DNA of 63,495 nucleotides, filler included, from Gemmatimonadota bacterium (lineage in GTDB: Bacteria > 4572-55 > J002), in NCBI GenBank assembly GCA_003697105.1. It is 4 parts of 4 records of this genome, joined end to end, with 100 filler letters (N's around TTAATTAATTAA, not from the genome) between each part and the next. Parts side by side here need not be neighbours in the genome. Positions count along the whole stretch, not along the records: positions 53,855 to 59,030 come from RFFQ01000092.1; 3 more parts are not named here. One strand, written 5' to 3'. Below the pieces are notes generated by a model. It was given only the letters and a program-made list of their open reading frames with translations. It did not search any database and was not told the origin of the DNA. Shown here in pieces: positions 1 to 63,495 of this stretch. Position 1 is the first letter of the stretch. The number at the start of each line of letters is the position of its first letter. Position numbers and translations under genes: made by a program.

Positions 1-45
1 AAAACTCAAGTAACTCGCAAAACTCATAAAACTCGTAAAACTCAA
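1..45 (+). repeat. Five tandem degenerate 9-mers (consensus AAAACTCRN) directly upstream of the DUF58 start
   Basis: aaaactcaa gtaactcgc aaaactcat aaaactcgt aaaactcaa; may continue beyond the window edge. Confidence 0.85.
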
Positions 46-47
46 AA

Positions 48-950
48 ATGATTCCGAAAGAACTGGTTCGCAAAATTCGCAAAATAGAGATTCGGACGAA
101 CCGGCTGGTGAATGATGTCCTTTCCGGGCAGTATCACAGTGTGTTTCAGGGGCAAGGCATTGAATTTGCCGAAGTCCGGGAGTATCAGCCGGGTGACGAT
201 ATCCGCTCGATTGACTGGAACGTGACGGCGCGAACGGGTCATCCGTTTATCAAGCGGTTCCATGAGGAACGGGAATTGACCGTGATGCTCCTTGTTGATG
301 CTAGTGCCTCGCACGATTTTGGTACCGCGAACCCGATCCACCCCGATGAAACACCAAAAACCAAACAAGAAATTGCTGCCGAGTTATGTGCGCTACTGGC
401 ATTTTCCGCTATCAAAAATAATGATAAAGTTGGGCTCATTATGTTTACCAATGAGGTGGAAAAGTATATCCCACCTAAAAAAGGACGGCAGCATGTATTG
501 CGTGTGATTCGGGAGGTGCTCTATTTCCAGCCAAAGTCCCGGCAGGGTAACATTAGTGTCGCACTGGAGTTTTTTAACCGAGTGACAACCCGCAGAAGTG
601 TAGCGTTTTTACTTTCGGATTTCATCGATCAGGGGTATGATAACGCGCTGAAAACGGCGAACCGGAAGCATGATTGTATCGCTATAACGGTCAATGACCC
701 GCGTGAAATTGAACTACCCAACGTCGGACTGATTGAGCTTGAAGACGCCGAAACCGGTGCTACGGCTCTTATTGATACCCGTTCTGCTACGTTTCGGGAG
801 CAGTACCGACAGCAGCAACTACGACGAATTGAGACCCGCAATGCTGTCTTGAAGCAATGCCGGGTCGATGCCATCCATATTGATACGGCTCAACCGTATG
901 TGGACCCCCTTGTGAAATTTTTTAGGATGCGTGCCGCACGTTTCCGTTGA
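48..950 (+). CDS. DUF58 (vWA-like) protein, MoxR/Bat-operon type
   Basis: GIEFAEVREYQPGDDIRSIDWNVTAR, EERELTVMLLVDASAS, FLLSDF motifs. Confidence 0.9.
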   Translation: MIPKELVRKIRKIEIRTNRLVNDVLSGQYHSVFQGQGIEFAEVREYQPGDDIRSIDWNVTARTGHPFIKRFHEERELTVMLLVDASASHDFGTANPIHPDETPKTKQEIAAELCALLAFSAIKNNDKVGLIMFTNEVEKYIPPKKGRQHVLRVIREVLYFQPKSRQGNISVALEFFNRVTTRRSVAFLLSDFIDQGYDNALKTANRKHDCIAITVNDPREIELPNVGLIELEDAETGATALIDTRSATFREQYRQQQLRRIETRNAVLKQCRVDAIHIDTAQPYVDPLVKFFRMRAARFR

Positions 951-985
951 TTTTTTAATCTTATGGAGAAGGAGATTTTTCAAGA

Positions 986-1642
986 ATGAGATTTTTTATT
1001 GATACCGCCAATCTGGAAGAAATTCGAGCGGCGGCAGAGATGGGTTTAGTGGATGGGGTGACAACCAATCCCAGTTTGTTAGCCAAAGAAGGACGTAATC
1101 CCATAGAGATTTTTCGCGAAATTTGCCAGATCGTCGATGGACCCGTCAGCGCCGAAGTCGGTTCTACCGAGTACGATGGCATGATGGCAGAAGCCCATAA
1201 ATTAGCCGAAATTCATCCCAATATCGTCATCAAAATCCCAATGACTCTGGATGGGTTACGCGCTGTGCGTACCCTTTCAGAGGAAGGTATCAAAACCAAC
1301 CAAACCCTCTGTTTCTCGCCTTCGCAGGCTATTTTGTCCGCAAAAGCCGGCGCAACCTACGTGAGTCCATTTGTGGGGCGGTTAGACGATATTAGCTCCG
1401 GTGGCATGGATTTAATCGGGCAAATCATCACTATCTATGATAATTATGATTTTGAGACGCAGGTCTTGGTTGCTAGTATTCGCCATCCGATGCATTTAGT
1501 TGAAGCGGCACTAATGGGGGCGGATGTGGCGACGATCCCGTATAAAGTTATCACCCAATTAATCAAACATCCGTTGACGGATATTGGCTTACAGCGCTTT
1601 GTGGATGATTGGAACACTGTTAAAGATTTAGTCCAGTTTTAA
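986..1642 (+). CDS. tal: Transaldolase (FSA/TalC short type)
   Basis: [15 protein letters not shown], Schiff-base Lys in [23 protein letters not shown]. Confidence 0.92.
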
Positions 1643-1650
1643 GGATAAGA

Positions 1651-1676
1651 GGCACCTCCGCCGAGGTGCTTTTTTT
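1651..1676 (+). terminator. Rho-independent terminator after tal
   Basis: GCACCTC-cgcc-GAGGTGC followed by a T run. Confidence 0.8.
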
Positions 1677-1692
1677 ATGCAAGGAGTCAACG

Positions 1693-2880
1693 ATGAAAGC
1701 AGATTGGTTTTTACGCTCTGTCGGGGGATTAATTTTACTTCTGGTGCTGGCGTTAGGCGGGTATTATTGGGGGCAACACCCGTCGCATCCACCGAAAGAG
1801 TCTTTTTGGGTTACCACTCCCGCGGCACATGCCGATCCCGCAGGGGCGGTAGATGATATTTCCACCACGCGTCGAAATGCGATTGTGAAAGCGGCTCGAT
1901 TGGTCAGTCCGGCGGTGGTAACGGTCAACGTGATTCAAACTCAAGTCGTACGCGGCTACCGCCCGAATTCACTTTTTGACTGGTTTTTTTATGATTATGC
2001 GCCCTTTTATGCGGAACGCCAGATTCCTTCACTTGGTTCCGGTTTTATCATCAATGATCAGGGGTATATTCTGACCAATGACCATGTGGTCGAAAATGCG
2101 TCAAAAATCACCATCAGTTTACCGGATGGGCGTGAATTTCCCGCTGAGGTCGCCGGAGCAGATGCCGGATTTGATCTGGCATTGGTCAAAATCAAAGACC
2201 CGCCGCATGATTTACCGGTGGCACCCTTGGGAGATTCTGATGATCTGATTATTGGAGAATGGGCAATTGCTATTGGCAACCCCTTCGGCTCCCTCATTGA
2301 AGACCCCAATCCAACGGTCACGGTGGGCGTGATCAGTGCGGTCAAGCGGATGGTAAAATCCTCCCGAAATCAGAAATACCAATATCGTGATCTGATCCAG
2401 ACAGATGCCGCGATTAATCCGGGGAATAGTGGGGGACCACTGGTTAATGCCAACGGGCAGGTGATTGGCATCAATTCCTTTATTTTTACAGAAAGTGGCG
2501 GCTCCGTGGGGATGGGCTTTGCGATCCCAATCAACGCGGCAAAACGGATGGTCGAAGAGGTTATCCGATATGGCAAAGTGCGCGACATCTGGGTGGGACT
2601 GTACGTCCGTGCCATTACACCGATGCTGGCGCAAGTCTTTGGTTTGCCACCGAATATGAAAGGTGTGCTTATCTCCACTATCGAACGCGACGGTCCCGCC
2701 GATAAAGCCGGTTTGGAAGTTGGAGATGTGATTCAATCAATTAACAACACAACCATTACCTCACCGCAGGAAGCCGAACGCCAACTGGTTGGTTTACGGG
2801 TAGGTGATGTGGTGAAATTTGGAATTTGGCGTGAAGGACGGGAATTGCAGATTCAGTTAGTATTAGAAGAACGAAAATAG
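1693..2880 (+). CDS. htrA: HtrA/DegP-family serine protease, N-terminal TM, one PDZ domain
   Basis: GSGFII, TNDHVV, DLAL, IQTDAAINPGNSGGPL; SD AAGGAG before ATG 1693. Confidence 0.9.
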   Translation: MKADWFLRSVGGLILLLVLALGGYYWGQHPSHPPKESFWVTTPAAHADPAGAVDDISTTRRNAIVKAARLVSPAVVTVNVIQTQVVRGYRPNSLFDWFFYDYAPFYAERQIPSLGSGFIINDQGYILTNDHVVENASKITISLPDGREFPAEVAGADAGFDLALVKIKDPPHDLPVAPLGDSDDLIIGEWAIAIGNPFGSLIEDPNPTVTVGVISAVKRMVKSSRNQKYQYRDLIQTDAAINPGNSGGPLVNANGQVIGINSFIFTESGGSVGMGFAIPINAAKRMVEEVIRYGKVRDIWVGLYVRAITPMLAQVFGLPPNMKGVLISTIERDGPADKAGLEVGDVIQSINNTTITSPQEAERQLVGLRVGDVVKFGIWREGRELQIQLVLEERK

Positions 2881-2925
2881 GTGAATGTGCCCGACGCGCC
2901 ATGTACCCGCGAGGACATGGCGCGC

Positions 2926-3837
2926 TTACTTCAATTGATCCAATTGAGTTTTGATCTGTTCTGCGCGGACATTATCACCCTGTTGTTGGTATACGGCATA
3001 CAATCGCCTCAAATCCGTTTCCACTTGATGCGTCAACCCCAGGGCGATATGAAGATTCAAACTCCGCTCATAATAGGATGCCGCGGCTTGCCATTGCTGT
3101 TGTGCGGACTCAACATCACCCAAGTATCGTAAATCCAAGCCGATGCCCCGGCTATTTTCAAGTTTCCGATCCCATTCTAGTGCCTGTTGAAAATAATTCG
3201 TGGCGGCAGGGTAACGGTTTTGCTCTAACGCTACCAACCCTAGATTCGATAGGTTTGTGGCAACTCCCGCCGGATAGTGGTGCTTTTTATTGATTTCCAG
3301 TGCCTGTTGGTAGCACACCGTTGCCGCCTCAATTTGACCTGCATATTTGAGCACAAATCCCCGCGTGTTCAGAAGCAACGCTTGTTGCGCCGCATCTGGA
3401 TGTGCATCCAGCAGGGTTTGTGCCTGATCCAAATACGAAAATGCCTGTTCAGGACTCATGGTCAAGACGGTTATTTGTGCTAAATAATTCAAAGTGGTCA
3501 GGGCAAGGGAGGGTGGGGTGATTTGATCGAGTCGCCGGTAGGCTTCCTGAAAAAAAGTGTGTGCCGTCTCCAGTTGACCGGCATCCAAATAGATGCGCCC
3601 CATCGCATTTAAATTTTCGATAATGCCGTTGCCATGGTCTAACCGGCGATATACCGTCAATGCCTTGTCAAATAAGCGTAACGCCCGGTAAAAGTCCCCT
3701 TGTTGGTATGCTTTTAATCCGCTCTGTGTCAAATCTTTGGCATAATCTACTTGTACGTATGGCTTTCGGAAACTGCACCCTGTTCCGCTGAATACAATCC
3801 CAAAAATCAGAAAAAATACAATAATACCCTTGTTCAT
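2926..3837 (-). CDS. TPR-repeat lipoprotein
   Basis: Signal peptide ending SGTGC; repeated TPR patterns (LNAMGRIY, LSNLGLV, A..YFQQAL). Confidence 0.8.
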   Translation of the reverse strand: MNKGIIVFFLIFGIVFSGTGCSFRKPYVQVDYAKDLTQSGLKAYQQGDFYRALRLFDKALTVYRRLDHGNGIIENLNAMGRIYLDAGQLETAHTFFQEAYRRLDQITPPSLALTTLNYLAQITVLTMSPEQAFSYLDQAQTLLDAHPDAAQQALLLNTRGFVLKYAGQIEAATVCYQQALEINKKHHYPAGVATNLSNLGLVALEQNRYPAATNYFQQALEWDRKLENSRGIGLDLRYLGDVESAQQQWQAAASYYERSLNLHIALGLTHQVETDLRRLYAVYQQQGDNVRAEQIKTQLDQLK

Positions 3838-3945
3838 CTGTTATTCTCACTTGACAAATGTATACTTAAACTGTTTTATTGTAAAATATAGCTCCTCACA
3901 TTAATTTGCTGTTGATTATTGACATTTTACATAACGAGACGAGTT

Positions 3946-5640
3946 ATGTCAAATTCTGTTCAACCGGCTGTTAATACCTATCAAGCCGAAATTGAACAAC
4001 TTCGGGCGGAGAATCGCTATCTTCGGCAGCAACTGACCTCCGCACGAACTAATTCCCTGAATCTAATTTATGATTCTATTCCGGATGCGGTTGCTCTCAT
4101 CCATGTTTCCCCCCAACATCAGTATTGCTTTCAACTTGCCAACCGCGTTTTTCTTCAACAATTGGAATACACCGCTACTCAAATTGATCATCAACCTCTT
4201 GCCAATGTTTATACCCCGGAAGATTACCAATTCTTAAAAGATAAACTGGATCAGGTGATATTGACCGGTAAAGTCTTACGGTATGAGCGTCATTTGAAGT
4301 TACCCCAAGGAGAATCTCGTTTTGAAGAAACCGTAATGCCCATTTTAGATGATGCCGGGAATTGCAGTTTTATCCTGCTGATTTCGCATGATATTACACA
4401 CCAGACAAAACGAGAAGCAGAACTCTGCCGGCGCAATGCTGAATTGGAACAACTGTATGTCCTCCGAACCACCCAATATTATCTTGCCCGTTTGTCACAA
4501 CAGTATGAATTGCAGGAACATGAGCGTACACGAATGCTCCTCCAACGCTCTGAAGACCGCTTTTACAAAGCATTTCATTGTAGCCCAATTCCCACCGCAA
4601 TTTTGATCCTGCAAGATGGACGTTTTGTAGATGTAAATGACCATTTTTGCCGGCTAACCGGTTATTCCCGCCATAGTATTTTAGGGTTGCGAGCTTCAAA
4701 TCTACCTTTGTGGGACCATGCCGCCTTCTTACGTCGCTTCTTGCCGGTGCTCCACGCTGAAGAATCCATTCAGGGTATGCCGGTTCAGTACATTACCCGC
4801 TCCGGCGATTTTCGAGAGGGGTTGTTTTTTGGGGGCGCGTTTGAACTGGAAGGAGAGTGGTGTTTACTCTGTATGATTTACGATCCCGCCGCGGAACAAA
4901 AGACGCTAGATCAGCGCCTGCAGGAACGTAAACACCAATTGGAACAATTGCAAAAGGACTTTATCTCGTTAGTGTCCCATGAATTTCGTACCCCCTTAAC
5001 GGTAATTCTTTCTTCCGCCGAGTTGTTGGAACGGTACGCTGACCAACTAACCACTGAAAAGAAAACCTTGAGCCTGAAAAATATCCAAAAACAGGTGCAG
5101 TATTTGGCACGCCTTTTGGATGATTTTACCGCCATCCAGGAAGGTTCTACGGACCAGTTGTTTGTCCTTCTGAAATCGGTAGATGTGGAATCTTATACTG
5201 CCCAACTGATCGAACGTGTGTATGACAGGACGGAATCTTCGTGCCCTATCCAGTTTTCGCTGAACCTTTCCCATCATCGTTATCGCATCGATAAATCGTA
5301 TTACGGGCAATTGATCACCCATTTATTGAGCAATGCGCTCAAATTTTCGACCCAACAGACCTCCGTTTATCTGCGCTTGTGGGATGAGCCGGAGTGGCTG
5401 GTTATTGAGGTAACGGATCACGGTATTGGCATTCCTGAGCCAGACCTACCCTATATTTTCCAACCCTTTTTTCGGGGATCGAATGTGGGAACCCTGCGCG
5501 GGGTTGGGTTAGGTTTAACTATTGTTGAGCAGATTTTGAACGCCTATGGGGGTACGATTCATCTGGAAAGTACCGCTGGTGAAGGAACACACGTTTGTGT
5601 GCGCCTGCCGCTGGATAATACCGGCGTAATCAAAAATTGA
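3946..5640 (+). CDS. Cytoplasmic PAS-PAS sensor histidine kinase
   Basis: Two PAS-like segments; H-box VSHEFRTPL; N-box LLSNALKFS; DHGIGIP; GLGL. Confidence 0.9.
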   Translation: MSNSVQPAVNTYQAEIEQLRAENRYLRQQLTSARTNSLNLIYDSIPDAVALIHVSPQHQYCFQLANRVFLQQLEYTATQIDHQPLANVYTPEDYQFLKDKLDQVILTGKVLRYERHLKLPQGESRFEETVMPILDDAGNCSFILLISHDITHQTKREAELCRRNAELEQLYVLRTTQYYLARLSQQYELQEHERTRMLLQRSEDRFYKAFHCSPIPTAILILQDGRFVDVNDHFCRLTGYSRHSILGLRASNLPLWDHAAFLRRFLPVLHAEESIQGMPVQYITRSGDFREGLFFGGAFELEGEWCLLCMIYDPAAEQKTLDQRLQERKHQLEQLQKDFISLVSHEFRTPLTVILSSAELLERYADQLTTEKKTLSLKNIQKQVQYLARLLDDFTAIQEGSTDQLFVLLKSVDVESYTAQLIERVYDRTESSCPIQFSLNLSHHRYRIDKSYYGQLITHLLSNALKFSTQQTSVYLRLWDEPEWLVIEVTDHGIGIPEPDLPYIFQPFFRGSNVGTLRGVGLGLTIVEQILNAYGGTIHLESTAGEGTHVCVRLPLDNTGVIKN

Positions 5641-6937
5641 ATTCCACCCGCAGATAAGCATAGTCATTATCCCGATACCGCCCGAAAATCCCGTTTGTAT
5701 CTCCCTCCAATAAATCGATCCCAAACGTGCTATTGACACCATCCCACAACGCGTAACTTCCGCTAAACCGCAAAAACACATCATCGGGGCTGGCATAACC
5801 AAAAGCGGAAAGCCGTAATTTTTCCCGCCAAAATGACCGTTCCAGTAAGAGGGTGAAGATTTCTAGCAGGTCGTCTTCCCGGATAGGTTCCGGCGCATCT
5901 AAAATGTACCGGCGATAGTATTGCCCGCTGGCGATACCCCAACTACCCAAATCCAGATCAACTCCCACCAGCAGGTCCACTTCATCGGCACGTACACTGC
6001 CGTTATCTAGCAGATTATGGGTTGTCCACCGCTTATTCCAAAAATAAGCGCCCTCCCCCCGCACGACAAATCGATTCCAACCAGTGGAAAAACTGCCTCC
6101 CGCCATTGTCAGGAGCGGATACCTCAATACCGGTACCTCCACCGTGACCGGAATCGTGCCAATGATGGTGATGTCCACAGGTTGTGTACTTAATACGGGC
6201 AGATTATCCCTTCCCCGAAAGAAGTAACCCGCTAGATCGACGGTGGCGAATGAATGGAACAGCCGGAGACCCCACTCTGAATTTTTCAGATTCGCCGGAG
6301 GCGTTTCCGCCAATTGCGCCGGATCGGAGGGCAACGGGAGCGTGTCTATCGGGTTAAGGGGATCGAAAGGATTCGGGATCGTTAGTGAATCGGCAGAGAA
6401 AAGCGTCCACGGACTATCAAATGAGGGGAGTTCGTGCCCGCGAAAGGTGGGAATTGCGATAAGTTCAAGTTCGGTGTCCCAGCCATACAGATTTAGCCGG
6501 AGCATGTCTTCCGCCAACCGAATATCATCAAAATCTTGCGTGATGAATTCACTCAAATCTTTGGGGGTGATAATGTCGGTGATGATCAGTCCATCGGTGT
6601 TACCCCACGCGACCACCTGTCGCCCCACACGGACATCCGCATGTTCGAAATAGAACGTGCCGAATGCCTCACGCAATTCGATTTGGATTTCCTCAGTGGC
6701 TTCCAACTTATCGTGTTCAAATTCCAATGCCGTGTAAACTTGTGATTCCCCATAATTGTATAATGCTTTTAGTACCAGTTGGTTACGGTTACTTAAATAG
6801 TCATGGTCTTCTTGTAACCGTACCGCCGTATAATACCGCAGTAACCCGTTCCATTCCAACGATTGGGCGAGTACTGCCAGCGGAAACACCAGCACGATTA
6901 TCAACATCAGGGTGTTTCGGAGGACTTTTTGGTTCAT
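5630..6937 (-). CDS. Putative outer-membrane beta-barrel protein (DUF1302-like)
   Basis: Signal peptide (VLA-Q), LREA...VRVGRQVVAWG motif, C-terminal YLRVEFNF beta-signal. Confidence 0.65.
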   Translation of the reverse strand: MNQKVLRNTLMLIIVLVFPLAVLAQSLEWNGLLRYYTAVRLQEDHDYLSNRNQLVLKALYNYGESQVYTALEFEHDKLEATEEIQIELREAFGTFYFEHADVRVGRQVVAWGNTDGLIITDIITPKDLSEFITQDFDDIRLAEDMLRLNLYGWDTELELIAIPTFRGHELPSFDSPWTLFSADSLTIPNPFDPLNPIDTLPLPSDPAQLAETPPANLKNSEWGLRLFHSFATVDLAGYFFRGRDNLPVLSTQPVDITIIGTIPVTVEVPVLRYPLLTMAGGSFSTGWNRFVVRGEGAYFWNKRWTTHNLLDNGSVRADEVDLLVGVDLDLGSWGIASGQYYRRYILDAPEPIREDDLLEIFTLLLERSFWREKLRLSAFGYASPDDVFLRFSGSYALWDGVNSTFGIDLLEGDTNGIFGRYRDNDYAYLRVEFNF

Positions 6938-7539
6938 AATGTCTTCGGATCGGGTATTACCAGTTGGCGGTGGGCAATGGTTTTGAGAAAATCTGTCAGC
7001 GTGTGGTGGATTTTGTGAAGTTCACGCTCAAGGGTATCGAGTGTTTCTGTCACGGTTTCCGTTTGGGGATGACGGAGGTCTTCCAGATGGCGCATTACGG
7101 TGTTGAGCGAGGTTTCCAATTGTGAGGCATCATCTCCCCGGACGGATTTGAGCACATGTTGCAAATGTTTCCATTCCCGCCGGATGTGAAAGGATTCAAT
7201 GGCGTACTCCATACGCAGGCGATGAATTTCAAACGAGCCGATCAGGGGTTTGATCATAAAATCGGCGCCACCTGCCGCCATAAACTCCCGTGCCAGTTTT
7301 TCCGAGATGATTGCGGTCAACATAATGACGGGTATGTGGGGGTCAATTTGCCGGAACACTTCCATCCCGTTCATATCTGGCATCATATAATCGAGGATGA
7401 CCAAATCATACGCCGTTTTGGCTAACTTTTCCAGACCCTCTTTGCCGGAATCGACGGCGTCAACCGTGTGGTTTTCCGCCAGAAATTTTTTTAGAAAGCC
7501 TCGAGCGGCGTAATCATCTTCGATAATCAAAATTTTCAT
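6934..7539 (-). CDS. Response regulator: REC domain plus helical C-terminal extension
   Basis: [33 protein letters not shown] overlaps with both neighbours. Confidence 0.88.
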
Positions 7540-10500
7540 GAGATAGACCTCTGATTCGGTATCGGGTTAATCTGTTTTCCCCATCGTTTGAGTGTTTCGG
7601 TAAGTTCTTTAATATTCACAGGTTTACTCACATAATCATCCATACCGGCGGTAAGACATTTTTCTCGATCCCCTGGCAAGGTGTTGGCGGTCATGGCAAT
7701 AATACGGGGGCGATTTTGACTGTAGCGGGTGATGATGTGGCGTGTCGTTTCCAGACCGTCCATTTCTGGCATTTGAACATCCATAAAAATGAGGTCGTAA
7801 GACTTCACACGGAGCGCGTCAAGCACTTCTTTACCATTGGCGACAACATCCACGGTATAACCCATTTTGTGGAGCAGTTTGGTGGCAAAACGTTGGTTGA
7901 CTGGATTATCTTCTGCCAATAGTATCTGCAAAGGAAAGACCTCGGCGAGGTTTTTATCAATGGTCGATTGCGGTCGAGCCGGCTTTTTAGTGCGGATTTC
8001 GCTTCCGGAAAGGACGGTGCTAAGGGTGTTGTATAACTGGGATTGCCGGATGGGTTTGGAGATATATGCCACAAACAGGTTGTTGTCTCCGTTTTGAGTC
8101 CATTCGCGCGGGGTGGCTGCTGAAGAACTAAACAGAATCAGGGGAACGGGCGGTTGTAATTTCAAATTTTGTACGTGCCGGGCAAGTTCCACCCCGTTCA
8201 TTTCTGGCATGTGATAATCCAAAATGCCCACATCCACCGCTGGCGCATGGCGGAGGTAGTTCAACGTTTCTTGTGCCGAGCCAAAAACGACCGGTTTCAG
8301 TTTCCACTGTTGGCATTGAAGGGTCAAAATGTGGCGGTTTGTGGCATTATCATCCACAATCAACACCGTTTTGCCCTCGATAGAACGAGTATCGGGAGGT
8401 CGGGTTTCCTCTGAGAGGGCATCTGGGGGGGGCAATTTTGCTTGAAAACTAAAATAAAAGGTTGTGCCGGCACCCGGCTGGCTTTCTACCCAAATCTCAC
8501 CGTTCATCAAATGGATCAATCGCTTGGAAATCGCAAGACCTAGCCCCGTACCGCCGTATTTTCGGGAGGTGGAAGAGTCCGCTTGGGTAAATGCTTCAAA
8601 TAGATCATGTTGCTTTTCGGCGGGGATGCCGATGCCGGTATCTTTAATTTCACAGACCAGCTCGACCCGGTCATCTGTGCGCGCGGTCTGCTTGACATGC
8701 ACATAAACTTCACCGCGGTCTGTAAATTTAACTCCATTCCCGACTAGATTGACCAATACCTGCCGTAACCGGGTGTTATCTCCGCAAATGGTGCGGGGCA
8801 CCTCCGGTTCGATATAGTACAGTAAATCCAAATGTTTTTCGGCGGCGCGTTTGGCAAACAGATCGAACGTTTCTTCAATGCATGTTCGCAACTGAAACAC
8901 GTTTTCTTCCAATTTCAACTGTCCGGCTTCTACCCGCGAGAAATCCAAAATATCATTGATAATTGTCAGTAAGTTATTACCACTTACGCGGATGGTTTCC
9001 ACATAATCCCGTTGTTCGGGGTTGAGGTCTGTTTCCAATAGGAGACCGGTCATCCCGATAACACCGTTCATCGGGGTGCGGATTTCATGGCTCATGGTTG
9101 CCAAGAACTCCGATTTTGCCCGTGTTGCGGCTTCGGCGGCTTCTTTAGCTTTGCGGAGTTCCTCCTGTTGGAGTTCCAGTTCCCTGTTTTTTTCTTGTAA
9201 TTGTTCCTGTTGGATGGTCAATTCTTGGGATTGGCGCTGGGTTTCGTTCAATAATTCCTGTAGTTGCAATCGGGATTGTGTCGACTTAAAGGCGATTCCA
9301 ATATTCGGACTGACTTGACGCAAAAATTTAAGCTCCCATTCTTGGAAAGGTTGAACCGTACCGAGTTCGATAACCCCAATGACTTCGTTTTCAAATGTGA
9401 ATGGGGCAACAACGATATATTTGGGGGTCATACCGCCCAACCCAGAACTGATTTTGATGTAATCCTCCGGGACATCTGAAAAGATGATAATCCGGTTATC
9501 AATAGCGGCTTGCCCGATCAAACCTTCCCCTAATTGAAATTTATTTCGCAAGCCTTTGTGGATTCGATACGCATAACTGCCGATCATATGCAAGACCTGC
9601 TGTTCATCCGTCAGGTAGATCGCACCAATGAGTGCATTGAGATAGGTAGAAAGATAGTTGATGACGTTCGTCGCGAGTTCCTCGATCTGTTGATCACCCT
9701 GCATTTTTTCGTTTAATTCCGCTTGACCGGTTTTGATCCAGTTCTGGGTTGCAATTTCACGGGAGCTGGCTTTTAGATTTTCGCGCATCAATATCAGGGC
9801 ATTCGTCAGTTTGTCATCTGGGCTGCGGAGATTCAGAGGCGCTTCGTAATTTCCCTCTCCGATGGCACGTGCCGCTTGTGATAGTTCACGGTTGGTTTGA
9901 ATCAGGCTTGAAAACACATGTGCCAATTGACCGATTTCATCCTGCGAATCTATATCAACTTCCACATCCACTTTTCCCTGTGCCAGTTCATTGGCGACAT
10001 GGATAACCCGGCGTAGAGGGTCATTAATCGCTTTGATAATCAGAAATGTGAAAATTGCCATCAACACAAAAAAGATGATGATCACGCTGGTGATAGCCGC
10101 CGTTGACCGGCTGTTATTTTTCAATGTTTTTTCAAAAGATTGGGACATCTCTTTTTTGGCTTGCGCGATCTCACTATCCAGATGGGTGTTTATGTCGTTA
10201 TACTTTTCGGTCATGGCTTCTAAGTTTAGCAAGGTTTTCTCGCTCAAAAAGCCGCCTTCAATCATTGCGACTGTTGCCGTACGGGCAATTGTGTAATAAT
10301 CCTCAAATGCGGTTTGCAGGCTATCCAATTCTGCGGGATTGAGAATCGGATTTGTTCGCCCGGAGGCAATGAGGTCTAAAAATTGGCGCTGGAGCCGGTC
10401 AGCCGTCGTAATTTCATCCACATCGGCGGCGGCGACCGCATCTTGCAAGATGCGTTGTACGTCCTGTAGCGTCTGCTTTAAATCCCGGTTCATTTCCAAC

Positions 10501-10655
10501 GCGGGTGCATATCCCTGTTCAATCTCGACCAGCAATTGCTCGTTATTGTGGCTAAAAAAGAGGAAGGTGAGTAAAATCGCGAGGAATCCAATAATGGCGA
10601 TAATGGGTAAAAGGGGGATTTTATATTTAAATTCGATATTGTTCAGTTTGATCAT
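7536..10655 (-). CDS. Membrane hybrid histidine kinase (periplasmic sensor-HAMP-GAF-HisKA-HATPase-REC-REC)
   Basis: Two TM helices, [48 protein letters not shown], two receiver domains. Confidence 0.93.
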
Positions 10656-10677
10656 TGGAAATCACCCCCACCTCACG

Positions 10678-11460
10678 CTAGTTATTGAGTTTGTGGATAT
10701 AACTAAGTGATTTTAACGTCTGTGCGTGGGGCATATGGTAGCTGGCAAATGTATTTAGCACCTTTTTACATTGGGAGAGGATGGGTTCGGTGATGCGTAG
10801 CCGACTTACGCGGTGCAGAGAGCCAGCCTGAAGGTATCGCAAGGTTTTGAGGGTTCCCTGCGACAAAAAAAGCGCGCCTGATTTCAGGCGCGGTGCCAGA
10901 CAATCCAGGTGGTAAATCCGACCTTCTGTTGGGACAAATGCTATTTGAATTTCTGTTGCGTTGGTGTGACAGGCGAGGCAGGTTTCAAACTCAGGACGGT
11001 ATCCCAAGATTTCCGCCATTCGGAGCTGAAATGCCCATAGGAGTTGGGGTAAGGCATTTTCGGGGGTACGTTCCACTAACAGTAAAGCCGACTTTAATAG
11101 CTCGAACACCATTTGATTCATGGGTTCTGCTTCCGTTTCGGAGTCCACGATCAGCAGGTTAGTAAGTTCGGTCAACGCACTGGCGTATGCTAATTTTACG
11201 ATACTTTGCTGTAATTGACCAAATACTTTCCGGGGGGTACATTGCGATATGGTCTGCAACTGGCGGCTTTCTTTCATGTAAAAGACGATCTCGGAATGCG
11301 AAAACAGATCGAGACCCGCGCCAAACTGGCTCTTTATACGCCGCGCACCTTTGGCGATCAGAGTAAGTTTACCGTATTTATCGGTCAAGCATGTGATGAT
11401 TTTGCTACTCTCGCTATAGTTGCGGACCTGTAGCACAATCGCTTCCGTTTTGTGGATCAC
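10678..11460 (-). CDS. recO: DNA repair protein RecO
   Basis: TEAIVL..NYSESSKI, GKLTLIAKGAR, zinc-finger-like CLAC; GTG start overlaps the lpxA stop. Confidence 0.92.
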   Translation of the reverse strand: MIHKTEAIVLQVRNYSESSKIITCLTDKYGKLTLIAKGARRIKSQFGAGLDLFSHSEIVFYMKESRQLQTISQCTPRKVFGQLQQSIVKLAYASALTELTNLLIVDSETEAEPMNQMVFELLKSALLLVERTPENALPQLLWAFQLRMAEILGYRPEFETCLACHTNATEIQIAFVPTEGRIYHLDCLAPRLKSGALFLSQGTLKTLRYLQAGSLHRVSRLRITEPILSQCKKVLNTFASYHMPHAQTLKSLSYIHKLNN

Positions 11461-12263
11461 TTGGCAATACCTTGTCCGTGAGCATGGGGGCTACGGTGTC
11501 GTTCCACCGAATCGGTGATAAAATCCAAGAGAACGTTCAGCTCGGGGGAAGGGGGTAATTCGTTTTGAATGCGTTCTACCGCCTGCGTGGTATTCAAATC
11601 CGAGCGGTAAATCAAACGATAGGCTTTTTTTAAGGTACTCAGTACCTCATCAGAAAAGCCGCGCCGCTTGAGTCCGACTGTATTCAGCCCACTCATTTTG
11701 AGTGGTGAGCCGGCACAGCGAACATACGGCAATACATCCTGTGAAATGCGCGAGAATCCACCGACAAAGGCGTGGGCACCAATCGCCACAAATTGATGCA
11801 CTCCCGTCATTCCGCCAATAATAGCAAAATCATCGATCCGGACATGTCCTGCCAACCCAACGGAATTTGCAATAATCACATTATTTCCGATCACACAATC
11901 ATGGGCGACATGGGCATACGCCATTAGGAGAACTTGGTTCCCCACGGTGGTGGCATCCCCTTCATCAGTAGCCACATTCAGGGTGGCGTATTCCCGAATT
12001 GTCACCTGATCGCCGATCTTCAAAAAGCTGACCGTCCCGGGTTTGTGTTTCAAATCTTGAGGGGGTGTACCGATTACCGCCCCGTGATGGATATGGCAAT
12101 TTTTGCCAATGGTGGTGTGCCCATCGATCCGCACATGCGAATCAATTTGAGTGCCTGCACCAATTTGCACATATTCGGTGATGATGGAGAAGGGTCCGAT
12201 AGTCACAGTCTCATCAAGTTGTGCCTGCGGATGAACAATGGCAGTGGGGTGAATAGTTGCCAC
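11457..12263 (-). CDS. lpxA: UDP-N-acetylglucosamine O-acyltransferase
   Basis: IHPTAIV, hexapeptide repeats, PQDLK, HVAHDC, VHQF, GLKRRGF. Confidence 0.96.
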   Translation of the reverse strand: MATIHPTAIVHPQAQLDETVTIGPFSIITEYVQIGAGTQIDSHVRIDGHTTIGKNCHIHHGAVIGTPPQDLKHKPGTVSFLKIGDQVTIREYATLNVATDEGDATTVGNQVLLMAYAHVAHDCVIGNNVIIANSVGLAGHVRIDDFAIIGGMTGVHQFVAIGAHAFVGGFSRISQDVLPYVRCAGSPLKMSGLNTVGLKRRGFSDEVLSTLKKAYRLIYRSDLNTTQAVERIQNELPPSPELNVLLDFITDSVERHRSPHAHGQGIAK

Positions 12264-12345
12264 AACTTCTCTCCTTTTATTATTTATGGGAAGTGGTTTT
12301 TTCAGTTTTGGTTTTCTATGATGGTGATCTCCGTACCGTTTACGG

Positions 12346-13644
12346 TTAATTTCGATCCATAACCATCGAGCTTAGGGTGGCTTCGGCGACCAAGGCATCT
12401 TCAACATACGCTTTGGCTTCCATTACACAGACCCGCCGGCGCAGTTTGACCAGTTCCAGTTCTAGCCGGAGTTGATCGCCGGGCACGACCGGCTTGCGAA
12501 ATTTAACATTATCAAACTTGGTAAAGTAAACCAGATGTTTTTCGGGTTCAGGGAAACGGTTCAGGAACAGCACACCCCCGGCTTGACCCATTGCCTCAAT
12601 GATCAGGACACCGGGCATCACCGGTTGGCCGGGGAAATGCCCGTTAAAAAAGGGTTCATTAATGGTTACATTTTTAATGCCAACTACCCGATCCGTACTC
12701 ATTTCTACAATGCGATCTACCAGTAAAAACGGGTAGCGGTGCGGCATGATCTTTTCAATTTGGCGGATATCCATCACCGGTTGCCGGGTTTGTTCTTCTA
12801 GGGCTTTTTTTAGTACTTCCGTAAAGCGTGTATGGTTTGCGTGCCCACTCCGGGTTGCAATGACGTGCGCTTTCAGGGGGTTGCCCAGCAGAGTTAAATC
12901 GCCCACTAAATCCAGAATTTTGTGCCGTACAAACGAGTTATTTTCGTAGGGGAGGTCATCTTCATTCACTACGGAATCATCTCCAATAACGATAGCATTA
13001 CTTAATGACCCTCCTTTGATCAAGCCCATCTGTTTGAGTGGTTCAATATCCCGCATTAGGGCAAAAGTTTTGGATTTCATGATTTCGTTGATGAAATTTT
13101 CGGGGGTGATTTCGTAAGAGGCGAATTCGGTGCCGATCACCGGGTGATCATATTGGATGGTAAAGCTGATACGAAATCCATCGTGAGGCAAGGCGGTGAT
13201 TTGAACGCCATCCCCGTCCTGCAAATGGACGGGTTCTTTAAGGACATAATACTTGCGGGGGGCGTCCTGTTCAACAATTCCGGCTTTCTGAAAGCTTTGG
13301 ACGAACGGGTAGGAACTCCCATCGAGTTCTGGGGGTTCAAAACTATCCAATTCGACCAACAAATTATCAATACCTAGCGCCCGGGCGGCAGCGAGCAAGT
13401 GCTCTACGGTTTCCACTTCCGCGCCATCTTTGCGTAAAGTAGTACGGCGTGATACATCTTTGGGTTGAACTACATAATCAATTAATGCCGGAATTTCGAT
13501 CCGCTCCGGTAAATCAAGGCGAACAAATCGAATTCCAAAGTTGGGGGGGGCGGGTTTGAAGGTCACTTTGACCTCTTGACCAAAATGCAGACTAATGCCG
13601 CTATTGGATACCTCACGCCCGATGGTACATTGTTTTTCTCCCAT
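12346..13644 (-). CDS. lpxC: Bifunctional LpxC deacetylase / FabZ dehydratase
   Basis: TVEHLLAA, HKILDLVGDL (LpxC); PHRYPFLLVD, FFNGHFPGQPVMPGVLIIEAMGQ (FabZ). Confidence 0.96.
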   Translation of the reverse strand: MGEKQCTIGREVSNSGISLHFGQEVKVTFKPAPPNFGIRFVRLDLPERIEIPALIDYVVQPKDVSRRTTLRKDGAEVETVEHLLAAARALGIDNLLVELDSFEPPELDGSSYPFVQSFQKAGIVEQDAPRKYYVLKEPVHLQDGDGVQITALPHDGFRISFTIQYDHPVIGTEFASYEITPENFINEIMKSKTFALMRDIEPLKQMGLIKGGSLSNAIVIGDDSVVNEDDLPYENNSFVRHKILDLVGDLTLLGNPLKAHVIATRSGHANHTRFTEVLKKALEEQTRQPVMDIRQIEKIMPHRYPFLLVDRIVEMSTDRVVGIKNVTINEPFFNGHFPGQPVMPGVLIIEAMGQAGGVLFLNRFPEPEKHLVYFTKFDNVKFRKPVVPGDQLRLELELVKLRRRVCVMEAKAYVEDALVAEATLSSMVMDRN

Positions 13645-13691
13645 TGATTGTCTTTCTCCCTAAAAGTGAAAAGTCTCCTTTATAACACAAA

Positions 13692-13721
13692 AGATTCCAT
13701 CTCGCGGTGGAGATGGAATCT
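13692..13721 (-). terminator. Hairpin terminator downstream of skp
   Basis: AGATTCCATCTC / GAGATGGAATCT 12-bp perfect stem, followed by TTTGTGTT on the minus strand. Confidence 0.7.
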
Positions 13722-13750
13722 AATGTAATTAAAATAAATCCGACTGTCAA
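13722..13750 (-). promoter_or_regulatory. Sigma70-type promoter for lpxC
   Basis: TTGACA-17 nt-TACATT on the minus strand. Confidence 0.6.
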
Positions 13751-13772
13751 ACGTTATCGTGACCGGAGGGTA

Positions 13773-14414
13773 TTACGGCTTACCCGGATCGTTAAATTGG
13801 GTATCATCTTTAATTGGAAAATCATCTTTACGTTGGGGTTGGTCATCTTTAGGTTGATCTGGTTGTTGGGGGAGTTGACCAGCATCTTGAATAGCACTTT
13901 TATTCAAAAATTCTATTACTTGCGCCGTCAGATCAATTCCCGGAATGGCATAGACGATACCACTTTCCGAAATATCTAAAATCAAGGTATAATTTTGTTC
14001 CGCTCCGATTTGCTCCACCGCGTGGACAATCTTTTCCACCAAGGGGTTGGTGAATTCCACATTGCGCTGGTAGGCTTGTCCTTGCGGTCCCCAAATGTCT
14101 TCAATAAATTCTTGCAGTTCTTGCTCTTTTTGATCAATTTCCAGTTGTTTTTCCGCTTTACGCTCCTCACTCCACATAATAGCGGACTCCAACTCCTTTT
14201 TCATTTTCTCGATTTCTTTTTCGAGAGCCTTTGCTTGCTTTTCCCAATCAGCAAGTAACTGATTATACTGCTCCTCTGCGGTACGCCGCTCTTGCAGATT
14301 TTGCAAAATTTCCACCGAATTGATGTAACCAATTTTGACTTCCGCCCAAGCAAACGAACCCAGACCCAGAACAACAAGTAGGGTCACGCTCCAGATAAAA
14401 TGAAATTTATGCAT
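13773..14414 (-). CDS. skp: OmpH/Skp periplasmic chaperone
   Basis: Signal peptide, KIGYINS, coiled coil, YTLILD...IDLT; directly downstream of bamA. Confidence 0.9.
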   Translation of the reverse strand: MHKFHFIWSVTLLVVLGLGSFAWAEVKIGYINSVEILQNLQERRTAEEQYNQLLADWEKQAKALEKEIEKMKKELESAIMWSEERKAEKQLEIDQKEQELQEFIEDIWGPQGQAYQRNVEFTNPLVEKIVHAVEQIGAEQNYTLILDISESGIVYAIPGIDLTAQVIEFLNKSAIQDAGQLPQQPDQPKDDQPQRKDDFPIKDDTQFNDPGKP

Positions 14415-14436
14415 GATTATGTGTTCCTCTCTCTGT

Positions 14437-14550
14437 TTAGGGATTAGGGACTAGGATTTAGGGATTAGGGATCAGGGGTTAGGGGTTAGGGGCTAGGAAT
14501 TAGGGATCAATACAACTCCTAATCCCTGAACTCTAAATCCTAATCCCTAA
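14437..14550. repeat. Telomere-like heptamer array: 10 x (T/C)TAGGG(A/G)-like units, 9-nt spacer, 5 inverted copies
   Basis: ttaggga ttaggga ctaggat ttaggga ttaggga tcagggg ttagggg ttagggg ctaggaa ttaggga tcaatacaa ctcctaa tccctga actctaa atcctaa tccctaa. Confidence 0.92.
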
Positions 14551-16853
14551 AATGCCGTTCCAAAGATAAAGTGAGGTTCCCATTTTCCTCCAGATTGGTA
14601 GCGAATACCGTCCCAGTAATCATCTAATCCATAGGCGTAATCAAATCCAAGGGGTCCCATTGGAGTGATGATCCGAATCCCGAACCCGAGAGATCGTTTC
14701 AGCGTTCCGAAATCTACATCCACCAAATCATTCCAGGTGTAGCCCGCTTCGGCAAAGCCAACCAGATACAATTGGCTGGGAGCAACGGTGTAACGGGTTT
14801 CAGCACTGAAAATGCTCATAACTCGGCCTCCTTCCCGATATTCGTTGCCTTCGGGTACTAGCGAATAGTCGGGGTAGCCCCTTAGGCGATTACCGAGTAC
14901 GCCGCCTAGCTCAAAACGCTCATATACCGGTACTTCATCCGCACTTTTCAAGCCATTGATATAGCCGAACTTACCGTCAATTCCGAGAGACCATTTCCAC
15001 GGGAGTTCTGAATACCAACCGGTATTGAACAGATATTTTTGATATTTCACATCACCACCCAATGGTCCTCCAGCGTACTCTGCTGTAAGCGAGGTGCGGG
15101 ATCCACGTGAGGGTTGGTATGTATCATTCCGGCTGTCGCGGGATAAGGTGAGGCGGAAACTGTTACTCCGGCGTTTGCCTTCATAGTCAAATAGGTTTGT
15201 ACCGGTTTCCGGTGGGGTATAACCTTCTTCGACATCAATTTCCACATCTTCTAACCGGAATTGCCCGTAAATTGAGCTATAATCCAGCCACGGAAAGGGT
15301 CGTCCCGCGCGTAAGGCAAAACCGGTCGTGATTCGGTCATAATCTCCGTAATCGCGTAAGGTACGGAAAATATCGAATCCGGCAGAGGTGGGTGTATCCC
15401 ACAACCATGGTTCGGTAAAGCCAAATTCAACGTCCTGCCGGGTGCGTCCGAACTGCCAACGCAGGTTCAGCCGCTGGGAACGTCCAAATAAATTATTTTC
15501 AGCCAGTTCTAAGAAGCCGGTCACCCGATCTTGTGAGCTATAACCGGCACCGGCACTGATCGTTCCGGTACGCTTTTCTGCCACTCCAAAAAAGAGATCG
15601 ACCTCGCTTTCGCCCCCGCCCGGTCCAACAGTATTGACCGGTTGTAAATCAAATTGAAACTGAGTCTCATCAAAAAAGTTCAAGTATAAAATATCCCGTT
15701 GGCTGCGGATCACCTTTGACCGGTCGAAAATTTCACCGGGTAAGATGTTGATCTCCCGGCGTATCACTTTTTCGTACGTTTTGGTATTACCAGTAATAAC
15801 CACATTACGGACGCGTGCCGGTTCACCTTCATCAATGCGATAGGTCACGTGGATCACCCGACCTTCTACACGCTCATCTGGGATGATACTGGCAAAAATA
15901 TGTCCTTTATCGCTGTAAATTTCGTAATATTTTTGGATCGTCTCTTCAAACCGTTTTTGGTCAAAAATCTCACCGGTTTTATACTGGGTCACCATTTGCA
16001 GTTGGGATTTCGTGAACAGCTCGTTTCCATCCCAATCCACTTCACCAAAATAGAACCGCTCGCCTTCTTCCACGGTCACGGTGATCGTCATGTGGGCTAA
16101 GTCTTCATCATAGCCGATGGTATGCCCCACGACACGGGCGTTGATGTAACCCATCCGCCGGTAAAAATCGACGAGCCGTTCAAGATCGCTTTCTAACTGT
16201 GTTTCGTCCAGATAATGGGATTGGTACCAGCGCGTTTCTTTTGTGTCTTCAAATTGTTTGCGTAATTTTTTATCACTAAACGCGAGATTTCCTTCAAACT
16301 GGATCGTTTCGATCTTTACTTTTTTACCTTCGGTAATGTTGATTGTCAGCGGGGTACGCCCCTGTTCATCGGGCTCACCCATCTCATAATCGACTTTAGC
16401 GAGGAGATAGCCTTTTTCTTTGTACAATTCGAGGATGTTTCGGCGGCTGTTGTGGAGTTCCAGTGGGCTGAGGGGTTGTCCTTTGAGCAAGGTAAATTTA
16501 CTGTAGATGTCGCCATTGCCTATCTTTTTGTTGCCTTTTAATGTCACATCCCCCAATAACGGATGTTCTTCTACGGTAATAGTAAGGTGTACGCCATCTA
16601 AATCCAGTTCTTGATCGACTTGAATATCGTTAAACTGTCCGCGTTCATAGAGTTTGCGGATTGCGTCCTGTATCGCTTCGAGTCGAAATTCCTCTCCAAC
16701 TTTCAATCCTGAAATTGTGAGGATATACAGTTCATCCACGTTTGTATTCCCCTTGACTTCCAGCGAAGCGATAGGGTCCGCTAGCGTGCGGTTGAGCCCT
16801 CCCAGTATAAGAGTTGCCACAAACGTGACCATGAGAAGTTGCCAATATTTCAT
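14547..16853 (-). CDS. bamA: Outer membrane protein assembly factor BamA
   Basis: POTRA repeats, GNTKTYEKVIRRE, NLFGRSQ, FTEPW, LRGY loop, C-terminal FIFGTAF. Confidence 0.96.
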   Translation of the reverse strand: MKYWQLLMVTFVATLILGGLNRTLADPIASLEVKGNTNVDELYILTISGLKVGEEFRLEAIQDAIRKLYERGQFNDIQVDQELDLDGVHLTITVEEHPLLGDVTLKGNKKIGNGDIYSKFTLLKGQPLSPLELHNSRRNILELYKEKGYLLAKVDYEMGEPDEQGRTPLTINITEGKKVKIETIQFEGNLAFSDKKLRKQFEDTKETRWYQSHYLDETQLESDLERLVDFYRRMGYINARVVGHTIGYDEDLAHMTITVTVEEGERFYFGEVDWDGNELFTKSQLQMVTQYKTGEIFDQKRFEETIQKYYEIYSDKGHIFASIIPDERVEGRVIHVTYRIDEGEPARVRNVVITGNTKTYEKVIRREINILPGEIFDRSKVIRSQRDILYLNFFDETQFQFDLQPVNTVGPGGGESEVDLFFGVAEKRTGTISAGAGYSSQDRVTGFLELAENNLFGRSQRLNLRWQFGRTRQDVEFGFTEPWLWDTPTSAGFDIFRTLRDYGDYDRITTGFALRAGRPFPWLDYSSIYGQFRLEDVEIDVEEGYTPPETGTNLFDYEGKRRSNSFRLTLSRDSRNDTYQPSRGSRTSLTAEYAGGPLGGDVKYQKYLFNTGWYSELPWKWSLGIDGKFGYINGLKSADEVPVYERFELGGVLGNRLRGYPDYSLVPEGNEYREGGRVMSIFSAETRYTVAPSQLYLVGFAEAGYTWNDLVDVDFGTLKRSLGFGIRIITPMGPLGFDYAYGLDDYWDGIRYQSGGKWEPHFIFGTAF

Positions 16854-16917
16854 TGAGGTTTAATCAGTCCTTAAATAATCAAAACGCTAGAAATAATGCG
16901 GGTTAAAAGACCCCCTG

Positions 16918-16946
16918 AGTATAGGTGTGGGGGGATCGAATGTCAA
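16918..16946 (-). promoter_or_regulatory. Sigma70-type promoter for bamA
   Basis: TTGACA-17 nt-TATACT on the minus strand. Confidence 0.75.
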
Positions 16947-17002
16947 GGTTTTTTGATTTTCAACCGCAGGTCTCCGTGAGAATGCACAGAAAATGCCGTA
17001 TT

Positions 17003-17818
17003 TCAGGAGGCATCAAACAGTTGTTCGGCACGCTTTGCCGCCATCATAATCGCCTTGATTAGGGTGACGCGCAATTTACCTTCTTCTAGTTCCAACAAAC
17101 CGTCAATGGTGACGCCGGCGGGTGTTGTAACGCTATCTTTTAGTTTTGCTGGATGTTCGTTGGTTTCAAGCACCATTCCGGCGGCGCCAAGAACTGTCTG
17201 TGCCGCCAATAATGTGGCGAGGTCTCGGGAAAAACCAACCTTTACCCCCGCTTCTGCGAGAGATTCAATCACCACATAAATATAAGCGGGACCACTGGCA
17301 CTAAGACCGGTTGCCGCATTCATCATGCTTTCCTCAATCCAAGCTGTACGCCCGATAGTATTGAAAATACGTTCGGCGATTTCGTGCTGTTCGGTGGTGG
17401 CATATAACCCGTTGCAGAGGACGGTCATCCCCATGCTGATGAATGCTGGCGTGTTGGGCATGGCACGTATTACCGGTACGGAGACCTGTAAGGTCTCTTC
17501 GATGAAATATGTCGGTACTCCGGTAACGACTGATATTAAGAGGTGGTTTTCGGTAACATGCGGTTGAATCTCTTTCAATACTGTTGTCATGTGGTGGGGT
17601 TTGACCCCGAGTAGGACAATGTCGCTTTGTTGGACAACTGCTAAGTTATCCAGGGTCGTTTTGATGTGTAATCGTTGGTGTACCGCACGGGCGGTATGTT
17701 CGTGCGCGGTACTCGCTATAACGTTCTCTTTACGGAAGGTACGATTTTTTAGCAATCCACCGATCAAGGCTTCGCCGATTTTACCGGCACCAATCACACC
17801 TAGTTTGAGACGTTCCAT
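17003..17818 (-). CDS. proC: Pyrroline-5-carboxylate reductase
   Basis: GVIGAGKIG, VKP, RAMPNTP, GLSASGPAY, VTTPAGVT. Confidence 0.93.
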   Translation of the reverse strand: MERLKLGVIGAGKIGEALIGGLLKNRTFRKENVIASTAHEHTARAVHQRLHIKTTLDNLAVVQQSDIVLLGVKPHHMTTVLKEIQPHVTENHLLISVVTGVPTYFIEETLQVSVPVIRAMPNTPAFISMGMTVLCNGLYATTEQHEIAERIFNTIGRTAWIEESMMNAATGLSASGPAYIYVVIESLAEAGVKVGFSRDLATLLAAQTVLGAAGMVLETNEHPAKLKDSVTTPAGVTIDGLLELEEGKLRVTLIKAIMMAAKRAEQLFDAS

Positions 17819-18033
17819 GATGTGCCCCCTTAATATTGACGTAGGACGTAAAATGAAAACGACCGAAAGAACTCCGGTCGTCAAAGTGGCTTAAGTTTAA
17901 TGTGTTGTCACGGAATTGTCAATAATTCTTATCGGCACGTCAAGCAAAAAACTCTTGACTTTTTCAACCTCAATTTCTATTTGTTGGGCGCTGAATTCGC
18001 TTGACTTTATGACTTTTGAAGAGGACAAAGGGT

Positions 18034-19023
18034 ATGGATACCGGACTCACCGTAATTAATGAGAAAATTCGGAAAGAAAGTGTCTTTATTGAAGAATTGA
18101 CCACAGAGATCAACAAGGTTATGGTAGGTCAATCCTACATGATTGACCGGCTGTTGATTGGGTTGCTCGCCAATGGGCATGTTCTACTGGAAGGGGTTCC
18201 CGGGCTGGCAAAAACGACGGTCGTGAAGACGATGGCAGATGCGATCCAACTGAAATTCCAACGGATTCAGTTTACCCCAGATTTGCTGCCCGCCGATTTA
18301 ATCGGAACGATGATTTTCCGACCGAATGACGGTACTTTTGAGGTCAAAAAAGGACCCCTCTTTGCCAATTTGATTCTTGCTGATGAAATCAATCGTGCGC
18401 CGGCGAAAGTGCAAAGCGCCTTGTTGGAAGCCATGCAAGAACGCCAGGTGACCATCGGTGATAATACATACCGGCTCGATGAACCGTTTTTGGTGCTGGC
18501 AACTCAAAATCCCATTGAACAAGAAGGTACATATCCCTTGCCCGAAGCGCAGGTTGACCGGTTTATGCTGAAATTAAAAGTCACATACCCAACTAAGATG
18601 GAAGAGCGGCAAATTTTGGATCGGATTGCTACCGGTCGGCCGATTCCGGTTAAACCGATTATTAGTCCGGAGAAGATTATCAATGCGCGGGCGTTGGTAC
18701 ACGAGGTTTACATCGATGATAAAATTAAGGATTACATTGTAGATATTGTCTTTGCCAGCCGCCAACCAGAGGCGTATAATCTACCAAGTTTGAAGGATTT
18801 AATCGCGTATGGAGGATCGCCTCGTGCAACAATCTTTCTAACAATTGGGGCACGGGCACATGCGTTTTTGCGGGGTCGAGGGTATGTTGTGCCAGACGAT
18901 GTGAAAGCGATTGCCCCTGATGTGTTGCGGCACCGGATCATCCCCACTTATGAGGCGGAAGCCGAGGAAATTACATCGGAAGATATTGTGCAACAAATTT
19001 TGGATCATGTGGAAGTACCGTAA
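18034..19023 (+). CDS. moxR: MoxR-family AAA+ ATPase (MoxR proper / Bat type)
   Basis: LLEGVPGLAKT, RIQFTPDLLPAD, LADEINRAPAKVQSALLEAMQE, ATQNPIEQEGTYPLPEAQ. Confidence 0.93.
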   Translation: MDTGLTVINEKIRKESVFIEELTTEINKVMVGQSYMIDRLLIGLLANGHVLLEGVPGLAKTTVVKTMADAIQLKFQRIQFTPDLLPADLIGTMIFRPNDGTFEVKKGPLFANLILADEINRAPAKVQSALLEAMQERQVTIGDNTYRLDEPFLVLATQNPIEQEGTYPLPEAQVDRFMLKLKVTYPTKMEERQILDRIATGRPIPVKPIISPEKIINARALVHEVYIDDKIKDYIVDIVFASRQPEAYNLPSLKDLIAYGGSPRATIFLTIGARAHAFLRGRGYVVPDDVKAIAPDVLRHRIIPTYEAEAEEITSEDIVQQILDHVEVP

Positions 19024-19049
19024 GCACTTGTCATGTCGCAATACGTCAG

Positions 19050-19094
19050 AAACATCAAAGCCTCTATCTTTTTCGGATAGAGGCTTTGATGTTT
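19050..19094. terminator. Long bidirectional hairpin between convergent genes
   Basis: AAACATCAAAGCCTCTATC / GATAGAGGCTTTGATGTTT perfect inverted repeat. Confidence 0.75.
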
Positions 19095-19117
19095 ATCGCT
19101 TGGTGTCGTTTCATGGA

Positions 19118-19792
19118 TTAGGGTGTTTCCTGATTAAACCAGAAATCAAAATCGGAGGCATGATCAAATGCGTGGGAGTTTAGTTGCCGCATTTTCAGAT
19201 CGACAACCAATGCTTTTTTTGCCATCATTTTATCAATCAAGGTTTCCGGCTGGTTGATGCCTTTTAACGCGGCGGGCATTTTTGAAGCTTGAATCACACT
19301 CATCCGGTGTAGGATATACGCCGCTAGGCGAGAGGGGATTTTTTCAAGTATTTCGGCGGCTTTTTGATCTTTCAGGACTTCGATCAGCGGTACGGATGCT
19401 TCCAGCGGCATCTCTTCTACCATCTCGGTAAGCAAGCGCTTTCCTTCTCCTTTATCACCTGTTTTCGCTAACTCGTTAATAATGTCAATTATCTTTTGAC
19501 GGTGGTTTCCATTCACGTTGGGATCGAAAAATTTAGGGATGGTTAGCCACATCCCCATGATGACGATTGGCTTGAACTTAAGATTCGCATTGTACCATTC
19601 AATGAAAATCAGGACTGTTGTTTTGATCTGGCAGGCAAGGAAAAAGTTGCACAAGTCCATGAATTTTTTTTCATAGCGATAATCAATCGCACCGGTAGCC
19701 AACGCTACTTTTTTCAGCGCAACGAGCCGATCCGCATGACCCGGTGTGATCAGTGCCCCGGGACGTAGTTTTAACTTTGGTTTTTTGAACAT
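19118..19792 (-). CDS. Hypothetical protein with MgtE-N/FliG-like helical repeat in its C-terminal half
   Basis: 224-aa ORF downstream of the Trx-TPR gene; EMPLEASVPLIEVLKDQKAAEILEKIPSRLAAYILHRM periodicity. Confidence 0.5.
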   Translation of the reverse strand: MFKKPKLKLRPGALITPGHADRLVALKKVALATGAIDYRYEKKFMDLCNFFLACQIKTTVLIFIEWYNANLKFKPIVIMGMWLTIPKFFDPNVNGNHRQKIIDIINELAKTGDKGEGKRLLTEMVEEMPLEASVPLIEVLKDQKAAEILEKIPSRLAAYILHRMSVIQASKMPAALKGINQPETLIDKMMAKKALVVDLKMRQLNSHAFDHASDFDFWFNQETP

Positions 19793-19807
19793 GGATTATG
19801 TCTGTTC

Positions 19808-20644
19808 TTATAATTTGACTAACATCTGCTTGGCTTTTTCGCTTAATGGACTGCTTGGATACTCATCTACCAACATTTGAAAGGACTTTTTCGCCATCTC
19901 GATATTCTGCATCATATAGAACGTCACTCCTGTGAAATAAAGAGCTTCCGGACGGCGTTCGTGCATGGTGTATTGTTCCGTAAATTGGCTGAAATAAGAT
20001 AACGCTTGCTGGTATTCTTTTGTCTGCCCGTGAATCATGCCTAATTCGAGTAAGACATCCGGTACATGGTTGCTTTGGTTGGCGGGGTCTTCATCAATCA
20101 CCACTTGATAGTACTTTTTGGCTTTATCCGCCTGACCGCTCATCAGATAAGTGCGACCCAAGGTATATGCCGATTGGACATCTTTCGGATTTTTGCGAAT
20201 TGCCGCTTTTGCCGCTTGGAGTTCATTATAGCGGCTCAATGATTTCTCCATGTCCGTTAAAAACGGTTTCGCCGGTTTATATCCCCGAACTTCACCAATG
20301 ACCAATCCTTCCTCATCCAAAAAGAGAACCGCCGGATAACCCGTGATGTTATATTTTTTTAGGATATTTCGATCAAAATTAACACCTTCCGCATTGACTT
20401 TGGCACAGACAAAATCATCTGCTAATGCTAACACTTCTACATTGCGATACGTCGTTTGGTCTAATCGCTTGCACCAACCACACCAATTGGTGTAGAAATC
20501 AATCATAATAGGGCGGTTTAAGGTCTCTGCGGCGATAAGGGCATCCTCATACGTATCGAGCCAAGCAATTTCAGCTTCCGCATGTCTGCCAGAACCGGTA
20601 AATAAGATGATCAAAACGAGACTGCTGGATACAAAATACTTCAT
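19808..20644 (-). CDS. Secreted thioredoxin-fold plus TPR protein
   Basis: Signal peptide, IDFYTNWCGWCK, GYPAVLFLD, C-terminal TPRs of YbgF/BamD style; SD GGAGG. Confidence 0.85.
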   Translation of the reverse strand: MKYFVSSSLVLIILFTGSGRHAEAEIAWLDTYEDALIAAETLNRPIMIDFYTNWCGWCKRLDQTTYRNVEVLALADDFVCAKVNAEGVNFDRNILKKYNITGYPAVLFLDEEGLVIGEVRGYKPAKPFLTDMEKSLSRYNELQAAKAAIRKNPKDVQSAYTLGRTYLMSGQADKAKKYYQVVIDEDPANQSNHVPDVLLELGMIHGQTKEYQQALSYFSQFTEQYTMHERRPEALYFTGVTFYMMQNIEMAKKSFQMLVDEYPSSPLSEKAKQMLVKL

Positions 20645-20677
20645 GAAATCCTCCAAAATGAAAAGTAAACTGGTTAA

Positions 20678-20706
20678 ATCGTAACACGATTTGCCATGAT
20701 TGTCAA
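20678..20706 (-). promoter_or_regulatory. Sigma70-type promoter with extended -10 for the Trx-TPR gene
   Basis: TTGACA-17 nt-TACGAT, with TGn before the -10. Confidence 0.65.
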
Positions 20707-20788
20707 GATCAAGTGTATCATATAAAAAGTTATATGTTTATATAGTATCCAAAAGGCGGCATGTCAACCGTCGTGTTACCATCGGCTC

Positions 20789-20817
20789 TTGACAAGCGCA
20801 TCAAAGCACTGTATGAT
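20789..20817 (+). promoter_or_regulatory. Sigma70-type promoter for kdsA-murB
   Basis: TTGACA-17 nt-TATGAT. Confidence 0.75.
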
Positions 20818-20867
20818 GGCGCCAATAGCACGATGTTATGTACTTCTGAATGGGGAGAAACGTTACG

Positions 20868-21704
20868 ATGGGAAAAACCGTTGTTATTGATGACGTAAAA
20901 ATAGGCACGAATTTGCCATTGACCATTATTGCCGGACCCTGTGTCGTGGAAAATGAAACGATTGTGTTTCAGGTAGCAGAAAAAATGGTACAACTCACTG
21001 AAAAGTTGGGATTTCCCTATATTTTCAAATCGTCTTATAAAAAAGCCAATCGCACCAGTTCCGGTTCGTTCATCACCATCGGTGAAGAGCACGCTCTGGA
21101 AATTTTAGCGGCGGTCAAAACCCGGTTTGGGGTGCCGGTACTAACGGACATTCATACGGAGCAAGAAGCCGATTTTGCCGCTGAGTATGTCGATGTGCTC
21201 CAAATACCAGCGTTTCTGTGTCGCCAGACCGAACTTTTGCAGGCGGCAGGCGCGACGGGGAAAGCGATCAACATCAAAAAGGGTCAGTTTTTAGCTCCGC
21301 AGGATATGGCACTGGCCGCCGAAAAAATTGCCCTCACCGGTAACGAAAATATTTTACTCACCGAGCGCGGTACGACCTTTGGTTACCGGGATTTGGTCGT
21401 CGATATGCGCGGTTTGGTCATTATGGCGCAATCGGAATATCCGGTAATTTATGATGCCACCCATAGTTTGCAATCACCCGGCGGCGCAGGTGGCAAAAGT
21501 GGTGGTCACCGGGAGTTTGCATTACCTCTTGCCCGGGCGGCAGTCGCAACGGGGTGTCAAGGCTTGTTTGTGGAAACACACCCAGACCCGGCTACCGCCA
21601 AGAGTGACGCCGCAACCCAACTCCCGCTGAACCAAATGGAATCGTTACTGCATCAAGTGCGGGACATTCATCAAATTGTCTGCGAGTATACCCCCGAAGT
21701 ATAA
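20868..21704 (+). CDS. kdsA: KDO-8-phosphate synthase
   Basis: IAGPCV, KANRTS, QIPAFLCRQT, KKGQFL, ERG, DATHS. Confidence 0.96.
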   Translation: MGKTVVIDDVKIGTNLPLTIIAGPCVVENETIVFQVAEKMVQLTEKLGFPYIFKSSYKKANRTSSGSFITIGEEHALEILAAVKTRFGVPVLTDIHTEQEADFAAEYVDVLQIPAFLCRQTELLQAAGATGKAINIKKGQFLAPQDMALAAEKIALTGNENILLTERGTTFGYRDLVVDMRGLVIMAQSEYPVIYDATHSLQSPGGAGGKSGGHREFALPLARAAVATGCQGLFVETHPDPATAKSDAATQLPLNQMESLLHQVRDIHQIVCEYTPEV

Positions 21705-21741
21705 CTATTTTGTCACAACCTCGTCAAATTTAGGTCTGCTT

Positions 21742-22668
21742 TTGCACATTTCACGTCTCCATCAAGTTGTTGCACCCTTTGATTTTATTACGCTCAATGT
21801 ACCGCTCAAGCGGTATATTTCCTTGCGTGTGGGCGGGAATGCCGATGCGTTGGCACTCATTAAAACAGTGCCCGATCTGCAGCGTCTCTTACAGGTCGCC
21901 CGCCAGTATGATCTACCGCTTTATTTTTTGGGAAAAGGTACGAATGTGATTTTCACCGATGCCGGTTTTCGGGGCATAGTGGTTAAACTCGGAGGCGAAT
22001 TTCATCAGTTTGAACGCTTAGAGAGTTCTCTAGTGGATGGCTCGATTGAGATTCGTGCGGGGGCGGCATTGAGCCTGCAAAAACTGGTCAACTATTGTGT
22101 TCGCCATCATTTTACGGGCATGGAAGAGGGCGCCGGAATTCCAGCATCTATTGGTGGTGCCGTGGCGATGAACGCGGGTGTACCCGGGTGGGAATTCGGG
22201 GATTATGTCACGCGAATCGAGGGTCTTACGGCGGATAACCAACGGCATGCATTGATGCCTTCGGATTTCCAATTTGAATATCGCCGGGGGAATTTACCTC
22301 CCGGTTTTGTGGTTACCCATGTAACGATCCGGGTCAAAAAGGGAGACCCCGAAACGATCAAAGCCCGCGTGGGGCGGATTATGCAAATTCGTAAATCCCG
22401 CCAGCCGTTACAATATCCCAATTGTGGCTCCGTATTCAAAAATCCGCCGGGTGATTATGCTGGGCGTCTTATCGAAACGTGTGGGTTGAAAGGTTACCGG
22501 ATTGGAGGGGCGCTGATCTCGGAAAAACATGCCAATTTTATTATTAACCCGAGTGGAGAAGCACCTGCAGCGGATGTGCTTCATCTGATCGACCTCGCAC
22601 AGGAAACCGTCTGGTCTCATCATCATGTCCAGCTAGAAACAGAAGTGCAGATTATTCCCCCCCAATAA
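21742..22668 (+). CDS. murB: UDP-N-acetylenolpyruvoylglucosamine reductase (probable TTG start at 21742)
   Basis: RVGGNAD, LGKGTN, GIPASIGGAVAMNAG, GSVFKNP, KHANFI, LETEV. Confidence 0.93.
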   Translation: MHISRLHQVVAPFDFITLNVPLKRYISLRVGGNADALALIKTVPDLQRLLQVARQYDLPLYFLGKGTNVIFTDAGFRGIVVKLGGEFHQFERLESSLVDGSIEIRAGAALSLQKLVNYCVRHHFTGMEEGAGIPASIGGAVAMNAGVPGWEFGDYVTRIEGLTADNQRHALMPSDFQFEYRRGNLPPGFVVTHVTIRVKKGDPETIKARVGRIMQIRKSRQPLQYPNCGSVFKNPPGDYAGRLIETCGLKGYRIGGALISEKHANFIINPSGEAPAADVLHLIDLAQETVWSHHHVQLETEVQIIPPQ

Positions 22669-22699
22669 AAAAGGCAGATGATCACGGGTATCATCTGCC
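22667..22699. terminator. Terminator between convergent murB and the DUF3078-like gene
   Basis: GGCAGATGAT / ATCATCTGCC stem with a T run on the minus strand. Confidence 0.7.
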
Positions 22700-22723
22700 C
22701 CCTTCATCCGGTAATGAGCTGAT

Positions 22724-23617
22724 TTACATCAGCTTATAGGTAAATCCTAAACTTAACACTTCCTTAAACCGTCCCCCGTCGTGAATTTGCTTATCATAGA
22801 GTAATTGCGTGTCGATATTTAGTGAGATGTATTTGATCAGGCTGAAACTGAACGTATTTTGCCAATTCAGGTCGATGGTCTTCCAGTCGTCATTAACACC
22901 TTCTTGGTCTGATTCCGAATAGAACAATGCCTGATATGCTTCCAGCCGGGATTTATAATCCAGCCGGTTGTCCCAAGTTATCCGGTGATAATCCATAATG
23001 AACTGAATCCCGCCGTCATTGGTTGTATCTTCATCTTTGATTACGGTTTGCCGGAAAGCAATACCAAGGCGAGCCGCCAACGTGGCATGTTTTTGATCCA
23101 AAAATTTACGGGCTAATCCGGTCGCTTCGGTGAATGTTTGGGGGTCAAACATCTCATTCTGCAGGTTGGTAAACTGGGTCTGCCATCGACCGGAAACGTA
23201 GGGGTCAACAAACCACCCCATGGTTAGGTGGAGGGCACTTTCATAATCGATTTCGTCGGTAGATGTGGAAGGACTCTTCCACCGGTTTAAGGTTTTTCCT
23301 TGATCGGTGACCCGTTCGGCATCCGTGCGTTGGGTATGAGTCTGTCCAAATGCTAGCTTTAAACGATTTTTCCACATTAATTTATCATTTAATGTGGTAT
23401 TGGCGGTAGTGAGTGCTAATCCCGACCACGAAATTGACCCGGCGGCATCAGCTTCTGCATCGGTCCAATTGGTGTTATAGCTACTTTGGGTTAACGTCAG
23501 ACTAATATCGGATGTAATATCCCATCCAGAAAGGGTGTCTGGGTTGTCGCTTTCTTGAGGCAATCCTACGGACGTCATGAGTAATACAAAACTAGATATA
23601 AGCCAAAATTGGCGCAT
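22724..23617 (-). CDS. DUF3078-like outer-membrane beta-barrel protein
   Basis: SD AGGAGG before MRQFW; LTQSSYNTNW, W.N.LKLAFGQT, C-terminal LSLGFTYKLM. Confidence 0.7.
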   Translation of the reverse strand: MRQFWLISSFVLLMTSVGLPQESDNPDTLSGWDITSDISLTLTQSSYNTNWTDAEADAAGSISWSGLALTTANTTLNDKLMWKNRLKLAFGQTHTQRTDAERVTDQGKTLNRWKSPSTSTDEIDYESALHLTMGWFVDPYVSGRWQTQFTNLQNEMFDPQTFTEATGLARKFLDQKHATLAARLGIAFRQTVIKDEDTTNDGGIQFIMDYHRITWDNRLDYKSRLEAYQALFYSESDQEGVNDDWKTIDLNWQNTFSFSLIKYISLNIDTQLLYDKQIHDGGRFKEVLSLGFTYKLM

Positions 23618-23798
23618 AACAGCTCCTCCTACTGAAAAGAAATGTGAAGTAAGAACGATTTCATCGGTATGCAATCTGCCAGATGGGATGGGTACCGCGA
23701 CGTATCGCGTGACTGCCAGAAGAATTCTCTGATATGTGTAGGCTAAATTACCACTGAAATGGATAAATATGGGTGCGTGGGGATGGTAATAGTGGGGA

Positions 23799-24119
23799 TT
23801 ATTTCGATAGAGGTGAAGGATCATCTACACACCGTTTGTTGGGTGTTGTTGGAGCTAAATTGAGGTGGGCAACATATTGTGATAGCCGCTCGAGCTGATC
23901 TGATGAACCAACAAAATAATAGGATATCTCATTGGTATAGGCGCGGGTAGAAATCAATCCTTGGGCAACTAGATGTTCTAAAGCTGGCTTTACGACAGAT
24001 TCAGGCTCTTTAACCCACCAATTGGAAATTCCTTCTAACGTATCTTTGGCATAAGGATGGCGGCTAAAGTAGTTTAATATTTGTAACGTAACAGCCGGAT
24101 TCGGGCTGGTATCTATCAT
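23799..24119 (-). CDS. Small winged-helix-like protein (HPxAxDTLEGIxxWW type); possibly 5'-partial
   Basis: ILNYFSRHPYAKDTLEGISNWW...ALEHLVAQGLI; the ATG is 4 nt from the contig end. Confidence 0.65.
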   Translation of the reverse strand: MIDTSPNPAVTLQILNYFSRHPYAKDTLEGISNWWVKEPESVVKPALEHLVAQGLISTRAYTNEISYYFVGSSDQLERLSQYVAHLNLAPTTPNKRCVDDPSPLSK

Positions 24120-24123
24120 ATCC

Positions 24124-24223
24124 NNNNNNNNNNNNNNNNNNNNNNNNNNNNNNNNNNNNNNNNNNNNTTAATTAATTAANNNNNNNNNNNNNNNNNNNNN
24201 NNNNNNNNNNNNNNNNNNNNNNN
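24124..24223. other. Artificial contig linker
   Basis: N44-TTAATTAATTAA-N44, stops in all six frames. Confidence 0.98.
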
Positions 24224-24225
24224 AT

Positions 24226-25185
24226 CCACGGGTCAAAATCAAAGATGATAAAGATAGTCTAAAAAAATTAGGTCTAAAAAAAGAATGGTTAAACGACCTC
24301 AGTGTGTTTGAAATTCTAAAAGTGAATGAGTTAGATTATGTGACAAAAATAAAATATATAAATCACCGTATTCCAATGGACACACTAAGTTTTATTGAAA
24401 AAGAGAAATTAACTGACATCAATTTTGCCTCTAAACTAAATAAATTAGCGTACTTTGAAGGTGATAAATTTCATATCGAAAAATATAGTTTCAAATTTAA
24501 AGGTTTAGGTACCATTGCATATAAATACAAAGAAAATATCAAAAAAGTTGGAATAATATCGACTTGTTTCTCATTGAAAAACGACTGGCGTCTCATCGTC
24601 GGGTTGGGCAATGAATCGGTTTATGAAACCTCAATGACCTTACACCACATCTACGGGTTTCCCTATGTTCCCGGGCAGGCGGTTAAAGGCATCGTTCGGA
24701 GTTGGATCATTACCGAAGTGTTTGGTAAAAATGATCAAGGTGAATCTGATTTGGAACATGCCGAAAAACGAGCATTAGCAAATCAAAGCTTTTGTGATAT
24801 TTTTGGCTGCCCAAAAGAGAGTGTTCATAACGAAAGCCGTCAAGGCAAAGTCATTTTCTTTGATGCCTATCCCACATCCGCACCGGAGATTAAGCCCGAT
24901 GTGATGAATCCGCATTACCCTGACTATTATGGGGGAGATAAACCGCCTGCCGATTATCAGAACCCTAAACCCATATTCTTTCTCACGGTCAAAAATACGT
25001 CGTTTGAGTTTATCACCGGCGTAAAACCCAAAGATAATATTGAAATTAGCGATTTTAAAACGGGACAAAAAAAGCCAATCTTAGATGTGGTCCAAGATTG
25101 GCTAGAAACTGCCCTCACCGAACATGGTATTGGGGCAAAAACGGCGGCAGGGTACGGCTATTTTCAGCCAGCGAACACTCCGTAG
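24226..25185 (+). CDS. cmr6: Type III-B CRISPR RAMP protein Cmr6, 5'-truncated at the contig edge
   Basis: WRLIVGLG, ETSMTLHHIYGFPYVPGQAVKG, GKVIFFDAYP, DVMNPHY, NPKPIFFLTV, G-rich loop GIGAKTAAGYGYF; frame open back to the gap. Confidence 0.92.
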   Translation, partial: PRVKIKDDKDSLKKLGLKKEWLNDLSVFEILKVNELDYVTKIKYINHRIPMDTLSFIEKEKLTDINFASKLNKLAYFEGDKFHIEKYSFKFKGLGTIAYKYKENIKKVGIISTCFSLKNDWRLIVGLGNESVYETSMTLHHIYGFPYVPGQAVKGIVRSWIITEVFGKNDQGESDLEHAEKRALANQSFCDIFGCPKESVHNESRQGKVIFFDAYPTSAPEIKPDVMNPHYPDYYGGDKPPADYQNPKPIFFLTVKNTSFEFITGVKPKDNIEISDFKTGQKKPILDVVQDWLETALTEHGIGAKTAAGYGYFQPANTP

Positions 25186-25188
25186 TCC

Positions 25189-26274
25189 TTACGCATGGCC
25201 GCGCTCAATAAGTTTTTGGGCAATATTGCGGAAGATTCCAGCGGCGGGGCTATCCGGTTGGGCGGCAACAATCGGTTTCCCGGCATCTCCTCCCACGCGA
25301 ATATCCAAATTGATCGGGATGCTACCGAGGTAAGGCACGCCATATTCTTCACAGGTTTTTTGCCCGCCGCCACTGCCAAAAATATGCTCCTCATGGCCGC
25401 AATTGGGGCAGATGTAGGTCGCCATATTCTCGATAATACCCACCACCGGAGCATTGACTTTCTCAAACATTTTCAGACCCTTACGGGCATCAATCAGAGC
25501 CACATCTTGCGGAGTCGTGACGATCACCGCGCCATCCAACGGCACTTTTTGAACCAACGTCAGTTGAGCATCTCCGGTACCGGGCGGCAGGTCAATGACG
25601 AGAAAGTCTAGTTCCCCCCAACTCACATCATTGAGAAACTGCTCCACGGCTTTCATCACCATCAATCCGCGCCAGATAATCGGTGAATCGGTAGAGGGAA
25701 TCAAAAATCCGATAGAGATCATCTTCACCCCGTACTGTTCCATCGGTTTGAGTTTGTTCTGTTCCGTATCGGTCTCAGGGACACCTGTTACCCCCATCAT
25801 TAGCGGGATACTTGGTCCGTAAATGTCGGAATCCATTAAACCCACACGTTTACCCAATTGGGCTAATGCGACCGCCAGATTTACAGCAACCGTCGATTTA
25901 CCAACCCCGCCTTTACCACTGGCAACGGCGATAATATTTTTGATCCCTTCCAACCGCCGTTGATGATCAAACGGATTCTGGCTTTCCATTTTTTTGATAT
26001 TTTTGGTTGCGTTCACTTGTCGTTGAAGCGAGTGAATGGTGACCTCCTGCACGCCGGGCAGATCACGAACTGCCGCTTCTGCCGCTTGTATAATGGTCGC
26101 TCGAACATCCGGCGGCTCATTGCTGAATTCGATCCCAAATTCCACATGGCTACCTTGCACTTGAATCGATTTGACCATGGCAAAGGAGATAAGGTCCCGG
26201 CTTAAACCCGGGTAAATCACACTTTTGAGCGCTTCCGTCACCCGTTCTGGGGTTAGCGTTGCTTGGTCTGCCAT
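25189..26274 (-). CDS. apbC: Mrp/ApbC Fe-S cluster carrier ATPase with N-terminal DUF59
   Basis: VASGKGGVGKST, DIYGPS, DLPPGTGD, VTTPQ, ENM...CPNCG. Confidence 0.93.
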   Translation of the reverse strand: MADQATLTPERVTEALKSVIYPGLSRDLISFAMVKSIQVQGSHVEFGIEFSNEPPDVRATIIQAAEAAVRDLPGVQEVTIHSLQRQVNATKNIKKMESQNPFDHQRRLEGIKNIIAVASGKGGVGKSTVAVNLAVALAQLGKRVGLMDSDIYGPSIPLMMGVTGVPETDTEQNKLKPMEQYGVKMISIGFLIPSTDSPIIWRGLMVMKAVEQFLNDVSWGELDFLVIDLPPGTGDAQLTLVQKVPLDGAVIVTTPQDVALIDARKGLKMFEKVNAPVVGIIENMATYICPNCGHEEHIFGSGGGQKTCEEYGVPYLGSIPINLDIRVGGDAGKPIVAAQPDSPAAGIFRNIAQKLIERGHA

Positions 26275-26579
26275 CTGTTTAATCCTTCCTAAATAATTAA
26301 AGTAAAATACACCAACATTGTCGCTTAATTTCGGGCTAAGAATAGGGAATCTGTACCCCAAAGTCAATATTAACTTTCCTATCCCCTCCCCTAAGCGAGG
26401 ACAAGATACCTGCCAGTATCGACTATTACATCTAAAATTCTTAAAAATAGATCATCATAAAATCGTAAAAAACACATTGACTTGTGACCGCCATCCTTCT
26501 ATTTTCAAAACCGTCACGGCATCCGTACCGGACACCCGTCCGTTGTTGAATTTACTTTACAAAATCACTCTGGAGGCGT

Positions 26580-26819
26580 ATGATGGATTGTCCTAAAGTT
26601 GCCCAACCGGGTCCCTATGTTATTGAAGTTACCCCGCGTCGCTATGCTTGGTGCGCTTGTGGTCTCTCAGACCGCGACCCCTATTGCGACGGCTCGCACC
26701 GAGATTGCGGAATGAAACCCATTATTGTCACCATTGAAGAACCCCAAAAAGTGGCATGGTGTGGTTGCAAGCAAACCCAAACACCGCCCTTTTGTGATGG
26801 CTCACATAAGTCATTGTAA
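26580..26819 (+). CDS. Double-CDGSH 2Fe-2S protein (NEET / MiNT-like)
   Basis: WCACGLSDRDPYCDGSH and WCGCKQTQTPPFCDGSH; SD GGAGG. Confidence 0.92.
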   Translation: MMDCPKVAQPGPYVIEVTPRRYAWCACGLSDRDPYCDGSHRDCGMKPIIVTIEEPQKVAWCGCKQTQTPPFCDGSHKSL

Positions 26820-26876
26820 ATGGTCTTATTCCGATGATCCGGCACACACTTGCCGGAAATCATCACCCCATTGGTC

Positions 26877-28712
26877 ATGAATATTATCAACCCGTTTGGG
26901 CTTTTATTTCTGGCATTTATCCCGCTGATTATCCTACTGTACTTACTGAAATTACGGCGAAAACCCGTCGTGGTTCCGAGTATCATGCTATGGCAACGCA
27001 CCTTGCGTGAACTCGAAGCAAATACTCCTTTCCAACGCTTACGCAAAAATATGTTATTATGGTTACAAATATTGATCGTGTTACTGCTGGCATTGACTCT
27101 GGCACGACCGTTTTTTAAATCCGAGGCACTGAATCTGCAAACCGCGGTCTTGGTGATTGATGCCTCCGCCAGTATGCAGGCAACGGATGTCCCACCGAGC
27201 CGGTTTGAAGCCGCCAAAACCAAAGCAGAAGCCGTGATTTCCGGTTTGGGAGACGCGGGTCAAGGTTTGATTATTATCGCCGGACGAACCCCCCAAGTCG
27301 TGCTGAATTTTACGCAAGATAAGCAACGATTACGCACGGCGATACAGGAGCTACAACCCACCGATACCCGCGCCGATTTGCGAGCGGCAATGATTCTGGC
27401 ATCATCTTTGTTGACAGCACGGCAAGGAAAGATTTATATGATTAGTGACGGCGCACAGGTGGATTTGAGCGACCTTCAACTGGATGCTGTTGATGTGGAA
27501 TTCGTGGCAGTGGGCAAATCCCCGGATAATCTGGCAATCACGGCTCTGGATGTTCGGAAAAACCCGTTGAATCCCTTGGAGGTACAGGCGTTCGTCTCAA
27601 TCCGCAATTATGGTGCAGAAACCGTAGAAGGAAATCTTGAATTCTATTTGGAACAGCAACTGGTGGATGTCCGCCCGGTTCAACTTCGCGGGCGATCCGC
27701 CACAGCGCACCTCTTTGAAAATTTTGGGCTGCCGGCGGGGTTAGTCACCGTTAAACTCGATGTGGCAGACCCGTTACCGGTGGATAACGTGGCATATACC
27801 GTCCTGACGGCACCCCGCCCGATTCAGATATTACTCGTCAGCGCAGATGACTATTTTTTAGAACGAGCCTTGAACCTAAACCCGCAGGTGAAACTATTTC
27901 GCACGTCGCCGGCAGATTATCCGCCTCATGGGGATTACGACCTCACAGTCTTTGATGGGTATCGCCCGGAGCCGTTACCCGCCGGCAACCTCTTGCTAAT
28001 TAACACCCCAGTGCCGCCGGAACTGGGCACAGAGACCGGACAAGTGAAAAATCCACCCATTTTAGACTGGCAACGATCACATCCGGTGATGCGCTTTGTG
28101 GACTTGGAAGATGTGCAGTGGGCACATGCGCGGCACCTTCATCCTAAGCCGGGGGTGCGTATCTTGGCAGAAAGTACAACCACACCCTTAATATTGGCAC
28201 ACGAAAATATGGAACACCGCCTGATTTACCTTGGGTTTGATCTGTTGGATAGCAATCTGCCGCTCCGGGCAAGTTTCCCGATTTTTGTTACGAATGCGGT
28301 GCAATGGCTTACCTACGCAGATGAAGCCGAATCCGCGTTCCACATCCGCACGGGAGAACCGTACATTTGGCGCACCACATCCCAGACAATCCCGCTGAGC
28401 ATTACCACACCAACCGGAGAGCATATTAAGGTATCTTCCGCGTTCCAACCCGTCCGCTTTACCCAAACCAGCCGGGTCGGAGCGTATCAAGTCCAGATGG
28501 GTGATAGTACCTTTCAGTTCGTGGCAAACTTGTTGGATGAACAGGAATCCAATCTACAACCCCAAACCGAACTCCTTTTATCGAACCAGCACTCCCTTAA
28601 AGGAGGTTCACAGGTCAATGTCAATCGGGAGGTTTGGCGTTTGTTGGCACTGCTTGTAGTTGCTCTGATGTTGGTGGAATGGTGGGTGTACCATCGCCGG
28701 ATTTATGTGTGA
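26877..28712 (+). CDS. BatA-N plus vWA domain membrane protein
   Basis: N-terminal PLIILLYLLK..R...PSIMLW; MIDAS DASASM; ISDG; C-terminal TM ending VEWWVYHRR. Confidence 0.88.
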   Translation: MNIINPFGLLFLAFIPLIILLYLLKLRRKPVVVPSIMLWQRTLRELEANTPFQRLRKNMLLWLQILIVLLLALTLARPFFKSEALNLQTAVLVIDASASMQATDVPPSRFEAAKTKAEAVISGLGDAGQGLIIIAGRTPQVVLNFTQDKQRLRTAIQELQPTDTRADLRAAMILASSLLTARQGKIYMISDGAQVDLSDLQLDAVDVEFVAVGKSPDNLAITALDVRKNPLNPLEVQAFVSIRNYGAETVEGNLEFYLEQQLVDVRPVQLRGRSATAHLFENFGLPAGLVTVKLDVADPLPVDNVAYTVLTAPRPIQILLVSADDYFLERALNLNPQVKLFRTSPADYPPHGDYDLTVFDGYRPEPLPAGNLLLINTPVPPELGTETGQVKNPPILDWQRSHPVMRFVDLEDVQWAHARHLHPKPGVRILAESTTTPLILAHENMEHRLIYLGFDLLDSNLPLRASFPIFVTNAVQWLTYADEAESAFHIRTGEPYIWRTTSQTIPLSITTPTGEHIKVSSAFQPVRFTQTSRVGAYQVQMGDSTFQFVANLLDEQESNLQPQTELLLSNQHSLKGGSQVNVNREVWRLLALLVVALMLVEWWVYHRRIYV

Positions 28713-28769
28713 CACAAAACCATCTGAAGCATTCATTTGATTCAATTTAGTGAAAGGTGAGGCACTATC

Positions 28770-29702
28770 TTGGTAATTGAAAGTCAAAAAATTGATGCGA
28801 TCATCCAATCGCTATCCCAATATTTGCAAGGAAAAGCCGAAGCACTCAAATTGGCGCTGGTCTGTTTTTTTTCCGGGGGACATTTATTGATCGAAGATTT
28901 GCCGGGGGTCGGCAAAACCACGCTGGCAATCAGTTTGGCGGAAGCATTAGGGCTTTCATTTGGGCGCATCCAATCCACCAGTGATCTATTGCCCAGTGAC
29001 ATCACCGGTCTATCCATCTATAATCGGGACAGCAGTACGTTTGAATTTCATCCGGGTCCCATTTTTAATAACATTGTGCTGGTGGATGAAATCAACCGGG
29101 CGACCCCCAAAACGCAAAGTGCCCTTTTGGAAGCCATGGCGGAAAACCAAGTCACCATTGAAGGCAATACTTACAAACTGCCCCAACCCTTTTTTGTGAT
29201 TGCCACCCAAAATCCAACCGAACAATTCGGCACTTTTCCGCTACCGGAATCCCAACTCGACCGTTTTGCCTTGAAGATTCGCATTGGCTATCCGGCACGA
29301 GCGGCGGAACGGGAAATCCTTAAAATTGGCAGTACGCGGGAGGATTTGCACTCCATTGAAGCCATTATGGGGAAAGAAGATGTGATTCAATTGCAACAAA
29401 CCATCCGTAACACAGTTTACCTTTCGGAAAAAATTTTGGACTATATCTTGGACATTGTGGAAGAGACCCGCCGGAGCAAGTATCTACTCGCGGGGCTTTC
29501 CACCCGCGGCGCGATGGTGATCACAAATACCGCCAAAACGCATGCCTTTTTCCATGAGCGGAATTACGTCGTGCCCGAAGACATCAAAGACCTAATCGAA
29601 TATACCGTCCCCCACCGGGTCTTGTTCCGGGACGAATACGAAAATCTCAATCGTAAGGAGATCGTCCAATCGATTATTCAAACTATACCCACCCCCCTGT
29701 AA
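28770..29702 (+). CDS. moxR: MoxR-family AAA+ ATPase (DUF58/transglutaminase-associated)
   Basis: HLLIEDLPGVGKTT, DLLPSDITG, DEINRATPKTQSALLEAM, ATQNP. Confidence 0.92.
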   Translation: MVIESQKIDAIIQSLSQYLQGKAEALKLALVCFFSGGHLLIEDLPGVGKTTLAISLAEALGLSFGRIQSTSDLLPSDITGLSIYNRDSSTFEFHPGPIFNNIVLVDEINRATPKTQSALLEAMAENQVTIEGNTYKLPQPFFVIATQNPTEQFGTFPLPESQLDRFALKIRIGYPARAAEREILKIGSTREDLHSIEAIMGKEDVIQLQQTIRNTVYLSEKILDYILDIVEETRRSKYLLAGLSTRGAMVITNTAKTHAFFHERNYVVPEDIKDLIEYTVPHRVLFRDEYENLNRKEIVQSIIQTIPTPL

Positions 29703-30583
29703 TCAAAATCACCAAAGCCGGGTGGATTTTTATCGGCTTGGTTATTTTTCTTGGATTTGCGGCGGTGAATACCTCCAATAACCTGATCTATATCATCGTT
29801 TCCACGTTATTAGGCTTCATAGCGGTATCTGGGGTTTTCGGCAAAGAAAATTTGAGCAAACTGGAGGTTGACTACGAACTGCCCGGTGAGATGTATGCTC
29901 AAAAACCGTTTCCGGTTCGGATTACCCTCCGTAACCCGAAAAAACGGATGCCGGCATTTTTAATCTGGGTGGTCATTCAAGGGCAGGAGGTACTCTTTCC
30001 GTTCGTGGACTGCGGCGCCGAAGCAACGGCGTACCTCAATCTATCCTTTGAACACCGGGGCAGGTATCATCTTAAAGGGGGCTATATATATTCAGTCTTT
30101 CCGTTCTCGTTTATCACACGGTTTCGGACGATCCGGCAGATGGTGGAGGGCGTGGTCTTCCCGGAACCGAAAAAATGTGATATAAAAACAATCTACGAAA
30201 TCGCGCAACAGCACTTTGGGGACCACACCCTCAACCGTGCCGGGGATAGCGGGGACATGATGTCCGTGCGCGGCTACCAGTTCGGAGACCCGCTCCGGCA
30301 TATTAACTGGAAAGCCAGCGCCAAAACCGGCGACCTGAAAACAAAGGAACTTTCGACGATTGCCTTCCAACCGGTGACGATCCATTTTGAGGCGCTTAAT
30401 ATCCCCAACATCGAAGAACGAATCTCCAATGTAACATATATCATCCTACAATACGTGCGGAAAGGCGTACCCATCGGCTTGCGAATCCACGACCGCCTAT
30501 ACCCGCCCAATATTGATAATTCCCATAAAATCAGTATGTTGACAGAATTAGCATTGCATGGAACCGAAACCGATCAAAATTGA
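29702..30583 (+). CDS. DUF58 membrane protein; start probably ATC at 29702 (first near-canonical start is TTG at 29738)
   Basis: TKAGWIFIGLVIFLGFAAVNTSNNLIY N-terminal motif; VRGYQFGDPLRHINWKASAK. Confidence 0.8.
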   Translation: MKITKAGWIFIGLVIFLGFAAVNTSNNLIYIIVSTLLGFIAVSGVFGKENLSKLEVDYELPGEMYAQKPFPVRITLRNPKKRMPAFLIWVVIQGQEVLFPFVDCGAEATAYLNLSFEHRGRYHLKGGYIYSVFPFSFITRFRTIRQMVEGVVFPEPKKCDIKTIYEIAQQHFGDHTLNRAGDSGDMMSVRGYQFGDPLRHINWKASAKTGDLKTKELSTIAFQPVTIHFEALNIPNIEERISNVTYIILQYVRKGVPIGLRIHDRLYPPNIDNSHKISMLTELALHGTETDQN

Positions 30584-32477
30584 ATCTGCCGTAAAAGTTA
30601 TTAGCTATCTGATCGGCGTGATTGCCTATATCCCGCTGGCGGTGGAAATTTCCCCGTTTTATTCGGTGGCGTTTTGGGTGCTACTGGCACTGGCCATCTA
30701 TCAGGAGCGGCACGCCCATTTTTTGTTGCCTCGCTATGTATTAACCTTGGTATCCTTCATCTTTTTAGCACTCGCATTTTTGCGGTTGAACCGGGAAGAG
30801 GTCGTTGTGCCCATCATAGATGCTCTCACCATTTTCATGGCGATCAAGTTTCTGGAAGATAAAAAATTTCGCGATTACATGCAGATTTACGTAATTGCGG
30901 TCTTCATGCTTGCCGGATATGCGCTGATGTCTATCGATTTGATTTTTGTAGGCTATGTGATCGTCTTACTGATGCTGTTTACGGTGGCAAGCATATTATT
31001 AACCTACCATGCCCAAAGTCCCACATTGGAACTCGACCGGAAGACCCTGAAAACCATTATCAAACGGTCGATTTGGATTCCCATTTTATCGATTCCCGTC
31101 GCGGTGATCATCTTTACCGTGATTCCCCGCACGACAAATCCATTTTTCAATTTTTTGAATGTGGGCAGTAAAGCGCGGTCTGGGTTTTCCGATACCGTCA
31201 CGTTGGGGCAGGTCTCGGATATTCAAAATGACGAAAGCGTTATTTTCCGGGCAAAAATGGAACGGGTACCCGCTGAAAACCTCTATTGGCGGGGGGTGAT
31301 TCTCAATTATTTTGATGGAAATCAGTGGGAAAGCCGTGTCCCACCGGTGGCGAAAGCCCGTCAATATTTGGACGGCGAGCGCATCAAACAAACGATCTTT
31401 TTGGAGCCTTACGGACAACGGTATCTGTTTGCCTTGGATACCCCGTACCGGGCGTATGCGTGGCGGGTGAATGAATCCGAAGGACTGACCTTTACCATGC
31501 CATTTGCGATCTACCGCAAATACCGCTACGAGGCAATCTCGATCCTCTCCGACCTGATTTTTGTGAAAACAATCCCGCGAGAAATCTATCTCCAATTACC
31601 GGAAAACTTTTCACCCCGCATTCGGGAACTGGCAACGAAATTAGCCGTCAGCGGAGATGAGGTCGCCACGATTGACGCGATTTATCGCCATTTGCAGAGT
31701 GCGGCGTTTTCCTATACCCTCGATGACCTGCCAGTCTCGGCGTCACCGATTGAAACCTTTTTATTTGATAAGAAAACCGGTAATTGCGAATATTTTGCCT
31801 CCAGCATGGTCTTGCTCCTGCGGGCGGCAGGCATCCCCGCCCGAATGGTCGGGGGCTATCTGGGGGGAGAATATAATTCGAGCGGCGGATACTATCTGGT
31901 TACGCAGAAAAATGCCCACACGTGGGTAGAAGCCTATCTGGAAGGAATTGGCTGGGCACGGTACGACCCCACACCGGCAGAAGCGGCCTCTATTTTTGAT
32001 AATGATTACTTCTACCGGCTAAAATTGCTGTTTGACAGCCTTAATTTCTACTGGAACTCATTTGTCATCAACTATGATTTTCAGACACAGTTTGAACTCC
32101 TTCGCGCCTTGCGGGACCAGTTTCAACGCCCTAAAATGAACGTTTCTTTGAATCAAAATCAGGTTATGCGGTACATCGTGATGGGCATAGGATTGATCGT
32201 GCTTTTTGGATTTTTACGGACGTACCTATCCCGCCGGCAGTCTCCCGCCGAAAAAGTGATGGCGGCTTTCTTAGCGACACTCTCCCAACGGGGCTACGAA
32301 AAACAGCCCCATCAAGGTCTGGAAGAGTTTGTGGCAACCATCACCGATCCGGAGTTACAAACAAAAGCGCACCAGTTTGTCCGCCGGTATGAAAGTTTTT
32401 ACTACCGCGATCAGGAGATACCCCCAGCGGAAATTGAGAGTTTACAACACCTGATTAAGAATTTTCCCGATGCATGA
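30558..32477 (+). CDS. DUF3488 plus transglutaminase-like membrane protein (TgpA-like)
   Basis: Multiple TMs, SGFSDTV.LG, LYWRG, catalytic GNCEYFAS, HTWVEAY, YDPTP. Confidence 0.9.
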   Translation: MEPKPIKIESAVKVISYLIGVIAYIPLAVEISPFYSVAFWVLLALAIYQERHAHFLLPRYVLTLVSFIFLALAFLRLNREEVVVPIIDALTIFMAIKFLEDKKFRDYMQIYVIAVFMLAGYALMSIDLIFVGYVIVLLMLFTVASILLTYHAQSPTLELDRKTLKTIIKRSIWIPILSIPVAVIIFTVIPRTTNPFFNFLNVGSKARSGFSDTVTLGQVSDIQNDESVIFRAKMERVPAENLYWRGVILNYFDGNQWESRVPPVAKARQYLDGERIKQTIFLEPYGQRYLFALDTPYRAYAWRVNESEGLTFTMPFAIYRKYRYEAISILSDLIFVKTIPREIYLQLPENFSPRIRELATKLAVSGDEVATIDAIYRHLQSAAFSYTLDDLPVSASPIETFLFDKKTGNCEYFASSMVLLLRAAGIPARMVGGYLGGEYNSSGGYYLVTQKNAHTWVEAYLEGIGWARYDPTPAEAASIFDNDYFYRLKLLFDSLNFYWNSFVINYDFQTQFELLRALRDQFQRPKMNVSLNQNQVMRYIVMGIGLIVLFGFLRTYLSRRQSPAEKVMAAFLATLSQRGYEKQPHQGLEEFVATITDPELQTKAHQFVRRYESFYYRDQEIPPAEIESLQHLIKNFPDA

Positions 32478-33466
32478 ACATCTTGTACCTCACTCATAGA
32501 CCCGGTTTCGGGACAGGTTCCGGGGTTTATGCCCGGCAAGTCATCAACGCCATGGTCAAACGGCATCATGTGCGGCTCTACACCTCCCCGGCAGATTTGG
32601 ATTCCCCCTGGGATGTGGTGCATGTCTTAGACCTGAAACACTTTGATCCCCGGGTACGTGCGCGGATTACCTGCCCCTTGCTAATCGATGTTCATGATTA
32701 TTATTGGACCCAATTTTACCCTTTTTTCACGCCAGACCTGCCCGTGCGTTGGCTGTTGCAACGATACCGGCAACCCCGATATGCACGAATTTTACAGCAA
32801 GCCGATGGGGTTATTGTGCATAGCCGCTATGTGGCAAAAGCTATCGGCTACCCGGCGGCACATCAGGTGCGTTTAGGGGTTGATCCGGCAGTATTGGATG
32901 CCCCGCTAAAACAGCGTCTCGCGGACACTCCCCCTTGGATCATCTCCGTGGGGCGGGATTATTTTCGTAAAGGGTTTATCCCCCTATGGCAAGCATTCCG
33001 AGAGGTCAAAAAAGCGATACCGGCAGCACGTTTGACAATTATCGGGCGTGAATTTTTCCATACCCGGTTCGTGGCAAAGATGCTCGCTGCCATGACCCCG
33101 CAAATGGAGATCATTAACGGGCTTTTGCCGGCAGAGGTAATACCGTGGTACCATCGAGCAAGCTTGTTCGTCCTGCCATCCCACATCGAAGCATTTGGCA
33201 TGACGATTTTAGAAGCCATGTCTGCCGGTGTGCCGGTGGTTGCTACCCGTGTCGGTGGCATCCCTGAGATTATTGAGTCCGGTAAAAATGGCTGGTTGGT
33301 GCCGCCCAACAATCCAGAGGCGCTCTCTCGGCAAATTATTACCCTTTTACAGCAAGTGAACCTCGTGGAGCCGGTCATCCACGCTGCCCGGCAGACGGTG
33401 CGGCAACAGTTCACCCTAGATCACACCATCACCGACCTAGAAAAGGTATATAAGGCTTATACATGA
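32474..33466 (+). CDS. Glycosyltransferase family 4
   Basis: VGR...KG, FVLPSHIEAFGMTILEAMSAGVPVVATRVGGIPEII. Confidence 0.9.
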   Translation: MNILYLTHRPGFGTGSGVYARQVINAMVKRHHVRLYTSPADLDSPWDVVHVLDLKHFDPRVRARITCPLLIDVHDYYWTQFYPFFTPDLPVRWLLQRYRQPRYARILQQADGVIVHSRYVAKAIGYPAAHQVRLGVDPAVLDAPLKQRLADTPPWIISVGRDYFRKGFIPLWQAFREVKKAIPAARLTIIGREFFHTRFVAKMLAAMTPQMEIINGLLPAEVIPWYHRASLFVLPSHIEAFGMTILEAMSAGVPVVATRVGGIPEIIESGKNGWLVPPNNPEALSRQIITLLQQVNLVEPVIHAARQTVRQQFTLDHTITDLEKVYKAYT

Positions 33467-33876
33467 TGAATCGACGCAAAATTACCCTGAACCAGCAACC
33501 CCCGGTGATCACCCACAGTCCGGCAGAAACCCACCAGTGGGGACGCCAATTTGCCAAATCGTTAGTTCCGGGGACGGTTGTTGCCCTGTACGGCGAATTG
33601 GGAGCGGGAAAAACGCACCTCACCCAAGGTATTTGTGCGGCGTTTAACGTGACCGAACCCGTTACCAGCCCCACATTTACGCTTATCAACGAGTATCAGG
33701 GCGATCTACCCATCTATCATTTTGATTGCTACCGGATTCACTCCACGTGGGAATTAATTGATATGGGAGCAGAAGAGTACTTCGAGGGGGAAGGTATTTG
33801 TTTGGTGGAGTGGGCGGAACGTGTCGCGGATATTCTGCCACCCGACACCCAGCACATCCGTTTGGAATATATTTGA
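33463..33876 (+). CDS. tsaE: tRNA t6A biosynthesis ATPase TsaE
   Basis: LYGELGAGKT, VTSPTFTLINEY, YHFDCYR, VEWAER. Confidence 0.93.
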   Translation: MMNRRKITLNQQPPVITHSPAETHQWGRQFAKSLVPGTVVALYGELGAGKTHLTQGICAAFNVTEPVTSPTFTLINEYQGDLPIYHFDCYRIHSTWELIDMGAEEYFEGEGICLVEWAERVADILPPDTQHIRLEYI

Positions 33877-33924
33877 ATTGATTAGCGAGTCAAACCAGCA
33901 CCGGTCAACGTGCCGGATGATTGG

Positions 33925-35217
33925 CTACCGGTAATCAATTTCGCGCCCATGGCCGGCAAAAAATTGCCCTTTATGATACGCCACCTGCCCGTTAACCACG
34001 GTCAACCAGTTTTTCCCGATTACCTCCCGCCCAGCAAATGGCGAATATTTGGCTTTGGTTTCAAACTGGTCTGGATCAATCGTCCAGCGGTAATCGAAGT
34101 CAACGGCGATAATATCCGCATAGTTGCCAACTTTAATTTCACCCCGATTCGCAATGCCCAGCGCCCGGGCGACATTACCGGATGTCATGCGGGCAAGTTG
34201 GGTCAGGTCAAGTGTTCCCCGGTGGACTTCAGTGAGCAGGAGGGGTAACAACGTTTCCAACCCGGGAAAACCGGAAGGTGCTTGAGCATATTCACGGGAT
34301 TTTTCATCAAGTCCGTGGGGGGCATGGTCCGTACCGAACGTATCGGCGACACCCTGTTGCAGGGCACGAAGCGTCGCCTGTTGGTCGCTCCGGTCCCGAA
34401 TAGGCGGGTTGACTTTACCCCAGTTCCCTACCTGTGCCAAAATCGATGTATCCAGCAAGAGATGGTGCGGTGTGATCTCGCACGTAACCCGAACGCCGCG
34501 ATCCTTGGCAGCTTGAATCATCTCAAACTCCTCCGCCACGGATGTATGGACAATATAAAGCCGATTTTTCATCTCCTCTGCCAACTTTAGGATAATACGC
34601 GTCGCCTCCACCGCACATTTGGGATGGCGGATATGGTTGTGATTCAGAATTGACGGCTCAAACTGGGCTTCATGCGCTTCCACACACGCTTGGACTTCAC
34701 TATGCACCAACACCGGCTTATCGAGTTGGTGGGCAAGGTGGAAAATAGCGCGCAGGGCATCGGGGTCCTGCACACAAAAGTCAGAACTGGATTCTGCCAT
34801 AAACACCTTGATTCCGGCAATATTATGGGCAGTTTCGATGTCACTCAAGTTGGTCTCAGTCGCCCCAAAATGGAGTCCCCAATTGACCCGCGATTTCTGC
34901 GCTGCTTCCCGTTTGGCGGCAAGCCCTGCCGCATCAACGGTACGGGGTTGGGTATTGGGCATATCCAAAAGGGTCGTCACGCCGCCAGAGACCGCCGCAC
35001 GCGAGGCAGTGAGCCAATCCTCCTTATAACTCAAGCCCATATCCCGCACATGCACATGGGGGTCGATCAGCCCGGGTAGGACTACCCGGTGGGCAACATC
35101 GATCACTTCCGTTGCAGAGGGCTGGTCAGTCCCGATGTAAGCAATCCGGTCTGCCTCAATCAATATATGAACTGGCTCTTGTCCCATTAATTTACAATTT
35201 TTCAATAGAATAGACAT
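33925..35217 (-). CDS. pyrC: Dihydroorotase (type I, multifunctional-complex type)
   Basis: PGLIDPHVHVRD, DMPNT, CEITPHHL, KVNPPIR, TDHAPH. Confidence 0.88.
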   Translation of the reverse strand: MSILLKNCKLMGQEPVHILIEADRIAYIGTDQPSATEVIDVAHRVVLPGLIDPHVHVRDMGLSYKEDWLTASRAAVSGGVTTLLDMPNTQPRTVDAAGLAAKREAAQKSRVNWGLHFGATETNLSDIETAHNIAGIKVFMAESSSDFCVQDPDALRAIFHLAHQLDKPVLVHSEVQACVEAHEAQFEPSILNHNHIRHPKCAVEATRIILKLAEEMKNRLYIVHTSVAEEFEMIQAAKDRGVRVTCEITPHHLLLDTSILAQVGNWGKVNPPIRDRSDQQATLRALQQGVADTFGTDHAPHGLDEKSREYAQAPSGFPGLETLLPLLLTEVHRGTLDLTQLARMTSGNVARALGIANRGEIKVGNYADIIAVDFDYRWTIDPDQFETKAKYSPFAGREVIGKNWLTVVNGQVAYHKGQFFAGHGREIDYR

Positions 35218-35249
35218 ACAAAACACCTCTTTTTCATGACGGGATTCCA

Positions 35250-35873
35250 TCAGATGTCAATGATATGGGCGATGGCGTCCACCACGTCCTCCACCGAAAA
35301 TTCTTGCGTACCGTCCAAAATCACGGCATTCGGATGCTCCAATAACCAGTTGTCGTGCAAAGATTCCAAGTGAAGCAGATAATCTAGCGGTATTTCGCTT
35401 TCCTCGCCCCGGGCGCGCTGGTGAATGCGCTCCAGACAGAGCTCCGCCGGAGTCCGTAAATACAAGATACAATCCGGCTCGACGCAATAATTAGAGGCTA
35501 AAAACTCCCACAGTCCCACATACACTTCCCATTCCGCATCTGTCATAAAACCGGATTGGTGCAGGTTTTGGGCAAACACATAGCGGTCGGTAAAAATGGA
35601 GCGTTCCAACAGCACCAACCGGTGGTCTGTCATCTCCAGAATTTCTTTCCATGTTTTGGCACGGGTGGTAAATGCCATGATCTGGAACGTAAATGACCAG
35701 CGGGTCATGTCATGATAAAAATCATTGAGTAAATTAGAAGCAAAACCGGTCTTCCACTTCTCAACCGGCTCTTCAATGAAGCCAAATTTACCGGACTCCC
35801 GTAAGCGATGCCCCACCGTGGTTTTTCCGGCACCAATGTTTCCTTCAATCAGTATCATTTTTCGATTCTCCAC
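35250..35873 (-). CDS. Deoxynucleoside kinase
   Basis: IEGNIGAGKTT, EEPV, ERSIFTDRYVFA, RIHQRARGEE. Confidence 0.92.
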   Translation of the reverse strand: MENRKMILIEGNIGAGKTTVGHRLRESGKFGFIEEPVEKWKTGFASNLLNDFYHDMTRWSFTFQIMAFTTRAKTWKEILEMTDHRLVLLERSIFTDRYVFAQNLHQSGFMTDAEWEVYVGLWEFLASNYCVEPDCILYLRTPAELCLERIHQRARGEESEIPLDYLLHLESLHDNWLLEHPNAVILDGTQEFSVEDVVDAIAHIIDI

Positions 35874-35914
35874 AACAAATATCTCCTCAACGATGTAACG
35901 GTGAATTCACCATC

Positions 35915-35940
35915 AAAAAAAGGGCAGCTGGAACTGCCCC
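35915..35940 (-). terminator. Terminator after ilvE
   Basis: GGGCAG/CTGCCC stem followed by T7 on the minus strand. Confidence 0.65.
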
Positions 35941-35968
35941 TTTGTACATGTTACCCTCATGGCTGAGA

Positions 35969-36910
35969 TTATTCAACGATAGTCAACCAGCCGTGACGGT
36001 CTTCGGTTTCCATATTGATAATTTTGAAAAATTCAGTCTTCAGAGCCATCGCCACTTCTCCCGGTTTACCCGTGCCGATTTGAATTTTATCAATCTTGAC
36101 AATGGGGGTGACTTCTGCCGCACTACCGGTAAAAAAGACTTCATCCGCCATATACAGCTCTTCGCGGGCAATTTGACGTTCGATAATCTCAAGACCGAGG
36201 TCACGTGCCAACGTCAGGATGGAATCGCGGGTGATACCCATCAGAATAGACGCAGAAACCGGCGGTGTAATCAGCTTGCCATTGCGCACGATAAAAATAT
36301 TCTCACCGCTACCTTCACATACATAGCCGTAGGTATCCAGCGCAATGCCTTCTACCACGCCATTCAACACCGCTTCCATCTTGATCAGTTGGGAATTCAT
36401 GTAGTTGGCGCCGGATTTCACTTGTGCTGGGAAGGTGTTCGGCGCCATACGGGTCCACGTTGAAACTTGAACTTCCACGCCATCCGCCGCGCCTTCCAGA
36501 TAATCTCCCATTTCGCAAGCGGCAATAACCATGTGCATCGGGCTACCAAACGGAAGAACGCCTAGCGTACCAAATCCACGAAACACAATCGGGCGTAAAT
36601 AGCAGGACTGAAAGCCATTGACCCGTACCACCTCTAAAATGCCGTTTGCCATATCCTCTTTCGTGAATTTTAGCCCGTTTTCACCTTGGTCCATCCGATA
36701 AACTTTAACACCGTTAAACAACCGCTCTACATGATCCGCCAACCGGAAAACCCCCGGACCCTTCGGTGTCGCATAACACCGCCCGCCTTCAAAAATACTG
36801 GAGCCGTAATGAACCACGTGCGATAAAACATGGATTTTAGCTTCGTCAAAATCAACAATTTTACCATCAAACCATATCTTTTCATGTCCCTTAAACTGAA
36901 TACTCATCAT
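35969..36910 (-). CDS. ilvE: Branched-chain amino acid aminotransferase
   Basis: HYGSSIFEG, YLRPI, KSGANY, EGSGENIF, GITR, TGSAAEVTP; SD AGGAGG. Confidence 0.95.
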   Translation of the reverse strand: MMSIQFKGHEKIWFDGKIVDFDEAKIHVLSHVVHYGSSIFEGGRCYATPKGPGVFRLADHVERLFNGVKVYRMDQGENGLKFTKEDMANGILEVVRVNGFQSCYLRPIVFRGFGTLGVLPFGSPMHMVIAACEMGDYLEGAADGVEVQVSTWTRMAPNTFPAQVKSGANYMNSQLIKMEAVLNGVVEGIALDTYGYVCEGSGENIFIVRNGKLITPPVSASILMGITRDSILTLARDLGLEIIERQIAREELYMADEVFFTGSAAEVTPIVKIDKIQIGTGKPGEVAMALKTEFFKIINMETEDRHGWLTIVE

Positions 36911-37269
36911 TAACCTCCTCTGAAAAATAATTAAGTAGTAATAAAAAAAACAAAATAATTTATGAGTAAACCACCTCTCGCGCCGCAGGTGAATATCATT
37001 TTTTTTCATCAAAAAGTCAAGATAAATCGACTAAAAGGTATAAAATTGGCAGACCATACGGTTTTTCAAAACAGACTCAACAGGTCTCACCAAGGATACG
37101 TTGAAATTTTTTTGTTGGTCATACCTAATGTGAAAAGGTTTTGATGGTTTTGTGAGATTTACCCCTATTTTGGGGGTTGACAAACTTGGAAGATTACCCT
37201 TATGATTGCGCATATCTTACAAGTTGTAAATTCGATCTTTTTAAGACCTTTTTGCTGAGGAGTTCACGA

Positions 37270-37806
37270 ATGAAAAAATTTATAGTTTATGGATTGGTTG
37301 CATTGTTGATCCCCACCTTGAGTTTTGCCAAATCCAAGCAAGCCCCCTCTGAAAAAACCGGCGCTCCGGGTCAAAAAAGCTGCGTGCAGTGCCACAAAGA
37401 TAATGACGTGAATAGTGGCAAGGGGAAAATTGTCATCAATGCGCCGCAAACATTTGAAGCCGGAAAGACCTACCCCATTACCATTGAACTGGTCGATCCA
37501 CAACAGATGCGGTGGGGCTTCCAGTTGACAACCTTAGGCGCTGGAACCCTTAGCATCAGCGATAGTACCCACACCCAACTGGCAGAAGGCAAAAACGACG
37601 GTTTTCAGTATGTGGGGCACACAAAAACGGGTACATTTGCGGGTCAGAAGGAGATGGCAAGCTGGACCTTCAACTGGACGGCTCCGGCAGAGACCAAAGA
37701 AGTCACCTTTTACGCCGCCGGTAACGCCGCGAATAATAATGAGAAAAAAACAGGGGATTTCATCTATATCAGTAAATTCATCAGCAAACTTGCAGAATCC
37801 GAATAA
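37270..37806 (+). CDS. Secreted Reeler-like / choice-of-anchor-V-like protein with CxxCH
   Basis: Signal peptide, TGAPGQKSCVQCH, GFQLT, WTFNWTAP, FYAAGNAAN..GD.IY; upstream TTGACA-18-TATGAT. Confidence 0.75.
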   Translation: MKKFIVYGLVALLIPTLSFAKSKQAPSEKTGAPGQKSCVQCHKDNDVNSGKGKIVINAPQTFEAGKTYPITIELVDPQQMRWGFQLTTLGAGTLSISDSTHTQLAEGKNDGFQYVGHTKTGTFAGQKEMASWTFNWTAPAETKEVTFYAAGNAANNNEKKTGDFIYISKFISKLAESE

Positions 37807-37978
37807 CATCGATTCGCCATCACCGTTCTTTTTGCTCGAATCCTTACGGTTCGGGCATTTTTATTTGCTCCACCGCGAGGAATCGATGTGAAGAGTAATT
37901 GACAATTCCCCCCAAATTCATATATTGAAGGGCAAATCTTACCGACTGCACTTATCTTACCTCAATAAGGAGTACGTA

Positions 37979-39781
37979 ATGACTGCATATAATCCGCAAT
38001 GGGACTTGGAAACCATATTTGCCGGTGGTAGTACTTCCACCGCATTACAAGCCGCTTGGCAAGAGGTAAACGATGCCTATCAAGCCATACTGGATCAATG
38101 GGATCAGTTTCCGGCGGAATTAACCCCCGCTACTGAAGACCGGTGGGTCGAGCTGATCCACCAATTAGAGACCCTCACCCGCCAACAGCGCGAAATCAGC
38201 GCATTTGTGGGGTGTCTGTTGGCACAGAACGTCCGTGATGAAAAAGCCTACCAGTTGCTGGATCAAGTGACCCAGATTAGCACCAAATCCAAGATTATCG
38301 GTACCCAGTTGGCGGCACTGTACCGGGAGCAAGATCAAGCGAATTGGGAACATTTTCTGGCACACCCGGAAATCCAGCCGATTGCGTTTGCCTTAGAAGA
38401 ACGGCGTGAAATTGGGCGCTCTAAAATGGCAACCGATAAAGAAATTTTGGTGGAAGAACTTGCCGCTGATGGTTATACGGCATGGGGCAAGCTCTACAAC
38501 CGCATCGCCGGTGATTTAGAAGCCGATTTTGAAGAAAACGGTACGACCCGGCGTCTTTCCATGAGCCAACTGGCATCAAAATTATCCCATCCCCAACGGG
38601 AAGTCCGGCAACGGGCATTTGAAACGTTTGAAGCTAAGTGGCAATCTGTGGCGCCATTGACGGCAATGACACTCAATTTTTTGGGCGGTTTCCGACACAC
38701 GATGTACAAACACCGCCATTGGGATTCTATCTTACAAGAACCCCTGCAACAAAGCCGCTTGAAGCCAGAGACACTCCACCAGATGTGGTCGGTCATCCAG
38801 CAGGAAAGCCCCCGTTTAGGTGCCTATTTTAAGGCAAAAGCCAAATTGCTGGGGATCGATCAACTGACCTGGTACGATGTGAACGCACCCGTCGGTGCCC
38901 CCGATCAACGCTACACCTATGATGAAGCCTGCAAGTTCATCATCCAGCAACATCAAAAATTTGATCCCCAACTCGCCGAATTTTCCCAAATGGCGATGGA
39001 AAAACGATGGATTGAAGCCGAAGACCGTGCCGGCAAACAGGCGGGTGGGTTTTGTACCGGTTTTCCAAAAAGTGAGCAATGGCGCATCTTTATGACCTTC
39101 ACCGGCACATACGATAATCTAGCAACATTAGCGCACGAACTGGGCCATGCCTATCACGGCTGGGTAATGCGCGATTTGCCGCTCTATATCCGGCACTATC
39201 CCATGACCCTTGCCGAAACCGCAAGTACGTTTAGCGAAGCCATTGTCGCCGATGGCGCTTACTCCACAGCGACCACCGACGCTGAAAAACTCTTTTTGCT
39301 CGATATTAAACTGAGTGACGCCGTCGCTTTCATGATGAATATTCAAGCCCGATACCTGTTTGAACTCTCATTTTATGAAGCACGAAAAACCGGAGCGCAA
39401 CCGGTGGACGCCCTAAATCAATTGATGTTGGACGCCCAGAAAAAAGCCTTCAACGGTTTTTTTGCGGAAGATGGCTACCATCCGCTGTTCTGGGCATCCA
39501 AGCTCCATTTTTACATTACGGAAGCACCGTTTTACAACTTCCCCTACACCTTTGGCTACCTGTTTAGCAACGGGATTTACCAGCGGTCGCTGGATGGCGA
39601 TCCCAATTTTGCCCAAAAATATGTCGATTTGCTCCGCGATACCGGACGAATGACCTGCGAAGATGTGGCACAACGCCATTTGGGGGTTGATTTGACCCAA
39701 CCCGACTTTTGGAAAGATGCTTGTGACCACGTTCTCAGTGGTGTGGATGAGTTTGTGACCCTTGCAGAAAAATTAGCATAA
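37979..39781 (+). CDS. pepF: Oligoendopeptidase F (M3B)
   Basis: WDLETIF, RAGKQAGGFCT, TLAHELGHAYH, AETAS, FYNFPYTFG. Confidence 0.9.
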   Translation: MTAYNPQWDLETIFAGGSTSTALQAAWQEVNDAYQAILDQWDQFPAELTPATEDRWVELIHQLETLTRQQREISAFVGCLLAQNVRDEKAYQLLDQVTQISTKSKIIGTQLAALYREQDQANWEHFLAHPEIQPIAFALEERREIGRSKMATDKEILVEELAADGYTAWGKLYNRIAGDLEADFEENGTTRRLSMSQLASKLSHPQREVRQRAFETFEAKWQSVAPLTAMTLNFLGGFRHTMYKHRHWDSILQEPLQQSRLKPETLHQMWSVIQQESPRLGAYFKAKAKLLGIDQLTWYDVNAPVGAPDQRYTYDEACKFIIQQHQKFDPQLAEFSQMAMEKRWIEAEDRAGKQAGGFCTGFPKSEQWRIFMTFTGTYDNLATLAHELGHAYHGWVMRDLPLYIRHYPMTLAETASTFSEAIVADGAYSTATTDAEKLFLLDIKLSDAVAFMMNIQARYLFELSFYEARKTGAQPVDALNQLMLDAQKKAFNGFFAEDGYHPLFWASKLHFYITEAPFYNFPYTFGYLFSNGIYQRSLDGDPNFAQKYVDLLRDTGRMTCEDVAQRHLGVDLTQPDFWKDACDHVLSGVDEFVTLAEKLA

Positions 39782-39787
39782 ATCCAG

Positions 39788-40399
39788 ATGTTACAAGCCG
39801 CATTTACCACCCACCGTATCGAAGCAGGGGTAGATGAGGTCGGGCGAGGGTGTCTGGCGGGACCCGTCGTAGCAGCAGCAGTCATTTTACCCCGCCATTT
39901 TCAGAATGAAATGCTGACGGATTCCAAAAAATTGACCGCCGCCCAACGCGATACCCTCCGCTACGTCATTGAAGCTCAAGCCGTTAGTTACGCCATTGCC
40001 GAAGCCAGCCCCGCCGAGATTGACCAGATCAACATCCTGAATGCCTCCTTTTTGGCAATGCACCGCGCATTGGAGCAACTACAGCCCCAACCCGAGCTGA
40101 TTTTAGTGGATGGGAATCGATTTACACCCTACGGACACACACCGCACAAGTGCATTGTTAAAGGGGATGGCGTCTTCATGGCAATTGCGGCGGCATCGAT
40201 CCTCGCCAAAACCTATCGCGACCATCTCATGCGCCAGTTGGCAGACCAGTACCCAGAATATGGCTGGCAGACCAATGCTGGTTATCCCACAAAAGCCCAC
40301 CGGGCGGCAATTCAAAAGTTTGGGATTACCCCATGGCACCGAAAATCATTCCGGTTACTACCGGAACAAATCCATTTGGACTTTAATGTTGGAGATTGA
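39788..40399 (+). CDS. rnhB: Ribonuclease HII
   Basis: [41 protein letters not shown]. Confidence 0.96.
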
Positions 40400-40401
40400 T
40401 T

Positions 40402-41091
40402 ATGAAATTCGGCGTGGTACTATTCCCGGCATCGAACTGTGCCGAAGATGCTTTTTACGTCCTCTCCTCCGTGCTGGGACAACCAACCCGTTATGTGTGG
40501 CACAAGGAGACCCATCTTAACGATTTAGACGCCGTGGTAATTCCCGGCGGCTTCTCCTATGGAGATTATTTGCGACCGGGTGCAATCGCCCATCTCTCCC
40601 CAGCCATGCAGGCAATTAAAGAATTTGCCGAACAAGGAAAATTGGTGATCGGCATCTGCAACGGGTTTCAAATCTTGACGGAATCCGGCTTATTACCCGG
40701 CGCATTGCTCCGTAATAAAGGCTTAAAATTTATCTGCCAAGACCAATATTTGCGTGTAGAACACACCAACAGCCCCTTTACCCGAAATTATACCCCTCAA
40801 GAAGTCATCAATTGCCCGATTGCCCATAACGAAGGGAATTATTATGTTGATGATGATACATTGCAGGAAATGATCGAATATCATCAAATTTTGTTCCGGT
40901 ATTGTAGCCCTGAAGGAAGCACCAACCCTGCCTATAACCCCAACGGAGCGGCCAGCAATATCGCTGGAGTGACCAACAAACGGGGAAATGTCCTCGGAAT
41001 GATGCCGCACCCAGAACGCACATCCGACTCCGTACTAGGTAATACCGATGGCTTGCGGATTTTTCAGTCCATGCTGGAATCGATCCAGTAG
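40402..41091 (+). CDS. purQ: FGAM synthase glutaminase subunit
   Basis: PGGFSYGDYLR, GICNGFQIL, GMMPHPER. Confidence 0.96.
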   Translation: MKFGVVLFPASNCAEDAFYVLSSVLGQPTRYVWHKETHLNDLDAVVIPGGFSYGDYLRPGAIAHLSPAMQAIKEFAEQGKLVIGICNGFQILTESGLLPGALLRNKGLKFICQDQYLRVEHTNSPFTRNYTPQEVINCPIAHNEGNYYVDDDTLQEMIEYHQILFRYCSPEGSTNPAYNPNGAASNIAGVTNKRGNVLGMMPHPERTSDSVLGNTDGLRIFQSMLESIQ

Positions 41092-41162
41092 CTTCAAACT
41101 TCGATGGGTACAAGTAACCCCCACCGTTTCCTCTTTACATTCAGTGTCGGAGATCATCCCCT

Positions 41163-44100
41163 ATGACTCAACGGTTTTATCCCAATCACCCCCTCCATCA
41201 GATATTGAAACACAGAATCGTAGTACTTGATGGCGCCATGGGGACAATGATTCAATCCTATACTCTCACGGAAAACGATTTTCGTGGCGACCGTTTTGCC
41301 GATTGGCACTGCGATCTGAAAGGCAATAATGACCTGCTGTCATTGACCCAACCGGACATCATCCAAGCCATTCACCGGCAGTATTTTGAAGCCGGCGCAG
41401 ACATCGTGGAAACCAACACCTTCAATGCGAACGGTATCTCCCAGCGGGATTACGACATGAGTGATTTAACGTATGAGATGAATCTTGCCGCGGCAACACT
41501 CGCCAAAGCCGCCGCCGCCGAATTCACAGATAAACCGCGATTTGTCGCCGGTGCGCTGGGTCCCATGAACCGGGCATTGTCCCTCTCGCCGGATGTGAAT
41601 CGCCCCGGCTACCGGGCTGTGACCTTTGATGAAGTGGCATTGGGTTATTACGAGCAAGTTCGCGGACTGGTGGATGGCGGTGTGGATGTTCTTCTGGTGG
41701 AAACCATTTTTGATACCCTGAATAGCAAAGCCGCCCTGTACGCCATCAATCAATTTTTTGAAGAATCCGGTAAAAAAATACCCCTCATGATGTCCGGTAC
41801 GATTGTTGATTTGAGCGGCAGAACGCTATCGGGGCAAACGTTAGAAGCGTTTTGGGTCTCCATCAAACACGCCGACCCGCTCAGTATTGGACTGAATTGT
41901 GCCTTAGGGGCAGATCAACTCCGCCCGTATGTGGAGGAGCTTTCCCGAATTGCGCCGGTGTATGTCAGCGCCTATCCGAATGCCGGGTTGCCAAATGAAT
42001 TTGGCGGCTATGATGAAACCCCGGAACAGATGGCGGCAACCCTGCGAGAGTTTGCCACCAGCGGCTTGGTCAACATCATCGGGGGCTGTTGCGGTACGAC
42101 GCCCGATTATATCCGGGCGATTGCCGCTGCCGTGCAGGATGTCCCGCCGCGCGAGTTGCCCCAACTCCCCCGATACACCCAGTTCAGCGGGCTGGAACCC
42201 CTCACCATCCGCCCGGATTCTAATTTTGTGAATGTGGGCGAACGGTGCAATGTCACCGGCTCCAAACGCTTTGCGAAACTCATCAAAAAGGGCGATTTTG
42301 ACGCCGCCCTCGCCGTGGCACGAGATCAGGTGGAAAACGGGGCACAAATCTTGGATATTAATATGGATGAAGGTTTGTTGGATTCCGAACAAGCAATGGC
42401 GAACTTTCTCAATCTACTGGCGTCAGAGCCGGATATTGCCCGCGTGCCGCTCATGATTGATTCCTCCAAATGGAGCGTGATCGAAACCGGCTTGAAACAT
42501 GCACAAGGTAAATGCATCATCAATTCCATCAGCCTTAAAGAGGGTGAAACGACGTTCAAACATCAGGCAAAATTAGCCCGGTGCTACGGCGCCGCCGTCA
42601 TCGTGATGGCATTTGATGAGCAGGGACAGGCGGATACCATCGAGCGAAAATTTGAGATTTGCAAAAGAGCCTATCATATTTTAACCGAAGAACTGGATTT
42701 TCCACCTCAGGACATCATCTTTGACCCCAATATTTTTGCGGTCGCTACCGGCATTGAAGACCACAATGAGTACGCCATCAATTTTATTGAAGCGACACGG
42801 CTCATCAAAAAGCATTTGCCCTATGCAAAGGTGAGCGGCGGGGTGAGCAATCTCTCGTTCTCGTTTCGGGGCAACAACCCCGTCCGGGAGGCAATGCACT
42901 CGGCATTCTTGTACCACGCCATCAAAGCCGGTATGGATATGGGGATTGTCAACGCCGGGCAAATTGAGGTTTATGAGGAAATTCCCCACGATTTGCGGGA
43001 ACGGGTGGAAGATGTGTTGTTTAACCGGCGACCCGACGCCACCGAACGCCTGATTGAATTTGCCGGAACGGTGAAAGGCAAATCGAAAACCAAAAAAGAA
43101 GACGATGAATGGCGAAAAGCATCTGTCGAAGACCGGTTGAGCCATGCGCTAGTCAAAGGGATCGTCGAGTTTATCGAGGCGGATACCGAGGAAGCCCGCC
43201 AAAAATACAATGACCCCCTCCGCGTGATTGAAGGTCCCTTGATGGACGGTATGAATGTGGTGGGCGACCTGTTCGGTTCCGGTAAAATGTTCCTACCGCA
43301 AGTCGTCAAAAGCGCCCGGGTAATGAAAAAGGCGGTCGCTTACCTGACCCCGTTTTTAGAGGAACAGAAAAAGCAGTCCGGTGCGCAAGCACAAGGCAAA
43401 ATTTTGCTTGCCACCGTCAAAGGCGATGTCCATGACATCGGAAAAAACATTGTCGGAGTGGTTTTGGCATGTAATAATTATGAGATTATCGATTTGGGTG
43501 TGATGGTTCCCGCCGATAAAATTTTAACAGAAGCAAAAGCACAACAGGTTGATATTATTGGACTTAGCGGCTTGATCACCCCCTCTTTGGATGAAATGGT
43601 TCACGTGGCAAAAGAGATGCAACGGCAAGGCTTCACCGTGCCCCTGCTGATCGGTGGTGCCACCACATCTCGCAAGCATACCGCCGTAAAAATTGCCCCC
43701 GCTTACCCGAACGGAATCACGGTACACGTGCTGGATGCCTCGCGGGCAGTCGGTGTCGCCAGTCAACTACTAAGTGCGGGTCAGCAGCAGAAATTTACAG
43801 ATAACATCCGCGCTGAGTATGCCCGTATTCAAGCGGATTTTGAACAGCGCACCCGCGAGATCAAGCTCCTTCCTCTGGAAGAGGCTCGGCAAAACCGGCT
43901 TCCACTGGATAAAATCTTACCGGTCAAACCCACATTCACCGGTACAAAAGTATTTGAGGATTATGATCTGGCGGAGTTACGAGATCGGATCGATTGGAGC
44001 CCATTTTTTGAGGCGTGGCAGCTCAAGGGCAAATACCCTCAAATTTTAACAGATGCCACCACCGGAGTAGAAGCCCAAAAATTGTATGATGACGCCCAAC

Positions 44101-44831
44101 GGATGCTAGACCAGATCATCCGTGAAAAACGACTCACCGCTAAAGGCGTAATCGGCTTTTTTCCGGCGAATGCCGTCGAAGATGACATTGAGGTGTACAC
44201 CGACGAACATCGCAACGGAATTTTAGCGGAATTTCATACCTTACGGCAACAAATGGCAAAATCGAAAGGACATAATCTGGCATTAGCCGATTTTATTCTG
44301 CCCAAAGAGAGCGGCACAATCGATTATATCGGCGCCTTTGCCGTAACCACGGGCACCGGTCTGGCGGAATTCGTGGCGGAATTTGAGCATCATCATGATG
44401 ATTATCAAGCGATCATGGCAAAAGCGCTGGCAGACCGGCTGGCAGAAGCCTTCGCCGAACGGTTGCATGAACGAGTCCGTACTGAGTTTTGGGGCTATGC
44501 CAAAGATGAAAATCTATCCAATTCAGAATTGATCGCAGAAAAATATGTTGGGATTCGTCCCGCACCGGGATACCCCGCCTGCCCCGATCACACGGAAAAA
44601 GGAATTTTATTTAATCTGCTCCACGTTACCGAATCTACTGGAATTACTTTAACCGAAAGTTATGCCATGCAGCCGGCGGCGTCTGTATCGGGATGGTATT
44701 TCGCCCATCCGCAAGCGTGTTATTTCGGCGTCGGCAAAATCGGTAAGGATCAGGTGCAGGACTATGCCAAGCGTAAAGGTATGTCTGTGGAAACAGTGGA
44801 GATGTGGTTAAGCCGTAATTTAGGCTATTGA
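41163..44831 (+). CDS. metH: B12-dependent methionine synthase
   Basis: [50 protein letters not shown]. Confidence 0.98.
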
Positions 44832-45089
44832 ACAAACCATTTAGTTATGCCTTCCGGTACGTAAAATCTGAATTTTCCAAAAGAGAGGAGGTTTTTGCTT
44901 TCAAATCGATGTTTTCCAGGAGCATCACCGGAGCATCCATTCTAACGTTTGAAGGTCAGCTCCCCGGTAACCCCCCAATCTCCATTTTTGCAGGATTTTT
45001 TGCGTTCACAAACGGCTCAAACCGGAAAATTAAGCAAAACGGACATCCCTGCCCTCTCATTTATTCCATTTACCCAGAAAGGACATGTT

Positions 45090-47216
45090 ATGAACCCATC
45101 CACATTTGATTTTCGGATCGGGGTATTCCTGTTGATCGGGCTGATGATTGCCCTTAGCGGGTGTGATATTAACACCGATCCGGGCATCCCCTCGATTGAA
45201 AAGCGAGTGGTTATCCCCCTTTATTATGAGACATTTACCGCGGATAGCGTCGCCGCTCAATCGGACTATTTGCAGGTGAATTCGGATCAATGCGATCTGG
45301 AATTGACCTACAGCGATACCCTCGACAGCCGGCGTCTGGAAAGTGAGCTCACCATCGGTACTATCTCCGAAACCGTCGCCGTAGAAGTCGGATGGATCGA
45401 ATTGGAAGACCCCGGCGTAGCGGCATCCGATGCCATTGAACTGCAAGATTTCTTCCCGGAAGCGGCAAACCTAGATGAGCAAGAAGCCACCATTCCAGAC
45501 ATCGGCACCGTTGACCCCCTTTCGGTTGAAATCGCGGCATTCTCCACGTTTCAGGAGATCGAAATCGAAACCGCCGAAGCCACCGTTACGCTCGACAACA
45601 ACTTAGTAATTCCCCTCACCGATGTCTCCATCTATCTCTACAACAGCGATGAATCGACACCCGTCACCTTTGCGGAAATTGATGAAATCTTGCCCGGCGA
45701 GAGCCAATCCACCCCAATTGATCTAAACGGGAAACGTCTCTCCAACCAATTGCGGGCGGAAATTGGTTTTTCCTCACCTGGCAGCAATGGGGAGATCGTC
45801 CTTATCGATGCGGAAAGTTCATTCAATATTGATATGGCAATTCACCAGCTATCGGTACGAAGCGCCACCGCCCGTATTCCATCGCAAACATTTGAAGATA
45901 CCACCCGCGTGACCTGGAGCGAACCCAACCGGGTTATCTCCGCCGGCATCAGTAGTGGACGGCTACGCCTCGAAATTGAAAACGATCTGCCCCTGGCGGC
46001 GGATGAAATTTTGCTGGTTTTTGATAATTTTAAGCAAAACGGGCAACCGTTGGAAGTCCCCGCGACACTGGAACCCTCTGGCAGCTCCATCGTAACCGTT
46101 GATATGAGCGGTTACGAACTCCTGAGCCTAGATGGTGAAGGCGTAATTGAGCAAATTCAGGCACAGGTGTATGTTCAAACGGAGGCGAGCGATGGCTTCC
46201 AGACCATCTATGCCACCGATCAGATTCAGGCAAACATCCAGTTACAGAACTTCAGCTTCGACTACTTCCGGGGAATTCTTGCCCCTTCAGAAGTCGATCT
46301 GGGTGAAGTGGCTACCGGTTCGATTTTTGGTGATGAAGTCTCTGGATTGGATTTTGTCCACCTCACCGAACTCCAAACCTACCTAAATGTGGAATATAAC
46401 TGCGAAGAACCCCACGAAGGCCGCTTGTTTATCGACCTGACCGGACTGGTCATCGAAAGCGTGAAATACGAAACCGGCGAAACCCGTGAATTCTATATCG
46501 GTACGGTAGATTATATCGAATGCGGTATGAACCGGTTGGACGTGTCCGGCACCGGAGAGTGGGAAACTTTCGGGGATTTCTTCAATAATCTACCCGATTC
46601 CATTATCGTTAGCGGTTACGCCCGCATTGGCGACGGCGAATCCGAAGTGTACGTGGCGGATGATGATGAGTTACGCATCTCCGTTGACATCGAATCACCC
46701 TTGGTCATGGTTTTACCGGATGAAGAAGATGTCAACGTGATCAAAGTCCGCAGTACACCGGAAGAAATCGAAATGGAACAGCGTGTCATTGATGCTATTG
46801 GTCGAGGTGATATTTTAACGGTGATCGGCACCGCGTATATCATCAACGGCTTTCCCGGCGGAGCACTACCAACCCTCTATTTTGGTAAAACACCCGATGC
46901 CGTTTTTGATGAAAATGCACCGGCAGAAGAGCGTCTCGTCTTGCTGGGTCAGGAAGAGGATATGCTCCGGGTGGGGCAACTCAACCCAGATGGCACTGTC
47001 GCCGAACCCTCCGAAAGTGTCATTCAACTGGATTTAACACCAGAGCAAATCGACTTTTTCAATTCTAAATTCATTTACGCTGGGGCAACCGTGCGGGTGT
47101 TCGCCCAAAATGACAACCCGGTACGATTTACCTGCGAAGATGTGGTGGAGATCTATTTTAATCTCGATATGGAAATCAATCTGAATGATGAATGGAGGGA
47201 CGAGGGCAATGAATAA
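45090..47216 (+). CDS. Large acidic, beta-rich surface lipoprotein of unknown function
   Basis: Lipobox IALSGC; internal duplication (..NNLVIPL / ENDLPL); D/E-rich. Confidence 0.7.
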   Translation: MNPSTFDFRIGVFLLIGLMIALSGCDINTDPGIPSIEKRVVIPLYYETFTADSVAAQSDYLQVNSDQCDLELTYSDTLDSRRLESELTIGTISETVAVEVGWIELEDPGVAASDAIELQDFFPEAANLDEQEATIPDIGTVDPLSVEIAAFSTFQEIEIETAEATVTLDNNLVIPLTDVSIYLYNSDESTPVTFAEIDEILPGESQSTPIDLNGKRLSNQLRAEIGFSSPGSNGEIVLIDAESSFNIDMAIHQLSVRSATARIPSQTFEDTTRVTWSEPNRVISAGISSGRLRLEIENDLPLAADEILLVFDNFKQNGQPLEVPATLEPSGSSIVTVDMSGYELLSLDGEGVIEQIQAQVYVQTEASDGFQTIYATDQIQANIQLQNFSFDYFRGILAPSEVDLGEVATGSIFGDEVSGLDFVHLTELQTYLNVEYNCEEPHEGRLFIDLTGLVIESVKYETGETREFYIGTVDYIECGMNRLDVSGTGEWETFGDFFNNLPDSIIVSGYARIGDGESEVYVADDDELRISVDIESPLVMVLPDEEDVNVIKVRSTPEEIEMEQRVIDAIGRGDILTVIGTAYIINGFPGGALPTLYFGKTPDAVFDENAPAEERLVLLGQEEDMLRVGQLNPDGTVAEPSESVIQLDLTPEQIDFFNSKFIYAGATVRVFAQNDNPVRFTCEDVVEIYFNLDMEINLNDEWRDEGNE

Positions 47217-48564
47217 AAAACCATTACCGGTCAACGTAGAGACAACACAAATGAAAACCCGCTGGATACCATTGATTTGCCTTGGACTGATGTTAATCGG
47301 GTTGTACCCAGCTTTGACGCACGCACAAGGTACCGCCAGTTACCGCGCGATGGGGATGGGAAGTGTGCATACGGCTATCGCCAACGATGTGGACGCTTTC
47401 GGATGGAACCCCGCCCGCTTGGCATTTGACCCCGAATATCACTTTACCATGAGCCTTTATCAATTCGGGATGTATGGACGGAACAACAGTTTTACCATTG
47501 CCGATTACAACGAATATTTTGATAAAGAAAAAGTGATCTCTGATGCCGAGAAAGCTGACATCATCGGCAAAATTGAGGATGGCATGCTTAAAATCAATGC
47601 CACCGGGCAGGGAAACCTGTTGAGTGGCACGTTTCGCAATTTAGGCTACGGGCTTTCTGGGGGCTACAATATTGGAATGGTGGCGGCTGGCAGTGGGAAA
47701 CTCACCGCTGAGTTTTTTGAAATGTTGCTATACGATAACCTCGCCGGTACTCACTTTGATTTTACCGATGATGAAATCTACGGCGAAGGATTTGCCGCCG
47801 GCAGTTTCGATATTGCCCTCGCCCGGCAAGTACCGATTCCAGCACTCGCCCAGTACGGCATTCATCTGAGCACCGGACTAACCTTTAAATACCTCTATGG
47901 AGGTGGTTTCAGCCGGGTGGAAGAGGCGCACGGCATGGTTCAGATCGTGGATGAACTGAGTAACGGCACCAAAACCAAGCTGGTTGCCAACGGTCAAGCA
48001 CTGGTGACCAGCGCTCTTGGCGGGAGCGGTTTCGGCATGGATTGGGGACTCGCCGCCACATACAACCAGTGGTCTGCCGGCTTGAGTATCGAAAATCTGA
48101 TCGGTAAGATCACGTGGGATAAAGAAGTCGAGCAATCTTATGTGGATTTTGCCGTTGACTTCTACGGTGCAAATGAAATTGATGATTTTGATACCACGTA
48201 TGTGGATACCACCTATACCCTATCTCAAACCAAAATGGATTTACCAACGGTTTTCCGGATCGGTGCGGCGTACCAGCTCCGCCCGAACCTCCTGCTAGCA
48301 GCGGACTTGGAAAGTAGCCTGCAAGAGACCGGCGGTTATACCAAAGCCACCCGTGTTGCCCTCGGAGCAGAATATTACCCCACGTCATGGTTGCCTTTGC
48401 GGACTGGGCTTTCCGTTGGCGGTATCGGTGGCGCGGCATGGTCAATGGGTACTGGGCTGGAGTTTGGGCACTTTTCCTATGGGATTTCCACATTTAATAT
48501 TTTGGAGATCGGGGAAAATATCAAAAGCGTTTCCTTTTCCACAGGGATGAAACTACGCTTTTAG
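47209..48564 (+). CDS. Outer-membrane beta-barrel (FadL/TraF/DUF5723-like); start may be 47251
   Basis: Signal peptide, RAMGMG..A...WNPARL hatch motif, GFGMDWG, C-terminal GMKLRF. Confidence 0.7.
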   Translation: MNKKPLPVNVETTQMKTRWIPLICLGLMLIGLYPALTHAQGTASYRAMGMGSVHTAIANDVDAFGWNPARLAFDPEYHFTMSLYQFGMYGRNNSFTIADYNEYFDKEKVISDAEKADIIGKIEDGMLKINATGQGNLLSGTFRNLGYGLSGGYNIGMVAAGSGKLTAEFFEMLLYDNLAGTHFDFTDDEIYGEGFAAGSFDIALARQVPIPALAQYGIHLSTGLTFKYLYGGGFSRVEEAHGMVQIVDELSNGTKTKLVANGQALVTSALGGSGFGMDWGLAATYNQWSAGLSIENLIGKITWDKEVEQSYVDFAVDFYGANEIDDFDTTYVDTTYTLSQTKMDLPTVFRIGAAYQLRPNLLLAADLESSLQETGGYTKATRVALGAEYYPTSWLPLRTGLSVGGIGGAAWSMGTGLEFGHFSYGISTFNILEIGENIKSVSFSTGMKLRF

Positions 48565-49944
48565 GGATTCGGCGTAGTCTTGAAAAAAAGCACGATTCCG
48601 CTTGATGCCCGTCTGCGGCACACGGGCGGGAAACGGATAAAAATCGTCCGGAATTTTAAACCGGGCGATTTTTTTTGCCAATTCGGCACGTAAAACGTCA
48701 GCCGGTAGGGGTGTTTCCGAAAATTGCAGGAACGCAACGGGCCGTTTACCAAATTCAGGATGATCCACGGGCACAACAACCGCCTCCACCACGCCGGTAA
48801 CCTCCCGTAGCGCCTGTTCGATCTCTTCGGGTTGGATGTTTTCCCCGCCGGAAATAAACAGGTTATCCCGCCGTCCGGTAACCACCAGATAACCTTGCTC
48901 ATCAAGTTTGCCCACATCACCGCTATGAAACCACCCGTTACCATCCCGGGCAGGATGGAGTTGATCGCCCCTCACATATCCCTGAAAGAGGGTTTTTCCG
49001 CGCACTAAAATTTCGCCATCATCCGCGATCCTCAGTTGACGATGGGCAAGCACCTTGCCCGAGGTCAGGAGCCGGTCTAGGGAATCTCCCGGTTGCGTCG
49101 TGGTGATCTGGGACGCCATCTCTGTAGAACCGTAGGAAGTATATACCGGTAAATTCAGGTCAACAGCCTGCCGGATCAACCGTGACGGGATGGCACTGCC
49201 GCCCAATAAAATCGCTTTTAGCCGTTTTAATGCGCGAATGCCCGCTTCTACAGCAAGTAAACGATACAGTTGTGTGGCAACCAGCGAAAGATGTGTCACC
49301 TCAAACATCTCAATGGACTGTGATAGGTCATGTTCGGAATCCGGGATGACCACCGATCCCCCACCAACCCAAGCCCGGAAAAGAATCGCTAAACCACCCA
49401 CATGAAAAAGTGGTAACGAGAGCAACCACCGGTCACCCGCTCCAAACGGTATATTTTGATTTGAACCGAGGGCACTATACACATGATTGCCAATCGTGTG
49501 CAAAGCGGCTTTGGGTACCCCGGAACTGCCGGAAGTAAAAATGAGGGTCGCCGGTTGGTCGAGTCGATCCAAAAACCCGAAGGGTTGGCAAGACTTTTTG
49601 GGGAGTCGTTGGGTGGGCATAATATCTGGCAGGGGATGGGTCACAATTTGAGGAACATCAAACGAAACACTACGTACCGGATCAAAAAAAAGAATGTTCA
49701 CACCGGTGTGATCGAGTAAATCCAGCATCTGAGAAGGTGGAAAACGCCAGTTGAGCGGTACCGCAACGACGCCGAGTCGAAACAAGGCAAAGAGCAATAC
49801 CCCATATTCTGGACGGTTTGGGGCGCAAATCCCAACCCGGTCTCCGGCGTGAAGTCCAAAGGTACTCTGGAGATGGTCTGCTACTTCAACAGTCAATGCC
49901 TCAAATGGAGCATGATCAAGAGAAAACGTATTGCTATAAATCAT
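48553..49944 (-). CDS. menE: o-Succinylbenzoate-CoA ligase
   Basis: FTSGSSGVPK, LSLPLFHVGG, SYGSTEMASQ, GRRDNLFISGGENIQPEEIE; overlaps menA. Confidence 0.92.
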   Translation of the reverse strand: MIYSNTFSLDHAPFEALTVEVADHLQSTFGLHAGDRVGICAPNRPEYGVLLFALFRLGVVAVPLNWRFPPSQMLDLLDHTGVNILFFDPVRSVSFDVPQIVTHPLPDIMPTQRLPKKSCQPFGFLDRLDQPATLIFTSGSSGVPKAALHTIGNHVYSALGSNQNIPFGAGDRWLLSLPLFHVGGLAILFRAWVGGGSVVIPDSEHDLSQSIEMFEVTHLSLVATQLYRLLAVEAGIRALKRLKAILLGGSAIPSRLIRQAVDLNLPVYTSYGSTEMASQITTTQPGDSLDRLLTSGKVLAHRQLRIADDGEILVRGKTLFQGYVRGDQLHPARDGNGWFHSGDVGKLDEQGYLVVTGRRDNLFISGGENIQPEEIEQALREVTGVVEAVVVPVDHPEFGKRPVAFLQFSETPLPADVLRAELAKKIARFKIPDDFYPFPARVPQTGIKRNRAFFQDYAESLKA

Positions 49945-50825
49945 CCGAATACCCAACCCAGCGAAAACAGCAGGCTGTAAATCAATAAGATTTTTCCGGT
50001 CTGGGCAAGTGTTGAATTTAGACTGGGTCCAATGTCATCTTTAAAGACACTCCGGATCGCTGGAATTGCCGGAAGTAAACTCAACAGCGCCAATAAAGCC
50101 CCAGCATGATCCGGTGACCAAATGACCAACATCAGCGGAATCAGCAAGGCAAGCAGAATGCACAACAGATATTCCCAGCGAGCAAACGTAACTCCAAACC
50201 GCACCGCAAGGGTCTTTTTACCCGCTGGCGCATCCGTGTACACATCACGCAAGTTGTTGACCGTTAAAATGGCAGTGGAGATTAAGCCCGGCGCGATACC
50301 GGCAAAGATAACCTTGGGAGAGATCGTCAGGGTTTGAACATAGTAGGTGCCGCCGACCGCCACGGGACCAAAGAAGATCAGCACGAATAGATCCGCTAAG
50401 CCGGTATATCCAAGAGGGAACGGTCCTCCCGTATATAAAATGCCAAACAGAATCGATAACACCCCGATCAGCAAAATAACCCATCCTCCACGCCAAACCA
50501 GATACAACCCTAGCACAAAGCTCAACGCAAAAATCAGAATAAAACTAAGCCGCACCTGCTCCGGTGGAATCAAACCCGATTGGGTAACCCGCACCGGACC
50601 CAATCGATCCGCCCGATCCGCCCCCTTGACATAATCAAAATAATCGTTGGCGATGTTCGTACCGATCTGAATGAGCAATGCTCCTACAAGTGCCACGAGC
50701 GCCGCCACCGCATGAAAGCCATCATCCGCATACGCCATGGCGGTGCCAATCAGCACCGGAGATGCTGCCGCTGGCAACGTTTTGGGGCGGGTAGCTAGTA
50801 CCCACGCTTGCACCGAGTTGGTCAT
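49941..50825 (-). CDS. menA: 1,4-Dihydroxy-2-naphthoate polyprenyltransferase
   Basis: RPKTLPA, NDYFDYVKGAD, YTGGPFPLGY, NNLRD, GKKTLAVR. Confidence 0.94.
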   Translation of the reverse strand: MTNSVQAWVLATRPKTLPAAASPVLIGTAMAYADDGFHAVAALVALVGALLIQIGTNIANDYFDYVKGADRADRLGPVRVTQSGLIPPEQVRLSFILIFALSFVLGLYLVWRGGWVILLIGVLSILFGILYTGGPFPLGYTGLADLFVLIFFGPVAVGGTYYVQTLTISPKVIFAGIAPGLISTAILTVNNLRDVYTDAPAGKKTLAVRFGVTFARWEYLLCILLALLIPLMLVIWSPDHAGALLALLSLLPAIPAIRSVFKDDIGPSLNSTLAQTGKILLIYSLLFSLGWVFG

Positions 50826-51386
50826 CTAAAAATACCCCCACAAAAAGAGAACCGGCAAAAGAATGCCAATGCCGGTCAACCATGCTCCTCGGCCAGTAAT
50901 ACCCTTTTTGCCTTTTAATATAAACATACCGGTGATGGCTAAAATTCCCAAGCTGATGGCGTAAATGTCTGCCACCCACGTCCACAGCTTTTTGGGTTCG
51001 TTGAGGTGTAAAAAATTGAATTGTCGCAAAATCGGACGATTTTTGATGATTTCCTGCTGGACGACCCCTGTTTTGTAATTCACCGTGATAGTGTGCTGAT
51101 CCAAATAAATTTCAATCGTCTGGGGGTTTGGTAAAAATGTGGATTTGTACGGTTTTTCAATCTGAAGCCGTCGCATCACCTCCTGCGCCAACTCATCACG
51201 AGACGCATAATCCGTGGTAATCGGTTCCATTTGGCTCTCGATGCGCTGAATATCATAATTGGGGTTCCAGTCATCAATGTGATTGACCGCTACTCCGGAA
51301 ACGGCGTAAATTAGAGTCAATCCAACACAAAGGTAGCCTAAATCCCGATGAATGATGATGTTCCATTTGCGCCATTTAAATGCCAT
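50826..51386 (-). CDS. PepSY-associated TM helix protein
   Basis: HRDLGY, SGVAVNH, NFLHLN, WVADIYA..L..ITG. Confidence 0.8.
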   Translation of the reverse strand: MAFKWRKWNIIIHRDLGYLCVGLTLIYAVSGVAVNHIDDWNPNYDIQRIESQMEPITTDYASRDELAQEVMRRLQIEKPYKSTFLPNPQTIEIYLDQHTITVNYKTGVVQQEIIKNRPILRQFNFLHLNEPKKLWTWVADIYAISLGILAITGMFILKGKKGITGRGAWLTGIGILLPVLFLWGYF

Positions 51387-51414
51387 GATTGTCTCCGCCA
51401 GCCTAAAGGGATAC

Positions 51415-51450
51415 AAAAAAGCCGCTACCTTCATTTCGTAACGGCTTTTT
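51415..51450. terminator. Terminator after the DUF4920-like gene
   Basis: AAAAAGCCG...CGGCTTTTT inverted repeat with T tails on both strands. Confidence 0.6.
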
Positions 51451-51476
51451 CCTATCAACATTCATGATAACAGGCA

Positions 51477-52031
51477 TCAATCTTGTACCACCGCCCCGAT
51501 GCCCTTTAATTGATAAATGACTTCTGCCACTTCGGATTTTGATTCTGCGGAAGTTTCCGTCTTTTCTGCATCCGTTTCCGCCTTCGTCCCACCGTCAGCG
51601 TCGCAACTTTCACCTTCTTTGTGCTGGTGGTTGGAGCAAACATGCGGGTCATCGCTGGTATTGGTAATTAAATTGCCATCCTTGTCAAATTCCAGTTTAT
51701 ACAATTCACCTTCGACCCAGGCCTCGTGCCCTTTGATGTCCATCGGAAAAACGATTTCGCCATCGGTTACCTTTACCCGCAAGGTCTCATAATCATTATC
51801 ACTGGCAAGATTGATCCAACAACCTCGTTTGGCGCAAACACCGACGACGGTGCCTTTGACTAACACCCGTTTACCCAGATAGGCTTCTGGATTTTCCGTG
51901 ATTTCAGAGATCGGGGTTTCCTCCGTTAGGGTGAGTTCCTCACCAAAAGTACGCTTATCCGCCGCCATTGCCTGATGAATACACAGAAATCCCCAAAGTA
52001 CGGTCAGAGTTAATACAAAAAGACGTTTCAT
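51477..52031 (-). CDS. DUF4920-like secreted OB-fold protein
   Basis: Signal peptide, VKGTVVGVCAKRGCW; His/Cys-rich insertion. Confidence 0.7.
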   Translation of the reverse strand: MKRLFVLTLTVLWGFLCIHQAMAADKRTFGEELTLTEETPISEITENPEAYLGKRVLVKGTVVGVCAKRGCWINLASDNDYETLRVKVTDGEIVFPMDIKGHEAWVEGELYKLEFDKDGNLITNTSDDPHVCSNHQHKEGESCDADGGTKAETDAEKTETSAESKSEVAEVIYQLKGIGAVVQD

Positions 52032-52174
52032 TGCGAACCTCCTATAAAAACATATAGATTTATAAATGAGTACATGGTTGCGGGAGCAATGTACACAAAA
52101 AAGAGCAAAGGGTCAAGTATTTTTTGAAGCGTACCATGTGATCCCATCCCCCCTCACACGGCATCGCTCGCAAC

Positions 52175-53575
52175 TTAGGAGATAACCAACTCTTCCGATC
52201 CATTTTCATCCCACGTGGTCGAAAGCGGATTTAGGTGATCTACCGGTTGGTCATCGTGGGTCATGGCATCCAGTTCATCTTCAAAGAAGAATTTGTCTGT
52301 GAATGCTGGTTTCAATTCATCCAGCCAAATTGCCTCATCATCATACTTCGCAAAAAAAGGACGGTGGACCCAACCTGGATTGCGACCTTGAATAAACCGT
52401 AAGACGATGACCTTCTTTTTGTTGATTTGATTAACACCGACAATCTGCACCTTGCCCGGATGTGCCGACATGCTGGGTCCCCGCACCGTGCGGCAGATGC
52501 CGCTCACCTGCTGGTATGCCTCCCGAAAAATGTGCCAGGCGCGCACCAACGGTACGCCAAAAAAGTGTTGTGCTCCGGTATCGCGCACAACAAACATGTA
52601 ATATGGGATCATGCCCAATTGCACTTGTCTCTGCCACATCTCTGCCCAAAGGTTGGCATTATCATTGATATTTGCTAGCAAAGGGGATTGGGTGCGAATT
52701 TGAGCACCGGTGGCACGAATCCGTTCTGTTGCCAGTTTGACGGCTTCCGTCTGGAGTTCGTTGGGATGGTTGAAATGTGCCATCACGGCTAAATGTTTTC
52801 CGGCATCTCGCACCCGCTCAAATAGGGCTAATAGATCATCTGCATCCGTATCGGTCAAAAATTTATAGGGCCAATAGCTAAGTGCTTTTGTGCCCAACCG
52901 GATGGTGCGCAGATGCGGCAAATCCGCCTCCAATAGTGCATCAATATATGATGCCAGATTCTTTGCCCGCATGATCAGGGGATCTCCGCCAGTAAAAAGC
53001 ACATCGGTCACTTCGGGGTGAGTACGAACATATTCAACTAACAATTCCGTCTCACGCATGGCAAATTTCAATTCATCCATGCCCACAAATTGTGCCCACC
53101 GGAAACAAAATGTACAATAAGCATGGCAAGTCTGCCCTTGACTGGGAAAAAAGAGTACCGTTTGACGATATTTATGCTGCATCCCAGTCAACTTTTGATT
53201 CCCGATCAGTGGGACGTTATGATCCAATTGACCCGCCGGGTGCGGATTCAATTCCCAACGAATCGACTCTGCAATCGCCTGAATTTCCCGCTTACCGGCA
53301 CCCCGTTTCAGTGCGCTCGCCATTTGATCGAAATGATGGGGCTTCAGCATATCCCGTTGGGGGAATGTTAAAACAAAGATGGGATCATGGGGGATATTAT
53401 CCCAATTGATTAGCTCCTCCACCACATAATTGTTTGTGCGGAAGGGCAAGACCCGGCCAACAACTTCCATCTCAAACTTTTGAGCTTCTGATAGCCGGCT
53501 AAGTTGGGGTATTGTCCGAAAATTATTGAGGGTATATGGCTTGTACCGTTTAACCTCCTTAAGTTGATGATGCAT
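52175..53575 (-). CDS. KamA-family radical SAM / PLP aminomutase (long non-EpmB type)
   Basis: HKYRQTVLFFPSQGQTCHAYCTFCFRW (CxxxCxxC), LFTGGDPL, HFNHPNEL, PYYMF, RGPSMS; SD AGGAGG. Confidence 0.88.
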   Translation of the reverse strand: MHHQLKEVKRYKPYTLNNFRTIPQLSRLSEAQKFEMEVVGRVLPFRTNNYVVEELINWDNIPHDPIFVLTFPQRDMLKPHHFDQMASALKRGAGKREIQAIAESIRWELNPHPAGQLDHNVPLIGNQKLTGMQHKYRQTVLFFPSQGQTCHAYCTFCFRWAQFVGMDELKFAMRETELLVEYVRTHPEVTDVLFTGGDPLIMRAKNLASYIDALLEADLPHLRTIRLGTKALSYWPYKFLTDTDADDLLALFERVRDAGKHLAVMAHFNHPNELQTEAVKLATERIRATGAQIRTQSPLLANINDNANLWAEMWQRQVQLGMIPYYMFVVRDTGAQHFFGVPLVRAWHIFREAYQQVSGICRTVRGPSMSAHPGKVQIVGVNQINKKKVIVLRFIQGRNPGWVHRPFFAKYDDEAIWLDELKPAFTDKFFFEDELDAMTHDDQPVDHLNPLSTTWDENGSEELVIS

Positions 53576-53754
53576 TCATACCTCCTAAAGCTAATGTGAA
53601 TAAAAAGATTATGTCAATGTGAAAAGAGTCACCTTCCTTCCTAACCTAAATAGGTGTTGGAAACCTCTCCATGCAAAGAGTACATAAATATACTAAGTAC
53701 ACGTCAAAAGTGTAATAACTCTTTTGAATTCAATGGGTTTCAGATGTATATAGG

Positions 53755-53854
53755 NNNNNNNNNNNNNNNNNNNNNNNNNNNNNNNNNNNNNNNNNNNNTT
53801 AATTAATTAANNNNNNNNNNNNNNNNNNNNNNNNNNNNNNNNNNNNNNNNNNNN
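53755..53854. other. Artificial contig linker
   Basis: N44-TTAATTAATTAA-N44. Confidence 0.98.
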
Positions 53855-53952
53855 TCGAATTCGAGGATACATTTCGACGCTCAAAAAACGAAAGCAAAAT
53901 ATTCTCGAAACATTGACACTTACCTTTACAGCTGAGCAGGCTGTGTAGTTAC
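53855..53952 (+). mobile_element. Right end of an IS66-family element: transposase C-terminus and terminal IR
   Basis: 53856-53948 reads RIRGYISTLKKRKQNILETLTLTFTAEQAV*; ends GCTGTGTAGTTAC (reverse complement GTAACTACACAGC, IS66-type GTAA terminus); followed by AT-rich AAAATATT. Confidence 0.75.
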
Positions 53953-54267
53953 AAAATATTTTCAGTTTGACCCTTTCCATCGTATGAGTTGCAGAGATAG
54001 TGCCAAATATCAGCCGCCTGCCGGGTAGTCCACGGCATAATTCTTGTTTCTGAATAGCATGCTGTTGTTTTCCTAAAATCTTTGTGCCTTCGTGGTTTTA
54101 AATCCCCGGCGTAAGGCTGTTCACCACCAAGAGGCGAAAGGCAAAAATGGCGGAATTTGATGATGATGTTTGGCTGGATGTTTAATTTTTCAGGGATTTC
54201 GCCGCTTGTATCATCGCCACAGAAAGACGCTTGTTTTTGTTGTATTATATATGCGATATATCCTTAC

Positions 54268-54296
54268 TTGACAGGTATTACTGTTTTGTCTATAAA
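54268..54296 (+). promoter_or_regulatory. Sigma70-type promoter for the cyclase gene
   Basis: TTGACA-17 nt-TATAAA. Confidence 0.6.
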
Positions 54297-54357
54297 TGAG
54301 TACGTTGTTTTTTATCTTTCTTCACGCGCATGGGTTTGACCCTGCTCAAGGAATTTG

Positions 54358-57300
54358 ATGGCTATGCTCAATTTGTTACCTCATTTTATTGTTGATCGGT
54401 TCAAGTGTAATCAGAATCAGGGTCAATTTCAGGCGGTGGGAATGTTTGTGGATATTTCGGGTTTCACCTCCATGACCGAAATTTTAATGCAAGGTGGGGA
54501 GGAAGGGGCAGAAATTCTCTCCAATATTCTCAATTTGGTATTTGAACCTACCGTGAACGCGGTGTACCGGGGTGGTGGTTTTATCTCCAAATATGCCGGT
54601 GATGCGTTTACTGCCTTCTTTCCGGTTACCCCAGACCAAACCCCAACTTCATTGACTCTCTCCACACTCCTCTGCGCAGAAAAAGTTCAACATATTTTTC
54701 AGACTTTTGGATTTCAAGAGACGAAGTTCGGTAATTTTAAACTTGAGGTAAAAATCGGTCTTTCGTTCGGCGATTGTGATTGGGCAATTGTCGGTGATGA
54801 AAGTAAAGCATTTTTCTTTCGGGGGGAGTTGATTCATGGGATTACCGCTTCTGAAGATCGGGCAACAGAGGGGATGGTTGTTTTTGATGAAAAGATGATC
54901 TCCTATATCGATAAAGAGATTGTTTCTTTTGAGCCGTTATCATCTGGTTTTTATGTGTTTCGATCTCTGAACCGGAAATTGCTGAAACATTACCAACTTC
55001 CTAAAGTTCTACCACGTTCCCGATTGAGTAAGTCGGTTGCGCGTCAATTTTTGCCTCTTTCTGTCATTGATTATAACAAGGCGGGTGAGTTCCGAAATGT
55101 AGCATCCGTATTTATCTCATTTGAAGGGCTTTCGACACTAGAAGAACTCCATTTGTGGGTATCAGCGGTGTTGGAGGGTGTCAATAAATTCTCCGGTTAT
55201 TTCCCGGATTTGGAATATTCGGACAAAGGCTGGGTGATCTTGTGTACGTTTGGGGCGCCGATTGCCCATGAGAATAATATCAGCCGCGCCTTAGAGTTTA
55301 TCCTCGATCTACAGGAAAGAGTCCGGGCGATCAAAACGTTGGAACCGCTACGATTTCGGGTGGGAATCACTTATGGCAAGGTTTATGCTGGAATCATCGG
55401 TGGTAAAAAGCGCTGTGAGTATGCGACCATTGGTGATGTCGTCAATTTGGCGGCGCGGTTTATGATGAAAGCCGATTTTGGCCAGATTTGGGTCTCTGAG
55501 CGGGTTTCTGATGCGGTAAAGCACTATTTTGAGATCGAATACCTAGATCGCTACCGCTTTAAGGGGAAATCGGAGCCTATCCCTGTTTACCGGTTAAAAG
55601 GGAAGCGGAGTTCTGTTCAGGTAACATTTGCCGGTCGGTTTGTTGGGCAACGCTCTCAATTGCAGAAGGCAAAAAAAGTACTGCGAGCGCTATCGGAGCA
55701 TCAGTTTGGCGGTGCTTTATACATCTATGGGGAAGCCGGGATGGGCAAATCTCGGTTTATTCACGAGCTACGCGAGCAGTTTCAAGATTATCAGTGGGCG
55801 TATTTGCGATGTGATAACATGCTCCAGAAGTCGTTTAACCCCTTTACGAGCTATTTAGCCGAACTGTTTGATCTGAACCAACAAAGCCGCCGTCAAAATC
55901 AAGCTCGTTTTAAGACCATCTACCGGGATTTGATCCAATCGGCGAGTGACCATCCTGAAATTGTCACCGAATTGCACCGGTTAGAGTCCCTGATTGAAGG
56001 CTTTTTAGGTATTCATGACCCTAAGGCGGATTCCCTATACAATCAACTGGATACGAAACTCCGGTACGTGAACACACTTTATGCACTCAAAGAGATTTTT
56101 AAGGCGTTGAGCCTGAAAGCACCATTAGCTCTTGTAGTAGAAGACATCAAGTGGATTGACCCGGATTCGGTGCGAGTCCTCCAAACACTGTGTCGTAACA
56201 TTGATGATTTTCCGATATTGTTAATTTTAACCAGCCGTTATAACGATGACCAATCGAAACCCTCACTGAACCTAGATTGTCAAGAAGATCAGATTGAATT
56301 AACACCCCTTTCCGGCGAAGAGATTGAAACGTACGCGAAATCCCTCTTAAATGGGGATATTTCATCGAAACTGGCGCAAAATCTAAAGCAAAATACACAG
56401 GGAAATCCGTTGTTTATCGAACAAAATATTCTTTATTTTCGAGAGTCAAAGGCCATTATTCCGCATACGGTGACCGATGAGACGGGACGCGATTATACGA
56501 TGTGGGACCTGGTTAAAGATGAGGTTTCCGTGCCGTCTTCGATTAGCGATTTGCTGATTGCCCGAATCGACCGTTTATCGAGTGAATTAAAGGAGATGAC
56601 ACAAGCGGCTTCTGTTGTCGGGCGTGAGTTTGATTATGTTTTGTTACTTTCCGTATTGCAACGAATTAACAAAGAGCTTGAGATGACACGCTTTAAAACC
56701 TATTTGAATATAGGTCAGCAAGAGAATATTTGGCGGACGGTAGGTCATGTGAAGTATGCCTTTACCCATTCTATGATGCAGAGCGCGGTGTATCAAATGC
56801 AGTTGAAACAGCAAGTGCGGGAGTTACACCGGATGGTAGCGGAAGCCATTGAACTGTTTTATCTCAATGATAAACAAGCGTATGCTGATTTGGCGTTTCA
56901 TTATGACCGGGCAGAAAACCGCGAAAAAGCTATGGAGTATCTCTTCAAAGCGGCAGAAACGGCTAAACATAACTATGAAAATGAGAAAGCATTGGAGTTT
57001 TATTCGCGTTTGATCGAATACCATGAGGCAGAATATGACGGAGCAACGGATAATATCCCAGGGGTGACGGACTCTGAGGATGCTCATCAGGATTCAGACC
57101 GATCTTACATCAATTTATTGACTGAGAAAGGTAAACTGTTTCAAAAGATGGGGCGCTGGGAGGAAGCGGACCAGATTCTAAAACGGGCATGTGATCTGGC
57201 AGTTAAAAGTGGAAATCAACGTCGAATGGGTAAAACCTATCTCAATTACGGGATGATCAAGTTGCATAAAGGTGATTACGATAATGCCCAAAAGTACTTG

Positions 57301-58314
57301 AAACTGGCGCAGGAGAGTTCTCAAAAAGCAAATGATGATTATAATCTGGTTACCATTATCGGCAATATTGGTGTACTCCATGCCTATCAAGGGAAAATGG
57401 AAGAAGCTATCCAGTATTTTAACCAACAATTAGAGCTTGCCGAGAAAACCCATAAAAAGGAAGGCATTTCGTTTGCCGTCGGTAATCTGGGCATCATTTA
57501 TGACCAATTGGGACAATTTGAACAGGCGATGTCCTTTTATCAGCGAAAGTTAGACCTTGCTCAGGAAATGAACGATAAAACTCAGATTGTTAATGTTACT
57601 ATGAATATCGGTGCGGCGTACCTCACCCAAGGACAGTACGGCTCCGCAATGGAATATTTGGAACGATCCCTTGAATTAGCTCAAACGATCGGTGACAAAC
57701 AGGGTATTGTGGAAGCGTTACTGAATATTGGTCTGATTGAGTACGAATTGGGCAAGTTCAGTTTAGCTATGAAACGACTCGGGGATTGTCTTCGGTTAAC
57801 GGATGAACTCGGTGCACGTTTGCACAAAGCGTTTGCGTTGACAACATTAGGGCGAACGTACAAAGATACGCGTTCGTATCCGCAAGCAGAATTACATCTA
57901 AATCAAGCCATTGATTTATGGAAGAATTTGGGCGCACGCTATTATATGGCACAAGCACTGGTTGAAAAAGCCGAGTTGCTCTTTATTCAAAATCAGTATG
58001 ACGAAGCTACGACCTTAGTTCAAGATGGATTGGAACATGCCCAACAAACTGGTTATGCGGAATATGTATTTAAGGCAAACCTACTTTACCATCGCATTCG
58101 TTATCAATTGGGGGATGTTACCGGGGCAATTTCAGCCCTGCAAGCGATGTTACACGGTAATCTCTCAGAACAAGATCGTGCCGACCTTGCATTTGTCCTT
58201 TGGGAAATGACCGGCGAAGAGGATTTTCGTGAAACTGCTACCGATATTTATCGGAAATTGTATGACGTTACTCCAAAGTCGTATTACAAAAAGCGCCTAA
58301 AACAATTAACTTGA
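54358..58314 (+). CDS. Class III nucleotide cyclase (tandem domains) - STAND P-loop NTPase - TPR protein (soluble adenylyl cyclase-like)
   Basis: FVDISGFT, KYAGDA, DKG...FGAP, GDVVNLAAR; Walker A GEAGMGKS; Walker B LVVEDIKWID; GNPLF; long TPR array. Confidence 0.9.
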   Translation: MAMLNLLPHFIVDRFKCNQNQGQFQAVGMFVDISGFTSMTEILMQGGEEGAEILSNILNLVFEPTVNAVYRGGGFISKYAGDAFTAFFPVTPDQTPTSLTLSTLLCAEKVQHIFQTFGFQETKFGNFKLEVKIGLSFGDCDWAIVGDESKAFFFRGELIHGITASEDRATEGMVVFDEKMISYIDKEIVSFEPLSSGFYVFRSLNRKLLKHYQLPKVLPRSRLSKSVARQFLPLSVIDYNKAGEFRNVASVFISFEGLSTLEELHLWVSAVLEGVNKFSGYFPDLEYSDKGWVILCTFGAPIAHENNISRALEFILDLQERVRAIKTLEPLRFRVGITYGKVYAGIIGGKKRCEYATIGDVVNLAARFMMKADFGQIWVSERVSDAVKHYFEIEYLDRYRFKGKSEPIPVYRLKGKRSSVQVTFAGRFVGQRSQLQKAKKVLRALSEHQFGGALYIYGEAGMGKSRFIHELREQFQDYQWAYLRCDNMLQKSFNPFTSYLAELFDLNQQSRRQNQARFKTIYRDLIQSASDHPEIVTELHRLESLIEGFLGIHDPKADSLYNQLDTKLRYVNTLYALKEIFKALSLKAPLALVVEDIKWIDPDSVRVLQTLCRNIDDFPILLILTSRYNDDQSKPSLNLDCQEDQIELTPLSGEEIETYAKSLLNGDISSKLAQNLKQNTQGNPLFIEQNILYFRESKAIIPHTVTDETGRDYTMWDLVKDEVSVPSSISDLLIARIDRLSSELKEMTQAASVVGREFDYVLLLSVLQRINKELEMTRFKTYLNIGQQENIWRTVGHVKYAFTHSMMQSAVYQMQLKQQVRELHRMVAEAIELFYLNDKQAYADLAFHYDRAENREKAMEYLFKAAETAKHNYENEKALEFYSRLIEYHEAEYDGATDNIPGVTDSEDAHQDSDRSYINLLTEKGKLFQKMGRWEEADQILKRACDLAVKSGNQRRMGKTYLNYGMIKLHKGDYDNAQKYLKLAQESSQKANDDYNLVTIIGNIGVLHAYQGKMEEAIQYFNQQLELAEKTHKKEGISFAVGNLGIIYDQLGQFEQAMSFYQRKLDLAQEMNDKTQIVNVTMNIGAAYLTQGQYGSAMEYLERSLELAQTIGDKQGIVEALLNIGLIEYELGKFSLAMKRLGDCLRLTDELGARLHKAFALTTLGRTYKDTRSYPQAELHLNQAIDLWKNLGARYYMAQALVEKAELLFIQNQYDEATTLVQDGLEHAQQTGYAEYVFKANLLYHRIRYQLGDVTGAISALQAMLHGNLSEQDRADLAFVLWEMTGEEDFRETATDIYRKLYDVTPKSYYKKRLKQLT

Positions 58315-58345
58315 TTTGTTCCATTTTAGTCTAAGGAGAGGTACT

Positions 58346-59030
58346 ATGCACCGTACATATTTATTTCTCGGTGTTGTGTGTGGTTTTCTGATATATGTTG
58401 GTTCGGTTTTCGCCCAAGATACCGACTTTCGCTTAATGGCGCCCGCGGGGGCGGGTCGCGCTGAAGGGGATAGTGTGTTGCTGCAGGTAAATCTGGACGG
58501 AGTGACGATTCCATTAGGGCTATCTCCGAATCGAGCTTTTCGCAGTTTCCAAATTGGTTCCAGCGATGCCGTAGGTCGTGTGGGCGGTTTACCATATTTT
58601 TCTGTAGGGGAAGCCGGAGAAACTCGGATCAATTTATTTAATGATGGCAGCCGTGCGTTCCGTAGTTTTCAAATTGGTTCTAGCGACGCAGTGGGCCGTA
58701 CAGACCCGGATACATTGTTGATGGTGAGTGATGAGGGGGTTACGATCCCATTGGGCCCGCAACTGTCGGGTCGGGCGTTTCGTAGTTTTCAAATCGGTTC
58801 AAGTGATGCGGTCGGTCGTGCCGGTACTGTGCCGTATCTACGAGTAGGAGAAGAAGGTACCCAGATTAATTTACTCTCTGACCCGATTCGAGCATTCCGT
58901 AGTTTTCAAATTGGCTCTAGCGACGCGGTGGGTCGTACAGAACCGGATACGTTGTTTATGGTTAGCGATGAAGGCGTCACGATTCCGCTTGGTCCGCAAC
59001 TGTCAGGTCGGGCATTTCGCAGTTTTCAAA
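58346..59030 (+). CDS. Secreted repeat protein with invariant RAFRSFQIGSSDAVGR motif; 3'-truncated by the gap
   Basis: SD AAGGAG, signal peptide (VFA-Q), motif copies at 58532, 58652, 58772, 58889 and 59009 (last partial). Confidence 0.85.
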
Positions 59031-59130
59031 NNNNNNNNNNNNNNNNNNNNNNNNNNNNNNNNNNNNNNNNNNNNTTAATTAATTAANNNNNNNNNNNNNN
59101 NNNNNNNNNNNNNNNNNNNNNNNNNNNNNN
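59031..59130. other. Artificial contig linker
   Basis: N44-TTAATTAATTAA-N44. Confidence 0.98.
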
Positions 59131-59382
59131 GTTCAGAAGATGCCGGTGCGGGGCTAGAATCAAACCCCGGCACACCCGGAATTTCCGGTATCTCAATCCC
59201 TTCCGGCGCTGCCGGTTCAGAAGATGCCGGTGCGGGGCTAGAATCAAACCCCGGCACACCCGGAATTTCCGGTATCTCAATCCCCTCTGGCGCTGCCGGT
59301 TCAGAAGATGTCGGTGCGGGGCTAGAATCAAACCCCGGCACACCCGGAATTTCCGGTATCTCAATCCCCTCTGGCGCCGCCG
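59131..59382 (-). repeat. Three near-identical 84-bp coding tandem repeats (PAAPEGIEIPEIPGVPGFDSSPAPASSE)
   Basis: Units begin at 59131, 59215 and 59299; the array runs into the gap. Confidence 0.92.
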
Positions 59383-59791
59383 GTTTGGAAGGAGAAACAC
59401 TTGTTGTTATGTCAATTCCGGGAACCTGAATTGTGTCATCGTCATCGGGTTGGGGTGCGGATTCTGGGGTGGGGGGAGTGGCTAAGGGAACCTCAATCGG
59501 GGGAACATCCCGCGGGAGAGGTTCGGGAGAGGGAGTTTCCGCAGAAGATGGTTTTTTAGTTCCAGATTCCGTGTTGTTCCGTACAATTTTCACCGTTTTC
59601 CCGAACGCCCGGTGCATGACCCGTGCTTTTTCCTCGGAAATACTTTTGAAGATAATAACCGGCGCTTTTTTGACGATCCCCAGCACTTTTTCTGGAGGCT
59701 TTTTGGTGATTTTAGAAAGTTTTAGCGCCACCGCTTTTTGTGTTTGCGGGTCTTCAATTTTATTCAGAATCACTTTATATGTTTGTGGCAT
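59131..59791 (-). CDS. Protein with N-terminal L7/L12-CTD-like domain and Pro-rich repeats; 3'-truncated
   Basis: YKVILNKI...KAVALKLSKIT...IVKKAPVIIFKSISEEKA; SD GGAG; upstream TTGACA-17-TATGCT at 59839-59867. Confidence 0.7.
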
Positions 59792-59975
59792 TTGCCTTCT
59801 CCACGAAAACCGGCATCATTTTAGTAATGACGCCGTTAAGCATAGCAGATTTCATCTGGGTTGTCAACGATAAATAAAGTCAGAACCTTGCGGCCGGGAT
59901 ACACGCTTCCAAAGTCAATATCAAAGTTCACAGGGACATTATCTGGCTAGTAATGATTCTGCACGAATCATGATG

Positions 59976-60005
59976 AAAACCCCGATCCACAGTGGATCGG
60001 GGTTT
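59976..60005 (-). terminator. Terminator after accB
   Basis: AAACCCCGATCCA-3 nt-TGGATCGGGGTTT. Confidence 0.75.
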
Positions 60006-60037
60006 GTAGAGGACGTATTTCCAGTAGGTCGAGTGTA

Positions 60038-60535
60038 TTAAACGGGTTCCAGCACAAATAACACATCGCCAAACTGGACGGGTTTGGCATTTTCCACGCA
60101 AATATCGACGATGCGCCCGCGCACCTCAGATTCGATCTCATTCATCAATTTCATGGCTTCGATAATACAAACAACGGTTCCAACTTCAATCACCTGCCCA
60201 ATTTCCACGTAGGGTGAGGCATCCGGGGCAGGCGCACGGTAGAACGTACCCACCATCGGCGCCGTAATTTCGAGCCGCTGGCTATCTTTTTCGACCGGTT
60301 TGGTTAAGCCGGTGGAATCCGAGGGTTGTTCTTGTGCCGCCGGTGGGGGCACTGGTGGCGCCATCATACCGGGTTGAAACATAGAGACTGTCGGGGGGGG
60401 CGGAACAGCGGATGCTGGCGTTTCTGCCCGTTTTTTGGAAATCTTAATTTTGGTTGTCCAATGGGAGATTTCGACTTCCTCAATACTGGTATCTTCAATC
60501 AATTTAATTAAACGTTCGATTTCACGAAATTGCAT
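60038..60535 (-). CDS. accB: Biotin carboxyl carrier protein
   Basis: ITAPMVGTFYRAP, IIEAMKLMNEIE biotin-Lys motif. Confidence 0.96.
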   Translation of the reverse strand: MQFREIERLIKLIEDTSIEEVEISHWTTKIKISKKRAETPASAVPPPPTVSMFQPGMMAPPVPPPAAQEQPSDSTGLTKPVEKDSQRLEITAPMVGTFYRAPAPDASPYVEIGQVIEVGTVVCIIEAMKLMNEIESEVRGRIVDICVENAKPVQFGDVLFVLEPV

Positions 60536-60553
60536 AATGTCAACCTTTCTCGG

Positions 60554-61120
60554 CTACGCCGCTGAGACGCGTTCCATGTATTCTCCGGTACGGGTATCCA
60601 CTCGAATCACATCCCCGGCGTTGAGAAACAGGGGTACTTGAATAGTTGCGCCTGTTTCCACAATGGCTGGTTTTGTCCCGCCGGTTGCGGTATCGCCGCG
60701 AACGCCGGGCTCCGTTTTGGTGATCTCTAATTCGACAAATGTCGGCACTTCAACTGCCAAAATTTCACCATCGGATTCGAGGATGGAGAGTTCCATATTT
60801 TCTTTTAGGTACGGCAGACAGGCTTTCAGGTAGTCTTCCGTCATGGGGGTTTGTTCGTATGTTTCCTCGTCCATCACAATGTAATGATGCCCATCATTGT
60901 AAAGATACGTTTTTTTGCGACGTTCGACCCGAACTTCTTCGACCTTTTCGCCAGCGCGAAAGGTGTTATCCAAAACACGTCCGGTCTTCAGATTTTTTAA
61001 TTTGGTGCGGACAAACGCGCCGCCTTTTCCCGGCTTTACGTGTTGAAACTCGACAATTGACCAAATCTCGCCATTCCAACGCATGGAAAAGCCGTTCCGA
61101 AAGTCAGATGTTGATGCCAT
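60554..61120 (-). CDS. efp: Elongation factor P
   Basis: HVKPGKGGAFVRTKLKN, YLYND, PGVRGDT, VPLF, DTRTGEY. Confidence 0.97.
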   Translation of the reverse strand: MASTSDFRNGFSMRWNGEIWSIVEFQHVKPGKGGAFVRTKLKNLKTGRVLDNTFRAGEKVEEVRVERRKKTYLYNDGHHYIVMDEETYEQTPMTEDYLKACLPYLKENMELSILESDGEILAVEVPTFVELEITKTEPGVRGDTATGGTKPAIVETGATIQVPLFLNAGDVIRVDTRTGEYMERVSAA

Positions 61121-61163
61121 TTTGGGTTGTTATCCTCCTGATATAATTAGATGGATCGATTGA

Positions 61164-62231
61164 TTAAATTGAGATAAGTTCCATAGGAGTTTGTGTTAGC
61201 AGTTCCACGCTCTGATCCTGAACCAGCAGAGTATTTTCAATGCGAACACCTCCACGACCACGCAAATACACGCCGGGTTCTAGGGCAAGCGCCATACCTT
61301 GCTGTAAATGTCCGGTACCGGTAACCGAGATGTCCGGGGCTTCGTGGAGTTCCAGCCCAATTCCATGCCCAACGGTGGGACACCCAACATCGGGGTAACC
61401 GGCATCCGCCATGATCTGTCGGATGAGGGTATCCACCGCTTTAACTGGTTTGCCCGCACAGATCGCCGTATTTGCCCATCTTTGGGCGTCTAACACGGCT
61501 TGATGCACCTCTGTCTGCCACATGGAAGGTGTTCCGAGGACCACCATCCGTGTCATATCGGCGGCATAGCCCTGAACAACGCACCCCAAATCGATCAGCA
61601 CAAAGTCACCCGTTTCCAGTGGCTTAGCAGATGGTGAGGCATGCGGTAAGGCGGTACGAAAACCGCTCGTCACCATTGGCGGAAATGCGAGCCGTTCCGC
61701 GCCGGTTTGCCGGCACTGATAGACAATTTCCAGAGCCAACTCCCGTTCCGTCATGCCCGGTGTAATGCGTTCCACGCTGGCTTGGAACACCTGATCTGTT
61801 AAGGCAGCGGCTTGCCGCAGATAGGCTTGTTCGGTCTCATCCTTTAGCAACCGAAATTGCTCCACCCATCCAGAACAGGGCACAAGCGTTATCTCAGGGG
61901 CAAAGAACTGCGCTAACTGCTTATACTGATTAAAACTGAGGTGATCCGCTTCACATCCCAGCCGTTTTACCTTCCCGGACCGCAGGTGTCGCGCCAGTAG
62001 TGGCAAGGGATCGCCCGTTACCAGATGGACATCAATGTGGGTAAGTTCGACGTTTGCTTGGTCGATATAGCGGTGATCCGTAAAAAAATCAACCGGTTGC
62101 CGGCGAACCAACAAAAAACCGGTTGTGCCCGAAAAATTACATAAATACCGCAAATTGGAAGGATGCGTAATTAAAATTGCATCCAGTTGCTCCCATGCTA
62201 ACCGCTGTTGAAGGCGTTGCACGCGTGTCAT
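61164..62231 (-). CDS. Xaa-Pro aminopeptidase (M24)
   Basis: NLRYLCNFSG, FFTDHRY, LPHA, DLG..GYAADMTR, GHGIGLELHE, EPGVY, GVRIE. Confidence 0.9.
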   Translation of the reverse strand: MTRVQRLQQRLAWEQLDAILITHPSNLRYLCNFSGTTGFLLVRRQPVDFFTDHRYIDQANVELTHIDVHLVTGDPLPLLARHLRSGKVKRLGCEADHLSFNQYKQLAQFFAPEITLVPCSGWVEQFRLLKDETEQAYLRQAAALTDQVFQASVERITPGMTERELALEIVYQCRQTGAERLAFPPMVTSGFRTALPHASPSAKPLETGDFVLIDLGCVVQGYAADMTRMVVLGTPSMWQTEVHQAVLDAQRWANTAICAGKPVKAVDTLIRQIMADAGYPDVGCPTVGHGIGLELHEAPDISVTGTGHLQQGMALALEPGVYLRGRGGVRIENTLLVQDQSVELLTQTPMELISI

Positions 62232-62233
62232 TT

Positions 62234-63495
62234 TTATTTTTTCTGCAGACCGTTCAACCAATCCTGAAATGAGTCATGATCGGTATAAAGCGCCTTCTTT
62301 TTTTTGGATTCATTTTTTGATGCTTCCGGTTCCGGTGGTGATTCTGGTGGTGCCGCAGATTTGTCTGTATCCAGATTCAGGTCAAGGTCATCGTTTACGA
62401 GTTCCGGCTCTGGGGTGGGTACGTGCTGAGCGGAGGGAATATTGGGAGCAAAATCAAAAAGGGTGTCTTCTTCAAAACCGGCATTATCGACCGGCGTAGA
62501 TTCCGTTGCCGGTGCGGTGGCGGCATCTGTTTCCGTGCCAAAATCCAGTTCAAACGTCTCTTCTTCCGAAAAATGATCGGGTACTTCTGACGTCGCAGCC
62601 GGTGTGGAATCCTCAGTAAACTCAAACGCATCATCCACCGGGGAAGATTCGTTCGCGGGTTCTTCATCCATAAACGAAAGCATCTCATCTGTGGTATCTG
62701 GGGCACTTACCGGTGTAGAACCGGTGACGGCAGGTTCGGTATCCCCAGAAAGCCGCTCATTCGCCGCAGTCAACCACGGTTCAAGCTCAATATCTTCGGC
62801 GTAGGTCTCAATGAGGGCATCTAACAGTTGCGCCGCCGTGATCTGTTTGAGTGTTTTTGGTGGAATCCAGAGTGGTAATTGTTGCACTAAGGTACGAGCT
62901 AACACGCCCGGAGAAGCAGAGACTTGCGGGGGGGGAGTTTCACCGGTAACAGGTTCAACTCCAGGAATAGCAGTAACATCTACATCCAATTCCACATCAT
63001 CCTCATCTGAGGATTCCGCTTCAAATACAAAGGCATCTTCCAGATCGGTCGTATTCGTTTCAAGGGAATCCTCCGCTTCAACGGGGATAAAATCCTCGTC
63101 TTCCGTAGGCACGTTTTCATGGCGGTCAATGAAAATATCCGAAAAATCTGTTGGGGAGCTATCCTCTGCGGTCAATTCCGTATCCACCAGATCGCCATCT
63201 AGGCTCACGGCACTTAAATCCAAACCCGCATAAGCATCGCCTCCCGATTCTTCTTCAAAATTATCAGACACCGGAAAAGCCATTTCATTATCCGCTTCCA
63301 CCGGTATCGATTCTAAACCATCTAACGCGTCAAACATGCCATCAGCGGAGTCCTCTTCTTCAAACGAGACCGGTTGTATCGTATCAAATGTACCATCTTC
63401 AATGGTTTCTTCCTCAAATGTAACCGAATCTAGGTCATCAAAGGCATCTTCACTAAGGCTACCTTCATCAAATGTAACCGAATCTAGGTCATCAA
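62234..63495 (-). CDS. Very acidic, low-complexity protein; 5'-partial (frame open to the window end)
   Basis: D/E/P-rich with recurring FD/FE motifs; C-terminal DSFQDWLNGLQKK; 54-bp tandem repeat at 63416-63495. Confidence 0.7.
   Translation of the reverse strand, partial: DDLDSVTFDEGSLSEDAFDDLDSVTFEEETIEDGTFDTIQPVSFEEEDSADGMFDALDGLESIPVEADNEMAFPVSDNFEEESGGDAYAGLDLSAVSLDGDLVDTELTAEDSSPTDFSDIFIDRHENVPTEDEDFIPVEAEDSLETNTTDLEDAFVFEAESSDEDDVELDVDVTAIPGVEPVTGETPPPQVSASPGVLARTLVQQLPLWIPPKTLKQITAAQLLDALIETYAEDIELEPWLTAANERLSGDTEPAVTGSTPVSAPDTTDEMLSFMDEEPANESSPVDDAFEFTEDSTPAATSEVPDHFSEEETFELDFGTETDAATAPATESTPVDNAGFEEDTLFDFAPNIPSAQHVPTPEPELVNDDLDLNLDTDKSAAPPESPPEPEASKNESKKKKALYTDHDSFQDWLNGLQKK

Follow-up and report, generated by a model that had tools for sequence, protein, structure and literature searches.

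The window analysed here is a stretch of 63,495 nucleotides joined from four records of a Gemmatimonadota bacterium (GCA_003697105.1, hereafter G000). The gene under study occupies nt 4492-5176 of contig C162 (5176 bp) and runs off the contig end. Its ATG at 58346 opens a reading frame of 228 amino acids that is still open at 59029/59030 (Table 1). By eye, the N-terminus has the features of a signal peptide: its n-region is basic, the core is hydrophobic, and positions -3 to -1 read V-F-A. A similar start is found in all homologs of the protein; export by the Sec route is therefore probable. Just upstream lies a gene for a protein with cyclase-homology, STAND, and TPR regions. The 31-nt spacing between the two genes, with nothing resembling a terminator, is as described in the initial annotation of this DNA.

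Table 1. Features of the repeat gene and its upstream neighbour, in window positions
Feature	Position	Strand	Basis or remark
Upstream cyclase-STAND-TPR gene, 1319 aa	54355..58314	+	Pfam; two class III cyclase-homology stretches, AAA_16, TPR; stop codon 58312-58314
Intergenic stretch, 31 nt	58315..58345	+	Shine-Dalgarno-like AAGGAGAGG at 58333-58341, ending 4 nt 5' of the ATG; no terminator-like site
Predicted Sec signal peptide MHRTYLFLGVVCGFLIYVGSVFA	58346..58414	+	Read from sequence; cleavage expected before QD
Mature N-terminal segment with first, diverged type-A hairpin DSVLLQVNLDGVTIPLGLSPN	58415..58531	+	
Motif copy 1, RAFRSFQIGSSDAVGR	58532..58579	+	
Spacer B1 VGGLPYFSVGEAGETRINLFNDGS	58580..58651	+	Aligned with the homologs' FSV..GNVGIGT.NP loop region
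Motif copy 2	58652..58699	+	G001 homologs carry ..AALHVTGG.S.F.G at the same position
Spacer A2 TDPDTLLMVSDEGVTIPLGPQLSG	58700..58771	+	
Motif copy 3	58772..58819	+	
Spacer B2 AGTVPYLRVGEEGTQINLLSDPI, 23 aa	58820..58888	+	
Motif copy 4	58889..58936	+	
Spacer A3 TEPDTLFMVSDEGVTIPLGPQLSG	58937..59008	+	
Motif copy 5, truncated after RAFRSFQ at the C162 contig end	59009..59030	+	
Artificial contig joiner, N44 + ttaattaattaa + N44, non-genomic	59031..59130	.	

The mature protein is built on a 16-residue motif present in four full copies and a cut fifth, with periods of 120/120/117/120 nt. Pairwise, the four 48-nt motif cores differ at 5-10 nucleotides, and every one of these differences is synonymous; Nei-Gojobori counting gave pS = 0.71 per pair (~12 synonymous sites) and pN = 0 (~36 non-synonymous sites). 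The codon strings cgagcttttcgc, cgtgcgttccgt, and cgggcgtttcgt were all recovered in motif copies. The spacers alternate between type A, T[DE]PDTL.MVSDEGVTIPLGPQLSG, with two copies that differ at 2 of 24 residues plus the diverged first copy, and type B, with two copies that differ at 12 of 23 (pN = 0.38). Thus, the copy number, the periods, the alternating spacers, and the identity of the motif peptides despite differing codons all held up on recounting, and selection on the motif acts at the level of the peptide. Tandem Repeats Finder did not detect the repeat, as the DNA of the copies has diverged too far.

What had been taken for a gap downstream of the repeat is the artificial joiner between contigs, and the piece that follows it, C164, is a separate contig that need not be adjacent. 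The C-terminal end is missing because the assembler broke within the repeat, and the 228 residues of the reading frame are very probably the N-terminal part of a far longer protein. Neither tblastn nor six-frame motif scans found the remainder of the gene, or another copy, in the 199-contig assembly, where no reading frame with a Peptidase_S74 (S74) or tip domain starts at a contig edge. An attempt to close the break with public reads, as had been proposed, gained little: Logan unitigs of runs X1 and X2 extend just 19 nt past the end of C162. The unitigs fragment from ~58784, and depth in run X2 is 49 versus 23, roughly double the depth of the single-copy flank. Run X3 covers only 58114-58344, and run X4 yielded no unitig matching the gene. 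The public runs listed for this DNA included none of RNA. The source lineage is present in public runs labelled hot-springs metagenome, and only 2 of the 40 nearest genomes belong to the class of the source organism.

Direct searches with the available sequence returned little. No Pfam (to E <= 1) or NCBIfam model matched the protein, S74, a domain with an SDxxxK motif, was not matched within the 228 residues that precede the missing C-terminus, and the best match among PDB sequences had an E value of 0.34. A search for homologs of similar length recovered the query alone (1 of 5740 candidates), a search for longer ones gave none among 7999 candidates, and tblastn against 50,697 phage records gave no match. 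Hits in the ESM Atlas had feature scores of 0.80-0.83 at best, too low for them to count as more than leads. One ESM Atlas row carries PF26696 PTL_trimer, a family absent from our Pfam results and one for which a literature search found no paper.

The nearest relatives are three paralogs of 657-820 aa in a single related genome, G001. All three are fibres that carry GNVGIGT..P...LHV loops together with an S74 chaperone domain or a tailspike-like tip. Two of them, encoded in tandem, are 36-37% identical to the window protein over its residues 43-225, with its 80-aa double unit set by the alignment on their 75-aa unit. The G001 fibre proteins in turn retrieved 172 relatives at E <= 1e-3; among the 120 of the 172 that were listed, at least 31 carry PF13884, and some are named at source as 'tail fiber domain-containing protein'. 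One relative, P0017, combines an Arg-flanked invariant motif and alternating spacers with a C-terminal S74 domain (2.7e-17). The domain is also present in P0135, P0136, and the fibres on contigs C48, C76, and C96 of the window genome, two fibres of which lie behind paralogous STAND genes and end in S74. A clearly related motif is found only in proteins of two genomes (G000 and G001) and of one metagenome contig, so that this homology rests on few sequences. Consequently, the initial statement that no named family could be recognised stands insofar as Pfam and NCBIfam are empty, but the homologs place the protein in the wider superfamily of tail-fibre-like and mosaic adhesive trimer (MAT) fibres, and it is thus not a new fold class.

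To examine the suggestion that the structure be modelled as monomer and trimer, both predictions were run. The AlphaFold2 monomer (4-row alignment) was uninformative, with a pLDDT of 32 and no fold, and was not used for a fold search. In contrast, a model of three copies of the mature part gave ipSAE values of 0.70, 0.70, and 0.68, compared to 0.00 for the best of 3 controls, with a partner pLDDT of 68, ~600 inter-chain contacts, and at least 82% of contacts agreeing between runs. When the tool was calibrated, 20 of 30 proteins solved as pairs attained the pass mark, as did 1 of 23 that had been solved as single chains; the calibration used two copies and the tool's own alignments, so that our run with three copies and a 4-row alignment lies outside it. 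Nothing among the PDB sequences is similar to the query, which makes it unlikely that the pass reflects a related sequence seen by the model in training. Confident inter-chain contacts recur every 40 residues (22/61/101/141 versus 25/64/104/144) and take in motif residues 43-54, 82-91, 123-134, and 162-171. The motif is therefore predicted to lie at, or buried in, the chain interface of a homotrimer, which is suggested by a confidence score and whose fold may be a triple beta-helix or another arrangement.

A single-chain beta-solenoid, or monomeric repeat adhesin, would use the same repeats without trimerising. The 40-residue strand-turn-strand periodicity fits such a structure, and the sequenced part of the gene has no C-terminal trimerisation domain. 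However, the homotrimer model passes with its many inter-chain contacts while the monomer model is unfolded, and homologs bear S74, a trimerisation chaperone according to the main text of the MAT report (PMC10769870). We therefore regard a monomeric solenoid as very improbable. Of the two models originally offered for the repeat, a trimeric fibre has gained support from both the full-length fibre homologs, with their S74 or tailspike-like tips, and the homotrimer prediction; a tip of one of these kinds very probably lies beyond the contig break, as in the relatives.

We propose, with a probability of roughly 80%, that the reading frame is the front part of a Sec-exported, parallel, intertwined homotrimeric surface fibre that resembles a phage tail fibre. 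Within one layer of the stalk, each 40-residue half-unit would account for three short beta-strands, made up of a spacer hairpin (..LLMV-SDEG-VTIPL.. or ..YFSV-GEAG-ETRINL..) and a motif strand, AFRSFQIG, whose Phe and Ile would be directed into a shared hydrophobic core. The gene would continue with more units and end in a trimerising tip, either an S74 intramolecular chaperone or a tailspike-like beta-sandwich, and it would be transcribed together with the gene for its cytoplasmic cyclase-STAND-TPR neighbour.

A different origin of the repeat was raised by phmmer against 1.84 billion representatives, in which, apart from the query and a single true homolog, 12 proteins matched at E 7e-21 to 5.6e-4 and aligned to query residues 96-217. 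The three that were scanned (P0004, P0010, and P0014) are arrays of Flg_new_2, suggesting that each 80-residue double unit might be a divergent InlB B-repeat domain, beta-grasp-like, in a monomeric beads-on-a-string array. Their ~75-aa period is near that of the double unit, and a stretch SF..S.DA.G...P.T..M.SD...T is common to both. Yet single stretches score only 14-23.5 bits, and the totals sum one weak 30-residue likeness repeatedly. Furthermore, Flg_new_2 has a motif of its own once per unit, compared to two motif copies per 80 aa in the query, the query is not matched by the Flg_new_2 model (PF18998) even at E <= 1, and profile-profile comparison of the unit alignments (hhalign) gave 2.4% probability over 28 columns. 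With no Pfam match, the hhalign result, and repeat-inflated phmmer totals, we rejected membership in this family and give the array hardly any credence.

The upstream protein matches Guanylate_cyc (1.9e-19, two stretches), AAA_16 (3.7e-16), and TPR_12 (2.8e-39; the TPR region spans about residues 850-1319) and has no signal peptide. Along its entire length it shares 38-39% identity with the products of genes that precede homologous fibre genes. A cyclase-STAND-TPR gene lies directly upstream of fibre genes at 9 loci in two genomes and on 2 metagenome contigs. The operon-like link noted at first is confirmed and recurrent, and the fibre gene appears to be co-transcribed with the STAND gene. No pairing of a cyclase-STAND-TPR gene with a secreted fibre gene was found in the literature searched, and the arrangement appears to be new. 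If the two products work together, they provide a path, open to testing, by which a fibre on the cell surface could feed into second-messenger signalling.

The motif is a property of the individual protein. Nine of the 11 multi-copy fibres of this class have a private motif that is repeated without any amino-acid change along the protein, although synonymous sites are saturated. A pattern, R-x-x-x-[RS]-S-F-x-[IV]-x-G..R, is kept in many relatives while the letters differ in every protein. Homologs without a conserved motif had been named as evidence against the original reading; conservation thus extends to the pattern but not to its letters. The spacer strand-hairpin pattern DTL..V...G[VI].[VI].L is conserved across proteins, and two paralogs suggest that the motifs change in concert after duplication of a unit. 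A rule that such motifs occur only with a STAND gene upstream was rejected, since the C96 fibre of G000, which has no STAND gene, carries an analogous invariant motif, as do the two C196 fibres of G001 (C196a/b), which follow a TIR-WD40 gene. The per-protein invariant motif appears to be new. The identity of the copies despite saturated synonymous sites points to a constraint on sameness itself, which plain fold conservation leaves unexplained.

A multi-core peptide precursor, cut at flanking Arg residues, was the second model offered initially. The exported protein would release several identical peptides of 14-16 residues, which would act as a signal and might be read by the neighbour's TPR region. 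All versions of the motif in the RSF group start and end with Arg (Lys/Gly in L040). Fungal precursors of multi-copy pheromones and polyubiquitin likewise have copies that are identical within a protein and different between proteins at saturated synonymous sites. In addition, the position of a TPR-bearing gene immediately upstream, in the same orientation, resembles RNPP-type receptor-propeptide pairs. Nevertheless, the relatives are proteins of 433-1327 aa with fibre repeats and folded C-terminal domains, S74 or tailspike-like, and their spacers keep the strand-hairpin pattern, unlike disposable linkers. The trimer prediction places the motif in the chain interface, and contig C162, which holds only the STAND and fibre genes, has no protease, maturase, or transporter gene. 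Protein-specific motifs also occur without a STAND gene upstream, and a released peptide would need re-import because the STAND protein lacks a signal peptide. Taken together, these points turn against the precursor model, which we consider very unlikely.

Besides its role as a structural strand, the private motif might be a recognition code, displayed in many copies per fibre and recognised by a partner specific to it. Where a fibre is linked to a STAND gene, this role would fall to the TPR sensor of the protein encoded just upstream. The sensor could bind the precursor while it is still unfolded and not yet exported, or else fragments set free later, and the production, export, or breakdown of the fibre would be coupled to cyclic-nucleotide signalling. 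We think this unlikely, although, if true, the two-gene units would be signalling modules of a new kind, coupled to a surface fibre. In a milder version, the private motif may prevent mixed trimers among the many paralogous fibres of one cell.

The closest described family is the MAT fibres of Bdellovibrio bacteriovorus, which comprise S74 and non-S74 groups (Caulton et al. 2024, PMC10769870; 8OND, 8ON4). As described in the main text of that report, MAT proteins have a ~130-aa conserved beta-rich domain after the signal peptide and are homotrimeric along their whole length; shared with them here are the predicted signal peptide, a probably beta-rich N-terminal region after it, and, in our model, a long trimeric stalk. 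The tip, in relatives of the window protein, is likewise S74 or another beta-sandwich, and there are many paralogs per genome, with 13 S74 matches in G001 compared to 13 S74 and 8 non-S74 proteins in the MAT report (PMC10769870). Relative P0015 matches the solved MAT fibre Bd2133 (8OND) across the GNVGIGT..P...LHV loops (E 1.2e-3), and P0017 matches 6F45, 8OND, 8ON4, and 7DC3; the solved MAT chains span only C-terminal parts.

The V-G-G/N-pi-x-x-P-x-x-x-L loops are described in the same text as capping loops of the trimeric beta-helix (PMC10769870). This motif is present in P0015 and P0016 (GNVGIGTDNPSAALHV), where it aligns to 8OND. At the corresponding position the window protein has TQINLLSDPIRAF or TRINLFNDGSRAF, with P...F kept in one copy and the glycines absent, and its own loops read TRINLFNDGS and TQINLLSDPI. 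Thus, compared to MAT fibres, it has lost the glycine signature of the GNVGIGT loops, both halves of its unit carry one invariant 16-residue motif, and the stalk beside its signal peptide consists of repeated hairpin-plus-motif units. An upstream cyclase-STAND-TPR gene is not mentioned in the passages of the MAT report consulted here, and the word 'cyclic' occurs 0 times in its main text (PMC10769870), and the organism studied here belongs to a different, poorly sampled lineage.

The upstream protein can be set beside bacterial STAND-type signalling proteins with class III cyclase, AAA_16, and TPR regions, such as the mycobacterial cyclase-ATPase-TPR-LuxR proteins (surveyed in bioRxiv 10.1101/2024.03.06.583649). 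It shares with them cyclase homology, AAA_16, and TPR but has no LuxR-type DNA-binding domain, and it has two cyclase-homology stretches in one chain. Relatives of the fibre end in PF13884, the C-terminal intramolecular chaperone of phage tail fibres and tailspikes such as the K1F endosialidase and the T5 L-shaped fibre, and trimeric beta-helical stalks are expected here as well; unlike those phage genes, however, the window gene and its relatives are chromosomal and encode Sec signal peptides. Paralogous fibres of G000 contain many YadA_head (PF05658) repeats (C48, 1.4e-53; C96, 6.1e-38), in which SFAIG resembles, by eye, the SF.IG of the window motif; the window protein itself is not matched by PF05658 at E <= 1, and the anchor of trimeric autotransporters is absent from every relative inspected. 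Trimeric fibres of the tail-fibre-like kind are beginning to look like a general means by which bacteria make contact with other cells and with surfaces. To our knowledge, the Bdellovibrio set is the only one among them to have been studied, and the present finding widens the family into a poorly sampled lineage.

The open reading frame (ORF) under study starts with an ATG 4 nt past AAGGAGAGG and 31 nt beyond the stop codon of a same-strand gene for a 1319-aa protein, and it encodes 228 aa before reaching a run of N. The motif RAFRSFQIGSSDAVGR lies at residues 63, 103, 143 and 182, and a partial fifth copy, RAFRSFQ, at residue 222 is ended by the end of the sequence. The number of copies, the periods of 120/120/117/120 nt and the purely synonymous differences between copies are as the initial annotation had described them; the four 48-nt copies show 5-10 pairwise differences, every one silent. 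By Nei-Gojobori counting, pS was 0.71 and pN 0 in the motif cores, compared to 0.61 and 0.06 in the two full A spacers (differences at 2 of 24 amino acids) and 0.83 and 0.38 in the two B spacers (12 of 23). Selection clearly acts on the motif peptide, as had been proposed. Tandem Repeats Finder did not report the array in the window DNA, its copies having diverged too far at the nucleotide level.

The gap that had been thought to interrupt this gene is an artificial contig joiner. The window contains three N44-ttaattaattaa-N44 blocks, which separate distinct contigs (C153, C162, C164 and others) of a 199-contig, 4.18-Mb assembly placed end to end, so adjacency across a block means nothing. The gene is still open where it runs off the end of contig C162 (5176 bp), and the next piece is C164. 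Using tblastn and six-frame motif scans, we found no further motif copy elsewhere in the genome, nor did we find a fibre C-terminus beginning at a contig edge of the assembly. Two public sequencing runs labelled hot springs metagenome (X1 and X2) contain the stretch; their Logan unitigs fragment toward the contig end, carry mostly third-position variants and extend only 19 nt past it. Depth in X2 was 49 in the last 251-nt unitig versus 23 in the single-copy flank. Our reading is that one or more further near-identical units lie past the end of C162 and made the assembler stop there. Neither of two X1 unitigs over the last unit was exact to the window (2 and 6 differences), so this unit may be a composite of two similar copies. 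A second gene in the window is broken at a contig edge within a repeat of three 84-nt units (97% matches), which encode a 28-aa Pro/Glu/Gly-rich unit (..EPAAPEGIEIPEIPGVPGFDSSPAP.SS); its sole Pfam hint was weak (RRM_MARF1, E 0.13). A long, very acidic ORF (Asp/Glu/Thr/Pro-rich) runs off the window end.

Coordinates of features in the window and in related loci
Feature	Sequence	Position	Strand
Stop codon (TGA) of 1319-aa gene	window	58312-58314	
ATG of repeat-bearing ORF	window	58346	
Repeat-bearing ORF	C162	4492-5176	
Start of unitig fragmentation	window	about 58784	
Region of two X1 unitigs	window	58864-59008	
N block 1	window	24124-24223	
N block 2	window	53755-53854	
N block 3	window	59031-59130	
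Second broken gene	window	59075-59791	-
84-nt tandem repeat	window	59131-59385	
Acidic ORF	window	62234-63493	-
STAND cyclase and tandem fibre-like genes	L040	11653-19661	
192-aa cyclase-like ORF (C270)	L102	735-1313	+
TIR-WD40 gene (C196)	L101	5456-8887	-

The 228-aa protein had no match in Pfam or NCBIfam, and word-seeded searches returned nothing besides itself. At E <= 0.01, matches were obtained in 3 of 41 genomes searched: its own genome (G000), G001, which is of the same class, and G024, where the match was weak (E 0.003) and contained an internal stop. Only two of the 40 nearest genomes belong to the class of the window genome, indicating that the lineage is poorly sampled. Tandem genes in G001 encode P0015 (657 aa) and P0016 (661 aa), which are 36-37% identical to window residues 43-225 and consist of a signal peptide and then three ~75-aa units, each running from a DTL..V...G[VI].V.L hairpin through RVSRSFRVHGGATR to FSV...GNVGIGTDNP.AALHVTGG. 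With P0015 as query, 172 proteins were found at E <= 1e-3; by manual count, 31 of the 120 matches listed contain the Peptidase_S74 chaperone domain (PF13884; S74), and some are annotated at source as "tail fiber domain-containing protein". The best of these matches, P0017 (820 aa), is built like the window protein, with ten copies of RVSSSSFSILGGAGR between alternating spacers and a C-terminal Peptidase_S74 (2.7e-17). Because P0015, P0016 and P0017 are all encoded in one genome (G041 and G001 gave identical matches), the three closest relatives are paralogs and not three independent organisms.

A phmmer search of 1.84 billion representatives returned 14 proteins at E <= 1e-3: the query, P0003 (its G001 homolog) and 12 others aligning to query residues 96-217, up to E 7e-21. 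The three of these 12 that were scanned are arrays of Flg_new_2 (divergent InlB B-repeat). We rejected membership of this family on scores, Pfam and hhalign: the likeness is 14-23.5 bits per stretch, the totals being one weak 30-residue likeness summed repeatedly; the Pfam Flg_new_2 model did not match the window protein; and hhalign of the two unit alignments gave a probability of 2.4%.

An AlphaFold2 monomer from a four-row alignment failed (pLDDT 32). A homotrimer of the 205-aa mature part gave ipSAE values of 0.70, 0.70 and 0.68 versus 0.00 in the best of three controls, with a partner pLDDT of 68 and ~600 contacts, at least 82% of them common to runs. In calibration, 20 of 30 proteins with a solved pair structure and 1 of 23 with a solved single-chain structure came up to the mark, counts that are only rough for a three-copy model since the calibration used two copies and the tool's own alignments. 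The most confident contacts join same-height residues between chains, with a spacing of 40 residues. The predicted interface includes the motif (mature residues 43-54, 82-91, 123-134 and 162-171) and the spacer hairpins, with motif Ile47 contacting Ile32, Phe45 and Val64 of another chain. The model fits a parallel, in-register, intertwined trimer whose structural period is the 40-aa half-unit. In the model, motif strands contact spacer strands of the neighbouring chains, not other motif copies, so like-on-like stacking is no obvious reason for the sameness of the copies. These scores, together with the S74-bearing fibre relatives, support the trimeric fibre model of the initial annotation. We conclude, with a probability of about 0.8, that the ORF encodes the N-terminal, stalk-forming part of a secreted homotrimeric fibre, like the mosaic adhesive trimer (MAT) fibres of Bdellovibrio and S74 tail fibres, truncated by the assembly. 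The other model offered, a multi-core precursor cleaved into peptides, is quite unlikely for this ORF.

Fibres of the same N-terminal class were gathered from G000, G001 and two metagenome contigs. Motif copies are identical in amino acids in 9 of the 11 multi-copy fibres, the exceptions being C76 (three variants in eight copies) and C196b (two copies, two residues differing). In the seven RSF-group proteins, all 934 of 934 pairwise residue comparisons within motifs were identical; identity over the 20 residues on each side was 5-38% (ungapped). In C59 and C8, some motif serines switch between TCN and AGY codons from copy to copy. Two of the C121 copies are identical to each other in DNA, indicating that unit duplication is still ongoing. 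The rule that each fibre has one private motif, the same in every copy, deserves follow-up.

Motifs of the fibres (boundaries for C76, C96 and C196 drawn by eye after sequence reading)
Group	Fibre	Motif	Copies	Nucleotide differences between copies
RSF	window	RAFRSFQIGSSDAVGR	4 + partial fifth	
RSF	G000 C48	RAPARSFAIGQGSSLNRE	2	7 of 54
RSF	G001 C27a/b	RVSRSFRVHGGATR	3	4-8 of 42
RSF	G001 C121	RVSSSSFSILGGAGR	10	mean 8.8 of 45
RSF	G001 C59	RIAERSFSIEGGTTR	3	12-15 of 45
RSF	G001 C8	RVGSRSFGIGTSGSAR	2	14 of 48
RSF	G001 C11	RALESSFSVGGGGVR	1	
RSF	G001 C4	RTTPSRSFIIAGGGEGAR	1	
RSF	G001 C270a/b	RVASRSFSINTGGNAR	1	
RSF	L040	KGLSRSFCISTASSKG	1	
Quite different motif, same place	G000 C96	GGGYQFRGRGGGG	4	
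Quite different motif, same place	G001 C196a	RSSHRTATCTQGNGGGT	3	
Quite different motif, same place	G000 C76	RDAIGEF.ILGQ.NLR.	8	

We compared the units of C27a and C59 with the motif left out, that is, over short flanks of two proteins. Unit 3 of C27a scored 122 with unit 3 of C59, and 100 and 122 with its own units 1 and 2; unit 3 of C59 scored 82 and 89 with its own units 1 and 2, below its 122 with C27a. Both third units continue into ..LD[IV]DG..PGTMRW.G.DF.G.DG..W.SFT. This hints at, but does not establish, the presence of two or more units before these paralogs split. Each now has one motif throughout its units, which would hint at either selection for sameness, with parallel motif change in every copy, or old homogenisation by short conversion tracts. 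A simpler history is possible, in which each paralog was amplified independently from one unit and then held by absolute purifying selection.

The 1319-aa upstream protein contains two cyclase-homology stretches, AAA_16 and TPR repeats (STAND gene). The genes immediately preceding P0015/P0016 and P0017 share this architecture, and their products are 38-39% identical to the 1319-aa protein end to end; the further flanks of these loci differ. In G000, a 1010-aa YadA_head + S74 fibre lies 60 nt downstream of a 1250-aa STAND cyclase on C48, and a 1327-aa S74 fibre 337 nt downstream of another on C76. G001 has six pairs (C27, C121, C11, C59, C8, C4), with gaps of <=53 nt or short overlaps. The genomic STAND genes examined were the best-scoring ones or those sharing a contig with S74, and these pair counts are not a rate. 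Metagenome contigs scanned with the STAND alignment gave 80 loci, two of them with fibre-like ORFs: two at L019 and at least five, same-strand and in tandem, at L040, with S74 in the first at each. At three others the downstream gene encodes a large secreted protein of a different sort, namely a cadherin/PKD protein, one with T9SS sorting and a C10 peptidase; the rest had unrelated downstream genes, none within the distance limit, or too little sequence. On a Bacteroidia MAG contig (L008) the order is reversed, fibre then STAND-like ORF. Paralogs without a downstream fibre are present on G000 C161, G001 C27 (a second one) and C96 of the related genome G002. This lineage shows a great expansion of the cyclase-AAA_16-TPR family, with 11 matches at E <= 1e-30 in G000 (4.2 Mb), 42 in G001 (6.5 Mb) and 14 in G002 (4.1 Mb).

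S74 had no match in G002 despite its many STAND genes. Two of the three S74 matches in G000, and 3 of the 13 in G001, lie downstream of a STAND cyclase. Another two in G001 are at a contig end, on C270. A 192-aa ORF there, convergent to the two S74 fibre genes, may be a remnant, as its match to the STAND family (E 4e-32) is confined to the N-terminal cyclase part. Two on C196 are tandem same-strand fibres with their own near-invariant motif, directly behind a 1142-aa protein that combines three TIR domains with WD40 repeats; the latter is a second type of large repeat-sensor protein to be paired with fibre genes. Five, on C91, C53, C10 (two) and C82 (L104-L107), are of another N-terminal class, in which the signal peptide leads into ..QGVLRD..G..V.DG.Y...F.[LF]Y. 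The next gene after each encodes a very large protein (1046-2566 aa; the one scanned is Laminin_G_3 + Big_5); no STAND gene lies nearby, and a repeated motif is absent. The last is phage-like in appearance. Fibres that lack a STAND gene can carry invariant motifs as well, which argues against the motif being, in a simple and general form, the ligand of the STAND protein; for linked pairs, it might still be so.

In a FastTree phylogeny of 36 STAND proteins (31 of 60 phmmer-matched ORFs of fetched loci, taken by length, and five from G000/G001, leaving out four later-found G001 paralogs), the five fibre-linked G000/G001 proteins and one non-linked metagenome sequence formed one clade with SH-like support of 100; L019 and L040 fell elsewhere. 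The fibre label changed 4 times versus 6.5 in shuffles, with 3 of 500 shuffles as low, a test that overstates clustering because kin share labels. A literature search by combined terms found no report of a cyclase-STAND gene paired with a fibre gene. This operon-like pairing of a fibre gene with the gene of a cytoplasmic cyclase-STAND-TPR protein deserves follow-up.

Against PDB sequences, P0015 matched Bd2133 (8OND; E 1.2e-3) over GNVGIGT..P...LHV, and P0017 matched 6F45, 8OND, 8ON4 and 7DC3 (MyRF); the window protein had no match (best E 0.34). The non-S74 C-terminal domain of P0015, modelled from a six-row alignment, had a mean pLDDT of 67 (86-94 over residues 40-125). Its top Foldseek neighbours in the PDB were the C-terminal part of the cyanophage tailspike 7EEA (E 1.8e-3, rmsd 2.4 over 73 columns) and those of Klebsiella capsule depolymerases and R-type pyocin fibres (6CL6, E 1.6e-2). 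No neighbour reached E 1e-3, and the predicted resemblance to tailspike/pyocin-fibre tips is thus a lead. 8OND and 8ON4 are from Caulton et al. 2024 (PMC10769870), which describes the Bdellovibrio MAT fibres as intertwined trimeric beta-helices, 13 with the S74 chaperone-protease and 8 without, with the capping-loop consensus V-G-G/N-pi-x-x-P-x-x-x-L. As a probable member of this MAT / S74 tail-fibre-like kind, the window protein is a variant whose loop signature has decayed and whose two half-units share one invariant motif.
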